36,749 bases of DNA from a virus. The DNA lies in IMG/VR virus record IMGVR_UViG_3300009678_001574. One strand, written 5' to 3'. The notes beneath the pieces are model-generated. The model searched no databases and had not been told where the DNA came from. It saw only the letters and a list, made by a program, of their open reading frames with translations. The position numbers were made by a program, and so were the translations under genes. Each line of letters starts with the position of its first letter. Within the stretch, counting starts at the first letter, position 1. Below are positions 1 to 36,749 of this stretch, one piece after another.

Positions 1-1
1 T

Positions 2-178
2 GAAACAATCACTCGTGCCGTCGGTGAGGAAGCTTTTTCTTGGGCTATCGAACGCATATGCACTACTTTAACCAGTGGTTGGTTTAGGGAGTTCGCAATA
101 GAACACTGGCCATTGTGCGGGCCGCAAGCTGAAGACTATTCTTTTATGGATAAGTTTCTTAGCTGGGAGTTGAAATGA
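2..178 (+). CDS. C-terminal part of a hypothetical phage protein (5' end outside the window)
   Basis: Open frame from the window edge (...ERICTTLTSGWFREFAIEHW...ELK*). Its TGA overlaps the ATG at 175 (ATGA). Confidence 0.75.
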   Translation, partial: ETITRAVGEEAFSWAIERICTTLTSGWFREFAIEHWPLCGPQAEDYSFMDKFLSWELK

Positions 179-783
179 ACGATACCAAAGAGTCACATAG
201 GCATACCATTATGTCTCTGGCTAAGGAATCTTTAGCTGAACATACCCTAAGACAGGACATCAATACTCCTGACTTCAAGATATGGATTTGTAGGAAACCA
301 GAAAGTAGTTTCTACTGGTACAGAGTAATAGCTGTACCTGGTTGCCTGATTGTACAAGGTGATGTAGGTAATAGAATCTTCACCATGTACGACAGAGATC
401 CGGTAGGTTGGCTGCGTGGAGCTGTTGATTCCCCAGATTATGTAATGGGGAAATGCGAAGATAAGAGCAAGGACTTCCTTGTAGGTGAGGCTAAGAAGCT
501 CATAGCCGAGTTGAGAGTAGAAGAGCAGCCAGAGGATGAAGATGGCAATACGGACACTAGCATAGTAGAGAACAACGAGCTTAACAAGTCTAAGGCTGAT
601 GAGATTGAAGAGGCTTGGTCCGATGAACATGACTCTTATCAGTTCTCTAGAGCATACTATGAAGCCGGTCTTGAAACAGAAGACCTTTCTTTGTGCTATG
701 ATTTCAACTCTGACATTGTATGGTCGTATGCTTGCTTGAAAAGATTCATTGAACTTTTAGATACTCAGGTCACTAAGGCCTGA
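175..783 (+). CDS. hypothetical phage protein
   Basis: 202-aa ORF with GGAG upstream, coupled to the previous stop codon. Confidence 0.8.
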   Translation: MNDTKESHRHTIMSLAKESLAEHTLRQDINTPDFKIWICRKPESSFYWYRVIAVPGCLIVQGDVGNRIFTMYDRDPVGWLRGAVDSPDYVMGKCEDKSKDFLVGEAKKLIAELRVEEQPEDEDGNTDTSIVENNELNKSKADEIEEAWSDEHDSYQFSRAYYEAGLETEDLSLCYDFNSDIVWSYACLKRFIELLDTQVTKA

Positions 784-789
784 TTCACA

Positions 790-840
790 ACCTGCTCTAT
801 ACCGGCAAGAGATAGGTAAAAAAACAATAACCAAGCCGGT
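790..840 (+). promoter_or_regulatory. putative H-type pseudoknot just upstream of an RBS
   Basis: Stem ACCT/AGGT plus CTCT/AGAG (790-817). Loop ACCGGC (801-806) is complementary to GCCGGT (835-840). AAGGAG RBS follows. Confidence 0.4.
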
Positions 841-857
841 TGTTAAAGGAGAATGTT

Positions 858-1148
858 ATGAGTGAGAATAGTGGTATGTCGTTCCAACAGTTGAAGGAGC
901 GCCTTGGTCCCAGTGTTACTCGTGAGGAGTTGCTGAAGACGGCCAAGACGTTGAGCGTGCAGGTTCCTCTGCGCGAGCGAATCTACACCAAGACTCACCG
1001 TCCCAAGGGTGCTGAGGCTGACATCGATTTCGTCGTTGTCCCCAATCCCGTTGGTGGCCGTGACCTTTGGGTGCGGAAGTCGGAGTTCCCGGCGCTGTTG
1101 GCGGACCTGAACGCCTTTGCGCAGGACACTGGCCTGTCAGGTCAGTAA
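858..1148 (+). CDS. small hypothetical protein, probable paralog of 36429-36749
   Basis: AAGGAG RBS before ATG 858. Shares colinear motifs with the last gene of the window. Confidence 0.8.
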   Translation: MSENSGMSFQQLKERLGPSVTREELLKTAKTLSVQVPLRERIYTKTHRPKGAEADIDFVVVPNPVGGRDLWVRKSEFPALLADLNAFAQDTGLSGQ

Positions 1149-1155
1149 TAGGAAA

Positions 1156-1212
1156 TCAGGACTGTGGCCCCGAGGTCTTGGTATTTAACTGTAATTAACT
1201 TGTATCGGGGCT
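1156..1212 (+). other. putative H-type pseudoknot downstream of 858-1148
   Basis: Hairpin CAGGAC(1157-1162)/GTCTTG(1175-1180). Loop GCCCCGA (1167-1173) is the exact complement of TCGGGGC (1205-1211). Confidence 0.4.
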
Positions 1213-1218
1213 TATTTC

Positions 1219-1500
1219 ATGTCACACTCAGATAGACTACTTCTGTTAGCTTGCTTTAACATTGCTACTATACTTCTAGCATACCTCTTTAAGGGGTGGA
1301 TTAAAGAAGCGTGCTTGTTTGTGTGGTCCGACTTGAGTGCTAAGGCTGAATACTGTACGAAGCATAAACCATTTGGAGTGTGGCGAGCTTTCAATAGAGT
1401 CTTTATGACCCTTGCTATTGCCAAGTGGGTTACAACCTGTGTAGTCTTAGATGGCTACATCATTTACAACCTCATAACTGGTGCTCCACTATTCGGGTGA
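1219..1500 (+). CDS. small membrane protein
   Basis: 93 aa with two hydrophobic segments. Confidence 0.65.
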   Translation: MSHSDRLLLLACFNIATILLAYLFKGWIKEACLFVWSDLSAKAEYCTKHKPFGVWRAFNRVFMTLAIAKWVTTCVVLDGYIIYNLITGAPLFG

Positions 1501-1503
1501 AAA

Positions 1504-1803
1504 ATGTTTGTGACTGCCTTGGGAATGACAGTAGCTTATGTAGCTGTGTGCGCATTCTTTACTTCTTTGGTTTTCGGGATGTGGTATGGTACTTACCGAT
1601 ACATTACTGAGAACATTGAAAATCTAAAGTCGAAGAATTATACGTTTAAGGAAAAGGCTTTTAAGTTTTCTTCCTTTGTTATCATGGTATGTTGTGTGCT
1701 GGTTATGACTGGCGCTAATGTAGTTTTCTGGGCAAGGACTGGTTCTATCTTTACCGAACTTCGAGGGCAGAATACTTGTTGTAGTTGTGCTCACCGAGAT
1801 TAA
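1504..1803 (+). CDS. small membrane protein
   Basis: 99 aa with two hydrophobic segments and a Cys-rich tail. Confidence 0.7.
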   Translation: MFVTALGMTVAYVAVCAFFTSLVFGMWYGTYRYITENIENLKSKNYTFKEKAFKFSSFVIMVCCVLVMTGANVVFWARTGSIFTELRGQNTCCSCAHRD

Positions 1804-1811
1804 GGGTTAAT

Positions 1812-3080
1812 ATGAAGGTCATGGCTTTTGCGCTCGCGATTACCGCCGGATGTACTGGCCATGACGTACTCAATCCGACCTGTGGTAATGTTGGAGCTAA
1901 TCAGTGTTATGCTGTTCCTGGGGTTACCCCTGGTGTTTCGGCCGATGAGTCTTCTTACTACCTAGAAGAGTACCGTAGAGCTGCTGGTATCGGAGTTTGT
2001 AAGACTGGTATTCCAACTTGCGATAATGATTATAACGTCATTGCTTGTGATGGTGAAGGGCCTCTGCCCTCAAATGAGGTTTGCGACCTTCTAGATAACG
2101 ATTGTAATGGCATGACTGATGAGGGCTGGGACGGCGAGCCTCTCATTGCGCACGGTAAAGACGACACATGCGGAGAGTTCGGAGCTTGCGCGGGATACAA
2201 TGCCGTTTGCACTAACGGAGTATATGTTTGTCCGTATGACCCTCAACCCGAGGAGTGTGACGGAGTTGACAACGATTGCGATGCCCGCGTAGATGAAGAT
2301 GTGTTTGATAGCTGGACTATCGGACAGCGAGCTTGTTACAGTGGCAATCCTTTGGAGACTGCCGCTATTCCACCTTGCCGAGCTGGATTGCTAGAATGTC
2401 TGTATGGTGAAGTCATTTGTCTGAATGAGATAACTCCGAGCATTGAACGATGTGACGAAGTTGATAACGATTGTAATGGAGCTACTGACGATACTGGCGA
2501 TGTGTTGTCAACGAACTATGACATTGTATTCATCGTAGATACTTCTGGCTCTATGTGTGATGAGATTGCAGCTGTAGCAGGTGCTTGCAGTGCTTATACT
2601 GAACAGTTTGATAGCAATCCATACTTTAGATTTGCACTAGTTCTTATGTCTGCTGATACTGGAGAGCTTGTTCAAGTTGATACTGACTTCACCGACTTCT
2701 CAAATATTAGGGATAGACTGTTGAACCTTGGATGCTATGGTAGTGGTGCCGAAGCTTCTTTAGACTCTATGGAAATGGTTTGTAATAAGACCGATAATCA
2801 ACTTGGTCTATCCTGGAGAGATGACGCTAACGGATTGTTTTTTGCTTTCACAGATGAGCCACAACAATCCTATACCGACCCTCCTACAACCGCCCAGATG
2901 GTTATTGATTCGTGTATTAATAGTGGAGTGCTGCCATTCATTTGGTCGATGTATTCTATCCAGTTCCAATACATAGCTCAGGGCGGTAATGGACAACATT
3001 TCACTCTAGTGGATGATTGGGAAACCATTTTAGCTAACTTGAATAGTATCATTATTACCCTCTGCGGTGCTGATGACTAA
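1812..3080 (+). CDS. lipoprotein with Cys-rich MopE-like (DNDCxG) repeats and a C-terminal vWA domain
   Basis: Lipobox-like TAGC. Three ExCDxxDNDCxxxxD repeats. vWA MIDAS motif DIVFIVDTSGSM and later FTDE. Confidence 0.85.
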   Translation: MKVMAFALAITAGCTGHDVLNPTCGNVGANQCYAVPGVTPGVSADESSYYLEEYRRAAGIGVCKTGIPTCDNDYNVIACDGEGPLPSNEVCDLLDNDCNGMTDEGWDGEPLIAHGKDDTCGEFGACAGYNAVCTNGVYVCPYDPQPEECDGVDNDCDARVDEDVFDSWTIGQRACYSGNPLETAAIPPCRAGLLECLYGEVICLNEITPSIERCDEVDNDCNGATDDTGDVLSTNYDIVFIVDTSGSMCDEIAAVAGACSAYTEQFDSNPYFRFALVLMSADTGELVQVDTDFTDFSNIRDRLLNLGCYGSGAEASLDSMEMVCNKTDNQLGLSWRDDANGLFFAFTDEPQQSYTDPPTTAQMVIDSCINSGVLPFIWSMYSIQFQYIAQGGNGQHFTLVDDWETILANLNSIIITLCGADD

Positions 3081-3101
3081 CGATACTTAACGGAGAAATC
3101 T

Positions 3102-4856
3102 TTGACTAGCATTAAGACTCAGAAGGCTATGGGTATCATGGAAGGCATCAGCACTTTGCTTGATGACTACTCCACCATGGGTCTCTTCATCGGTGAGGTT
3201 GGCTATCAGCTAATCAGAGTTGAAGAGAATATTGATGTGGCCTACATTCAATATCCTTGCTTTGCTCGTCCATGCCCCAAGACTCCAAGGCATGGCTTTG
3301 TTGAGAGCCGTGTTGTAAAGACTGCTAAGGACCTTCATAAGCTGTGGGCAGAGGTTAAGGCTCAAGATGTGGATGGAGAAATTATCGTTGGTCCTTTTAT
3401 TAAGGATGCTAACTACAATGCTGTATATGTTAGTAGTGGTATCCTATCGGTTGGGCCCGGTCATGATGGAGCAACTGGTGGAAAGAAGAGTATTAGCTTT
3501 CCTGTTGCGCCGCATAGGTTTAGCTCGTCTTTCCATGACCTGGTGAGAATCAAAAAGTCTGATGCTATGTACCTAGAGTCGGTTAGTAATCGCAAGGCTG
3601 GCTGGCATCTTACTCAGGTTCGTGGTGGTCCTCATCTTAGAGGCGGGAAGAAGGATTATGTACCAGAGTCTGTCAAGATTAAGAAGGTTGTTCTTCCTAG
3701 CAGTGATCTGCTTGAGTGGGAGCAAAAGGTTAAGGGTCTTGACAAGGGCACTGTGGTATACGGCCTTGGTCATACTCTGGCCAGTCACGCAGCAGTTCAT
3801 TGCATTCTTCACAAAGTCCCATTCGTAACTAGCTTTAAGCCTGAAGTTGGAACCATTTTGACTCCAACTACAAAAGGTGGCAGCTCTGGTCTGAATAGGA
3901 TTCAGTTCAAGCGTGGTGTTAAGGCTGCACTTGATATGAATTATAAGAACCCTATCAAGCATCTTGGTTTTGCTTTGGCGGTTCTGCATAACTGGGCATA
4001 CCTTAGGAAGTCTGATTATGCTCCAGAGTTGCTTGGTGCTGCCGTCACCACCTTTGTTAAGATTGGTACAGCATTGTGTCTTGGGGAATGGCGTCATGGT
4101 TCCGGTGGTCCAAAGGGAGGGCGCGAAGGTATCTATAAGAAGGTCATGAACAAGGGCTTTACTTATATCTACCGTACTCCAGACGCCTTCAAGAACTTTT
4201 ACCAAGACAATTGGACCGAAGGTTTCGGTGGTCTTTCCTGGGCAAACTGTGCATGGTATGCCTATGAAATGTGGAAGCAGGTAATCAGCATTTACAATGC
4301 AAAGCGAACTAATATCTCTGATAGAGAAGTGGCATCGCTCATTGACAAAATGAACAGAGCCATTACTATGGCTCATAATAACGGGTGGTGGTTTAACAAG
4401 ATTACTGATGAGTCTTTGATGGACTTGGCTGCTGACCAACCTGGCCTATTGGCGTTCTGCTTGGCTGATATGTTCGTGTCTGTTAAGAACAGTGCGAACA
4501 AGGTTAAGTCAGTAAAGAAGAACCTTGCCAAGTTGCCTCACTTGAAGCCTCCGTTTGCAAAAGACCATAAGGGTAATGTTGTCTGGGCCTTTGTTGAAAT
4601 TGACTTAGATGAATGCCAAGATGAGTGTTGCTATGACGAACACAGCAGTGAAACAACGGTCACTATTCAATCTGGCGGCGATGATGGAGATTACACAACG
4701 AGGTATGTAAATCTTTCCAAGAAAGAACTTTCACTCGTTAAACGAGCAGCTAGTAAGTATGCGAGCAATCGTGCATATCTTAAAGCAGTTCCTAGGAAGG
4801 GTTTCAAGATGCCGGGCGGAAGACTAATCAAGTACAAGAACGTGGTGCCAGTATGA
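3102..4856 (+). CDS. PEP-synthase/PPDK-like phosphotransferase (ATP-grasp-like domain, phosphohistidine swivel domain, unknown C-terminal domain)
   Basis: LASHAAVHCILHKVPFV matches the swivel motif SHAAxxxxxxxxPxV. GPGHDGATGG and YLE...LTQVR resemble the PPDK nucleotide-binding domain. TTG start with GGAG RBS. Confidence 0.6.
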   Translation: MTSIKTQKAMGIMEGISTLLDDYSTMGLFIGEVGYQLIRVEENIDVAYIQYPCFARPCPKTPRHGFVESRVVKTAKDLHKLWAEVKAQDVDGEIIVGPFIKDANYNAVYVSSGILSVGPGHDGATGGKKSISFPVAPHRFSSSFHDLVRIKKSDAMYLESVSNRKAGWHLTQVRGGPHLRGGKKDYVPESVKIKKVVLPSSDLLEWEQKVKGLDKGTVVYGLGHTLASHAAVHCILHKVPFVTSFKPEVGTILTPTTKGGSSGLNRIQFKRGVKAALDMNYKNPIKHLGFALAVLHNWAYLRKSDYAPELLGAAVTTFVKIGTALCLGEWRHGSGGPKGGREGIYKKVMNKGFTYIYRTPDAFKNFYQDNWTEGFGGLSWANCAWYAYEMWKQVISIYNAKRTNISDREVASLIDKMNRAITMAHNNGWWFNKITDESLMDLAADQPGLLAFCLADMFVSVKNSANKVKSVKKNLAKLPHLKPPFAKDHKGNVVWAFVEIDLDECQDECCYDEHSSETTVTIQSGGDDGDYTTRYVNLSKKELSLVKRAASKYASNRAYLKAVPRKGFKMPGGRLIKYKNVVPV

Positions 4857-5527
4857 TAATGAAAAGATGTCATCACTATCCTACATTGGTAGCTAGCATA
4901 GATAGTATTAACTATTATTGCGCCGACCTAGAAGGCTCAAGTGCCTACGAAGGCAAGGTAATAGTTAATCTTACTGGCATAGGTAATATTCCAAATCCGT
5001 CCAAGGTTCCACAAGAATTATCAGAGCATGTAGAATCTAACATCAACGAGATTGTTATTCCTTGGGCAGACTTTGGTCCTCCTAGGGTAAAGAACTCTTT
5101 CTGGCCAGCTCTTCATGGGTACTTAAAGAAGATTGGTGTAGATGAGGTTTGTATTCATTGTGAGGGTGGTCACGGTAGAACTGGCACGGCGATGAGTGCC
5201 TTGCTTGTGTCTGTCGTTGGCTGGAGTGCCAAGGAAGCTGTCGAGTGGGTAAGAGATAATCATTGTAGAGAGGCTGTAGAGACTCCAGAGCAATGCGAAT
5301 ATCTCTGTGCCCTTGACATAGAGTACAATGATAGGAAGATTTTAGAAGACGAAGCTCCTATGCCATCTTTGTACATATCCTGGGATGACTCAACTACTGT
5401 GGAAGAACAAGAAGACGAGGAGACCGAAGAAGAATCAGAGGACGTCAAGAACGCCGGCTGGCAATTTAATGACGACGGCGAGCGGTCTGAAGATTACGAC
5501 AACAAGAAGGAAAAGGAAGATGACTAG
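4853..5527 (+). CDS. dual-specificity/tyrosine protein phosphatase (Cys-based)
   Basis: HCEGGHGRTG catalytic loop, upstream WADFG acid loop, AVETPEQ Q-loop, acidic tail. Confidence 0.9.
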   Translation: MIMKRCHHYPTLVASIDSINYYCADLEGSSAYEGKVIVNLTGIGNIPNPSKVPQELSEHVESNINEIVIPWADFGPPRVKNSFWPALHGYLKKIGVDEVCIHCEGGHGRTGTAMSALLVSVVGWSAKEAVEWVRDNHCREAVETPEQCEYLCALDIEYNDRKILEDEAPMPSLYISWDDSTTVEEQEDEETEEESEDVKNAGWQFNDDGERSEDYDNKKEKEDD

Positions 5528-6200
5528 CCCAGAGTTCAGACAGCTTGCCGACCAGATTGAAAAGGAAGTCTCTGCCGCATCAGGTGGTATGGATGGTTGG
5601 ACTGACTTGGTTCGCAGAGCCGCTTTTAAGGGCTTGACCGCTGGATATAAACTTGGCTTATATGATAGTGATATTGAAGCTAGGGTTTCTGAAGTCGAGG
5701 CGGCAGAGCTAGAAGAATTGAAGTCTTGGGCTTCTAAAGCGCACGGTGGACAGCAATACGATAACAGACCGTATTCGGTTCACCTTGAAGCAGTTGAAAA
5801 AGTGGTTGCTAGATTTGGCCATCACTTCAAGGGCTCTGACTTGATTTTAATGCGTAGGTGTTCGTGGCTGCATGATGTTCTTGAAGATACTTCTGTATCG
5901 TTTGACCAGCTACGTTCTGTTGCTGGTGCTGTAGAAGCATCATTGGTCCAATTGGTTACTGATGAGCCTGGGGTTAATCGCAAGGAGCGTAAATCTAAGA
6001 CTTATCCCAAAATTAGAACATCACCGCTTGCTATAGCTTTAAAGTTAGCAGACCGCATTGCTAACGTAGAGAATGCTAGAGAGACGAAATATTCCTTAAT
6101 CAACATGTATAAGAAGGAGCATCCTGACTTCCGCAGAGAGCTGTATCAAACTGGTATGTTTGACGATATGTGGGAGCATCTAGATAGCCTGTTGAAATGA
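5520..6200 (+). CDS. HD-domain hydrolase, RelA/SpoT (small alarmone hydrolase/Mesh1)-like
   Basis: AHGGQ...PYSVH, LHDVLEDT and LKLADRIAN motifs. Start ATG 5520 overlaps the upstream gene. Confidence 0.85.
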   Translation: MTSPEFRQLADQIEKEVSAASGGMDGWTDLVRRAAFKGLTAGYKLGLYDSDIEARVSEVEAAELEELKSWASKAHGGQQYDNRPYSVHLEAVEKVVARFGHHFKGSDLILMRRCSWLHDVLEDTSVSFDQLRSVAGAVEASLVQLVTDEPGVNRKERKSKTYPKIRTSPLAIALKLADRIANVENARETKYSLINMYKKEHPDFRRELYQTGMFDDMWEHLDSLLK

Positions 6201-6739
6201 GTAACATCAGATTGGATAAGGTGATTGTCTTCGACCTGGAAGCAACCTGTTGGGCTACAGAGGAAGAACAACGCCTTACTCCTTCTGAAATCATTGAGAT
6301 TGGTGCTTGTCTTTTAGATGTTCGTACTGGAGAAATCAGTAAGAAAACCAGGTATATTATTCGACCAAAGGTTCTAGAGATAAGCCAATATTGCACCGAC
6401 CTAACTGGACACACAGTAGATTCGGTAAAGAAGGGCATACCTTTTTCAGATGCCTGTAATAAGTTCAAGAAAGAATTTGGCACCACTAATAAGATAAGTG
6501 CAGCTTATGGGAATGACATAAGTAGTCTGGATAAAGAATGTCAGCGCTACGGCATAGTTAACCCTCTTAGTTCCTCCTATATAAACATAAGTCATTTGTT
6601 TGCTCTAAAATATAAGAACTCCAAGATGTCTCTTGAGCAAGCCTTGAAGAAGATTGACGAGCAGTTTGAAGGAACTCCGCATCATGGTGATGATGATGCA
6701 TTGAATGCTGCTAAACTATTAAGGAAAATACTGTCATGA
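6197..6739 (+). CDS. DEDDh 3'-5' exonuclease (ERI1/KapD-like)
   Basis: FDLEATCW, EIIEIGA, CTDLTG and HHGDDDA motifs. Confidence 0.9.
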   Translation: MSNIRLDKVIVFDLEATCWATEEEQRLTPSEIIEIGACLLDVRTGEISKKTRYIIRPKVLEISQYCTDLTGHTVDSVKKGIPFSDACNKFKKEFGTTNKISAAYGNDISSLDKECQRYGIVNPLSSSYINISHLFALKYKNSKMSLEQALKKIDEQFEGTPHHGDDDALNAAKLLRKILS

Positions 6740-7173
6740 GTAATGAACCTCAAGTCAAAGAAATTGCCGAAGAGATTATGAACAATAAGGAGTTCAAGCA
6801 ACTTCTTATTCGTTCTCTTGTTGGCTTTCTGGTTGGCAAGAACAGTGAGATGGAGAATATTAAGAGCGAGGTTATGAGAACTGTTCGTGACACTCTTGAT
6901 GAACAGGTCAGTCTTACCATTGACTCCGCTAAGGATTCGGTTAAGGCTAAGGCAAAAAATTACATCGAGAATAATGTTCTTACTAGAATGGATAATCAGC
7001 TTGAGCACCTCACTTCACGCTTTACTCCAGATTATGTTAGTAAGCTCATCATTCAAGAGTTCACTAATGCCGTAAGGCAGAAGTGCATGGATACAGTTGT
7101 ATCTTTTAAGTTGGGTGATGTTCTTAGTGAGACGGGCTTGCGTAGTCACTACCGCCCGTATGACGATGACTAG
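6736..7173 (+). CDS. hypothetical protein
   Basis: 145-aa helical ORF with ATGA overlap. Confidence 0.75.
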   Translation: MSNEPQVKEIAEEIMNNKEFKQLLIRSLVGFLVGKNSEMENIKSEVMRTVRDTLDEQVSLTIDSAKDSVKAKAKNYIENNVLTRMDNQLEHLTSRFTPDYVSKLIIQEFTNAVRQKCMDTVVSFKLGDVLSETGLRSHYRPYDDD

Positions 7174-7181
7174 ATTAGCAT

Positions 7182-7258
7182 ATGCCCGTAGCTCAGTTGG
7201 ACAGAGCGCCAGCCTTCTAAGCTGGGGGTCGCTGGTTCGATCCCAGCCGGGCATGCCA
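7182..7258 (+). tRNA. tRNA-Arg(TCT)
   Basis: Acceptor stem ATGCCCG/CGGGCAT, anticodon arm CCAGC-CTTCTAA-GCTGG, TTCGATC T-loop, encoded CCA. Confidence 0.97.
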
Positions 7259-7435
7259 TCTCTTTTGTTGTCGGCCATTTTATTGTTTCCGACGTTCTCA
7301 GCAATAGACCCCATTAGCCCAACACGGCCAATGGAGTCCCATCTTTTAGAAGATTCCTTCCCGCCAGCAATTTTTTATTTTGCTGGAGTGAGCACTTTTG
7401 CTGCGCTTTCTATGGCGCTGTATCTAAGAAAATGA
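7253..7435 (+). CDS. possible 60-aa membrane peptide whose start codon lies in the tRNA-Arg acceptor stem
   Basis: MPSLLLSAILLF... with a C-terminal hydrophobic helix. Fills the gap and its stop overlaps ATG 7432. Confidence 0.45.
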   Translation: MPSLLLSAILLFPTFSAIDPISPTRPMESHLLEDSFPPAIFYFAGVSTFAALSMALYLRK

Positions 7436-7656
7436 AATACATTCTACTACTTGCCTTATGCTCCTGTGTACATACCAAAGTATACAGAGTAGATAGGCAT
7501 GAAAAGATTATCGAAGTAAGCGACTATACCACTAAAAATATGCACCGAATAGCCTTTCTCACAAAGAGAAAGGCCGAACTATTGGGTTGCAAGAAGATTG
7601 AATTTTTGGAATTGGACGCTCAACACGCACGAGCATTGTGCACAGAGCAGGAATAG
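7432..7656 (+). CDS. small lipoprotein
   Basis: MKYILLLALCSC lipobox-like N-terminus. Confidence 0.7.
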   Translation: MKYILLLALCSCVHTKVYRVDRHEKIIEVSDYTTKNMHRIAFLTKRKAELLGCKKIEFLELDAQHARALCTEQE

Positions 7657-7669
7657 TTGTATGAGAAAT

Positions 7670-7966
7670 ATGTCTCTTAAAACAAAGTACTCTATAGGGC
7701 AAGAGGTATATTACATAAAGGAAGCTCTAAGAAAGATTCTTGTTTGCGCTAGTTGCAATACAACTCGCAGTGAATATCATAAAGTAGTGGCGAAGGCTAA
7801 AATTAAAGATATTAGTTTTACTGGCAGCATCAGAGGCAAGGCGCAGAAAACTACGTATAGCTATTTGATATCTAATAGTATGGGATATAATATGGCTGAG
7901 AATGACTTGTACGCGACGAAAGAAGAGGCAGAGGCTAAGCGTGGGCACAAGAAAGGAATCTACTAA
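7670..7966 (+). CDS. hypothetical protein with a CxxC motif
   Basis: KYSIGQEVYYI N-terminus typical of small beta-barrel phage proteins; CASC. Start could be 7661. Confidence 0.7.
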   Translation: MSLKTKYSIGQEVYYIKEALRKILVCASCNTTRSEYHKVVAKAKIKDISFTGSIRGKAQKTTYSYLISNSMGYNMAENDLYATKEEAEAKRGHKKGIY

Positions 7967-8513
7967 CATAGATAGTGCTACTGCTTTTAGGGGCGAGACC
8001 AGAAGAGAGCGTTATATACGCAAGCTCCAAACAGCTAGTATGATGCCTATCTCCGTAGCTACAATTAACTTTAGTAAGGAAGCTAATATAGCCTATGTGG
8101 TTAGGGCCGCTGTGTGCTTTGGTGCCTTCGAGGTTTGTTTAATCGGCAATACTCCTAATCGAGATATTATGAATGACCTCTCTGGCAGCACATATGATTA
8201 CATTAAGTTTAACAGGTTTGCCAATGTGTCCGACTTCGTAGATTACAATAAACAAAACGACATCGGCCTTATAACCTTTGAACTTCCTAGTGAGCAGTTT
8301 CCCTCTCAGCCCCTTGACCAATACAAGTTTGATTTCACCAAGAGACATTGCATAGTTGTGGGCCACGAAACTATTGGTGTGCCTGTCGAGATTATGCTTA
8401 ACTCTGAGCGAGTATATGTACCCATGCCTGGTGCTGGCTTTTGTTTGAACACAGCACAAGCTGCTAACATAGCTATGTATGAGGCTGCTAGACAATATGG
8501 AGCAAGACGATGA
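7941..8513 (+). CDS. SpoU/TrmH-family RNA 2'-O-methyltransferase
   Basis: NIAYVVRAAVCFG, VVGHETIGV and VPMPGAGFCLNTAQA SPOUT motifs. Start uncertain; GTG 7941 chosen. Confidence 0.9.
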   Translation: MGTRKESTNIDSATAFRGETRRERYIRKLQTASMMPISVATINFSKEANIAYVVRAAVCFGAFEVCLIGNTPNRDIMNDLSGSTYDYIKFNRFANVSDFVDYNKQNDIGLITFELPSEQFPSQPLDQYKFDFTKRHCIVVGHETIGVPVEIMLNSERVYVPMPGAGFCLNTAQAANIAMYEAARQYGARR

Positions 8514-8977
8514 CTGAATATAGATTGTTCAAATGCACTGGCTGTCCTAATCAGGTACGGGAAGACCATAAGTTTTGTAGCCAGTGTGGCGCATCTGTAG
8601 TCGTTCCAGTTGAAAATCACGTTGTTAGCTCTGCCTACAGGAAGGTTTTAGGGACATGGCGAGTGTCTACTGAAGGCGACTGTGAGGGTAGGTCTACTCG
8701 CGACCTTGGTGTCCATACCGGATATGTAGATGAAATTGCCAGGTCGCTCGGCGCGTCAGCTATGTATTCTCTTCAGTTTAAGGCTCTGAATATTCCAGAG
8801 AAGCACACACCTGATAGTAAAGTTAAGAAGGTAAGTGTTAGTTTCGATATCGATTCTAAGACATGGGACTTGACACCCGAGCAAAGATTTAATGTAGCTC
8901 GGAGGCTGTTCAAGGATAGGCCAGTAAGAGTAAGCCAGGGACAATACTACGCTAGTTTTATCTTGGAGTTTGATTAA
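8510..8977 (+). CDS. hypothetical protein with an N-terminal zinc ribbon
   Basis: CTGC...KFCSQCGA. Confidence 0.8.
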   Translation: MTEYRLFKCTGCPNQVREDHKFCSQCGASVVVPVENHVVSSAYRKVLGTWRVSTEGDCEGRSTRDLGVHTGYVDEIARSLGASAMYSLQFKALNIPEKHTPDSKVKKVSVSFDIDSKTWDLTPEQRFNVARRLFKDRPVRVSQGQYYASFILEFD

Positions 8978-9294
8978 TGGACATCATCCAGAAGACTTTC
9001 AAGATTGTCAGTGAGCATTTAGAGCTTAAGGATAATTGGGGCAACAATCCGTATATGCCTAAGGAAAAGTTTGAGGCTCTATTAAAGGAGCTGCAAGAGC
9101 ATGTATCCCAAACTTTCAAGATTGGTGAGCGGCATGGTGAAATGCTTGCACTGAGTAAGCTAAGCATGGCTCATAACAAGTTCTTTGAAGACGCAAAGAA
9201 AGATGCTGAGCTAAAAGATACCGATATAGAAAGCACATCTCGCTACTTAAAGTGGCTTGAGACTTTCAATAAGAAAGAAACGCCTAATGTCTAG
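8977..9294 (+). CDS. hypothetical protein
   Basis: TAATG overlap; 105 aa. Confidence 0.7.
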   Translation: MDIIQKTFKIVSEHLELKDNWGNNPYMPKEKFEALLKELQEHVSQTFKIGERHGEMLALSKLSMAHNKFFEDAKKDAELKDTDIESTSRYLKWLETFNKKETPNV

Positions 9295-9844
9295 TTACTG
9301 GTTCATCCCGTTGGTGGTTGAGAGTATTTTGCTCTTGATTCTTATAGCTTATGATAACGGATTGTGGGCCACTATAACGGTCGTTGGTACACTTCTAGCT
9401 ATCCACATCACTGGTCTGTATAACATCTTGGACTTTATTAAGGCTAACTGGTCTGGTGTTTTGGCTGGCGCTGTTGCATACATGCTTGTTGGTTTTACAT
9501 GGGCCATTGCTAAATGGGTTATGTATGTGTTCAAGAAGAAGGATACCTACAAGTCGCTCAAGAAGCATTTCGTAAGCGTCCACGGAATTACCACGGATGC
9601 TATTCCTTCTGAGTTTAAGCAGAAGTGGCAACATGAATTAAAGTATAACGATCTTCCGCCGTCCATCGGAAAACACAAGTCTGATATGGCAAGATGGGCA
9701 TTCTATTGGCCACTCAGCGTAATCAACTCTTTGATTAAGGACTTTGCTCGTAAGGTATTTAATCTAGCATTCGAGGCGGTAAAGAACTCTTTACAAAAGA
9801 TTTCGGACAAAATCTTTGCTGATGTAAGTCAGGATTATAAGTAG
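9287..9844 (+). CDS. membrane protein
   Basis: Three to four hydrophobic segments; WAFYWPLS motif. Confidence 0.8.
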   Translation: MSSYWFIPLVVESILLLILIAYDNGLWATITVVGTLLAIHITGLYNILDFIKANWSGVLAGAVAYMLVGFTWAIAKWVMYVFKKKDTYKSLKKHFVSVHGITTDAIPSEFKQKWQHELKYNDLPPSIGKHKSDMARWAFYWPLSVINSLIKDFARKVFNLAFEAVKNSLQKISDKIFADVSQDYK

Positions 9845-9853
9845 TTAGGCCCT

Positions 9854-10024
9854 GCTAGAAGTTATAGTAGTCTGGTTTTCTGGTTGTTAACTCCAAAAGA
9901 ACGCGTTCTTAGGAGAGGTACTAGGAAGGGGCTAAGGTGACTTTTGGGATACCTGGTCTTGAAAGCACTGACCGTTGCGACTATACAGGTAAAGTTTGTC
10001 GCCCAGACTACTATAACTTTTAGC
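9854..10024 (+). ncRNA. unidentified structured RNA closed by a 22-bp terminal stem
   Basis: GCTAGAAGTTATAGTAGTCTGG (9854-9875) pairs with CCAGACTACTATAACTTTTAGC (10003-10024), with one G-U pair. Internal helices present; no ORF. Confidence 0.7.
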
Positions 10025-10110
10025 CCGCGTGCGTGGAATTGGTAGACAGGTCAGACTCAAAATCTGATGGCTTAACGGCCGTGTAGGTTCGATGCCTACC
10101 GCGGGCACCA
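10023..10110 (+). tRNA. tRNA-Leu(CAA)
   Basis: GCCCGCG/CGCGGGC acceptor stem, TCAGA-CTCAAAA-TCTGA anticodon arm, long variable arm, CCA. Confidence 0.97.
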
Positions 10111-10122
10111 AACGAGGACACG

Positions 10123-10644
10123 ATGGAAGATAATTGGTTTGCTCCTAATATTAAAAGATATAAAGAAAGTAAGGAGCTTTCATCTGGTTTGCTTACGGCT
10201 TATGTTATTCACAGAGAACGGGATGGTCGTATTAGACCAGGCTCAAAGGATACGCTAGCTGGCTTAGATGAGACCGAACGAACAGAGATAGCTGTAGCTG
10301 TTAGAGATATAGAGCAATTAGCTAGGAAGTTTGAAGTTGTTAGATGGATGACAATCCAAGAAGCCGTAGATGATTACGGTGGTGTAGCAGGCAAGACGTC
10401 CGACTTCAAGGTTCTGGCGTTGGCTACCGCAGGTCGTTTGTTGGTTACTATTAGTGATAGTAAGCCGCAAGGTCAGGGTAAGTTTGGTGGAGCTTGGGTA
10501 TCTTTGATAGGTGAAGATGGCAACCCTGGTCGTATGGGTATTCAGGGACTTTGTGCTACTAAAGAAGAGGCATTAGGTTTGCTGGATGCGGCAATTAAAG
10601 ATATGCCAAAGTTAAAAAAAGACAACGAGGTTGGGATAATCTAG
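10123..10644 (+). CDS. hypothetical protein
   Basis: GAGG RBS; 173 aa. Confidence 0.75.
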   Translation: MEDNWFAPNIKRYKESKELSSGLLTAYVIHRERDGRIRPGSKDTLAGLDETERTEIAVAVRDIEQLARKFEVVRWMTIQEAVDDYGGVAGKTSDFKVLALATAGRLLVTISDSKPQGQGKFGGAWVSLIGEDGNPGRMGIQGLCATKEEALGLLDAAIKDMPKLKKDNEVGII

Positions 10645-10655
10645 TAGAGATACAC

Positions 10656-11378
10656 ATGAATATCAAAGACAAGGACGCATTTTTCTTAGAGCTGCATAGG
10701 TCGGTTTTGAATTCTGACCTTAGCCTAGAGAACCATACTATGATGCCGCGCCTTGGGAGCATGACTGCATCAGAGCTTAAAACTATCATCGAGAACTATT
10801 CATGTTTGTCTAACAGAGCAATACAGTTTCTTGCTACTGCGCTTGTGTATAGTCAAGATTGGCCGAATTTGTATAGAGAGATAGAACGAAATATCGAAGA
10901 AGAAAAGGGCATTAATACTGGGGGCATATCTCATCTGGCCATGATGCGTCAGGGATACAAGGAAGACTTGGGAATTGATACCTCTAATATTAAGCCATTG
11001 AAATGCACCAAACTCTTTCTAGATGATATGAACGATACATTCCTAGATAGTCGTTTGCCTTTTGTGGCTGGCGCTGTGTTAGCATTTGAAAGCGCGGCAG
11101 TAGAAGAATTTAAAATCGTAGACAACTTGATTAGACAGTACCTATTTCTTAAAGGAAAACGAATGGGTGGTCTAACTGAATCATATATCAACGGGCATAA
11201 AGACTTTGAGGTAGAGCATAGTAGCGGTCTTAGAAAGGCCATTATGAGTCATATGAGTGGTGACGATGCTCATCTTATCGAGTGGGGTTTTAACACCGTA
11301 TGCCGTGATATGACTACTTGGTGGCATTCTTTGAACTACCAAGTAGGTAAAAAGTACCATAGAAATAAGGAGAAATAA
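10656..11378 (+). CDS. heme-oxygenase-like di-iron protein (DUF3865/CADD-like)
   Basis: NIEEEKG...SH, AFE and H-x3-E-x2-H (HKDFEVEH) metal ligands. Confidence 0.7.
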   Translation: MNIKDKDAFFLELHRSVLNSDLSLENHTMMPRLGSMTASELKTIIENYSCLSNRAIQFLATALVYSQDWPNLYREIERNIEEEKGINTGGISHLAMMRQGYKEDLGIDTSNIKPLKCTKLFLDDMNDTFLDSRLPFVAGAVLAFESAAVEEFKIVDNLIRQYLFLKGKRMGGLTESYINGHKDFEVEHSSGLRKAIMSHMSGDDAHLIEWGFNTVCRDMTTWWHSLNYQVGKKYHRNKEK

Positions 11379-11379
11379 G

Positions 11380-12012
11380 ATGGGCTGGAAGGGGTTATTT
11401 ATTCAAGAGGAACCCGCAGAGGAAACTGCAACTGAAACCAAGGTTGCTGCGCCGGCTACTACTGTACCTACAACTTATCGTAGTACGCCTACTGTTGGTA
11501 CGAGCGTCGCAAATCCTGGTGCGTTTGAGGGGCAACTTAGACAGGCTGTTAATAGCAGTGGTTCTGAGTATGTCAGATTCAAGAATGCTTGTGAAGAACT
11601 GCGTAGCGTTTTGCCTGACGAAACCACTAGGTTGAAGTCTGCTTTTGTTACTATGAAGGCTATTGGTATTACAAAGGACGCTCTTGTTTCCACAGCTAAG
11701 GCGTGCGTGGGCGTTGTTACCAATGAGCAGACTGAGTTCGAGGCGGCTATGAACGCTGCTTATTCTAGCCAAGTAGAAGGTGGCGTAAATAAGATTACTT
11801 CAATCGACAAGCAGATTGAAGAGAAGCTTTCTCAGATTGGAACACTGCAAGCTGAAGTTGATCGTATGCGTTCCGAGAAGAGCAAGGTTACTACGGATGT
11901 TGAGCAGAGTCGTAGCAAGATTGACTCAGCGCGTAGGGACTTTGCTGCTGCATTTGGCAAGCTAGTGGACGAAATCAATTTAGATATTAACAGAATTAGT
12001 TCAAGTCTGTAA
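11380..12012 (+). CDS. coiled-coil protein, first gene of the ABC-linked operon
   Basis: GGAG RBS, short amphipathic N-terminus, Pro/Thr linker, C-terminal coiled coil. Confidence 0.8.
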   Translation: MGWKGLFIQEEPAEETATETKVAAPATTVPTTYRSTPTVGTSVANPGAFEGQLRQAVNSSGSEYVRFKNACEELRSVLPDETTRLKSAFVTMKAIGITKDALVSTAKACVGVVTNEQTEFEAAMNAAYSSQVEGGVNKITSIDKQIEEKLSQIGTLQAEVDRMRSEKSKVTTDVEQSRSKIDSARRDFAAAFGKLVDEINLDINRISSSL

Positions 12013-12021
12013 GGAGCAAAA

Positions 12022-13053
12022 ATGGAACTTGATACTGGAAAGCAAACCAAGTCGTGGTGGAAGCGACCAGAGGGCATCACTGGTGGTGTCTTCCTCGCTG
12101 GTATTAGCGTAGCGGGATTGATGCTGTTTAGCAAGATTCTGCCTTGGATTATTACATTGATGCAAAACACTTTGCACGCTGCCTTTTTGGCTGCGAGCAT
12201 TGGTGCTATTCTTTTCATTGTTATGGATCCCAGATTCAGAAACTTCGTATCATATACCTACAAGGGTATCATGCGTAAGATGACTGGTATGTTGATTGAG
12301 CTTGACCCAATCAATATTCTTCGTATCCATATTGATGAGATGAAGAAGAATCGTACCAGTATGAATAAGCAGATTGAAAATCTGCGTGGAGAGATGCGAA
12401 GACTTCAGAATCTTATTCAGACGAATACCGCTGAGTATGAAAACAACCTGAAGCTAGCTGAACAGGCCAAGAAGAGTGGTAAGGCCCAAGTCGTTGCTGT
12501 TAAGGCGCGCAAGGCTGGTAGAACTAAGAACTCAAATGTCACGTTGAGCAATCTGTATTCCAAGATGGAACTGCTTTACAGAATGCTTGGCAAGATGTAT
12601 GAGACTGCCGGTTATCTCATTGAAGATACCGAAGATGAAGTGAATGTTAAGGAACGTGAGCGTAATGCCATCCTGACAAGTCACTCTGCTTTGCGCTCGG
12701 CCATGGCTATTATCTCGGGTGATCCGGATAAGAAGGCTATGTTCGATCAAGCTATGGAGTTCATGGTAGAGGACATTGGTCAGAAGGCTGGTGAAATGGA
12801 ACGCATGATGGAAGTTTCCACTGTGTTCTTGGATTCTATCGACCTTCAGAACGGTGTGTTTGAAGAAGATGGCTTGAAGGCACTGGAACAATGGGAGAAG
12901 GATTCAGTCAATACTCTATTGCTAGGTAATGACACCAAGCTCTTGATGGCTCAGACCGCTGATGTCACTCAGGTTCTTGACCTTGATGCTCCCATTGCTG
13001 ATGTGGTTGCGTCAACGAGAAACAATAATAAATACTTGGACACGTTCAAGTAA
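12022..13053 (+). CDS. two-TM membrane protein with a long, possibly PspA/IM30-like coiled coil
   Basis: AAGGAG RBS, two N-terminal TM helices, DPINIL followed by heptad repeats. Confidence 0.7.
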   Translation: MELDTGKQTKSWWKRPEGITGGVFLAGISVAGLMLFSKILPWIITLMQNTLHAAFLAASIGAILFIVMDPRFRNFVSYTYKGIMRKMTGMLIELDPINILRIHIDEMKKNRTSMNKQIENLRGEMRRLQNLIQTNTAEYENNLKLAEQAKKSGKAQVVAVKARKAGRTKNSNVTLSNLYSKMELLYRMLGKMYETAGYLIEDTEDEVNVKERERNAILTSHSALRSAMAIISGDPDKKAMFDQAMEFMVEDIGQKAGEMERMMEVSTVFLDSIDLQNGVFEEDGLKALEQWEKDSVNTLLLGNDTKLLMAQTADVTQVLDLDAPIADVVASTRNNNKYLDTFK

Positions 13054-13070
13054 AAGAGGAGATTGGTTAG

Positions 13071-14633
13071 ATGAAGCGTATGACTTTGTTTTCGAAGATT
13101 CTTATCATTGCTGTAGTCCTGGGCGGCGGCTTTGGTTTGTTTAAGCTTGCCCAGACTCAGGGATGGGTAGATGCTGTTGCTCCAACTGGACAGACTGCAT
13201 CTAGTGGCACCTCTAAGAGCTTCACGTTTGCTAAGAGTGGTAGCTCTACTCTTAATCGGCCATTGAGGGTCGGTGTGGTTACGTGGGGTGGTTATGCTGG
13301 TGGCCAGTACTTTAACCGTGGTTTCAAGCCTAATCCCGAGTCTCAGTACAGACAAAAGTATGGTTTTGATGTCGAGTTCGTGTTGATGGACGACTTCGTT
13401 CCATCACGAGAGGCGTTCAAAGCTGGCAGTTTGGACTTGCTTTGGGGTACGGTTGATTCGTTCCCATCGGAAGTTGCCGCTCTTCATGCCCAAGGCGTGA
13501 AGATTTTGTTTCAGGCTGATTGGTCCCGTGGTGGTGATGCTGTTGTTGTCCGGCGCGGAATCAATTCGGTTAATGACTTGAAGGGTAAGAAGATTGCTGT
13601 TGCTTTCGGCACCCCTTCTCACACGTTTTTGTTGTGGCTGTTGAACGCTGGTGACTTGACTCAGAAGGATGTTCAGGTTATCGAAGTTCCATCGGCTATC
13701 AATGCTGGTGAATTGTTCAAGGCTCAGCGAGTTGATGCTGCGGTTGTATGGTCGCCTGATGATGAGGACTGCGTTAGTAAGGTGAATGGAGCGAAGGTTC
13801 TAAAGAGCACCAGAGACGCTGACCATATCATCGCTGACGTGTTCTACGTTAAGGAAGAGTTCCTTACTGCCCACAAGCAAGTGCTGGTTGGGTTGGTTGA
13901 GGGTTGGTTGGCTGGTGCTGCTGAAATCAATACCAATCCTCAAGCCAAGGCTACCGCCGCAAAGATTCTTGCTGAAGGTTTGAGCTTGGATGAAGGTTGG
14001 GCGTCGCGAGCTATCGGTAATGCCAGACTGGCTACTTATGGTGATAACGTGAATTTCTTCAATCTTACCAATAGCTACACTGGTGTTACTGGTGAAGACG
14101 TTTATAGCAACATGGCTAAGGCTTACAACACCGTAGGTCTGGCTCCTGAGATTGTTCCTGCTTGGCGGCAGGTGGTTAATACTAGCGTATTGAGCGCCGT
14201 GAGCTTGAGTGGTCCTGAGCATTCTGCTGAGGCTTCTGCACAGTTCACTGCACCAACTACGGCTGAGGTTGCTGCTCCAGCATTTTCAACCAAGCGGGTT
14301 TCTATCACGTTTGATAGTGGCTCCGCTACTCTGGATGATAATGCCAAGCAGATTATTGACCTTACCTTTGCTGAGATTGCTCGGTCATTTGGTCGTGCTC
14401 GTATCCGTGTTGAAGGTAATACGGATGACGTTGGACCCGATGAGTTGAACAAGGGATTGTCACAGCGTAGAGCTAAGGCGGTTGCTGAGTATCTGAGCAG
14501 CGAGTATCACTTTGACCCCAATCGTTTCGTGGTTGTGGGTAATGGTGAGTCAAAGCCAGTTGCTCCTAATACAACGCCGGCTGGTCGTGCGAAGAATCGT
14601 CGCACTGACTTTGAGCTGTTGTCGCAAGAGTAG
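13071..14633 (+). CDS. ABC substrate-binding protein (NMT1/THI5/SsuA-like) fused to an OmpA-like peptidoglycan-binding domain
   Basis: DWSRGGDAVV, DLKGKKIAV and DAAVVWSP motifs. C-terminal VEGNTD...LSQRRAKAV...GESKP...NRRTDF. Confidence 0.92.
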   Translation: MKRMTLFSKILIIAVVLGGGFGLFKLAQTQGWVDAVAPTGQTASSGTSKSFTFAKSGSSTLNRPLRVGVVTWGGYAGGQYFNRGFKPNPESQYRQKYGFDVEFVLMDDFVPSREAFKAGSLDLLWGTVDSFPSEVAALHAQGVKILFQADWSRGGDAVVVRRGINSVNDLKGKKIAVAFGTPSHTFLLWLLNAGDLTQKDVQVIEVPSAINAGELFKAQRVDAAVVWSPDDEDCVSKVNGAKVLKSTRDADHIIADVFYVKEEFLTAHKQVLVGLVEGWLAGAAEINTNPQAKATAAKILAEGLSLDEGWASRAIGNARLATYGDNVNFFNLTNSYTGVTGEDVYSNMAKAYNTVGLAPEIVPAWRQVVNTSVLSAVSLSGPEHSAEASAQFTAPTTAEVAAPAFSTKRVSITFDSGSATLDDNAKQIIDLTFAEIARSFGRARIRVEGNTDDVGPDELNKGLSQRRAKAVAEYLSSEYHFDPNRFVVVGNGESKPVAPNTTPAGRAKNRRTDFELLSQE

Positions 14634-14648
14634 TAAGTTTTTTAATCC

Positions 14649-14700
14649 ACAGGGACATGCTCTATGAGGTTCGCCGCAAGGCCATGTCCCTGTTTTCTCT
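14649..14700 (+). terminator. terminator-like or mRNA-stabilising hairpin after the SBP gene
   Basis: ACAGGGACATG(14649-14659)/CATGTCCCTGT(14683-14693) 11-bp stem followed by TTTCTCT. Confidence 0.55.
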
Positions 14701-14710
14701 CGATGTGCTA

Positions 14711-14917
14711 ATGTACGGTCCAAGATTTATAAGAATAGGCTCGTGTATGACTCCGAGCTGCAAACGACTTCCAACTATTCTTATCTATGAACCGTATGAG
14801 TGGGATGGTATGGAGCACGAAACTAATAGAAAGTTTGCGTGCGAGCCATGTGCTGATAAGTTTTTCTTTTCAAGAGGCTATGGAACAGTTAAGGAACAAG
14901 AGAAAAGAAATGTCTGA
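14711..14917 (+). CDS. small Cys-rich hypothetical protein
   Basis: CMTPSC and CEPC motifs. Start placed after the hairpin (uncertain). Confidence 0.55.
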   Translation: MYGPRFIRIGSCMTPSCKRLPTILIYEPYEWDGMEHETNRKFACEPCADKFFFSRGYGTVKEQEKRNV

Positions 14918-15239
14918 CCGCAAATTAGTTAAAGACCAGTTTGACTGTTTAAGTTGGAGTATAGAGAATCAAACTGTTGATTATGTTATCGAGCATCTTA
15001 AAAAAGAACGAGACAAGATTCTAAGTAATCCAAAGTATAAGAGCGCTGAGATTGCTTTTTATCCTGGCGATCCGTATGATAATTCCGATAAGGAATATGC
15101 TTACGTTGTCGGTATCAGAGAAGAGAACGACAAAGAATATAACGAGCGAATCGAAATAGAGCGAAAGAATAACGCTAGTAGAGAAGAATACGAAAAGAAA
15201 CAATTTGAGTTTCTTAAAAAGAAGTACGAAGGAAAATAA
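14910..15239 (+). CDS. hypothetical phage protein
   Basis: Overlaps both neighbours; charged C-terminal helix. Confidence 0.75.
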   Translation: MSDRKLVKDQFDCLSWSIENQTVDYVIEHLKKERDKILSNPKYKSAEIAFYPGDPYDNSDKEYAYVVGIREENDKEYNERIEIERKNNASREEYEKKQFEFLKKKYEGK

Positions 15240-16045
15240 TGTTAGCCGACCTTTTGAGACTACGTGGTGAGTTGAGTGCTAAACTCAGCACTACTGTTCA
15301 GCTAGTTGGTCTTGCTATTATCTTGGGCTTGTGGTCTTTGGCATCCGGGCTTGAGTTGATTCCACTTTCCCTGTTGCCTACACCTTGGAGCGTGCTATCT
15401 TCCTTTGCTGAATTGCACTTCAAGGATGCTCTGATTAGAAATATTTTCTATTCAGTTAAGATTAATCTCTTGGGCTATATGCAAGCTCTAGCAGTTGCGA
15501 TCCCTGCTGGCTTCATAGTTGGTTTGCTTCCGGTATGTAGAGAGTTGTTTCGTAAATATATCGACGCTACCAGATATCTTCCGCTTACCGCTTTGACTGG
15601 CTTGTTTATTGCCTGGTTCGGTATTGAAGATACTATGAAGGTTCAGTTTTTGGCCTTTGGTATTGTGGTTTATTTGTTGCCAGTAGTAATGCAGCGTATC
15701 AACGAAGTCGAAAAAGTTTATGTAGATACTATCTATACTTTAGGTGCTACAAAATGGCAGACCATTAAAGAGATTTTCATCCCCGCCGTGTTGTCGAAGA
15801 TTTCAGATGATGCTCGCGTGTTGGTTGCTATTAGCTGGACTTACATTATCGTTGCGGAATTGATTAACAAAAGTGCTGGTGGTATTGGCGCCCTTTGTTA
15901 TACTGCCGCCCGACAAAGCCGAATCGACAAGGTGTTTGCTCTGTTGGTTGTAATCGTACTGATTGGTTTTGTTCAAGACAAGCTAGCTGGTATACTGGAC
16001 AAGATGTTATTCCCACATAAGCACACTGGCGCTGGAGAGAAGTAA
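15239..16045 (+). CDS. ABC transporter permease (SsuC/TauC/NitT-like)
   Basis: LLPTPWSV, TLGATKWQ EAA-like loop, SWTYIIVAEL; about six TM helices. Confidence 0.93.
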   Translation: MLADLLRLRGELSAKLSTTVQLVGLAIILGLWSLASGLELIPLSLLPTPWSVLSSFAELHFKDALIRNIFYSVKINLLGYMQALAVAIPAGFIVGLLPVCRELFRKYIDATRYLPLTALTGLFIAWFGIEDTMKVQFLAFGIVVYLLPVVMQRINEVEKVYVDTIYTLGATKWQTIKEIFIPAVLSKISDDARVLVAISWTYIIVAELINKSAGGIGALCYTAARQSRIDKVFALLVVIVLIGFVQDKLAGILDKMLFPHKHTGAGEK

Positions 16046-16827
16046 TGTCTGTAATTGAACTGAAAAATATCTCTCAAGTGTATGACGGCACCAATGTTGT
16101 GTTGAAGGACTTAAACTTAACCATCGAAGATAAACCTAACAAGGGACAGTTCATTGCTCTATTAGGGCCGAGCGGTTGTGGTAAGTCAACTCTACTTAGG
16201 TATATTTCTGGGCTACAGAAGCCGACTACTGGCGAAGTTAATCTGTTTGGAAAGCCTCGTACTGAGGATGACCGAGTAGGTATGGTTTTCCAAAAGTATT
16301 CTTCTTTGCCTTGGCTATCAGTCTTGGATAACATTTCTTTAGGACTCAAGCTACAAGGAGTGAGTAAGGCTGACCGTACTACAAAGGCTAAAGAAATCCT
16401 AGAGGTTGTTGGGCTCAAGGGTCATGGCAGCAAATATGCACAATACCCTACGCTATCAGGTGGCCAATTACAGCGTGTGGCCATTGCTCGTAGTCTGTTA
16501 GCAAATCCTCGTATTCTGATGATGGATGAGCCCTTTGGTGCTCTGGACGTTAAGACTAGACTTAAGATGCAGGATAGTCTTCAAGAGATTTATTTGAGCC
16601 TTAATAATCAGGGCAATAATCCTACCATTTTATTGGTGACTCATGATATTCAGGAGGCTGTATATTTAGCTGACGATATCTTTATCTTAGGTAAAGCGCC
16701 AGCTAAGGTTGAGCATCATATAAAGGTTGCGCTACCAGAGAAGCGCGATAGAAGCATTAAACGAGAAAACTTCTTTAGAGAAATCGTAGCCCAAGTAGAA
16801 GATATAATGATGGGCATTGGTGATTAA
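16045..16827 (+). CDS. ABC transporter ATPase (SsuB/TauB/NitT-like)
   Basis: Walker A GPSGCGKS, LSGGQ signature, MMDEPFGALD, VTHD. Confidence 0.97.
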   Translation: MSVIELKNISQVYDGTNVVLKDLNLTIEDKPNKGQFIALLGPSGCGKSTLLRYISGLQKPTTGEVNLFGKPRTEDDRVGMVFQKYSSLPWLSVLDNISLGLKLQGVSKADRTTKAKEILEVVGLKGHGSKYAQYPTLSGGQLQRVAIARSLLANPRILMMDEPFGALDVKTRLKMQDSLQEIYLSLNNQGNNPTILLVTHDIQEAVYLADDIFILGKAPAKVEHHIKVALPEKRDRSIKRENFFREIVAQVEDIMMGIGD

Positions 16828-17232
16828 ATGGTTGACATATCCAAGGCCAAGCCTATAAAGGAATACACTCTAATTCCTGATGATGCTAATAAAGTCTTGT
16901 GGGAAAAAGTTAACCAATGGCTTGATGAGTCTCCAGCCAAGTTTATGTTTGCTGATGCCAAAGGTATATGCAAAACTGCTGTAGCTGAATATCTAGCCAA
17001 CCAGGATGGTCACACTCTTTATGCATCTATGGCTAAGCGAGATGCTGATTGGTATTCTAGGGAGGCTACCAAAGAAACCAGAGAACGAGAAGCTCAAGCA
17101 GAACGCAACAGAATTGAAAGAGAAAAGCAAGAAGCTCAACGAAAGAAAGAAGAAGCTGAATATCAAGCAGCTATTAGTAAGCTGACTTCTAAAGAACTCC
17201 AGGCTATCCAAAGAAAATCTAGAAGGCGGTAA
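16828..17232 (+). CDS. hypothetical protein with a coiled-coil C-terminus
   Basis: 134 aa, abuts the upstream stop codon. Confidence 0.75.
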   Translation: MVDISKAKPIKEYTLIPDDANKVLWEKVNQWLDESPAKFMFADAKGICKTAVAEYLANQDGHTLYASMAKRDADWYSREATKETREREAQAERNRIEREKQEAQRKKEEAEYQAAISKLTSKELQAIQRKSRRR

Positions 17233-17235
17233 TTC

Positions 17236-17309
17236 TGGGGAGTCGTCTAGCGGCAGGACGTTGGACTTTGGATCCAACTACGAAGGTTCGAATCCTTCCT
17301 CCCCATCCA
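17236..17309 (+). tRNA. tRNA-Gln(TTG)
   Basis: TGGGGAG/CTCCCCA acceptor stem, TTGGA-CTTTGGA-TCCAA anticodon arm, CCA. Confidence 0.97.
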
Positions 17310-17314
17310 AAACG

Positions 17315-17695
17315 ATGTTTCAATCCTCAGGAATTATACAATATTCTAATGCACCACTGCATAAGATATGGCTGTTAGTAGACGACACCATAGGCAAATA
17401 CTATAGAACATTTATTCCTGTTAAAGTTAATGTTCCTAAATACCCAACACATGTATCTGTATATCGTGGCGGTGAGGCTCCCAATATGGATAAATGGGGA
17501 CTTCATGAGGGTCGAAAAATAGAGTTTGAGTATAGTGGCCATATATATGACGATGGGGTTTACTGGTGGTTAGAGGTTCTTTGTAAGGATTTAGAAAATA
17601 TAAGACATGAATTGGGAGTACCTGATTCGGATAAACTCACTCGCTCTCCAGATGGCAGACACAAGTGGCACATCACAATAGCAAATAACAAATAG
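17315..17695 (+). CDS. 2H phosphoesterase (Acb1/T4 57B-like candidate)
   Basis: Two HxS/T motifs (THVSV, WHITI) in 126 aa. The track start at 17261 lies inside the tRNA. Confidence 0.75.
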   Translation: MFQSSGIIQYSNAPLHKIWLLVDDTIGKYYRTFIPVKVNVPKYPTHVSVYRGGEAPNMDKWGLHEGRKIEFEYSGHIYDDGVYWWLEVLCKDLENIRHELGVPDSDKLTRSPDGRHKWHITIANNK

Positions 17696-17701
17696 ACTTA
17701 T

Positions 17702-17788
17702 GCGGGCATGGCGGAACCGGTAGACGCGCCGTCCTTAAGAGTCGGTGGCCTTACGGCCGTGGGGGTTCGAGTCCCTCTGCCCGCACCA
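17702..17788 (+). tRNA. tRNA-Leu(TAA)
   Basis: GCGGGCA/TGCCCGC acceptor stem, loop CTTAAGA, long variable arm, CCA. One T-T mismatch in the anticodon stem. Confidence 0.95.
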
Positions 17789-17797
17789 TACGAGCAC

Positions 17798-18304
17798 ATG
17801 ACAAAATATCAACAGATACTAAGACAGGGGTTATTGGAGCTTCCACATCTCCTAAAAGACATTAGCAGGTGGAGCTCCAAGCTAGTAGACTATGAAACTC
17901 CTGTAGTAGAAAGAATATGGACTGAATACAAAAATTGTAGATTAGCTCTACATAAAATTCATCCATGTTCAACTCCATTAAAGCATGTCCATCCTTGGCC
18001 AGCGGCAGTAAAAGTGCTAAGTGGAAAATACGAAATGGAAATGGGGCTTGTGCATCCTGGTGAATATGGACAGTGGGACTACTCTTTGATTGGCTCCTTC
18101 ATTATGGGCACAGGCTCTGAATACGATTTACTTGCTAAAGGTGCTTGGCATTCAGTTAATCCTATTGACACTCATTCTATTAGTTTGATGGTTATGGGCA
18201 AACCTTGGGAACCGCATCCATCAATGTTAGAACAGCCAAAGCCTGGTACTTTGAAAGAATTAACGGTCGAACAAATTCAATCTATAATTGACGAGATTAG
18301 ATGA
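17798..18304 (+). CDS. cupin-like protein
   Basis: HVHPW...SGKYE...WHSV cupin-type ligands. True start lies after the tRNA. Confidence 0.7.
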   Translation: MTKYQQILRQGLLELPHLLKDISRWSSKLVDYETPVVERIWTEYKNCRLALHKIHPCSTPLKHVHPWPAAVKVLSGKYEMEMGLVHPGEYGQWDYSLIGSFIMGTGSEYDLLAKGAWHSVNPIDTHSISLMVMGKPWEPHPSMLEQPKPGTLKELTVEQIQSIIDEIR

Positions 18305-18729
18305 ACTACCTATCACTATCAGAATGTGTTAAAGGAAGAGTATATAAGTTACATTCTAGAAATCTTAGCATTGGTGTATTCGATGGCAATAGGGGCTTTA
18401 TAGGCATTAGACTAAAATTTAATTCTAGATTTTTGTCTACCGAATACCATTGGGATAGTCCTCCCTTTGCCACAGCCAGACCGTTAACTTATATCGGTAT
18501 AGATGTTCCAGGTAGTATTCAGCTGGAGACTGATTTGGGTACCGTAGACCAAATAACCAAACGAGCTGTTAACTTTGATAAGCCTGTTAGTGAAGGTGGC
18601 AAGGGTTGGTACTACGAAGATAATAACGAAGCGAGTCAGGACATCCGGCCCGTTAGTGTTTGGAACCATGCTTTGTTTAACTTTTTGGATAATATTCATA
18701 AAGGGTTAACCAATGGTGAAGATGACTGA
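18301..18729 (+). CDS. hypothetical phage protein
   Basis: 142 aa; overlaps the previous stop codon. Confidence 0.75.
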   Translation: MNYLSLSECVKGRVYKLHSRNLSIGVFDGNRGFIGIRLKFNSRFLSTEYHWDSPPFATARPLTYIGIDVPGSIQLETDLGTVDQITKRAVNFDKPVSEGGKGWYYEDNNEASQDIRPVSVWNHALFNFLDNIHKGLTNGEDD

Positions 18730-18844
18730 GGAGCAAATTAAGGAAGCCATTCAAGAGTGGGCTAAGAAAAAGGGCCACACTATTGATGGTGAAATACGTT
18801 TTGATATTACAGAGCGCTTCCATAGTGGCGATATGTTAAGTTAA
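18713..18844 (+). CDS. 43-aa hypothetical protein (below the ORF-track cutoff)
   Basis: MVKMTEEQIKEAIQEWAKKKG... fills the gap up to the tRNA. Confidence 0.6.
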   Translation: MVKMTEEQIKEAIQEWAKKKGHTIDGEIRFDITERFHSGDMLS

Positions 18845-18847
18845 GTA

Positions 18848-18937
18848 GCCGGAGTGGCGGAATCGGTAGACGCGCTGGGCTTAGGACCCAGTGGGGTTAA
18901 TCGCCCCGTGTAGGTTCGATGCCTATCTTCGGCACCA
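18848..18937 (+). tRNA. tRNA-Leu(TAG)
   Basis: GCCGGAG/CTTCGGC acceptor stem, CTGGG-CTTAGGA-CCCAG anticodon arm, long variable arm, CCA. Confidence 0.96.
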
Positions 18938-18993
18938 AAATCGAAAATAATATATATGTAAATTATAACAATCTCTTAAGGAGAATTAAGAAA

Positions 18994-20292
18994 ATGAGAA
19001 TCGTTTTATTGTGTACAATCGCATTTATGGCAGCATGTGCCGGTGATGATCCGTCAGGAAGTGGCGGAGAGGACCTTACTGGTCCACAAGGTGAAGTTGG
19101 ACCACAAGGCCCACAGGGTGAAGTTGGTCCGCAAGGTAATATCGGATCGTCTGGACAAGATGGCGTTAATGGTATAGATGGTGCCCAGGGACTTCAGGGT
19201 GATATGGGACCACAGGGCTTACCTGGCGCTCAAGGACTTCAGGGTCCTCCTGGTGCTCCGGGTCTTGATGGTGCTCCTGGTATGCCAGGCGCTCCTGGTG
19301 CCAATGGCACCAATGGTGCTCCAGGCCAAGATGGTGTAGCTGGACCCCCCGGTGCTGATGGGCTTCCTGGCCTCGATGGTGAACAAGGACCGCAAGGTGA
19401 ACCTGGTGCTAATGGACATGATGGCGTTGCCGGTCCGCCTGGGGCCGAAGGCCCTCCGGGTCTTGATGGTGCTCAAGGCCCACAAGGTGAGCCTGGTGAA
19501 AACGGACACGATGGCGTAGCTGGCCCGCCTGGTGCTGATGGACCTCCCGGTCTTGACGGTGCTCCTGGCTTGGATGGTCTTGACGGACCTCCGGGACTTG
19601 ACGGTGTTAATGGTCAAGATGGGGCTCCTGGGTTGAATGGTTCTCACGGTTTTAGTTGTTGGGATGACAATGAAAGTCTTGAATGTGATTTGACCGAAGA
19701 AGATGCCAATCTTGATGGTGTTTGCAATGTTCATGACTGTAAGGGCGAACGTGGTGAACAGGGTCTTGCTGGTGCTCCGGGACAGAACGGACAACAGGGT
19801 CCACAAGGCGAGCACGGTAACGATGGTGCTCAAGGACCACAAGGCAACCAAGGTCCACAGGGTCCGCAAGGTGCTCCCGGTGCACAGGGCTTGCAAGGTC
19901 TACAGGGTGCTCCTGGCATCCAAGGCCCGGCAGGTACTTATGGCCAAGGTCGTGGTATCAAGATTATCAGCGGTGTATTAAGCGCTGACTTTGATGCACC
20001 TACTCCTCAAGATGCGGTTGCTTCACTAGATGATGTGAATGGTGTTGAAGAGCGAGTTTCAGTTATTGAATCTGCAACTCCTACCACCGTAACTGTTACA
20101 GTAACCAGTTCTACAACTGGAACTGCAACTTGTCCAGCCGGCGCTATTGCTACTGGCGGTGGATATAGCGGTGTTACAAGTGGATCTACCAGAGCTACTC
20201 GTAGTGCTCCAGGTGGTTCAAACAGTTGGACTGTGGATGTTAGCGCCTCGGCTACATTCAATGTCCATGTTGTTTGCTTGAGCCTGCACTAG
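18994..20292 (+). CDS. collagen-like lipoprotein
   Basis: AAGGAG RBS, MAAC lipobox, two Gly-X-Y tracts separated by a CWD...CD...D.N.DG.C...DC.G insert, C-terminal CPAG...GGG domain. Confidence 0.92.
19327..19560 (+). repeat. about 2.6 copies of a 90-nt (30-aa) unit inside the collagen gene
   Basis: [29 protein letters not shown] repeated, with synonymous divergence between copies. Confidence 0.8.
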
Positions 20293-20302
20293 AATAAAAC
20301 AA

Positions 20303-20329
20303 CACCTGAGCAAGTGAATAAACTGCTCA
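20303..20329 (+). other. compact H-type pseudoknot immediately 5' of the twister ribozyme
   Basis: CAC/GTG stem. Loop TGAGCA (20307-20312) pairs with TGCTCA (20324-20329) across an AATAAAC linker. Confidence 0.55.
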
Positions 20330-20392
20330 CCGTAATGCGGCCTGTCCGACTATAGACAGTTTGTTCCAAGCCAAGATAACGCAGAGGACGGT
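20329..20392 (+). ncRNA. twister ribozyme, type P1
   Basis: P1 ACCG/CGGT, U|AA, P2 TGC/GCA, RGC, P3 CTGTC/GACAG, P4 TTG/CAA with loop TTCCAAGC, GA, and GGA pairing with TCC (T1). Predicted cut between 20333 and 20334. Confidence 0.88.
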
Positions 20393-20420
20393 TCCTAAAT
20401 TACAATCGCTTAGGTGTACT

Positions 20421-20933
20421 ATGAAGAAAGTATGTTTGTTGCTCTGTCTCTTATCAGGCTGTGCTAGCTATAGCGGAACCACTTCAAGAGGCTGGCAGTG
20501 GAGTTCTCCCAGTGATAATATTTCCACTGAGAGAATGGAAACTGTAATTACTATTACCAGCAAGATGTTTGAAGATGCTACTGGTCGTAAGATTCCAGCG
20601 TCTGCATACGACAAAGTTAAGAGTGTAGAGTTTACTTACTATGAAACTTTTTGCCCTCCTGATGAGCCAGGTGGTAATGGGAAATGTTTAGGGCAAGTCA
20701 ATTACGAAGAGAAAAAGATGTGGGTTACTTTGAGAGGTTCATGTTTAGCTAGAACCAGCCTTGCTCATGAGCTAATCCATGTATTCTCTAAGTCAACCGG
20801 TATGAACGATACTGACCACGACAATCCTGTGTTATTCGAGAGAGCTCCTGGCGCTAACGAAGACTCAGTAGAATATAAGGCAAAGGAACAAGCCTTTGTA
20901 GCATTAGGCTGCGAAGACATTGTTCTATTTTAA
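20421..20933 (+). CDS. lipoprotein with an HExxH zinc-metallopeptidase motif
   Basis: LSGC lipobox, LAHELIH...DH, AGGTG RBS. Confidence 0.8.
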   Translation: MKKVCLLLCLLSGCASYSGTTSRGWQWSSPSDNISTERMETVITITSKMFEDATGRKIPASAYDKVKSVEFTYYETFCPPDEPGGNGKCLGQVNYEEKKMWVTLRGSCLARTSLAHELIHVFSKSTGMNDTDHDNPVLFERAPGANEDSVEYKAKEQAFVALGCEDIVLF

Positions 20934-20944
20934 TAGGGAATGAA

Positions 20945-21694
20945 ATGAAAATCGGTAAGATATTAGGTATTGATATTGCTCTAGATTGGTCAGTACTTAT
21001 ATTGGTACTGATGTTATTTAATGGGCTTAACAATATGTTCACTGTGAAGCTCGCTGAATTCATTCCTGCTGTTGCTATTACTGCTACCTGTATTACAATT
21101 CTTGGATTGCTAGCATCTATTCTAGCCCACGAACTTGGTCATGCTTATGTTGGTCAGAAGTTTGGTTTAACTTTTCATAGCATTACTTTGCACGCCTTTG
21201 GTGGTGCTGCTAATATGAGCAGCAGAATGCCTAGTGCAAAGGGAGAATTCTTTATTGCTATCGCTGGTCCAGTTGTTAGTGTTGTGTTAGGTGTGTTGTT
21301 AGGCTTCACTTCTATTGGAGCTATCTACGCTTTTAGAGACACTGTGCCCGGCCTTGCTCTATTCGTATTTCGTGTTTTGTCTGTATTATCTGCTATAAAT
21401 ATTTCTCTTGGAATATTCAATATGATTCCAGCATTTCCCTTAGATGGTGGAAGAGTATTGCGGTCGGCTGTATGGAAATATACAGGCAGCTATTTGAAGG
21501 CTACAGAAATTGCAGCAAAGACTGGATTTGTTTTTGGTAGTGGTCTTGTAGGCTGTGGTGGATTGATGGCTTTCGGGATTGACGTTCCAATGTTCGGTGT
21601 CGGACTTGGTGATGGTATATGGCTTGCTGTTATTGGACTTCTAGTTCTAATGATGGCTAGAAATGAAGTTAGGGGCGCAAGACTGGGCGCTTAA
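20945..21694 (+). CDS. site-2 protease (peptidase M50)
   Basis: HELGH, FGG, IAIAGP and FNMIPAFPLDGGR motifs; multiple TM helices. Confidence 0.95.
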   Translation: MKIGKILGIDIALDWSVLILVLMLFNGLNNMFTVKLAEFIPAVAITATCITILGLLASILAHELGHAYVGQKFGLTFHSITLHAFGGAANMSSRMPSAKGEFFIAIAGPVVSVVLGVLLGFTSIGAIYAFRDTVPGLALFVFRVLSVLSAINISLGIFNMIPAFPLDGGRVLRSAVWKYTGSYLKATEIAAKTGFVFGSGLVGCGGLMAFGIDVPMFGVGLGDGIWLAVIGLLVLMMARNEVRGARLGA

Positions 21695-21697
21695 TGT

Positions 21698-21880
21698 ATG
21701 AATGAGGAAGAATATTTAGCTCGTCATATCTGTGTTAGATGCGGTCTAAAATTCAAAGAAGAAACAACTTGCTATAAATGTGGGGTTCTGACTAGAGAAA
21801 CTGATAAGCCAGAATTATACGATGATATTGTTTATGTCTTATTTAAAACATTTGGCAAATGCAAGTCTCTCATAGAGTAA
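21698..21880 (+). CDS. small zinc-finger protein
   Basis: CVRCG...CYKCG. Confidence 0.65.
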   Translation: MNEEEYLARHICVRCGLKFKEETTCYKCGVLTRETDKPELYDDIVYVLFKTFGKCKSLIE

Positions 21881-21884
21881 TTAA

Positions 21885-22124
21885 ATGAATGAAACACAGT
21901 TACTTAAACTAGAAGAGATTCGTCAGGATATCTTAAAAGCCTTACGTCAAAAATACGGAGACGATAAGGTTCAACAAGTAGATGATTTAGGCGAAAGTGT
22001 CACTGGTAGGATGCTAGAAGGCGAGCAGATACCGGGCCTTGAGCCATGGATGTATGACCTAGTTAATGATTTTTATTCTATGTTGTTATCTCATCCAGGT
22101 TTAACTTTTCCTTTATTGAATTAG
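21885..22124 (+). CDS. hypothetical protein
   Basis: 79 aa, tight spacing with neighbours. Confidence 0.7.
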   Translation: MNETQLLKLEEIRQDILKALRQKYGDDKVQQVDDLGESVTGRMLEGEQIPGLEPWMYDLVNDFYSMLLSHPGLTFPLLN

Positions 22125-22131
22125 GTGGTAT

Positions 22132-22320
22132 ATGACTGAGCGAGAAATGTTTGAGAAGTCTTTTCAGCGTCCTAGAAATTATTTTCAACTGCCTGGTGAG
22201 GCACAGTGGGATATTGACAAGCAATTAGGCATTCTAGATTGGCAGGGCGAGGGCATGACTCAAGAAGACCATGACCGTTTCAAGGCTCATTACGAATTGA
22301 AGGAAGAAGATGCTTCTTGA
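22132..22320 (+). CDS. small hypothetical phage protein
   Basis: AGGTGG RBS; 62 aa. Confidence 0.75.
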   Translation: MTEREMFEKSFQRPRNYFQLPGEAQWDIDKQLGILDWQGEGMTQEDHDRFKAHYELKEEDAS

Positions 22321-23152
22321 AGGAGCCATAGGTGATGCATACGGTATGGGCTTCGAGTATGCTAACGAAAATATCCAGTATAACAACCTCAGTAGCTATG
22401 TGAAGCACCCACAACATGGTTTGTATCCAGGCCAATATACTGACGACTCGCAGATGAGTATCGCTTTGGCCGAATTAATGTTGTCTGGTTTAGATTGGAC
22501 TCCTATCAACATCGCTAATAAGTTCGTAGAATGTTTTAAGCGTGATTGGCGCGATGGTTACTCTAGGTTATTTCAAGTCTTTCTTGAGCGAATTGAATCC
22601 GGTGAGCAGTTTTTGGCAGAGATTAAGCCCGACTCAGATAAGAGTGGCGGAGCAATGCGTGCAAGCTGTGTAGGATTGTTTAGTTTGCCAGATGAAGTGT
22701 TAGAAAAGACAACTATTCAGTGCAAGCTCACTCATAATACTCCTGATGGAATCGCTGCTGCACAAGCATCCTCACTATTGACCCACTATCTTGCCAAAGA
22801 GTTTGGTCATCCGAAAGATGCCGGCCTATACTTAAACCATTACATTGAATCGGCCCACAACTGGAACGAGGATTATGTTGGTAAGGTTAAGTCTAAAGGC
22901 TGGATGAGTGTTCGTGCCGCTATAACTGCTGTAAAACGGAACGACACATTGAGTGATCTACTGAAAGATTGCATTAATTTTACTGGCGATGTGGATACGG
23001 TAGCAACTATAGCGCTAAGTGCCGCGTCTTGTAGTAAGTATTATGTTAAGGACATACCACAAAAGTTGTACGATACTCTCGAAAACGGTAAGTATGGAAA
23101 GGACTACTTGGCAAAACTGGATGAACAGTTAAGGGTCAAGTTTTTAATATGA
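22310..23152 (+). CDS. ADP-ribosylglycohydrolase (ARH/DraG family)
   Basis: GAIGDAYG, YTDDSQMS, GGAMR, THN and GDVDTVA motifs. Confidence 0.93.
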   Translation: MLLEGAIGDAYGMGFEYANENIQYNNLSSYVKHPQHGLYPGQYTDDSQMSIALAELMLSGLDWTPINIANKFVECFKRDWRDGYSRLFQVFLERIESGEQFLAEIKPDSDKSGGAMRASCVGLFSLPDEVLEKTTIQCKLTHNTPDGIAAAQASSLLTHYLAKEFGHPKDAGLYLNHYIESAHNWNEDYVGKVKSKGWMSVRAAITAVKRNDTLSDLLKDCINFTGDVDTVATIALSAASCSKYYVKDIPQKLYDTLENGKYGKDYLAKLDEQLRVKFLI

Positions 23153-23370
23153 AAAAGTTATTCTTATTTACTTTGCTTGTAGTGGGATGTCAGAACCATT
23201 TCATATCCGACCGTATGTTTACACAAGCTCAGAAGACTTGTGAGAATCATGGTGGGTTGATGGGGCTACAAACACAAGCTGATACTTGTATGCTGCATGT
23301 GTATTGTAAAGACTGGATGAAGACCGTAGTAGATAATTGCACAGAGGACAGGTTATATCCTGCAAGATAA
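23149..23370 (+). CDS. small lipoprotein
   Basis: MKKLFLFTLLVVGC lipobox. Confidence 0.7.
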   Translation: MKKLFLFTLLVVGCQNHFISDRMFTQAQKTCENHGGLMGLQTQADTCMLHVYCKDWMKTVVDNCTEDRLYPAR

Positions 23371-23732
23371 TGGCATTTGTTGGCAGAAATTGCACAGCCA
23401 AAGAGGTTAGGCTCGGTAATAAATATCGAGCGGCCTATAAGCGCTGGGTTATTGCTTTATATAATAAAGAAATTCTCGGCAAGAACCCCTTCGCTTTCGT
23501 GACCTTAACCGAAATCATCCCAGAAGATGCTATGAGTCTCTCCCACAATCCATACGGCGGAGGTATGTGGGGCAAATCCTTCACTGTTACTGGTAAAGAA
23601 TACGAAGAAAAGTACAAAAATCTACCAGAAGATTCGCGCTCTAGATACTCTTTAAGTGGTTGGGTAACTGAATACGATATGGCCGACTTATTTTTACGTG
23701 GATGGAAAAGAAAGTCTGGCGGTGTAATGTAA
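23370..23732 (+). CDS. hypothetical protein
   Basis: TAATG overlap. Confidence 0.7.
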   Translation: MAFVGRNCTAKEVRLGNKYRAAYKRWVIALYNKEILGKNPFAFVTLTEIIPEDAMSLSHNPYGGGMWGKSFTVTGKEYEEKYKNLPEDSRSRYSLSGWVTEYDMADLFLRGWKRKSGGVM

Positions 23733-23933
23733 ATGTGGAAGATTATAGTCCATACTTTTAGAGATTGGCGTTATTATAGATACCTAAACAATTGGCACAA
23801 ACATCCGTGTTTATCGTGGTTCATGTGCAAATTAGGCCGCCATGATTATGAGACTTGGGAAACTCATGGTGTTAGGTCTGCAACGCTTATCTGTATGTAT
23901 TGCTGTCAAAAGAAACATTCGACTATGAATTAA
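23733..23933 (+). CDS. small Cys/His protein
   Basis: CKLGRHDY...CMYC motif (DUF1660-like pattern). Confidence 0.65.
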   Translation: MWKIIVHTFRDWRYYRYLNNWHKHPCLSWFMCKLGRHDYETWETHGVRSATLICMYCCQKKHSTMN

Positions 23934-23938
23934 ACTGT

Positions 23939-24016
23939 TCCGGGGTAGCTCAGTTGGTAGTATGCGCCTGGCTGTTAACCAGGAGGTCGCAGGTTCGATC
24001 CCTGCCCCCGGAGCCA
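23939..24016 (+). tRNA. tRNA-Asn(GTT)
   Basis: TCCGGGG/CCCCGGA acceptor stem, CCTGG-CTGTTAA-CCAGG anticodon arm, CCA. D-arm is irregular. Confidence 0.93.
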
Positions 24017-24044
24017 AATCGAATTAATATAAGGGAATTAATAA

Positions 24045-24542
24045 ATGGATATACATCCTTATTGTGTTTATGCTGCAAAAAGGCTAGATGAAGATAGAAA
24101 TATAGTAAAAATTGGATACACATCTAATATTTATAGCAGACTTCTTCAAATTAGAAGCAACGTAAATGCCCCTATATTACTTATAAATGTAAGGCCGTTT
24201 TCATATAAAAGTTGTGCTATTAAATTTGAATCTATTTGCAAATATGCTTTAAGGGACTTTAGATCTGGTGAGTATTCATCTGAGTGGTTTCATACCTGCC
24301 TCTATGGAAGTAGTAAAGAAGAGAGCAATATTATCCCTAGAATGATAAATGGGCTTAAAAAGAAATTTATGTTTAGAGAGCATATCACAAATGAAGAAAT
24401 GAAACATCATCTACTTGATATGTTCTTTTTTACATGCTCCTTATTTGGTGTAGCGGGTTCTAAATCCTATGCCGAAAAACTATTAACTAGCAATAAAAAG
24501 CTTTCAGAGTTCATTAATTTTAATTTAGTGTTAGACCAATGA
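24045..24542 (+). CDS. GIY-YIG/T5orf172-like nuclease-domain protein
   Basis: CVYAA...VKIGYTSNIYSRL...E...SEWF; AT-rich gene. Confidence 0.75.
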   Translation: MDIHPYCVYAAKRLDEDRNIVKIGYTSNIYSRLLQIRSNVNAPILLINVRPFSYKSCAIKFESICKYALRDFRSGEYSSEWFHTCLYGSSKEESNIIPRMINGLKKKFMFREHITNEEMKHHLLDMFFFTCSLFGVAGSKSYAEKLLTSNKKLSEFINFNLVLDQ

Positions 24543-25069
24543 TTAATTTAGCTGGTCGTGAATTAGCTGACGATACTATTAAACTTGAATTAAAAGAATC
24601 TCGCATTCCTATTCATAAGTTCTTTGGTCAGCATAAACACGAAGTTCCCTGGACCTATCAAGGGCAGCTATTTGGTTGGGTGTTTACCCGTGCATGGTAT
24701 TACTGGATTGCTGTTGGTCGTATGCCTTTACCTGCCGCAAAATATTTATATGATAAAGATATAGATAAGGCAGTTAGAGTTGCTGGACATTGTGCCGCAC
24801 CGTCACCCAAGGAATGGGCTGAACACTTCGATATTGATGGCAATGGCTTATTTCATTTTGAAAAAGAACCTTCTAAGTCTTCATCACTTTATCCTTTTTG
24901 GTTGGACGTTCTTCTTAAAGGAATGTATGTAGACCATCCGGATGAGCAGGCAACATATTCTTACGTAAATACATATCATATAGATACTCAATTGGGATTG
25001 AATCTGTTTGCTGATACTCTTCGAGAATTAGAATACCTAACTTATAAAGCATCTGAGAGATTAAAATGA
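24539..25069 (+). CDS. hypothetical phage protein
   Basis: 176 aa; FTRAWYYW...YHIDTQ. Confidence 0.8.
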   Translation: MINLAGRELADDTIKLELKESRIPIHKFFGQHKHEVPWTYQGQLFGWVFTRAWYYWIAVGRMPLPAAKYLYDKDIDKAVRVAGHCAAPSPKEWAEHFDIDGNGLFHFEKEPSKSSSLYPFWLDVLLKGMYVDHPDEQATYSYVNTYHIDTQLGLNLFADTLRELEYLTYKASERLK

Positions 25070-25335
25070 AATTCGAATCAGCAGCGCAAGACAACGTAGG
25101 TAAACTTCAGCCTTATGTAGATAGGATACTGGAAGCATTAGGTCATCCTGAAGCCTTTGTTACTGATGAATCTATAGTGGGTGATTTCATCAATGTGTTT
25201 TCAAGCAAAGAAGAAAGATATGTTGTTGTCGCTCAACTATCATCTAAGTTAGGTCTTGTAATAGAAACCAAAGATTATATTTACAAGATAGCAGAAAGAT
25301 TGAGAGACGCAAATGCAGAAGGTAGAAGCTCTTAG
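25066..25335 (+). CDS. hypothetical protein
   Basis: 89 aa; FVTDES. Confidence 0.75.
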   Translation: MKFESAAQDNVGKLQPYVDRILEALGHPEAFVTDESIVGDFINVFSSKEERYVVVAQLSSKLGLVIETKDYIYKIAERLRDANAEGRSS

Positions 25336-25771
25336 TGAAGTTGAGTATCTAAAATTATTCGATTTAATTAAGCAATGTCTAGATGTGTGCAGAAGAAGAT
25401 ACAACTGGTGTAGTTCTAACAAACAGTTGTATATGTATACATTACAAAGTGCTCAGAGGCATTTAAGTTGGGGCTATAATAGAGACGCCAAACTATATAA
25501 GATGGTAAGGGATGCCAAGCGGTCATATAACAATCCTACATTAGTTAATTTACACGGAGTTAAAGTCGTGAATGATATGTTAAATATTATAGACAATATG
25601 TCTAGTGAAAGCTTGAGCGATGCTGATAGCTTGCTTGAACTTAAGGATGCCTTGTCTGGTATGCGTAATCTCAACCTGAAAGCAAAAGAGGTATCTGATA
25701 AGTGCGAGGTTGTATCAGGTAAGCTCGACAAAATTTGTGAGTATGTTGAAGGCAACGCCGATGAGTTCTAA
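25313..25771 (+). CDS. helical hypothetical protein, paralog of the next gene
   Basis: C-terminal half aligns with 25761-26186. Confidence 0.75.
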   Translation: MQKVEALSEVEYLKLFDLIKQCLDVCRRRYNWCSSNKQLYMYTLQSAQRHLSWGYNRDAKLYKMVRDAKRSYNNPTLVNLHGVKVVNDMLNIIDNMSSESLSDADSLLELKDALSGMRNLNLKAKEVSDKCEVVSGKLDKICEYVEGNADEF

Positions 25772-26186
25772 AGTATCTCACGGTGATAAGATATTAATTC
25801 GTAACGCTATGAAGCAGGCTATAGAAAAGACTATAGTTCTCACTACTGATAATGACCGTGATATTCTGGGTAAGGTCTTTAATCACTTCAAGCAATCTCT
25901 TCAGGGCAGCAGGCTTGAAGGTTGGGAACTAGCTAGAACCGGCTTTAGAAGACTGAAGAGTTTTAGTGTTCATTCTTCTACTGACTTAGATTCCTATGTA
26001 GGTAATATGTTAGCGTCAGCGTTCTTAGAAATTAAGAATAGAAATTTCGATGACAGTGCGGCTTCTCTTAGAAATTCTTTGAATTCTATGAGAGCTATTC
26101 TTGGAGTAGCCAAGAAAGTTAATCAAAGGTCAGAGTCTGTTATTAACAGAATCTGCGATATAGAAAGGGAATTATCAAATGTCTGA
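25761..26186 (+). CDS. helical hypothetical protein, paralog of the previous gene
   Basis: LxxxLxxMRxxxxxAKxV motif shared with 25313-25771. Confidence 0.75.
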   Translation: MSSKVSHGDKILIRNAMKQAIEKTIVLTTDNDRDILGKVFNHFKQSLQGSRLEGWELARTGFRRLKSFSVHSSTDLDSYVGNMLASAFLEIKNRNFDDSAASLRNSLNSMRAILGVAKKVNQRSESVINRICDIERELSNV

Positions 26187-26520
26187 TGACAAGGTTGACA
26201 ATGTTGAGCGTCTAGTAAAACGGATGGGTTTCGACCCCGCTTCGCGTCCTTCTGCCAGTGAGGACTTGCTCAAGGAAGTATTGGGCGAGCTTAACAAGGA
26301 GCGTCAGGATAAGGCTAAGGTTGCTTTGAAGGCAACTTTGGAGGAGGCTGTAAAGCTTCGAGAAGAGATGAACAAGGTTGATAAGCAGTACAACCAGACT
26401 CGTGCTAACTTCAATAAGCAGCTCGGCAAGTTGCTCAATTCACTAGAAAACAGTTTGCGTGGCCGCCAACCACAGCCCGAGGGAGAGACTTCTGAGGGAG
26501 AAGCTGCCTCACAAGAGTAG
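26179..26520 (+). CDS. coiled-coil protein
   Basis: 113 aa with a heptad pattern. Confidence 0.8.
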   Translation: MSDDKVDNVERLVKRMGFDPASRPSASEDLLKEVLGELNKERQDKAKVALKATLEEAVKLREEMNKVDKQYNQTRANFNKQLGKLLNSLENSLRGRQPQPEGETSEGEAASQE

Positions 26521-26524
26521 GTAA

Positions 26525-27154
26525 ATGTTTAAGCTAACTCACGCACTACCTGATAAATATTATGTAGCATGTTCTGGTGGCGTAGATAGTATGGCTGTTT
26601 TGCATTGGTCATCTGTTAAGCCCGACAGAGTTATTGCTGCTGTATATATTCATCACGGTACTGGTGAGTTTGCCGACAAAAGCGAACAAGTCGTAAGGGA
26701 ATATTGCGTAAAAAACAATATTCCCCTTTTAACTTATCGCGTAGAAGGCTCATGCCCAGAAGGTAGGTCTAAGGAAGATTGGTGGAGAGAACAAAGATAT
26801 GCTCTTTTCCAAAAAGTTCCTGGTACCGAACCTATTGTACTTGCTCATCATCTTGACGATTGTATTGAAGAGTATCTGATGTGCTCTTTGGTAAGAGGGT
26901 ATGAGGGTACTATCGCATACAGCAATGGCAGATGCGAAAGACCGTTTAGAAAGTGGAGCAAGGGTGATATTATTGACTATGCTATTAGGCATAGTCTGAC
27001 TTGGATTGAAGACCCGAGTAATAATAATACAAACTTTAAGCGCAATTTCATTAGACACGAAATCGTTCCACGAGCCTTACAGCTAAATCCTGGCCTGGAT
27101 AAATTGGTAAAGCGGGCAATTGATAGGATTGATTTAAATGCTTTTGAAGTTTAG
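26525..27154 (+). CDS. tilS: tRNA(Ile)-lysidine synthetase, minimal form (PP-loop domain only)
   Basis: ACSGGVDSM, RY, AHHLDD, RP, WIEDPSN and RNFIRH motifs. Confidence 0.93.
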   Translation: MFKLTHALPDKYYVACSGGVDSMAVLHWSSVKPDRVIAAVYIHHGTGEFADKSEQVVREYCVKNNIPLLTYRVEGSCPEGRSKEDWWREQRYALFQKVPGTEPIVLAHHLDDCIEEYLMCSLVRGYEGTIAYSNGRCERPFRKWSKGDIIDYAIRHSLTWIEDPSNNNTNFKRNFIRHEIVPRALQLNPGLDKLVKRAIDRIDLNAFEV

Positions 27155-27227
27155 AATAAATCTGCACCTGCTATTGTGTACGATATGCAGACGAGAATAT
27201 TGTGAAGTTTTCAAGTGTAAGTTATAG
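27138..27227 (+). CDS. possible 29-aa peptide with an HxxxCxxC zinc motif
   Basis: MLLKFRINLHLLLCTICRREYCEVFKCKL*. Bridges the tilS end and RNase P helix P1. Confidence 0.4.
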   Translation: MLLKFRINLHLLLCTICRREYCEVFKCKL

Positions 27228-27349
27228 CACTGAAAGACAATCACTAGGGTGAACTCCTAGAGGAAAGTCGGGACTCCATAGAGCAGTTTAGTGGGTAACT
27301 CCCATCCCGTGCAAACGGCGGATTAGAGGAACAGAGACGAGCCTTTCTA

Positions 27350-27550
27350 ATGAACATTGGTGATAGAGTAAAAATTGTTGGCGATTTAGCAGCAATAGAT
27401 CATCGAAGTAATCGCTACGGTATTATTACAAAGATAGATGGAGCATATCATTATGTCCGTCCTATGTGGTGTAAGTGGACCGCAGAGTTTTATGAGTGGG
27501 AATTAGAAGGGGTGAAACGGCCAATCTCTAAACGGAGCAACATCAAATAG
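27350..27550 (+). CDS. 66-aa SH3/KOW-like protein encoded inside RNase P RNA (P12 insertion)
   Basis: MNIGDRVKIVG...GIITKIDG...YEWELE pattern. ATG sits at the tip of the P12 5' arm. Confidence 0.7.
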   Translation: MNIGDRVKIVGDLAAIDHRSNRYGIITKIDGAYHYVRPMWCKWTAEFYEWELEGVKRPISKRSNIK

Positions 27551-27556
27551 GTCAAT

Positions 27557-27724
27557 ATGAAAAAGAAGATTGATTTGAAACTCAAAATAGAGCAACAACC
27601 TGATGGTAGTTGTATCGTTCATTTCGACAAGGAAGCGTTGTTAAAAGCATCGTTATCCGATCTATTATATGATGTTCAACAGGCTTTGATTTCAGACTCC
27701 TGCTCGGAGAATATTGACGGGTAG
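27557..27724 (+). CDS. 55-aa protein encoded inside RNase P RNA (P16/P17 insertion)
   Basis: MKKKIDLKLKIEQQPDGSCIVHFDKEALLKASLSDLLYDVQQALISDSCSENIDG*. TAGGT SD-like motif upstream. Confidence 0.6.
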   Translation: MKKKIDLKLKIEQQPDGSCIVHFDKEALLKASLSDLLYDVQQALISDSCSENIDG

Positions 27725-27807
27725 ATGGCTTGAGTGTTAAGGTAACTTAACACCTAGAGGAATGATTGTCATAACAGAATCCCGCTTATTGATGTGCTAT
27801 TCAATAC

Positions 27808-27884
27808 GGGCCTATAGCTCAATTGGTTAGAGCGGGCCGCTCATAACGGCTAGGTTCTAGGTTCGAGTCCTAGTAGGCCCACCA
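27808..27884 (+). tRNA. tRNA-Ile2(CAT), lysidine-type
   Basis: GGGCCTA/TAGGCCC acceptor stem with C4:G69 and C5:G68 TilS determinants, loop CTCATAA, no initiator features, next to tilS. Confidence 0.9.
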
Positions 27885-27895
27885 TTCGAGGTAAT

Positions 27896-28144
27896 ATGAA
27901 TAGATTATATTTAGTTTTAATGTTGTTAGCTGGCTGTAGTGGTGATGGAAAGAAGACTAATTGCCGACACCACTGTCCAGAAAACAAAGACAAGCTAGCG
28001 GAATTTCAGATTGAATGTATTAAGGCTGGTAGGTCTGGTACTCATACGTTAGCTGGTGATGATCAGGACGTAGAAGATGTAGTTGATTCATGCAGAGTAT
28101 CAGCCATACATACTTTTTGTGAATGGAAATGTATTAGGGAATAA
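27896..28144 (+). CDS. small Cys-rich lipoprotein
   Basis: GAGGT RBS; LAGC lipobox. Confidence 0.8.
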   Translation: MNRLYLVLMLLAGCSGDGKKTNCRHHCPENKDKLAEFQIECIKAGRSGTHTLAGDDQDVEDVVDSCRVSAIHTFCEWKCIRE

Positions 28145-28360
28145 ATGTTATCTCCAGAGGATAAAGCTTTAATACAAAGCCTAGTTAAATATTTGTTTCC
28201 AGATATTTCTAGAGGGCCGGCACATAGAGAGTGGACAAATGGTATGCAAAAACTTGCCATTCTGTTGGACTGGAAGCATTGTGAAATTTGTAAAGGTACA
28301 GGTATGGAATGGATAGATACCTGCTTTAATTGTCGAGGAGTAGGTAAAGTAGAGCCATGA
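28145..28360 (+). CDS. small protein with a DnaJ-type zinc finger
   Basis: CEICKGTG...CFNCRGVG. Confidence 0.75.
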   Translation: MLSPEDKALIQSLVKYLFPDISRGPAHREWTNGMQKLAILLDWKHCEICKGTGMEWIDTCFNCRGVGKVEP

Positions 28361-29451
28361 TATTTTTAACTCTTTTAGCCATACCACTATTAATCGGTAT
28401 TCTCACTTTCATCCTTGGAAGACATAGAGTTACTATTCAAGAGTTTGCCATACAAATTGGCGTTCAACTATTGATTACTGGCTTCTCCGTTGGAATTATT
28501 TATTACAAGAATACTTCAGATGTAGAAATTTATAATGGTAGAGTAACAGCAAAGCAAAGTCAAAGAGTCAGTTGTAGCCATTCTTATTCGTGCCATTGCA
28601 GAACTGTTACTACGGGCACTGGAAAGAATCGAAGAACCACCACTCGTTGTAAGACTTGCTATTATCATCCTTTTGATATGTCTTGGGTATATAGCACTAG
28701 TGACAATGGTTCTAATTCTGTAAGCCGTGTTGATTCACAAGGACTTAAAGAGCCGCCTAGATGGACTGCTATCCAGGTTGGTGAGCCTAGTAGTTCTATG
28801 CATGGGTACGAAAATTATATTAAGGCCTCTCCTGATAGCTTATTCCGCAAACAGGGTTTGATGGAGCGATATGCCAATCAATTGCCTAATTATCCAAAGG
28901 TATATGATTATTATAGAATTGATCGAGTTCTGACAGTTGATGTTGCTATTCCTAATTTGAAGGAATGGAATCAAAAGCTTTCAGAACTTAATGCTAAGCT
29001 AAATCCACACAAACAGGTAAATGCTACTATAGTATTTGTTAAGGCCAAAGACCACGAATACTTTGATGCTTTAGAACAAAGATATCTTGGTGGAAAAAAG
29101 AACGACGTAATTTTAGTTGTCTCAATTGACCGCTACAATAATATCATGTGGGCTGATGTTATGTCTTGGACTGATAATAAAGCCTTGCATGTTTCTTTAA
29201 GAGACGCCGTGCTTGATATTAAGGCTATGGACTTTACTCAACCCGACATATTATTAGGGGCAGTACAAAGTAAAATTAGCGAGCACTATGCTAAAAAGAG
29301 TATGGAAGATTTTAAGTATTTACAATCCTCCATTACTCCTAGTTTGACCGAGTGGATTGTATCCATGTTATTGGGTATCTTCGCCGCTGTAGGAATGAGT
29401 TTCTATTTCTACACAAATGATATACACGAAAATAAACAAAGGAGTTTCTAA
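28357..29451 (+). CDS. membrane protein (2 TM, extracytoplasmic Cys/His region, TPM-like domain, C-terminal TM)
   Basis: CSHSYSCHC...CYYH, GGKKNDVILV, SWT. Confidence 0.8.
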   Translation: MIFLTLLAIPLLIGILTFILGRHRVTIQEFAIQIGVQLLITGFSVGIIYYKNTSDVEIYNGRVTAKQSQRVSCSHSYSCHCRTVTTGTGKNRRTTTRCKTCYYHPFDMSWVYSTSDNGSNSVSRVDSQGLKEPPRWTAIQVGEPSSSMHGYENYIKASPDSLFRKQGLMERYANQLPNYPKVYDYYRIDRVLTVDVAIPNLKEWNQKLSELNAKLNPHKQVNATIVFVKAKDHEYFDALEQRYLGGKKNDVILVVSIDRYNNIMWADVMSWTDNKALHVSLRDAVLDIKAMDFTQPDILLGAVQSKISEHYAKKSMEDFKYLQSSITPSLTEWIVSMLLGIFAAVGMSFYFYTNDIHENKQRSF

Positions 29452-30008
29452 TGCCCACTTGGGTTAAGGTTCTAATTGGAGTTGGTTTGGTTGTTGTTAT
29501 TGGCGGTGTTAGTTGCGCTGGTACTTTGATTGGCACAAACAACCAGCTAGTATCTTTGGAACAGGGCATCAAAGCTCAATACGATCAGAATCGCAACAAC
29601 TACGATAATATGTGGAAAAAGATTAAAGAAGTTGCACAAGTTCCTGAAATGTATACAAACGATTTGAAGAAGGTATTCGATTCCGCTATTCAAAATCGTT
29701 ATGGTGCTGATGGAAGTCAGGCCGTATTTCAGTTCATTAAGGAACAAAATCCTAACTTCGATCCAAGTTTATATCGTCAAATTCAACAGACAATTGAGGC
29801 CGGCCGCAATAGTTTTGAGGCCAATCAAAAAATGTTGTTGGATAAGAAGCGGGTTTATGAAACCGAGCTTGGTCAATTTCCAACCAATTTCATTGCCGGC
29901 TTCTTAGGCTTTCCTAAGATTGATTTGAATAAATATAATATCGTTACTTCCGATGCTACCGAACAAGCATTCGATAGTAAGAAGGCTGACGAACTAAAAC
30001 TAAGATAA
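29451..30008 (+). CDS. LemA-like protein
   Basis: N-terminal TM, NxLVSLEQ, IEAGRNSF, FPTNFIAGFLGF. Confidence 0.8.
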   Translation: MPTWVKVLIGVGLVVVIGGVSCAGTLIGTNNQLVSLEQGIKAQYDQNRNNYDNMWKKIKEVAQVPEMYTNDLKKVFDSAIQNRYGADGSQAVFQFIKEQNPNFDPSLYRQIQQTIEAGRNSFEANQKMLLDKKRVYETELGQFPTNFIAGFLGFPKIDLNKYNIVTSDATEQAFDSKKADELKLR

Positions 30009-30009
30009 A

Positions 30010-30276
30010 ATGTTTAGAATAAATGGCTATCCTTTTGCTGACAGAGAAGCAAATTGCTCCTGTGATATACAAAAGGTTGAAGAAACCTGTAATGCTGCCG
30101 TGAGTAGAAAGGCACCTTATATGGTAGATAAGAACGGAAATAATTTGTTTTATGTAGATTCGTTCGGCCTACGAGGTCCAGTTCCTGGTGAGTGTAAGTT
30201 TTGTTATGATGCATTTATTCAGGGATTCAAGAACAGTCAAACAAACAACAACCAAATGAGTAGTGAGGATTATTAG
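30010..30276 (+). CDS. hypothetical protein
   Basis: 88 aa; CSC and CKFC motifs. Confidence 0.65.
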   Translation: MFRINGYPFADREANCSCDIQKVEETCNAAVSRKAPYMVDKNGNNLFYVDSFGLRGPVPGECKFCYDAFIQGFKNSQTNNNQMSSEDY

Positions 30277-30277
30277 T

Positions 30278-30620
30278 ATGGACCTTCGGAGGTTTGTAGG
30301 GCGTCGCTAAGCGCACAGCCCTTAAGTCAAGTTACAAGTATCAGCTTGGTGCGGTGGCTGTAAAGTCTGGCCGCATTAAGGCTACTGGTTTTAATAAGCT
30401 AAAGACGCATCCTCGTGTTAATGGTTTTATACACGCAGAAAGTGATGCTGTCATTAAGGCTGCCGGTTGCGATACTATTTTAGTAGTTCGTGTTTCTAAG
30501 CACGGGCATCTTAGGTGTTCCAAGCCATGTGATAATTGTATGGACTTTCTCAGAAGCAATGGTGTGAAGCGTGTGTTTTATATCGACTGGGAAGGCGGCG
30601 TGAAGGAAATGCGACTGTGA
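30278..30620 (+). pseudogene. zinc-dependent cytidine/dCMP deaminase-like gene with a +1 frameshift near codon 8
   Basis: HAESDA and KPCDNC motifs. The N-terminal AKRTALKS...LGAV region has no in-frame start; ATG 30278 joins it if one G of GGG (30299-30301) is removed. Confidence 0.7.
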
Positions 30621-31063
30621 ATAGACCACTAAAGCAGTACGAACGATTCTTTATTTATGGCGGATTTGGTTGGTGTGTTGAGATAGTATTCACCAGCATA
30701 GCCGCTCAAATAGAGGGAAGCGGAGACATAACATTACAAGGTCATTCATACATTTGGATGCCATTAGTATGGGGTCTTGGCTTTCTTTTAATGGATAAGG
30801 TTTCTAAATATCTACAGAAGAAGCAAGTTATGTTTGTATTTAGAGGCCTTGTATATATGGTGGCATGCCTATTCTGGGAATATATTTTCGGTGTTGTGTT
30901 TGGCTTTATACTAAATAAGATACCTTGGGACTACTCTTATTCACCATGGAGTTTAGGTGGCGCTACCAGAATAGATTATGCTCCTTTCTGGTATGTAGGT
31001 GGTTTGGTTATGGAAATATTTTTGAAGGCTCTAGACCGAATTAGAATAGAAAGCACACGTTAA
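30617..31063 (+). CDS. DUF1113/TMEM229-like membrane protein
   Basis: YGGFGWCVEIVF, GHSYIWM, WEY, PWDYS and RIDYAPFW motifs. GTGA overlap. Confidence 0.8.
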   Translation: MNRPLKQYERFFIYGGFGWCVEIVFTSIAAQIEGSGDITLQGHSYIWMPLVWGLGFLLMDKVSKYLQKKQVMFVFRGLVYMVACLFWEYIFGVVFGFILNKIPWDYSYSPWSLGGATRIDYAPFWYVGGLVMEIFLKALDRIRIESTR

Positions 31064-31072
31064 GGAAACACA

Positions 31073-31606
31073 GTGAAAAAGATTTGTAGCGATGGGACGG
31101 TTAAAGTACATTATACCACAGATGAATTGGTACAGTCTGTAGTTGATGACTTGATTAAAAAGTACCCAGATGAAACTTATTCAGTTCAAGATGACACCGA
31201 GCCCAGCAAAATTTGTACTTGGGATCCAGGTGGCATGATGATGACTGGTGATGAAAACCTAGACATAGATTTGGGTGATATTACTATTAGATGTAAGGCT
31301 CAATTTTTTGAGTATTTTTGTGAGGCCCTGGAACAATACAAATCTGAAGGACCACGAGGCGCTAATCCACAATATTATAAACTTCATGGTAGATATTATT
31401 GTATTTGTATCTCTGTATCAGCCTTTGATAAGCTATGTGAGTTAGTTAAAGACGATAAATTAATCAGTCAAGCCATTCTATCGGGACAAAAAAGACAAGA
31501 CAAAATTAATGCCCTTTCCGAACAGGGCGCAGTGGTCCAAGTCGTGAAAGGTGAAGATGGAAAACTCTACAGAGCAAAGAGAAAAGAAGACAAGAGTCTC
31601 AATTAA
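31073..31606 (+). CDS. hypothetical protein
   Basis: AAGGA RBS, GTG start. Confidence 0.75.
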   Translation: MKKICSDGTVKVHYTTDELVQSVVDDLIKKYPDETYSVQDDTEPSKICTWDPGGMMMTGDENLDIDLGDITIRCKAQFFEYFCEALEQYKSEGPRGANPQYYKLHGRYYCICISVSAFDKLCELVKDDKLISQAILSGQKRQDKINALSEQGAVVQVVKGEDGKLYRAKRKEDKSLN

Positions 31607-31754
31607 AAACATAGACGCCTTATTCGTGGCGATTGAAAAGGCTTTCGAAAAGAGCGATGTTATTAGCTTGGTTAAAGGCAGTAAAGACGAAGTGTTTGTC
31701 GTACCTGAATTACCTCCTTATGATGAATATGAGGACGGGGACGATGGAATATAA
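31551..31754 (+). CDS. small hypothetical protein
   Basis: Fills the gap and overlaps both neighbours; start uncertain. Confidence 0.55.
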   Translation: MKMENSTEQREKKTRVSIKNIDALFVAIEKAFEKSDVISLVKGSKDEVFVVPELPPYDEYEDGDDGI

Positions 31755-32004
31755 GTGGTATTGGCATAAAGAAAAGCCAACTCAAGTTCATGTTAGGCGA
31801 GGAGTCGTTGGAGACTATTGGCTAATTCCAGAATTTGGTTTAACAGTTTGTGGCAATGAGCTGTTCGATACCGAAAATGCTTTGCTTGCTCATAAGATAG
31901 ATGAAGCAAACAATCCACCAACAATTAAAAATTTAGAAGAGGAAGAAATCGGTAGAGCAACTTGGGTTCCTTACCTCCGAGTTATCGATGGAAAGAAAGA
32001 TTGA
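31744..32004 (+). CDS. hypothetical protein
   Basis: GGGG upstream of ATG 31744. Confidence 0.65.
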   Translation: MEYKWYWHKEKPTQVHVRRGVVGDYWLIPEFGLTVCGNELFDTENALLAHKIDEANNPPTIKNLEEEEIGRATWVPYLRVIDGKKD

Positions 32005-32007
32005 AAC

Positions 32008-32604
32008 ATGGGTGATCATGTACTCGGAACCCTAGATATGAATCAATTTCTAGAGATGTTTAATGGTGGTCCTAAAAAGATAAAATTGTACGGACATAAG
32101 ATATATTTTTTTACAAATTATATATATAATCTGGTAGAAAATAATTTTAAATGTATCAGATGCAAGGCCAAAGGAGATCATTTTAGGATAATTAAAACTA
32201 ATCCTAAAGCTTTAGAGGCTAGTATATATCTTCATGGTAAGCACAGCGGCAGAAAAATTACGATAACCAATGACCATATTAAACCAAGGTCTATAGGCGG
32301 CCCGAACTGCATACATAATTATCAACCACTTTGCAGTGATTGTAATAATTATAAAGGTGATAAGTGGGATATATTCGACAGAGTTAAATATATAATTAAT
32401 TGTATTATTTATAGATTAGGCTTTGATAATTCCCCTGATAGATGTAATTGTACAAATCTTTTATCAGAAGCTCTAAAAGAAACGGTTCGTATATTTAGGT
32501 CTTATTTTTTGTTGGACTTGTTTGACGCTCGATACGATAAATTTACACATAGTAAAAAGGGACGCCACAATGAACAACAAAAGAATAGTGGCAAAGTGGC
32601 TTAA
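32008..32604 (+). CDS. HNH endonuclease
   Basis: CIRC...DHIKPRSIGG...NYQPLCSDCNNYKG. Confidence 0.9.
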   Translation: MGDHVLGTLDMNQFLEMFNGGPKKIKLYGHKIYFFTNYIYNLVENNFKCIRCKAKGDHFRIIKTNPKALEASIYLHGKHSGRKITITNDHIKPRSIGGPNCIHNYQPLCSDCNNYKGDKWDIFDRVKYIINCIIYRLGFDNSPDRCNCTNLLSEALKETVRIFRSYFLLDLFDARYDKFTHSKKGRHNEQQKNSGKVA

Positions 32605-33028
32605 CACTACTATTTGGGATAGAGGCGGATTTTATCGTCATATTTTTATGACAGAAGATTTTCAATGGTTAGCTGTCGATCCTGATGTTTATAATTTTGT
32701 ACTCACTACATATTCATTTACAAAAGAATATCTATTAAGTACTGGCGATACTAAAAATTGGGAAAAGATATTTGATAAAATAGAAGCTGGTGCTCCTCCT
32801 GATTGGGTTGCTGATGACTTTAAATGCTCCTGTGGTGTTTGGGCCACTATGGGTAAGAGTTGGATATTACACAGTTCAACTTGTAATTTTAAGGTAGGAC
32901 CACCTGCTGCTGTTAAAAATAATGATGGTCGCGGAAACTGTTTTAAGTGTGGGCATACAACCAAACAAATGGGTGGCGGTGCCTATGATGTATGTGAAAA
33001 CAAAGAATGTTCCTGGTATAATAATTAA
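32570..33028 (+). CDS. protein with C-terminal zinc-binding motifs
   Basis: CSCG...HSSTC and CFKCG...C...C. Confidence 0.75.
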   Translation: MNNKRIVAKWLNTTIWDRGGFYRHIFMTEDFQWLAVDPDVYNFVLTTYSFTKEYLLSTGDTKNWEKIFDKIEAGAPPDWVADDFKCSCGVWATMGKSWILHSSTCNFKVGPPAAVKNNDGRGNCFKCGHTTKQMGGGAYDVCENKECSWYNN

Positions 33029-33264
33029 TGATAGTTTTAATATATAGCTTTATTGTAATGATATTAGTTTCAACTTATGGAACTGTTGGACAAAAGACCT
33101 TCTTTTATATAGGTCTATCTATATTAAGTATTCCATCTATTTTGTATTGTATTAAATCGGAAGAATACTTTGACGCTACACTTCTTTGTTTATTTGTATT
33201 CACTCTTTTAAGTTCGCTATACTCTATACGGAAAAATAAAAATGGACAAACAAGTAGTACATGA
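33028..33264 (+). CDS. small membrane protein
   Basis: Three hydrophobic segments; TAATG overlap. Confidence 0.6.
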   Translation: MIVLIYSFIVMILVSTYGTVGQKTFFYIGLSILSIPSILYCIKSEEYFDATLLCLFVFTLLSSLYSIRKNKNGQTSST

Positions 33265-33769
33265 TGGTAAATATATAAGAGTTGTACGAATAGGAACTTG
33301 GGAATTCGTAGAACGAGTAAATGCTACTGGAGCAGTAATTATAATTCCTGCTTTTGTTAAAAACGGTAAGCCATATATTGTTTTAATAAAAGAATATAGA
33401 GTTCCTTTACAAGCATATAATATTAGCTTGCCTGCTGGACTTGTTGGTGATGTGCATTCAGAAGACCACAAGGATGCCGCACAAAGAGAGTTGCTTGAAG
33501 AAACCGGATATAGTGCTGGTAGATTACGCTATCTTACAGAAGGACATGCATCATCCGGTTTGTCTAATGAACTGCTAGTATTTTATTTAGCCGACCAACT
33601 TACAAAGGTTTCTGATGGCGGCGGTGATGGAACAGAGGATATTACAGTACAGTTAGTTCCCATAGATTCGATTGACACTTGGTTAGAAGAACGTAGAAAA
33701 GAACATTGTTGTATAGATCCAAAGATATATATAGCACTTTATTTTATCAATAAATTTGGTGTAGAATGA
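33242..33769 (+). CDS. NUDIX hydrolase, ADP-ribose pyrophosphatase-like
   Basis: EYRVP, LPAGL...AAQRELLEETGY and SSGLSNE motifs. Confidence 0.92.
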   Translation: MDKQVVHDGKYIRVVRIGTWEFVERVNATGAVIIIPAFVKNGKPYIVLIKEYRVPLQAYNISLPAGLVGDVHSEDHKDAAQRELLEETGYSAGRLRYLTEGHASSGLSNELLVFYLADQLTKVSDGGGDGTEDITVQLVPIDSIDTWLEERRKEHCCIDPKIYIALYFINKFGVE

Positions 33770-34182
33770 GTGAAGATAAACTAGACGACGCTATCGTAGC
33801 GGACAAAGAAGCATTAGAAGGGCTCATTGAAAAGGGGCTTATTGTAATGATTGGTTATGATCCGTTGGGCCGTCCTGTTTATACCAACACTGCACTGGGC
33901 AATGCGGTTGCCGATGAGATAGAAAGGCAGGAGAAAACAATGAACCTGGGACCTGAAGAGGAAGAAGAAGAGTTAATTCCATACGACGAAACTGAAGACG
34001 ATGAGGATTGGGATATTGGTGACGGAGACTTTGATTCTTATGATGACGAAGAAGACGAGGATGACGACGACTTCGATGATGATGAAGAAGATGAGGACAA
34101 CGACCTTGACGATGAGGATGAAGAGTTAGAAGATGACGAAGATTGGGATGATGATGCTGACGATAGTGAAGAAAGTTTTTAA
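33766..34182 (+). CDS. protein with a very long Asp/Glu tail
   Basis: About 75 C-terminal residues are mostly D/E. Confidence 0.8.
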   Translation: MSEDKLDDAIVADKEALEGLIEKGLIVMIGYDPLGRPVYTNTALGNAVADEIERQEKTMNLGPEEEEEELIPYDETEDDEDWDIGDGDFDSYDDEEDEDDDDFDDDEEDEDNDLDDEDEELEDDEDWDDDADDSEESF

Positions 34183-34471
34183 TTGGTATATCGGCTTACC
34201 CAATCCTAAATTTGAAACAGTCTGGTTTATTATAATGCCGTTTGTCTTAGTTATCGGAATGTTGTTAGGAAAATTTACACATAAGTGTCCAGAGGCTCCT
34301 CTTGTTTGTCATGCGCCGACTTCACAAATAGAATATAATGAAGGCGACTGGCAAAATGGCTACAATATTTTAGCTGACAGACTTGAACAATGTGGTATTG
34401 ATATGGTAAGAACAGCGGAAGATTGTGCATCACATTTAATATGTTTAGATATATCTTCTATATCTTATTAA
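34133..34471 (+). CDS. single-TM hypothetical protein
   Basis: One hydrophobic helix; start uncertain. Confidence 0.6.
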   Translation: MTKIGMMMLTIVKKVFNWYIGLPNPKFETVWFIIMPFVLVIGMLLGKFTHKCPEAPLVCHAPTSQIEYNEGDWQNGYNILADRLEQCGIDMVRTAEDCASHLICLDISSISY

Positions 34472-34536
34472 TGGTTTTCCTCGACGTCGCTTAAGCGATC
34501 TTTATATCCCGACAACGGCAAGTTGTCAAGGTAAAA

Positions 34537-35976
34537 ATGAAAATTTTCAATGTCCGACTTGGACTGGCTACCAATAGTTCTTCATCGCATTCCATTGTGA
34601 TGATAAACCCCAAGCATAAAAAGAAGTTCACAGATTCGCAAGACGCTTTAGAAGGCGACTTTAATTGGAACTACTTTACTGCTGCATCGCTTCAGGCTAA
34701 GAATTTATATCTGGCCGCACTCATTCATCGTGATTTAGAGAAGATGGGTACTAAAGATATAGCTGACGCTGTAGTTCAAGGGTGGTTGGGAGTTGATGTT
34801 GAGAAAAATGTTCCAAGTGTAGATCACCAAAGCTATCTGGAAATGCCCTCTGACTGGTATGGTAAGGCGCCAGACAAACAGTTTCTAAAAGAGTTCCAAG
34901 CATTTCTTTGTAGAGACGATGTTGCTATTTTAGGTGGTAACGATAATGATGAAGAACAGCACGAATTAGCCCAATACTCCACTACATTAAAGTTGGATAT
35001 GTTTAGAGAAATGGGCGATAGTGTTATCGTTTGTAGAAAAGATGACTCCGGTTATTGGACTATCTTTAATCGTACTAATGGAACTAAAATAAGACTATCG
35101 CTCGATCCAAACCAGGCTACTCCAACCAAGGCATCCGCGCCAGAACTTGTAGATATAAAGATAACTGATTATTGCCCATTTAATTGTGCATATTGTTATC
35201 AAGCATCTACACTTAAAGGCAAGCACGCATCGACCCAGTCTCTATTTAATCTGGCTGATTTATTAGGAGATATGAAAGTATTCGAAGTTGCTTTGGGTGG
35301 CGGAGAACCGACTTTGCATCCAGATTTTCTCAAAATTCTTACCAAGTTTAGAGAGAATGGTATTGTACCAAACTTTACAACTAAATCACTTCATTGGTTA
35401 AAAGACGATAAATACAGAAATGAAATTCTAGATGTTGCTGGTAATTTTGCTTACTCGTGTGAAAATAAAAACGATGTAAAAAATCTTGCCGACCTAGTTA
35501 AACAACACAATATAAATCGCAGTGCGTTTGATGGCCGTGCCGTAGTACATTATGTTATGGGCATTGGTACAGAACAAAACTTTGAGGAGGTATTGAACGA
35601 GGCATGTAATAATGGTTTGGAAATTACTTTACTAGGCTACAAAACGAATGGTAGAGGCGCTCTGTTCAACCCGCACAAAAAGTTTGATTGGATTACAATA
35701 GTCCAAAAGCTACGCGAAAATAAATGGTTGAAATTAGGTATAGATACTAAACTAGCACAAGACTATCTAACGCAATTACAAGCCGCAAATATTCCAGACT
35801 ATATGTACTATGTTCATGAGGGCAAGTTTTCTATGTATATAGATGCGGTTAATGGTCTCATAGGCCCCTCTTCTTATTGCGATGATAAAGAACAATCTTT
35901 ATTAGAATTAAACGGTGGGTTTAATCAGTTTGATGATGACGTCAAAAAGGTTAAGCAACACTTTCAATCATTTTAA
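34537..35976 (+). CDS. radical SAM protein with an N-terminal TNSSSSHS-motif domain
   Basis: CPFNCAYC (CxxxCxxC), GGGEPTLHP and NFTT motifs. N-terminus MKIFNVRLGLATNSSSSHS. Confidence 0.9.
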   Translation: MKIFNVRLGLATNSSSSHSIVMINPKHKKKFTDSQDALEGDFNWNYFTAASLQAKNLYLAALIHRDLEKMGTKDIADAVVQGWLGVDVEKNVPSVDHQSYLEMPSDWYGKAPDKQFLKEFQAFLCRDDVAILGGNDNDEEQHELAQYSTTLKLDMFREMGDSVIVCRKDDSGYWTIFNRTNGTKIRLSLDPNQATPTKASAPELVDIKITDYCPFNCAYCYQASTLKGKHASTQSLFNLADLLGDMKVFEVALGGGEPTLHPDFLKILTKFRENGIVPNFTTKSLHWLKDDKYRNEILDVAGNFAYSCENKNDVKNLADLVKQHNINRSAFDGRAVVHYVMGIGTEQNFEEVLNEACNNGLEITLLGYKTNGRGALFNPHKKFDWITIVQKLRENKWLKLGIDTKLAQDYLTQLQAANIPDYMYYVHEGKFSMYIDAVNGLIGPSSYCDDKEQSLLELNGGFNQFDDDVKKVKQHFQSF

Positions 35977-35988
35977 AAAAGGGGTATT

Positions 35989-36372
35989 ATGGGAGCACAT
36001 TCTGGAAAAGGCATGCAGACATATGAAAGAGTTTTGGTGGAAGCAAGAGTAAGTGGTAAGGAGATAGGCCCTAAATATCACTTACACGATAAGCAAAAAC
36101 AAGAATGGGCCAAGACTAATAAGATAACAGTTCCAACAATAAGCTCTACTGTAGCTAATGCTCTTAAAGAAAAGATTACTAACGCAGCTACTGGTGCTGT
36201 TAAAGCTACTAAAGTTGTATCCAAGGTTGTAGCCAGCATTAAGATTCCAGTAATGCCGACACAAGACGAATTGCGAGAGAGATTAAGAAAAGAGAAGATG
36301 CAGAAGTTGGCAGATTCTCTTAAGGCAAGTGACCGTACTGACCATATCAAGAGTGTTGGTAACGGTTTATAA
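35989..36372 (+). CDS. basic hypothetical protein
   Basis: AGGGG RBS; 127 aa. Confidence 0.7.
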   Translation: MGAHSGKGMQTYERVLVEARVSGKEIGPKYHLHDKQKQEWAKTNKITVPTISSTVANALKEKITNAATGAVKATKVVSKVVASIKIPVMPTQDELRERLRKEKMQKLADSLKASDRTDHIKSVGNGL

Positions 36373-36428
36373 GAACCGCCAAACAATAAACAATGGGGAA
36401 AATATACCCAAAGAAAGGAAATAATGTT

Positions 36429-36749
36429 ATGGCAAATGTGACTTTAGAACAATTTGAGGCTCTGTACAAAGCTGCTCCGGCAGGTACTAGCCGTAAGAGA
36501 TTAGCCCGTCTATTAGGAGTTACGCTCCCAGTAGATTCAATCTCAAAGCAGCTTGAGGCTGCTGCCCTGGTTACTCACACGGCTGAGGCCAGCAAGGGCA
36601 ATCCCACTCCAAAGCAAAAGGTATACGTAAGTATCCCTAACTTGCAGTTGGACGGCGGTGATTCCGCTAGGGGTTTCTGGGTTAATGCTGATGTAGCTCG
36701 TGAGATTTTCGCTCGCGGTCTTGAAATCTGCGACCAGAACAACCTGTAA
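36429..36749 (+). CDS. small hypothetical protein, probable paralog of 858-1148
   Basis: AAAGGA RBS and the same AATGTTATG start context as 858. Confidence 0.8.
   Translation: MANVTLEQFEALYKAAPAGTSRKRLARLLGVTLPVDSISKQLEAAALVTHTAEASKGNPTPKQKVYVSIPNLQLDGGDSARGFWVNADVAREIFARGLEICDQNNL

What the first reader, a model, noticed from the sequence alone, without database searches (positions are those of the whole stretch)
9854..10024. Unidentified ~170-nt structured RNA fused to the 5' end of tRNA-Leu(CAA)
Seen: the largest ORF-free gap outside rnpB is closed by a 22-bp stem. The single non-Watson-Crick position is G-U on the + strand, which favours a + strand RNA. Candidate inner helices include AAGAAC/GTTCTT, CTCC/GGAG, TCCAAAAG/CTTTTGGG, ACCTG/CAGGT and GGTGAC/GTCGCC. 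Its 3' arm meets tRNA position 1, the same ncRNA-then-tRNA layout as rnpB, so RNase P would release it. Inference: size and closing stem are compatible with a 6S-like RNA polymerase decoy, a retron-like or other decoy RNA, or a new class. I cannot assign it.
Basis: partly seen in the sequence, partly recalled or inferred. Interest (0 to 1): 0.7.

Follow-up and report, generated by a model that had tools for sequence, protein, structure and literature searches.

The report
New structured RNA beside phage tRNA-Leu
A gene-free stretch of about 170 bases in an uncultured giant phage encodes a real, conserved, intricately folded RNA that matches no known RNA family and sits just upstream of a leucine tRNA gene in four related phages; its job is still unknown.

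Summary
Window 9854-10024 carries a unique 22-bp inverted repeat (one G-U) around 127 nt, ending where tRNA-Leu(CAA) begins.

It is a + strand RNA, not a DNA repeat. I found three homologues in metagenomic contigs of related jumbo phages (L001, L045, L062; 64-88% identical). All four fold alone into the same four-way junction: a 21-bp closing stem P1, arms P2, P3 and P4, and a 5-bp P3/P4 loop-loop pairing.
- 15 of 63 pairs change on both sides and stay paired, in every helix and in the loop-loop pairing.
- 96% of cells are paired; 0 of 500 shuffles match this.
- Each copy has 9-11 G-U pairs.
- The RNA is 88% identical where synonymous sites of flanking genes are 53-62% identical.

No Rfam family matches any copy at E<=10, so 6S-like, Y-RNA-like and retron-like readings get no support.

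Direct fusion to the tRNA holds in only 2 of 4 phages, so release by RNase P does not define the family.

Best reading: a new, autonomous structured RNA cut from a polycistronic transcript through its long stalk. Its function is unknown. The scan had not seen it on other DNA.

The parts
9855..9875 (+). P1 5' arm (21 bp shared by all four homologues; G9854-C10024 adds a 22nd pair in the window only). Its first three bases are a conserved UAG, which is the stop codon of the upstream ORF in L001, L045 and L062.
   Evidence: (5 of 21 pairs show compensatory change)
9876..9928 (+). Arm P2: 9-bp helix (9876-9884 / 9920-9928), a conserved asymmetric internal loop, 4-bp P2a (9891-9894 / 9912-9915) and 5-bp P2b (9897-9901 / 9906-9910), capped by an invariant self-complementary CGCG loop (9902-9905).
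9930..9973 (+). Arm P3: short base helix (9930-9931 / 9972-9973), P3a (9936-9938 / 9967-9969) and 9-bp P3b rich in G-U pairs (9942-9950 / 9956-9964), with a 5-nt loop at 9951-9955.
   Evidence: (P3a 2 and P3b 2 compensatory pairs)
9977..10002 (+). Arm P4: 5-bp helix (9977-9981 / 9998-10002) with a 16-nt loop. Loop bases 9986-9990 are complementary to the P3 loop.
   Evidence: G-C to A-U in L045
9951..9990 (+). Loop-loop (kissing) pairing between 9951-9955 and 9986-9990: ACCUG/CAGGU in three copies, ACCUA/UAGGU in L062. It is the only loop-loop complementarity of 4 bp or more that all four copies keep.
10003..10023 (+). P1 3' arm. Its last paired base shared by all four copies (10022) is position -1 of the tRNA.
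10023..10110 (+). tRNA-Leu(CAA), directly abutting P1. Its CCA end is followed by AA-CGA and the ribosome-binding site of the next ORF (start 10123).
9257..9844 (+). Upstream ORF (195 aa, no family). Its stop lies 10 nt before P1. It is not a fixed neighbour: L001/L045 have a 63-aa zinc-ribbon ORF there and L062 has a 102-aa ORF.

Best explanation
Shown: window 9855-10023 is the gene for a conserved, compactly folded + strand non-coding RNA of a family not described so far. A 21-bp terminal stem (P1) closes a four-way junction with three arms. The loops of two arms (P3 and P4) are complementary and covary. The RNA is an autonomous module: four related jumbo phages keep it in the same variable region upstream of a tRNA-Leu gene, while the ORFs on either side differ. 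Inferred: it has no room for its own promoter, because P1 starts at or 10 nt after the upstream stop codon. It is therefore made as part of a polycistronic mRNA-tRNA transcript and then cut out. In the window and L001, RNase P cleavage at tRNA position +1 would make its 3' end flush with P1; the phage carries its own rnpB. The family-wide feature is the long, perfect stalk of about two helical turns, which I read as a processing stalk for a double-strand-specific nuclease (RNase III type), like the stalks that flank rRNAs. The released RNA of about 130-170 nt would be the working product. It most likely acts as a protein-binding or scaffold RNA, possibly self-associating through its complementary loops. 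Its biochemical function remains unknown.
For: Real and unique repeat. Homologues: L001:1684-1853 (196.8 bits), L045:244-418 (142.7 bits) and L062:1562-1735 (102 bits) with a model built from the first two sequences only. Structure: 63 pairs, 96.4% of cells paired, 15 pairs with changes on both sides spread over all 9 helices including the loop-loop pairing, 0 of 500 shuffles as high, slid controls 0-5. An independent MAFFT+RNAalifold run gives the same fold with 15 compensatory pairs. Each sequence alone folds to the same architecture. Strand: 9-11 G-U pairs per copy, + strand MFE 5-19 kcal/mol better than the - strand, - strand model scores 16-32 bits against 102-206. Non-coding: 10 single-base gap columns. 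Purifying selection: RNA 88% identical between window and L001, against 53-62% at third positions of conserved codons in the flanking genes. Autonomy: the flanking ORFs differ among the four loci. No promoter-like or terminator-like site lies next to it. rnpB is present in the same window with the same RNA-then-tRNA layout. T4 tRNA clusters have spacers of 1-10 nt, so a structured element abutting position +1 is compatible with RNase P processing (established knowledge of T4 dimeric tRNA precursors).
Against: No transcript data exist: expression, ends and stability are all inferred. Nothing tested here bears on RNase III cleavage. The host and its nucleases are unknown. In L045 and L062, P1 has two non-paired positions. 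The tRNA-dependent 3' end holds in only 2 of 4 phages. Only four sequences from a narrow clade are known, so the conserved 'functional' nucleotides are poorly defined. The loop-loop pairing rests on a single compensatory event. P3 is about three times longer than P4, so an intramolecular kiss needs a sharp bend. A plain stalk would suffice for a purely cis-acting processing site, but nothing excludes that the inner fold only serves stability.
Confidence: 0.45

Rival explanations
1. A purely cis-acting punctuation and stability element. The fold marks a gene boundary in a polycistronic transcript. After RNase P, RNase E or RNase III cuts next to it, it stays on the upstream mRNA as an exonuclease-proof 3' cap, or it insulates the tRNA from translating ribosomes. 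It has no trans function.
For: It always sits at a gene boundary, starting at the upstream stop codon in 3 of 4 loci. RNase P cleavage would leave the upstream mRNA ending in a flush 21-bp helix. Most other tRNAs in the window directly follow ORF stops. Earlier, unchecked notes report ribozymes at gene boundaries of the same genome. Precedent: the MALAT1 3' end is made by RNase P at a tRNA-like element and protected by a structure (established knowledge).
Against: A simple hairpin would do this job. Here three inner arms, an invariant loop, conserved G-U pairs and a covarying loop-loop contact are all maintained. The upstream gene it would protect differs among the four phages.
Confidence: 0.2
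2. A new self-cleaving or otherwise catalytic RNA that processes the transcript at this boundary, as the twister, HDV-like and hammerhead motifs elsewhere in this genome are thought to do.
For: Size, a multi-helix junction, a tertiary loop-loop contact and invariant unpaired nucleotides are typical of ribozymes. Earlier notes describe a genome unusually rich in self-cleaving ribozymes at gene boundaries (not checked here).
Against: No match to any ribozyme family in Rfam at E<=10. No candidate cleavage site or catalytic core can be named from four sequences. The phage already has RNase P and a tRNA to cut here.
Confidence: 0.1
3. A member or functional analogue of a known decoy RNA: a 6S-like RNA polymerase decoy, a Y-RNA-like Ro partner or a retron msr-msd.
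For: The size of about 170 nt and the long helix formed by the 5' and 3' ends are shared with all three.
Against: No Rfam hit to 6S, Y RNA, YrlA or any other family at E<=10 in any copy. The fold is a four-way junction, not a rod with a central bubble. There is no T-loop motif. No reverse transcriptase or TROVE protein is among the neighbours scanned in the window or in the gene tables of the other three loci.
Confidence: 0.05
4. A DNA-level element: a MITE-like inverted-repeat remnant, a recombination or protein-binding site, or a single-stranded DNA fold.
For: A perfect 22-bp terminal inverted repeat of MITE-like size, in a mosaic region where small ORFs come and go, next to a tRNA gene.
Against: Single copy in the window. 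Absent from a whole 436-kb related phage. Same syntenic place in four phages. No target-site duplication. Fifteen compensatory pair changes and 9-11 G-U pairs on the transcribed strand only, which would be A-C mismatches on the other strand. Conservation is far above the neutral rate.
Confidence: 0.04

Closest known systems
Phage T4 stable RNAs rnaC and rnaD (species 1 and 2 RNAs)
   Same: Phage-encoded small stable RNAs (139 and 119 nt) that lie in a tRNA transcription unit, abut a tRNA by 1-6 nt and still have no known function (annotation).
   Different: They lie 3' of tRNA-Arg, not 5' of tRNA-Leu. rnaC is tRNA-like, with a canonical T arm and a short closing stem. There is no model hit. 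Neither has a 21-bp stalk or the loop-loop pair.
rRNA processing stalks and phage T7 RNase III sites
   Same: Flanking sequences pair into a duplex of about two helical turns that encloses a structured RNA inside a longer transcript. Cutting the duplex releases the RNA (established knowledge).
   Different: Cleavage here is untested, the enclosed RNA is only about 127 nt, and it belongs to no known family.
MALAT1 / mascRNA (3' end made by RNase P)
   Same: A non-coding RNA lies directly upstream of a tRNA-shaped RNase P substrate, so RNase P defines its 3' end and a structure then protects it (established knowledge).
   Different: That system is eukaryotic, uses a tRNA-like element rather than a real tRNA, and protects the end with a triple helix. 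Here the tRNA fusion is present in only 2 of 4 family members.
phi29 packaging RNA (pRNA)
   Same: Similar size (174 nt), a helix formed by the 5' and 3' ends, a multi-helix junction and two loops complementary to each other; in pRNA these pair between molecules to form a ring (established knowledge).
   Different: pRNA has a three-way junction and 4-bp loop pairs, and is confined to small phi29-like phages at a genome end. There is no Rfam pRNA hit. Oligomerisation is untested here.
GOLLD and ROOL RNAs
   Same: Orphan structured RNAs often found in prophages and near tRNA genes (PMC5737381). Cryo-EM showed RNA-only multimers (bioRxiv 10.1101/2024.12.08.627333).
   Different: They are 3-5 times larger and widespread. 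No Rfam hit here.

Membership tests
6S RNA | Match to the Rfam 6S covariance models | tested here: not met
   No hit at E<=10 in the window, L001, L045 or L062.
6S RNA | Long, largely double-stranded rod with a large central bubble that mimics an open promoter | tested here: not met
   The covariation-supported fold is a four-way junction with three arms on a fully paired stalk.
6S RNA | Binds the sigma-70 RNA polymerase holoenzyme | not testable with these tools
   Needs a pull-down or gel shift.
Retron msr-msd RNA | Reverse transcriptase gene immediately downstream | tested here: not met
   Downstream are a tRNA and a 173-aa ORF of no family. No RT domain appears in the neighbours scanned or in the gene tables of L001, L045 and L062.
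Retron msr-msd RNA | Flanking inverted repeats a1/a2 enclosing msr and msd hairpins | tested here: inconclusive
   Terminal inverted repeats exist, but the interior is a junction with three covarying arms rather than the msr/msd pattern.
Y RNA / bacterial YrlA | Match to the Rfam Y RNA / YrlA models; a tRNA-like domain with a T-loop motif | tested here: not met
   No hit at E<=10. ARAGORN finds no tRNA-like element inside it. The P4 loop is 16 nt and has no T-loop sequence.
Y RNA / bacterial YrlA | Encoded next to a Ro60/Rsr (TROVE) gene | tested here: not met
   No TROVE domain in the ORFs scanned between 175 and 14633. The rest of the 468-kb genome could not be read.
T4 rnaC / rnaD | Sequence and structure homology | tested here: not met
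   Models R1 and R2 find nothing in T4 69500-74500. The folds differ.
phi29 pRNA | Match to the Rfam pRNA model; three-way junction | tested here: not met
   No hit. The junction has four helices.
phi29 pRNA | Two loops that pair between molecules to form a ring | not testable with these tools
   Complementary, covarying loops exist, but intra- and intermolecular pairing cannot be told apart in silico.
MITE / DNA inverted-repeat element | Multiple dispersed copies, target-site duplication, neutrally drifting interior | tested here: not met
   One copy in the window, none in a 436-kb relative, a syntenic position in four phages, and an interior with compensatory changes only.
Known self-cleaving ribozyme classes (twister, twister-sister, hammerhead, HDV-like, hairpin, pistol, hatchet, glmS) | Match to the Rfam model | tested here: not met
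   No hit at E<=10.
RNase III processing stalk | Duplex of about 20 bp or more formed by sequences flanking the released RNA | tested here: met
   21 bp in all four copies. It is kept by 5 compensatory pairs and is 95% paired.
RNase III processing stalk | Staggered double-strand cleavage by RNase III | not testable with these tools
   Needs an in vitro cleavage assay or end mapping.

The most novel reading that the evidence does not exclude
The RNA is a new functional class rather than a passive processing signal. Either it is a small RNA-only assembly, in which the covarying P3 and P4 loops (and perhaps the invariant self-complementary CGCG loop) pair between molecules to build dimers or rings, a miniature of pRNA or of the ROOL/GOLLD cages. 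Or it is a new self-processing ribozyme that belongs to this phage's ribozyme-based transcript punctuation.
Probability: 0.15. Interest if true: 0.8.

Novelty: categorically new. Interest (0 to 1): 0.55.

Why it matters
Giant phages carry much RNA machinery of their own. This window alone has seven tRNAs, an RNase P RNA and tRNA-modifying enzymes. The element adds a well-supported orphan structured RNA to that list. It is under strong purifying selection, is kept through gene shuffling around it, and has an architecture (long stalk, four-way junction, covarying loop-loop contact) that matches no described family. At 170 nt, with a defined tertiary contact, it is small enough for direct biochemistry and structure determination. 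It could show how such phages process polycistronic mRNA-tRNA transcripts, or reveal a new RNA-protein or RNA-RNA assembly. The novelty claimed is at the level of the RNA family; whether the function is new is not known. Its narrow known distribution (four sequences in one clade) limits its general importance for now.

Tried and rejected
- Rfam at gathering and at E<=10 on all four copies returned only tRNAs.
- blastn of 9300-10700 against 50,697 phage records returned only tRNA-Leu hits.
- Exact and gapped DNA patterns from the stalk and conserved loops found nothing in viral contigs.
- The same approach gave 8 chance hits in metagenome contigs, none confirmed by the model.
- In genome contigs it gave 0 and then 16 chance hits. 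These collections evidently do not hold this phage lineage.
- Protein-anchored searches in viral contigs found nothing or one distant relative.
- That relative, G001 (436 kb, IMG/VR), was fetched whole and scanned with both models. The only hit is an unrelated GC-rich palindrome in a repeat region.
- More distant syntenic loci (L002-L007, L063, L064) lack the RNA.
- A pairing between the P4 loop and the tRNA-Leu anticodon loop was considered and dropped, because L062 does not keep it.
- The SPOUT methylase upstream (7902-8513) could not be assigned to TrmL, the enzyme acting on tRNA-Leu. Its best NCBIfam hit, TrmH, scores far below the cut-off.
- The window's whole genome is not held, so other copies or partner genes elsewhere in the 468-kb contig could not be looked for.

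Full report
**Context.** The window is densely packed with + strand ORFs. It carries seven tRNAs and a bacterial type A RNase P RNA. It is part of a 468,446-bp metagenomic contig (ENA ERZ27267619) with phage-family proteins. No whole genome is held for it. It is best read as an uncultured jumbo phage.

**The observation.**
- Arms 9854-9875 and 10003-10024 are 22 nt, complementary except for one G-U, and 127 nt apart.
- The arm sequence is unique in the window, and none is expected by chance.
- tRNA-Leu(CAA) begins at 10023, so the 3' arm runs into tRNA position 1.
- The + strand folds to -68.2 kcal/mol (z -5.5, 0 of 200 shuffles as good). The - strand folds to -54.5.

**Homologues.** DNA searches of the phage, viral, metagenome and genome collections gave nothing real. 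Walking through neighbouring proteins did work.
- The upstream ORF has an 80% identical relative on L001. There the same RNA (88% identical) again runs straight into a tRNA-Leu(CAA), but three extra small ORFs separate it from the upstream gene.
- One of those ORFs led to L045 and another to L062.
- A covariance model built from the window and L001 only scores L045:244-418 at 142.7 bits and L062:1562-1735 at 102 bits.
- Pairwise identity of the four RNAs ranges from 64 to 88%.
- Nothing else matches in 561 kb of related DNA. This includes a complete 436-kb relative (G001) and the more distant syntenic loci L002-L007, L063 and L064.
- The scan's earlier notes hold no look-alike on other DNA.

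**Structure.** All four sequences fold on their own into the same architecture:
- a 21-bp stalk, P1;
- arm P2, a 9-bp helix, a conserved asymmetric internal loop, then 4-bp and 5-bp helices capped by an invariant CGCG loop;
- arm P3, with a 9-bp helix rich in G-U pairs and a 5-nt loop;
- arm P4, 5 bp with a 16-nt loop.

P2 follows P1 and P4 precedes P1 without unpaired bases, and only 1 and 3 nt link the arms, so this is a tight four-way junction.

On the model-based alignment, 63 pairs are 96.4% paired. Fifteen pairs change on both sides and stay paired. These are spread over every helix, and 0 of 500 shuffles reach this. Registers slid by 1-3 columns give 0-5 such pairs. An independent MAFFT alignment folded by RNAalifold returns the same fold, with 15 compensatory pairs.

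The P3 loop and the middle of the P4 loop are complementary over 5 nt. In L062 the G-C pair of this contact has become A-U. It is the only loop-loop complementarity of 4 bp or more that all four copies keep. The third and fifth decay in the homologues and are replaced by P3b and P4.

**RNA, not DNA, and which strand.**
- Each copy has 9-11 G-U pairs on the + strand. These would be A-C mismatches on the other strand.
- The - strand folds 5-19 kcal/mol worse and scores 16-32 bits against 102-206.
- All neighbouring genes are on the + strand.
- Ten single-base gap columns rule out a conserved reading frame.
- Between the window and L001 the RNA is 88% identical, and P1 is 100% identical. Third positions of conserved codons in the three flanking genes are only 53-62% identical. 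The RNA is therefore under strong purifying selection.
- A MITE or neutral inverted repeat is thus very unlikely. It is single-copy and syntenic, has no target duplication, and changes only in ways that keep pairs.

**Relation to the tRNA.**
- In the window and L001, the last P1 pair that all four copies share is position -1 of tRNA-Leu(CAA).
- In L045, the RNA is followed after 4 nt by a tRNA-Leu(UAA)-like gene cut off in the T loop (weak tRNA hit of 20.3 bits at 422-482; alignment). A 58-aa cysteine-rich ORF and an intact tRNA-Leu(TAA) follow.
- In L062, 15 nt and an 87-aa membrane-like ORF separate the RNA from tRNA-Leu(CAA).
- So proximity to a tRNA-Leu gene is constant and was probably ancestral. 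Fusion, and hence RNase P release, does not define the family.
- The upstream neighbour also varies: a 195-aa ORF, a 63-aa zinc-ribbon ORF or a 102-aa ORF. Meanwhile genes further out are 92% identical in protein between the window and L062.
- The RNA is therefore an autonomous module kept inside a mosaic region.
- In three loci the conserved UAG at the foot of P1 is the stop codon of the upstream ORF. In the window the stop lies 10 nt before P1.
- There is no room for a separate promoter, and no promoter-like or terminator-like site is nearby. Co-transcription with the flanking genes is the simplest inference.

**Mechanism (inferred).** The RNA must be freed from, or function within, a polycistronic transcript.
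- Where the tRNA abuts it, RNase P would cut flush with P1. The phage has its own rnpB, which shows the same RNA-then-tRNA layout.
- Spacers of 1-10 nt in the T4 tRNA cluster show that structured neighbours right at +1 are compatible with tRNA processing.
- The feature common to all four copies is the perfect or near-perfect 21-bp stalk. That is much longer than folding requires, and it is kept by five compensatory pairs.
- I read it as a double-strand-specific processing stalk, as in rRNA precursors and T7 early RNAs. The enclosed junction RNA would be the product.
- The invariant loops, conserved G-U pairs and tertiary contact argue for a specific partner or activity rather than a mere stability hairpin. 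No data here say what that partner or activity is.
- I give this composite reading 0.45, a purely cis-acting cap or insulator 0.2, a new ribozyme 0.1, known decoy families 0.05 and a DNA element 0.04.

**Comparison with known RNAs.**
- No Rfam family matches any copy at E<=10.
- 6S RNA is excluded by architecture.
- Retron RNA is excluded by the lack of a reverse transcriptase beside any copy.
- YrlA/Y RNA is excluded by the lack of a T-loop domain and of a TROVE neighbour.
- The nearest functional parallels are the T4 stable RNAs rnaC and rnaD. They are tRNA-linked and still of unknown function, but they have a different fold and position.
- Other parallels are rRNA-type processing stalks, the RNase P-defined 3' end of MALAT1, and phi29 pRNA and ROOL/GOLLD for loop-mediated assembly and tRNA/phage association (PMC5737381; bioRxiv 10.1101/2024.12.08.627333).
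- It is a member of none of these.

**Verdict.** The element is a genuine, conserved structured RNA of a new family with unknown function. It is supported about as well as four sequences allow. Interest is moderate (0.55): it is a solid new motif in an RNA-rich giant phage, but its known range is narrow and no experiment has yet addressed it.

Noticed in passing
L045:419-500: Right after the RNA lies a tRNA-Leu(UAA)-like gene truncated in the T loop (20.3-bit tRNA hit at 422-482). A 58-aa cysteine-rich ORF and a complete tRNA-Leu(TAA) at 685-771 follow. It looks as if a small gene was inserted into, or replaced the 3' part of, the tRNA that originally abutted the RNA.
   Followed up: partly
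window 9855-9869 and the same place in L001, L045, L062: The 5' arm of P1 carries three in-frame stop codons (codons 1, 4 and 5). All four copies keep them, and in L062 one UAG has become UAA with a compensating change in the 3' arm. In three loci the first is the real stop of the upstream ORF. This may be chance or a termination safeguard.
   Followed up: no
window 8510-9294 versus L062:377-1143: The two ORFs upstream are 92-93% identical in protein between the window and L062, yet the RNA is only 67% identical and the ORFs between differ. The RNA/tRNA-Leu neighbourhood is a mosaic hot spot of gene exchange.
   Followed up: partly
window 7902-8513; L063:2878-3456: A SpoU/SPOUT RNA 2'-O-methyltransferase lies 0.9-1.5 kb upstream of tRNA-Leu(CAA) in both the window and the distant relative L063. 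It could be a tRNA-modifying partner, but it could not be assigned to TrmL or TrmH (both scores far below the cut-offs).
   Followed up: partly
window 10108-10122; L001:1936-1945; L062:2102-2112; L045:769-780: The trailer CCA-AA-CGA after the tRNA-Leu, followed by the next gene's ribosome-binding site, is kept in all three related contigs.
   Followed up: partly
L039:15960-16340 (G001, IMGVR_UViG_3300017388_000001): An ORF-free region in the 436-kb relative holds three direct copies of a unit of about 48 nt, interleaved with GC-rich perfect palindromes and a short tandem repeat (fold -98 kcal/mol, z -10). It is unrelated to the finding and could be a repeated promoter/terminator or origin-like region.
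   Followed up: no
G001:C1:30108-30377 (L021): The related 436-kb phage also has an RNase P RNA-like match (51 bits, below the Rfam cut-off, only 270 nt), about 65 tRNAs including CUA and UCA anticodons, and a tmRNA. rnpB may be a clade trait.
   Followed up: no
L064:2298-3104: An 800-nt stretch without called + strand genes follows the homologues of the small ORFs that precede the RNA in L001. It has no tRNA, no Rfam hit and no match to the new model, so it may hold a different non-coding element.
   Followed up: no
L063:4307-4391: In this distant relative the 85-nt spacer before tRNA-Leu(CAA) holds a simple hairpin with a GC-rich stem instead of the four-way-junction RNA.
   Followed up: no

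Follow-up and report, generated by a model that had tools for sequence, protein, structure and literature searches.

Within a 36,749-nucleotide stretch of viral DNA (IMG/VR record IMGVR_UViG_3300009678_001574), referred to here as the window, four genes of a huge uncultured phage of 468 kb follow one another on the + strand in the order tilS, rnpB, tRNA(CAU), and an open reading frame (ORF) of 82 aa. The first three had been read from the bare sequence in an earlier note, and profile searches confirm both their nature and their placement, with PF01171 and TIGR02432 recovering tilS, RF00010 recovering rnpB, and ARAGORN and Rfam recovering the tRNA. The tilS gene (26525..27154) encodes a short form of the enzyme with 209 aa, consisting of the N-terminal catalytic domain (NTD) without the C-terminal domains CTD1 and CTD2. 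It is followed by a spacer (27155..27223) with a single, weak sigma-70-like site ending at 27157; the last ~40 nt of this spacer are kept in the relative L010 when the sequences are set side by side. The class A RNase P RNA gene rnpB occupies 27224..27804. The 3′ strand of its P1 helix ends at 27800, the Rfam model ends 3 nt 5′ of the tRNA, and a 7-nt linker, UCAAUAC (27801..27807), separates P1 from the first tRNA nucleotide, in agreement with the spacing given in the earlier note. The tRNA-Ile2(CAU), with an encoded CCA end, lies at 27808..27884. The 82-aa ORF (27896..28144) has a lipoprotein-like N-terminus and a GAGG ribosome binding site (RBS) located inside the tRNA trailer.

The same DNA is present in several independent assemblies, with an identical TilS on four contigs, three of which are 0.2–1 Mb in length. 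In L263, a ~85% identical relative, the full tilS-rnpB-tRNA order is kept, the linker is again 7 nt (UCAAUGC), and the 82-aa ORF also follows the tRNA. A second relative of ~85% identity keeps at least tilS-rnpB. A blastn search against INPHARED matched the tRNA as the sole part of the locus, and an exact 27-mer taken from rnpB had no match in IMG/VR. No terminator-like element was found between rnpB and the tRNA, and the promoter motif sought upstream of rnpB has no second copy elsewhere in the window. From this arrangement tilS, rnpB, the tRNA, and the 82-aa ORF probably form one densely packed, co-transcribed unit.

The RNase P RNA matches RF00010 (RNaseP_bact_a) over the full model (positions 1–367) with 164.1 bits against a gathering score of 100 (E 2.5e-51). 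It shares P1–P5, P7–P12, P15–P18, the P4 core, the L15 GGU, and J18/2 with bacterial class A RNAs, but differs from them in its GC content of 0.41, which is phage-like rather than that of a GC-rich bacterium, in the loss of P13/P14, in ORF-carrying insertions, in the tRNA directly 3′ of it, and in having no cognate rnpA found nearby. The P13/P14 loss corresponds to 43 deleted model positions in both the window and the relative L105. In P4, which has a bulged U, AAAGUCGGGA pairs with UCCCGCUU, and across six phage rnpBs this pairing is either unchanged or preserved by compensation, as in a G:C swap. The conserved J3/4 and J18/2 are intact, and L15 keeps the sequence CGGGUAG with its CCA-binding GGU, which fits the encoded CCA of all seven window tRNAs (7/7). 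Among the six phage rnpBs, compensatory changes affect 24 of 58 predicted pairs. Covariation is seen in P1, P3, P8, P9, P12, and P18. On these sequence features the phage ribozyme looks functional. Homologues of this rnpB were found in L263, L105, L264–L266, and L006.

Two large insertions interrupt the RNA, both of them restricted to peripheral loops. The first, of ~145 nt in the P12 loop (27353..27497, cmscan alignment), holds most of a nested ORF1 of 66 aa (27350–27550, + strand) for which no homologue was found. Unrelated ORFs begin at the same point in L105 and L264. The second is a 133-nt insertion (27562–27694), which together with P16 and P17 is covered by ORF2 (27557..27724, + strand, 55 aa). 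ORF2 is conserved at 54–55 aa in five further protein clusters, as well as in L263, L105, and L264; its differences from the L105 version fall 10/4/12 across the three codon positions, and dN/dS is 0.31. In L006 the ORF-carrying insertion lies in P9 instead.

These insertions could mean that rnpB has lost its ribozyme function in the phage and is a captured host gene, either decaying or serving mainly as a carrier or mRNA for small inserted ORFs. Folding could suffer from the loss of P13/P14 and from two seemingly protein-coding insertions, ORF2 is under purifying selection across six variants, the P12 site is occupied by differing ORFs in the window, L105, and L264, and P1–P3 score poorly in L105. 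However, the catalytic core is near-identical among relatives that diverge elsewhere, the helices covary, the G:C swap in P4 is compensated, and L15 GGU and J18/2 are preserved. L263, moreover, keeps the ribozyme though its P12 has no ORF. Loss of ribozyme function is thus unlikely, and retention of a working RNase P RNA with remodelled periphery is the preferred reading.

In a FastTree phylogeny limited to rnpBs having one P4 variant, the phage clade falls inside a well-supported group with 12 Betaproteobacteria. The phage rnpB therefore groups with betaproteobacterial sequences, its nearest being those of Burkholderiales and Usitatibacter, which points to betaproteobacterial descent. Betaproteobacteria are usually GC-rich. 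From the rnpB and from the tRNA discussed below, we infer a betaproteobacterial host. A degenerate P4 pattern is not phage-specific, since its matches, in more than 120 contigs from metagenomes and more than 120 from genomes, are mostly bacterial (Acidimicrobiia, Betaproteobacteria, Clostridium). RF00010 had no match in PA5oct, in the 642-kb phage LR756502, or in two TilS-bearing IMG/VR contigs. No rnpA, as the earlier note had already remarked, was found among the 41 ORFs of the window, which represents 8% of the 468-kb genome, and none was found in a 95%-complete IMG/VR contig bearing rnpB. A full-text literature search of limited coverage turned up no account of an RNase P RNA encoded by a phage; such an RNA is mentioned neither in Al-Shayeb 2020 nor in the P finder paper.

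The distribution of the genes among relatives bears on whether they belong together. Short TilS is paired with tRNA(CAU), but without rnpB, at no fewer than seven further phage loci (L009, L142, L002, L007, L140, L141, and PA5oct), while rnpB stands without adjoining tilS or tRNA(CAU) in L105 and L264–L266. The three genes are therefore two separate modules fused in this lineage and not one cassette, as each recurs without the other. This overturns the self-contained tRNA-Ile2 maturation cassette that had been proposed in the earlier note. A stricter form of that proposal, in which the three genes are an obligate unit and self-cleavage of the rnpB-tRNA transcript occurs in cis, would suit the 7-nt linker length retained in L263, the missing terminator-like element between the two RNAs, and the proximity of tilS, rnpB, and tRNA(CAU) in L006. 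However, other genes separate the three in L006, and the independent occurrence of both modules weighs against an obligate unit. In addition, RNase P RNA-tRNA conjugates engineered to cleave themselves are reported to have required circular permutation, the native ends being far from the active site. A 7-nt tether thus looks too short for cis cleavage, and the stricter proposal as a whole is decidedly unlikely. What survives is the suggestion that cleavage at the tRNA 5′ end also frees the 3′ end of the ribozyme: with no terminator-like element in between, this is the obvious route to that end, though nothing was found in support of its taking place in cis.

The short TilS matches PF01171 with an E-value of 1.3e-34 and TIGR02432 (lysidine_TilS_N) with 125.4 bits, passing the equivalog-domain cut-off of 93.6. 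Against the full-length model NF007942 it scores 93 bits, below the cut-off of 606. Alignment to E. coli TilS (1NI5, 433 aa) is confined to residues 16–205, and the phage protein thus ends where CTD1 would start, bearing out the earlier observation that the C-terminal domains are lacking. An SGGVDS motif is located at residues 17–22, and SGGxDS together with 17 more residues is invariant across 44 short family members. The AlphaFold model has a pLDDT of 94.7, and its best Foldseek matches are the TilS structures 1NI5, 2E21, 1WY5, and 3A2K (TMq 0.79–0.84), with TtuA behind. Bacterial type I and II enzymes (E. coli 1NI5, G. kaustophilus 3A2K, A. aeolicus 1WY5) share this PP-loop domain and its motifs, but always append CTD1, and in type I also CTD2, with which the body and acceptor stem of the tRNA are read. 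The phage family lacks both of these tRNA-binding domains. It comprises at least 145 cluster representatives, and homologue lengths are 196–268 aa in all of the at least 120 matches listed. By its domain composition, the family is a third TilS architecture besides types I and II. Characterised TilS enzymes all have at least CTD1, and deletion of CTD2 alone sharply lowered activity (PMC11947777), which suggests that an NTD-only enzyme may be weak or unselective.

Short tilS genes are frequently linked to a tRNA(CAU). Of 12 loci with a short TilS, eight have a tRNA(CAU) on the tilS strand no more than 4 kb downstream, an order also seen in L263; in seven of the eight no other tRNA comes between the two genes. 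In the window, ATA has a frequency of 15.0 per 1000 codons and makes up 25.7% of Ile codons. Published frequencies are 0.6 per 1000 in B. cenocepacia and 0.9 per 1000 in P. aeruginosa (PMC12514573); phage usage is thus ~25 times that of bacteria such as Burkholderia. The TilS enzymes of these two species are among the slowest measured (PMC12514573). Given this linkage, the short TilS most likely turns C34 of the phage tRNA(CAU) into lysidine. The idea that an AT-rich phage brings its own AUA decoding into a GC-rich host, put forward in the earlier note, is consistent with the codon usage, the invariant catalytic residues of TilS, and the Betaproteobacteria-like rnpB and tRNA, with the host itself as proposed above.

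The basis on which the enzyme would choose its substrate is less straightforward. The tRNA does have the C4:G69 and C5:G68 pairs that had been described as TilS determinants, and it is CTD2 that recognises them in the acceptor stem (PMC1635315, PMC11947777). As the phage TilS lacks this reader, the pairs better fit recognition by a host TilS. Phage tRNAs linked to a TilS gene do not all have the same 4:69 pair. It could be that the short TilS, unselective without CTD1 and CTD2, also lysidinylates host elongator tRNA-Met(CAU) and acts as a factor for the takeover of host translation. B. cenocepacia TilS without CTD2 shows relaxed acceptor-stem discrimination (PMC11947777), and since the phage tRNA already bears the elements needed by a host type I TilS, a second, phage-encoded enzyme may have another purpose. 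The variable 4:69 pair would agree with this. Yet short TilS recurs in close linkage with an Ile2-type tRNA, which marks this tRNA as the likely substrate, and a slow TilS in low-AUA hosts suffices to explain the phage copy. We give the takeover role little credence and favour modification of the phage's own tRNA.

The tRNA itself was detected by ARAGORN and Rfam with a score of 71.7 bits. Besides C4:G69 and C5:G68 it has G3:C70, G27.U43, C11:G24, U12:A23, and a paired G1:C72. In a survey of 1,070 tRNAs, G3 or A3 with C70 or U70 excluded Met and fMet tRNAs (Silva et al. 2006, PMC1635315). C4:G69 and C5:G68 are frequent in Ile2. The initiator signature of A11:U24 and G12:C23 is absent and 1:72 is paired, showing that this is not an initiator. 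The closest E. coli matches are tRNA-Ile, and the closest match in a Burkholderiales metagenome-assembled genome is an Ile2-type tRNA(CAU) with which it has the GGGCC acceptor start and G27.U43 in common. A matching phage tRNA is labelled tRNA-Ile in INPHARED record H25. G3:C70 or A3:U70 was present in all TilS-linked phage tRNA(CAU) genes compared (10/10). By these identity elements the tRNA is, as the earlier note had claimed, of the Ile2 type and not Met. That it is an ordinary elongator tRNA-Met, as its CAT anticodon and the label given by ARAGORN and in most GenBank phage records would have it, with the TilS-like protein acting on some other substrate, is very improbable and was rejected on G3:C70, on the C4:G69, C5:G68, and G27.U43 shared with the Burkholderiales Ile2-type tRNA, and on the Ile similarity.

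We therefore favour, with a probability of roughly 0.6, a locus made of two fused translation-support modules, one for AUA decoding (TilS and tRNA-Ile2) and one for 5′ end processing (rnpB with host RnpA). In the first, lysidine placed at C34 by the NTD-only TilS would allow the tRNA-Ile2(CAU) to be charged with Ile and to read AUA. In the second, the class A RNase P RNA would most likely pair with the host RnpA protein and trim the 5′ leaders of phage tRNAs. Both enzyme activities, like the use of host RnpA, are predictions. A single predicted transcript would span tilS, rnpB, the tRNA, and the next gene, and RNase P of the phage or the host, acting in trans, is predicted to cut it at 27807/27808. 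The 5′ end of the tRNA and the 3′ end of the ribozyme would both arise from this single cut.

A more elaborate proposal can be put forward tentatively. The phage class A ribozyme may be active with host RnpA, be freed from a tRNA-punctuated transcript through its own type of catalysis, and double as an mRNA, with swappable small genes in P12, P16/P17, and, in a relative, P9, whose start codon, possible RBS, and stops would be embedded in helices and loops of the ribozyme. Given also a TilS needing no domains for binding the tRNA body, AUA decoding would then be largely host-independent. This is possible, but doubtful as a whole.

RNase P is regarded as a cellular housekeeping enzyme. A conserved and covarying phage RNase P RNA would enlarge the known repertoire of viral translation machinery and, if the proposed reading is true, some huge phages run their own RNase P. 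As its peripheral domains are freely remodelled, the phage rnpB would also provide a natural experiment on what fraction of the ribozyme is indispensable. Recent biochemistry indicates that TilS requires its distal domains to choose tRNA-Ile2 over tRNA-Met (PMC11947777). A short TilS family with an invariant active site, usually encoded just 5′ of an Ile2-type tRNA, challenges this requirement and may serve as a minimal enzyme for studies of substrate choice. The TilS-tRNA linkage further suggests that many phage ‘tRNA-Met’ annotations are actually AUA readers.

Phage-borne TilS as such is already published. The Pseudomonas jumbo phages MIJ3 and PA5oct encode a likewise NTD-only TilS of ~200 aa that is 38% identical to the one described here; it was not linked to a phage tRNA, and its role was guessed to be in host viability (Imam et al. 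2019, PMC6892783). Like the present phage, PA5oct is an AT-rich jumbo phage with a G3:C70 tRNA(CAU), and its host is GC-rich, as proposed here, but in PA5oct 9.3 kb separate this tRNA from tilS, its annotation is tRNA-Met, and there is no RNase P RNA. Phage T4 tRNA-Ile(CAU) has the same C4:G69 and C5:G68 pairs and also a non-Watson-Crick 27:43, and the annotation of the examined tRNA region of T4 lists neither tilS nor rnpB. T4 is not known to encode either gene and relies on host enzymes.

RNase P RNA genes of another lineage occur on the IMG/VR contigs L131–L134, which are classed as viral. These rnpBs are of canonical size (341–343 nt, 259–268 bits), carry no insertions, and lie within tRNA arrays; in L132 a tRNA begins 1 nt after rnpB. 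Neither rnpA nor a TilS above the cut-off was found on these contigs. Their viral nature is tentative: among the IMG/VR rnpB contigs Terminase_6N/6C gave no match, and TerL_ATPase and HK97 capsid gave sub-threshold matches in G004 and G006 only. A different type of phage ribozyme adjoining a tRNA gene and able to define an RNA end is represented by the theta (HDV-like) ribozymes (PMC10879173). These are small and self-cleaving, whereas the rnpB described here is a trans-acting RNase P ribozyme.

The three genes described in the earlier note are all present on the + strand: tilS (26525-27154), an rnpB encoding a class A RNase P RNA (27224-27804; Rfam 164.1 bits, threshold 100), and tRNA(CAU) (27808-27884). 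The observation made there is confirmed, while its interpretation is partly supported. The window is included in a 468,446-bp metagenomic contig (ENA ERZ27267619 k141_116371), has a GC content of about 42%, and carries all of its long ORFs on the + strand. Virion and tail-fibre proteins are among its PHROG matches. The contig is missing from IMG/VR, where an rnpB 27-mer had no exact match, and comparison with INPHARED gave no match to the window except the tRNA.

The TilS consists of 209 aa, matches PF01171, and scores 125.4 bits against TIGR02432 (lysidine_TilS_N; cut-off 93.6 bits). Its alignments are confined to residues 16-205 of the E. coli enzyme, 28-222 of A. aeolicus, and 22-219 of G. 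kaustophilus, so the protein ends at the N-terminal domain boundary. The usual C-terminal domains are indeed lacking: neither CTD1 nor CTD2 is present, whereas all characterised TilS enzymes have CTD1 at minimum. An AlphaFold model from 44 homologues has a pLDDT of 94.7, and the closest structures are solved TilS proteins (TMq 0.79-0.84). This short-TilS family has at least 145 cluster representatives at E < 1e-10, with lengths of 196-268 aa among the 120 homologues listed. In 44 members the PP-loop and 17 further residues are invariant, which argues for active enzymes. The TilS proteins of the Pseudomonas jumbo phages MIJ3 and PA5oct are already published (PMC6892783); that of PA5oct is 38% identical to the window TilS.

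Rfam places the tRNA at 27808-27881; the ARAGORN gene call has a CAT anticodon and continues to 27884. The pairs G1:C72, G3:C70, C11:G24, and G27.U43 are present, along with the C4:G69 and C5:G68 pairs seen previously. In the classification of 1,070 bacterial CAT tRNAs by Silva et al., G3 or A3 with C70 or T70 rules out Met and fMet, C4:G69 with C5:G68 is common in Ile, and A11:T24 with G12:C23 marks fMet (PMC1635315). Met identity is rejected on G3:C70 under this rule. The best matches in E. coli are tRNA-Ile genes, one of which, when examined, sits in an rRNA operon. The sole strong match in a Burkholderiales MAG is a tRNA(CAU) (76%, E 2e-9) with the GGGCC acceptor start and G27.U43 in common. 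From its sequence, the tRNA is thus assigned to Ile2 and not Met, as first proposed. The TilS of B. cenocepacia requires G3:C70 and C4:G69 and that of E. coli requires 4:69 and 5:68 (PMC11947777); the phage tRNA satisfies both. However, tying C4:G69/C5:G68 to this phage TilS was wrong, as CTD2 reads the acceptor stem (PMC1635315; PMC11947777) and the 209-aa protein has none.

TilS and tRNA-Ile2 are a recurrent pair. Of 12 short-TilS loci examined, 8 have a same-strand tRNA(CAU) at most 4 kb downstream (the window, L009 at 18 nt, L142 at 173 nt, L002, L006, L007, L140, and L141), and it is the first tRNA after tilS in seven of these. With PA5oct and L263, a relative about 85% identical, ten TilS-linked phage tRNA(CAU) genes are available, and in every one pair 3:70 is G:C or A:U. 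At 4:69 the pair can be C:G, A:U, or U:A, a variability that fits a short TilS which does not read this pair. In 55 window ORFs, ATA occurs 15.0 times per 1000 codons and accounts for 25.7% of the codons for Ile. Published values are 0.6 per 1000 in B. cenocepacia and 0.9 in P. aeruginosa, whose TilS enzymes rank among the least active measured (PMC12514573). Such a difference would give a phage a reason to bring its own AUA-decoding genes.

The rnpB core is near-identical across homologues, which score 169.6 bits in L263, 151 bits in L006, 145 bits in L105, and 125.5 bits in L264-266. J18/2 and the L15 CGGGUAG motif are intact, and P4 keeps its bulged U and differs from the bacterial consensus by a compensated swap. 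P13/P14 are absent, and large insertions occur in P12 and between P16 and P17. Among phage rnpBs, pairing is kept despite sequence change in P1, P3, P8, P9, P12, and P18, and RNAalifold on six of them found compensatory change in 24 of 58 pairs. CCA is encoded in all seven window tRNAs and matches the GGU motif. The phage ribozyme looks functional and independently conserved on these comparisons. In a FastTree phylogeny of 119 rnpBs, the window, L105, and L006 form one clade, nested in a well-supported group of 12 Betaproteobacteria and one Gammaproteobacterium. The sample is biased, since all of the sequences have one P4 variant in common, so the tree gives no more than a hint of a betaproteobacterial origin and host.

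The proposal of a self-contained cassette was not borne out. The complete fusion, with 7 nt between rnpB and tRNA, was seen in just two cases, the window phage and L263, which has the same gene order at 84-88% nucleotide identity; L010 has at least tilS-rnpB, its contig stopping 23 nt into rnpB. In L006, whose TilS is 65% identical, other genes separate tilS, rnpB, and tRNA(CAU). L105 has the same upstream gene as the window followed by rnpB with no tilS between, a 129-aa ORF, and tRNA-Arg, while L264-266 have the order tRNA-Arg(CCT), rnpB, ORF. Conversely, no rnpB is present in PA5oct, in phage LR756502 (642 kb), or in two IMG/VR contigs, all of which bear TilS. About the last 40 nt upstream of rnpB are conserved in L010; the 31-nt core (27195-27225; about the last 31 nt of L010) has no second copy in the window and may be a promoter or processing signal.

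With the 3' strand of P1 ending at 27800, the tRNA begins 7 nt downstream, as originally noted. No terminator-like element was found between rnpB and the tRNA, and the tRNA trailer contains the ribosome-binding site of the next gene; a cut at 27807/27808 would thus set the ribozyme 3' end, in agreement with the earlier suggestion. Cleavage in cis is unsupported, as the adjacency is not kept outside close relatives and the 7 nt that tether the tRNA to P1 seem too few.

Small ORFs are nested in rnpB in the window (ORF1, 27350-27550; ORF2, 27557-27724), L105 (814-1050 and 1057-1224), L264 (within 1222-1850), and L006 (2669-2815). The 55-aa ORF2 is conserved without indels in six variants, with a dN/dS of 0.31 against L105. 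The P12 loop ORFs of the window (66 aa), L105 (78 aa), and L264 (69 aa, lipoprotein-like) are mutually unrelated but start with an ATG at the identical spot in the P12 5' strand. The L263 P12 loop has no ORF, and L006 instead has a 125-nt insertion in P9 holding a 48-aa ORF. The UAG in L15 is the ORF1 stop codon, and the L15 AGG is a possible ORF2 ribosome-binding site.

None of the 41 window ORFs of 85-230 aa matches PF00825, consistent with the initial failure to see rnpA. RNase P RNA and protein subunits are exchangeable between distant bacteria, making use of host RnpA plausible. Four IMG/VR contigs (94-279 kb), weakly confirmed as viral, carry canonical class A rnpBs of 341-343 nt (259-268 bits; L131 1111-1452, L132 10235-10577 on the - strand, L133 1571-1912 on the - strand, and L134 1630-1970) within arrays of 15-26 tRNAs. 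Two also have tmRNA, and none has rnpA (one is rated 95% complete). This suggests that phage-borne rnpB may occur in a second lineage. A full-text literature search found no account of a phage-encoded RNase P RNA. The locus joins kinds already known in a new form and is of real interest to RNase P and tRNA modification specialists.

The remaining six window tRNAs decode AGA, UUG, CAA, UUA, CUA, and AAY (ARAGORN). tRNA-Arg(TCT) is flanked by a DEDD/RNase T-family exonuclease and a SpoU-family 2'-O-methyltransferase (6197-6736 and 7902-8510), the latter closest to TrmH and TrmL with scores under the cut-offs; tRNA maturation thus seems to be a broader theme of the window. A T5orf172/MUG113-type (GIY-YIG-like) domain protein (24045-24542) and an HNH endonuclease (32008-32604) lie near window tRNA genes, and HNH genes adjoin tilS or tRNA(CAU) in relatives (P0006 contig, L140). 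Window tRNA trailers have a short A/T run then CGA, which also follows tRNA(CAU) in L263 (3711-3715), L140 (about 7549-7556), and L141 (about 8519-8525).

Follow-up and report, generated by a model that had tools for sequence, protein, structure and literature searches.

The stretch of DNA analyzed here (hereafter the window; 36,749 nucleotides of the IMG/VR virus record IMGVR_UViG_3300009678_001574) contains an RNase P RNA gene whose product, virus-borne and host-derived, is probably both a working ribozyme and the carrier, presumably also the mRNA, of two small protein genes. These genes would be lodged at two peripheral, dispensable positions of the RNA, the tip of P12 and the P16/P17 junction. 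RNase P RNA serves as the archetype of a catalytic RNA that does not code for protein, and here selection appears to keep protein genes inside it in addition to its fold. A previous reading made from the letters of the sequence (the sequence-only reading) had proposed such a dual ribozyme and mRNA, and the comparisons presented below support that it may act in this way. It knew of no earlier report of this arrangement, and we likewise found no description in the literature of a phage-borne rnpB or of ORFs inside an RNase P RNA; Ribo-seq studies take RNase P RNA as a standard untranslated control (PMC10117724, PMC10117765).

A bacterial type-A RNase P RNA was identified by Rfam cmscan on the plus strand at positions 27224-27804 (RF00010, RNaseP_bact_a; 164.1 bits, E = 2.5e-51; gathering score 100 bits), and the alignment covers model positions 1-367 of 367, i.e. 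it is a full-length match. The RNA had been placed here by the sequence-only reading, all of whose coordinates check against the sequence, and the Infernal search that it had suggested gave this full-model match above threshold. The RNA has a size of 581 nt including the two insertions, and a GC content of 41%. P1, P3, P8, P9, the P12 stem, P16, P17 and P18 are all retained in the minimum-free-energy fold, and P4 with its bulged U is intact, as had been stated. The 5' strand of P4, in CR-I (27260-27277), matches the Rfam consensus and pairs with the 3' strand in CR-V (27774-27788); in six sequences the bulged U is unpaired and 10/10 pairs are kept, nine of them being invariant. The P6 pseudoknot is formed between 27281-27285 and 27701-27705, the latter being the loop of the P17 hairpin (27697-27709; arms 27697-27700 and 27706-27709). 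The arms of P16 are located at 27551-27558 and 27711-27718, and those of the stem closing P12 at 27342-27351 and 27502-27511. L15 contains the GGU (27720-27722) that is the binding site for the tRNA 3'-CCA, and P18 is a hairpin with a GNRA-type loop (27734-27753). The J11/12 and J12/13 modules of the specificity domain, which flank P12, match the consensus in the alignment and do not vary within the clade. P13 and P14 are absent, with 0 bases aligned to 43 model positions; the presence of these helices varies between lineages, and their loss leaves the assignment to type A unaffected. As had been stated, the two insertions, recognized as inserts in the Rfam alignment, are located in the P12 loop (27352-27501; 150 nt) and at the P16/P17 junction (27559-27696; 138 nt), and both are filled by ORFs. 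The second insertion is kept in seven relatives, and is absent from the RNase P RNA of bacterial relatives.

Several lines of evidence indicate that the fold is maintained. Six related loci score 125-170 bits against RF00010. Among the unpaired core columns 88/107 (82%) are invariant, as compared with 8/45 (18%) of the third-codon positions of ORF2 in the same sequences. Compensatory double changes are present in 8/8 pairs of P18 among six relatives and in 4/4 pairs of P9; P8, P15 and P16 show them as well, two P16 pairs covarying, and 9/11 pairs of the P12 stem show compensatory changes among relatives. In addition, the P6 pseudoknot of L008 shows a compensatory C-G to U-A change, across the insertion. 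At the level of sequence, these data show that the ribozyme core, comprising the helices, the long-range pairings P4 and P6 and the single-stranded modules, is kept by selection.

Both ORFs are located as had been proposed, with an ATG at the end of each 5' arm: ORF1 (27350-27550, plus strand; 66 aa) shares the first two bases of its ATG with the 5' arm of P12, and ORF2 (27557-27724, plus strand; 55 aa) starts with the last two bases of the 5' arm of P16. The stop codon of ORF1 (TAG, 27548-27550) is located 6 nt upstream of the ATG of ORF2, and the Shine-Dalgarno-like motif noticed there, AGGT at a spacing of 4, is a ribosome-binding site typical of the genes in the window. ORF2 is intact in all seven distinct relatives recovered, a sample biased towards intactness because five of the seven sequences came via a protein database of intact ORFs only, L113 and L003/L035 being the only ones found independently by DNA pattern. 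Its variable columns are distributed over codon positions 1, 2 and 3 as 19/6/37 (p = 8e-6), the single indel is of 3 nt and in frame, and the other frames contain 2-8 stops. The dN/dS check that had been suggested gave values of 0.04-0.37, which point to purifying selection, with dS being saturated between distant pairs. These substitution patterns show that ORF2 evolves as a protein, under purifying selection on its predicted product. The AF2 model (pLDDT 72) contains a beta-hairpin and two helices (residues 10-46) followed by a disordered tail (residues 47-55). With respect to free-standing homologues, a search for which had been suggested for both ORFs, only five clusters were obtained for ORF2 when 5.8 billion proteins were searched with a profile, all embedded in RNase P RNA; no relatives were found in IMG/VR, and Pfam, PHROGs, PADLOC, NCBIfam, ESM Atlas and Foldseek/PDB gave no usable match that would indicate a function. 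The possibility that insertion 2 is mainly a structured extension of P16/P17 was rejected: the covariation term is just -1.54 kcal/mol, and the substitutions have the three-base periodicity of coding sequence.

ORF1, on the other hand, has 58 homologues at E<=1e-3, mostly free-standing small proteins, which cover only the insertion-encoded residues 1-54; the closest shares 54% identity (E = 2e-11), and two of them are ordinary genes within packed phage-like operons. The nearly invariant residues of the family (G4, G24, G31, V36, P38, Y48 and E51) are all present in ORF1. The SH3/KOW-like fold that the sequence-only reading had assigned to it is also found by AF2, which models residues 1-54 as a five-stranded small beta-barrel (strands 6-9, 23-30, 33-38, 45-48 and 52-54) with a pLDDT of 87 overall and of 57 for the tail, 12 residues that are encoded by the ribozyme core, and Foldseek returned NdhS, YorP and the KOW domain of Spt5, with TM-scores of 0.6-0.7 but E-values of merely ~1e-2. 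Homologues and model show the predicted product of ORF1 to be a genuine member of an unnamed family of SH3/KOW-like phage small proteins. It should be noted that ORF1 in this insert represents one sequence, which is present on three contigs and was counted as one place. Neither ORF1 nor ORF2 has a Pfam match at E<=1. No recognizable Shine-Dalgarno motif precedes ORF1; a clear motif is also missing from about one third of the ordinary genes in the window.

A comparison of related loci for variable ORF cargo at both sites had also been suggested. Such cargo is present at P12, where relatives contain differing genes or none, but not at the P16/P17 junction, where ORF2 is conserved. The P12 regions of the relatives have a size of 56-220 nt and differing content, and the insert is closed by a helix of 10 bp here and of 9-22 bp in relatives. 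Four different loop-spanning sense ORFs are present in P12 of four relatives, each with p ~0.01 or less: when four independent inserts were each subjected to dinucleotide shuffling, a sense ORF beginning in the 5' arm and extending across the insert was obtained in 0.06-1.1% of the shuffles, and a loop-spanning ORF on the antisense strand never occurred in this test. The arrangement of the P12 ORFs is far from chance. The cargo ORFs of L005 and L008 end within or at the 3' arm of P12, and ORF1 and the cargo ORF of L003 have their stops 39 nt past P12. The cargo of L008 has a weak match to HTH_3, and that of L003 yielded in the Atlas just unnamed clusters with a chance-level score; no tblastn match was found for ORF1 or for the cargo ORFs of L003, L005 and L008 in 50,697 phage genomes. 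Comparison of the relatives shows the tip of P12 to be a site at which predicted genes are swapped.

Gene and ribozyme overlap at several positions. The tail of ORF2 overlaps P17, P6, P16 and L15, its stop codon TAG (27722-27724) overlapping the L15 GGU and being located in L15, past P16, in 7/7 relatives. Covariation in P16 shifts the tail of ORF2 from N-I-D to D-T-D to D-A-D, and covariation in P6 turns Cys49 into Asp. Alignments and models show that, where the two ORFs run into the core, they encode only tails predicted to be disordered, the sequence of which is set by the constraint on the RNA. In the folded RNA both start codons are base-paired, that of ORF1 in the 5' arm of P12 and that of ORF2 in the 5' arm of P16.

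Are there other explanations for this arrangement? One is that the P12 loop, and perhaps also insertion 2, is cut out as an intervening sequence by a host double-strand RNase such as RNase III, so that the ribozyme would consist of pieces joined by helices and the excised piece would be the mRNA. In its favor, a helix of 9-22 bp closes the P12 insert in every relative, and ORF-bearing intervening sequences in rRNA helices provide a documented precedent (PMC4990558). The excised loops of L005 and L008 could moreover be complete messages, since their ORFs end within or at the 3' arm. However, ORF1 and the L003 cargo ORF extend 39 nt past P12, and excision at P16 would generate an ORF2 message without a stop codon and a ribozyme without P17 and P6. 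Most of the closing stems, furthermore, are only 9-14 bp, which is short for RNase III, and while insertion 1 is located at a helix tip, as are intervening sequences, insertion 2 is located in an internal junction. We therefore regard the intervening-sequence model as unlikely; the multi-piece ribozyme by loop excision, which the sequence-only reading had also considered, is unlikely for ORF2 in particular, because its stop codon is located in L15, past P16, in all seven relatives.

It is also conceivable that the RNA is a ribozyme and that one or both ORFs are recent inserts that are never translated, their starts being buried in P12 and P16. This would agree with the pairing of both start codons in the folded RNA, with ORF1 lacking a Shine-Dalgarno motif and being known from a single sequence, and with the ORF of the Coxiella intervening sequence, which is apparently not produced in vivo (PMC4990558). 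We consider this quite improbable, though, since the codon pattern, low dN/dS and in-frame indel of ORF2 require selection on a protein across synonymously saturated lineages, while ORF1 retains every nearly invariant family residue together with a confident fold, and about a third of the ordinary genes of the window likewise have no clear Shine-Dalgarno motif. Very improbable, in our view, is the converse possibility that the ribozyme is dead, i.e. the decaying remnant of a gene captured from the host, and that the region now functions only through its two small protein genes. A viral copy would be non-essential, as the host has its own RNase P, decay could be seen in the size of the insertions and in the missing P13/P14, and the 164 bits are below the 204-268 bits of insert-less relatives. 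Yet, within one and the same set of sequences, conservation is far higher in the core than at synonymous sites, pairing is kept through double compensatory changes in P18, P9, P12, P16 and, across the insertion, P6, and at conflicts between ORF and RNA it is the pairing that stays and the protein that changes. In addition, P13/P14 are missing as well from rnpB on the Usitatibacter chromosome, which is presumably an essential gene.

The element that carries the RNase P RNA is virus-like and has a size of 468 kb; it is probably a huge soil phage, a label that we apply because of its size, the one-strand gene layout, the scattered tRNAs and the presence of relatives on IMG/VR contigs, no phage structural genes having been found within the window. 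DNA similarity to deposited phages is limited to the tRNA. Directly upstream of the RNase P RNA, on the plus strand, is a TilS-like gene (26525-27154; 209 aa) that contains only the N-terminal lysidine synthetase domain (TIGR02432, 125 bits, cut-off 93.6; PF01171, E = 1.3e-34). A plus-strand tRNA with a CAU anticodon (27808-27884; Rfam tRNA 71.7 bits, ARAGORN) follows the RNase P match at a distance of 3 nt; CCA is encoded in the tRNA genes, in this one at 27882-27884. The neighboring 364-aa gene has no relatives in IMG/VR, the TilS relatives on IMG/VR contigs are found without rnpB, and a scan for promoters and terminators revealed nothing above shuffle expectation. The RNase P RNA may be co-transcribed with tilS and the downstream tRNA(CAU), in which case the RNase P cut at the 5' end of the tRNA would trim the ribozyme's own 3' side. 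Because both start codons are located in 5' helix arms, ribosomes are likely to bind while the transcript is still being made and its 3' arms have yet to be synthesized. Later folding into the ribozyme would hide both start sites, and translation and catalysis would therefore take place at different times or on different molecules. The ribozyme would partner with the RnpA of the host and mature the many tRNAs of the element.

The chromosomal type-A RNAs of Usitatibacter and Burkholderiales (Betaproteobacteria) resemble the RNA of the window in that P13/P14 are deleted, and in the P4 sequence variant, the 19-nt J12/13-P11 junction and the L15 GGU, with ~64% identity over the insert-free core. 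However, they are GC-rich and have a size of 311-368 nt, their P12 region is 15-68 nt, and they contain neither a P16/P17 insert nor ORFs, whereas the RNA of the window holds two genes. IMG/VR also contains insert-less RNase P RNAs (L009/L012, L010/L011, L013 and L015), no description of which was found in the literature. Like the RNA studied here they are present on large viral contigs, beside or within tRNA arrays, but they are 278-354 nt and non-coding, none contains ORF2, and L013 is nearly without P12.

Ribozymes that host a protein gene in a peripheral loop are familiar from phage self-splicing introns, such as the I-TevI-encoding td group I intron of T4, and from the ORF in domain IV of group II introns; intron ORFs can extend into the core, and translation must be kept from disturbing folding. 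These introns differ in that they are cis-acting and mobile and encode their own homing endonuclease or maturase, while the host RNA here is a trans-acting housekeeping ribozyme with cargo that, as far as can be told, is unrelated to mobility. An ORF-bearing intron in the window was rejected, since no intron family reached threshold anywhere in it and the inserts (138 and 150 nt) are too small. In dual-function RNAs such as tmRNA, SgrS/SgrT and RNAIII/hld, the transcript acts as a structured functional RNA and is in addition the template for a peptide; these are not catalytic, however, and their peptides belong to the RNA's own function or regulon. The intervening sequences with an S23p ORF in the 23S rRNA of Coxiella, Leptospira and Salmonella are alike in that an ORF is inserted at the tip of a conserved helix, on an extended closing stem, in an essential structured RNA (PMC4990558). 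They differ in being excised by RNase III and in containing one specific ORF family; unlike in these, the cargo here varies, has no S23p match, and includes two ORFs that continue into the core.

The locus indicates that genes can be carried by a housekeeping ribozyme that acts in trans, which probably serves as their messenger as well. To our knowledge, this role of a ribozyme was previously known only for self-splicing introns. The locus offers a natural test system for how a single molecule accommodates both translation and RNA folding, and informs on the tolerance of the P12 tip and the P16/P17 junction for extra RNA and on the shuffling of small genes into the structured RNAs of huge phages. 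In large uncultured viruses, RNase P RNA is present beside genes for tRNAs and a lysidine synthetase, which suggests that these viruses encode a module for tRNA maturation. Loci of this kind will be only half annotated by a gene caller, and likewise by an RNA annotator.

Finally, ORF2 might be functionally tied to the ribozyme, as a virus-specific protein partner or as the sensor arm of a translation-coupled switch, because it is found only inside RNase P RNA and is co-inherited with it despite saturated synonymous divergence. We offer this as a tentative and rather unlikely extension. If the switch were real, a ribosome on ORF2 would unwind P17, P6, P16 and L15, so that the enzyme that matures the tRNAs would be gated by the traffic of ribosomes and thereby by the supply of tRNA. 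Codons 17-19 of ORF2 form a run of invariant third positions within a predicted hairpin, which hints at an additional RNA-level element inside the ORF.

The RNA encoded at positions 27224-27804 on the plus strand of the window matches the whole Rfam covariance model for type-A bacterial RNase P RNA with 164.1 bits (threshold, 100), and by all the sequence and structure criteria that we tested it is a member of this class. Its Rfam alignment contains two long insertions, one in the terminal loop of P12 and the other between the 5' arm of P16 and P17, and one deletion, which leaves 43 model positions corresponding to P13/P14 without any aligned base. The RNA is of the P13/P14-less variety known from Burkholderiales. 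Simple thermodynamic folding of the 581-nt RNA recovered P1, P3, P8, P9, the P12 closing stem, P16, P17 and P18. The sequence-only reading, which had described an RNase P ribozyme with two long insertions, is borne out by the full-model match, and all its helix and open reading frame (ORF) coordinates were correct when checked against the sequence.

The second insertion (27559-27696), with ORF2 (55 aa, 27557-27724), is present in seven distinct sequences, from the window and from the related loci L002, L003, L004, L005, L008 and L113. Among the 45 codons confined to the insertion, 19 first, 6 second and 37 third positions are variable across the alignment (chi-square p = 8e-6). In line with this periodicity, pairwise dN/dS, the check proposed for the coding role, is 0.04-0.37, with synonymous divergence saturated in the most distant pairs. 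Length varies by one whole codon and nothing else, and the alternative frames contain 2-8 stops in each of the seven sequences. Five of the seven were taken from a protein database, where only intact ORFs occur; neither the periodicity nor dN/dS depends on this sampling bias. The more distant members have differing flanking genes, and therefore ORF2 has been kept with the RNase P RNA through considerable genome change. Judging from these substitution patterns, ORF2 is a real gene. Its structural model, of moderate confidence, consists of a beta-hairpin and two helices with the final nine residues disordered; searches of Pfam, PHROGs, Foldseek/PDB and a 5.8-billion-protein profile search revealed no fold, family or free-standing relative. 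One stretch of nine bases (27605-27613, codons 17-19), including three third-codon positions, is invariant in all seven sequences though synonymous sites elsewhere are saturated. It lies within a predicted hairpin inside ORF2 (alignment A4, columns 45-66), and there may be an extra RNA-level constraint on the coding insert at these codons.

ORF1 (66 aa, 27350-27550), in the first insertion (27352-27501), does have free-standing homologues, for which the sequence-only reading had advised a search. When 1.84 billion representative proteins were searched exhaustively with HMMER, 58 relatives were found at E<=1e-3, most of them 55-90 aa long and the best 47-55% identical; the two inspected lie as normal genes in densely packed phage-like operons beside DNA ligase, ThyX and dNMP kinase. 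All relatives align to residues 1 to ~54, precisely those that the insertion encodes, and end a few residues beyond; the last 12 residues of ORF1, encoded in the ribozyme core, match nothing in the family. By homology, ORF1 is a real gene. The AlphaFold model built from the family alignment is a five-stranded small barrel (pLDDT ~94 for the domain, 57 for the tail), consistent with the proposed SH3/KOW-like nature of the protein, and the closest solved folds are SH3/KOW-like (NdhS, YorP and Spt5 KOW), albeit as weak matches (E ~1e-2).

A comparison of related rnpB loci for variable ORF cargo had been proposed for both insertion sites; such cargo was found at P12, but not between P16 and P17, where all seven sequences carry the same ORF2. 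Across the sequences with the second insertion, the P12 region differs in both size and contents: it is 56 nt without an ORF in L113; 96 nt, structured, 50% GC and also without an ORF in L002; 170 nt in L008, with an ORF of 56-67 aa containing a helix-turn-helix motif (HTH_3, E = 0.007); 171 nt in the window, with the SH3/KOW-like ORF1; 206 nt in L003, with an unrelated ORF of 78 aa; and 220 nt in L005, with an ORF of 69 aa. All large inserts contain a loop-spanning sense ORF with its start 3-9 nt inside the P12 region, an arrangement that occurred in 0.06-1.1% of dinucleotide-shuffled trials per insert; in the same test, no loop-spanning ORF was ever seen on the antisense strand. The closing stems differ in sequence and retain pairing, with compensatory changes in 9 of 11 pairs. 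On this comparative evidence, P12 is a cargo site. The L005 cargo (1349-1558), which has no database match, starts like a signal peptide, with a hydrophobic stretch and then a lipobox-like Leu-Leu-Leu-Cys; its product may therefore be a small lipoprotein, with its gene in a ribozyme loop.

The ribozyme, too, is under selection. Across six full-length members of this group, compared with their inserts trimmed, 88 of the 107 unpaired core columns are invariant, versus 8 of 45 third-codon positions of ORF2 in the same sequences. P4 is unchanged, and compensatory double changes affect 8 of 8 pairs in P18 and 4 of 4 in P9, as well as P8, P15 and P16. The P6 pseudoknot pairs across the 138-nt insertion; in L008 one of its pairs changes from C-G to U-A, which converts Cys49 of ORF2 to Asp, and covariation in P16 shifts the ORF2 tail from N-I-D to D-T-D and D-A-D. 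Where the two codes overlap, RNA pairing is kept and the protein tail yields, which fits the disordered tails in both protein models; the overlap is confined to these floppy tails. What emerges from the alignments is a conserved ribozyme fold with two selected or family-member protein genes at peripheral positions.

With the fold conserved and both ORFs real genes, the sequence evidence supports the view that this RNA is both ribozyme and mRNA; catalysis and translation are its predicted roles. The RNA would be co-transcribed with the neighboring tilS and tRNA genes, and the RNase P cut at the tRNA 5' end would set its 3' boundary. The two start codons lie within 5' helix arms, of P12 and P16, and would be concealed in the folded ribozyme. 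In the simplest scheme, ribosomes would engage the growing transcript while the 3' arms, ~150 nt downstream, have yet to be synthesized, and the ribozyme would fold later or on separate molecules. ORF2 has an AGGT motif at a spacing of 4, typical of window genes; ORF1 lacks a clear Shine-Dalgarno motif, as do about one third of them. Alternatively, the loops might be excised, as in rRNA intervening sequences. Excision is possible for P12 and unlikely for ORF2, because in all relatives the ORF2 stop codon lies beyond P16, in L15, the loop that binds the tRNA 3'-CCA. The window gives no match to any intron model.

Protein genes inside ribozymes are already known from self-splicing introns, and tmRNA, SgrS and RNAIII are both structured and translated. 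ORF-bearing insertions are documented at helix tips of 23S rRNA (PMC4990558). RNase P RNA served as the untranslated control in two Ribo-seq studies (PMC10117724, PMC10117765), and a study of diverged RNase P RNAs from candidate-phyla bacteria describes only helix losses and extensions. Full-text literature searches retrieved no account of RNase P RNA harboring protein genes, in agreement with the earlier statement that none was known, and no description of phage-borne rnpB. The observation is thus confirmed, and its first reading supported as far as sequence goes: a known ribozyme family would act as gene carrier, a use for which introns and rRNA intervening sequences have been the only documented cases.

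As to its origin, we searched public data for a 19-nt junction in which the J12/13 module, flanking P12, is directly joined to the P11 3' strand. It occurs in more than 119 metagenome stretches; the majority among the matches listed are GC-rich and lack a second insertion, their P12 region measuring 15-30 nt. The named genomes are almost only Usitatibacter, Usitatibacteraceae and other Burkholderiales assemblies, whose chromosomal rnpB (311-368 nt, 204-221 bits) shares with the window RNA the P13/P14 deletion and a P4 sequence variant. Because of these common features the window RNA is of betaproteobacterial type, with ~64% identity over the insert-free core, and it was probably captured from a Burkholderiales-type host. 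In GC-rich metagenome contig L038, near oriented position 2426, the 3' two-thirds of a P13/P14-less RNase P RNA follow protein-coding-like sequence, with J11/12 missing; this rnpB could be truncated or rearranged, or an assembly chimera.

Viral carriage of RNase P RNA is not confined to the window's contig, since insert-less RNAs of 278-354 nt lie within tRNA arrays of 10- to 279-kb IMG/VR contigs. Canonical full-length type-A RNAs with P13/P14 (L009 1111-1452, L012 1571-1912, L010 351-704 and L011 649-1002; 224-268 bits) lie in tRNA arrays of large viral contigs (75-279 kb), and carriage of rnpB by viruses seems to be recurrent. Very compact P13/P14-less RNAs lie inside large tRNA arrays of a 30.6-kb IMG/VR contig (L013 2590-2867, 278 nt; = L029) and another viral contig (L015 2415-2698, 284 nt). 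J11/12 and J12/13 are just 5 nt apart in L013, and P12 is therefore essentially absent, a condition described as highly unusual in any organism (PMC8172020).

The window lies within a metagenome contig of 468,446 bp; its sizeable genes are all on the same strand, with seven tRNA genes scattered between them. No phage structural genes occur within the window, and we infer a "huge phage" from size, layout and relatives on viral contigs. The RNase P gene begins 70 nt after the gene of a 209-aa TilS, a lysidine synthetase, that comprises just the N-terminal catalytic domain (TIGR02432, 125 bits versus a cut-off of 93.6); bacterial TilS has ~430 aa. Three nt downstream of the RNase P gene lies a tRNA gene with a CAU anticodon and an encoded CCA end, likely a tRNA-Ile2, the lysidine substrate. 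Short TilS, RNase P RNA and tRNA(CAU) form a compact tRNA-maturation cluster (26525-27884). Accessory genes include a transporter set carried by the presumed viral element (13071-16827), comprising a 520-aa fusion of a substrate-binding-protein domain and an OmpA domain with an ABC permease and an ABC ATPase encoded downstream, and a radical SAM protein. Among the tRNA genes are a protein of 457 aa containing collagen triple-helix repeats in five stretches (18919-20292) and an ADP-ribosylglycohydrolase (22310-23152).
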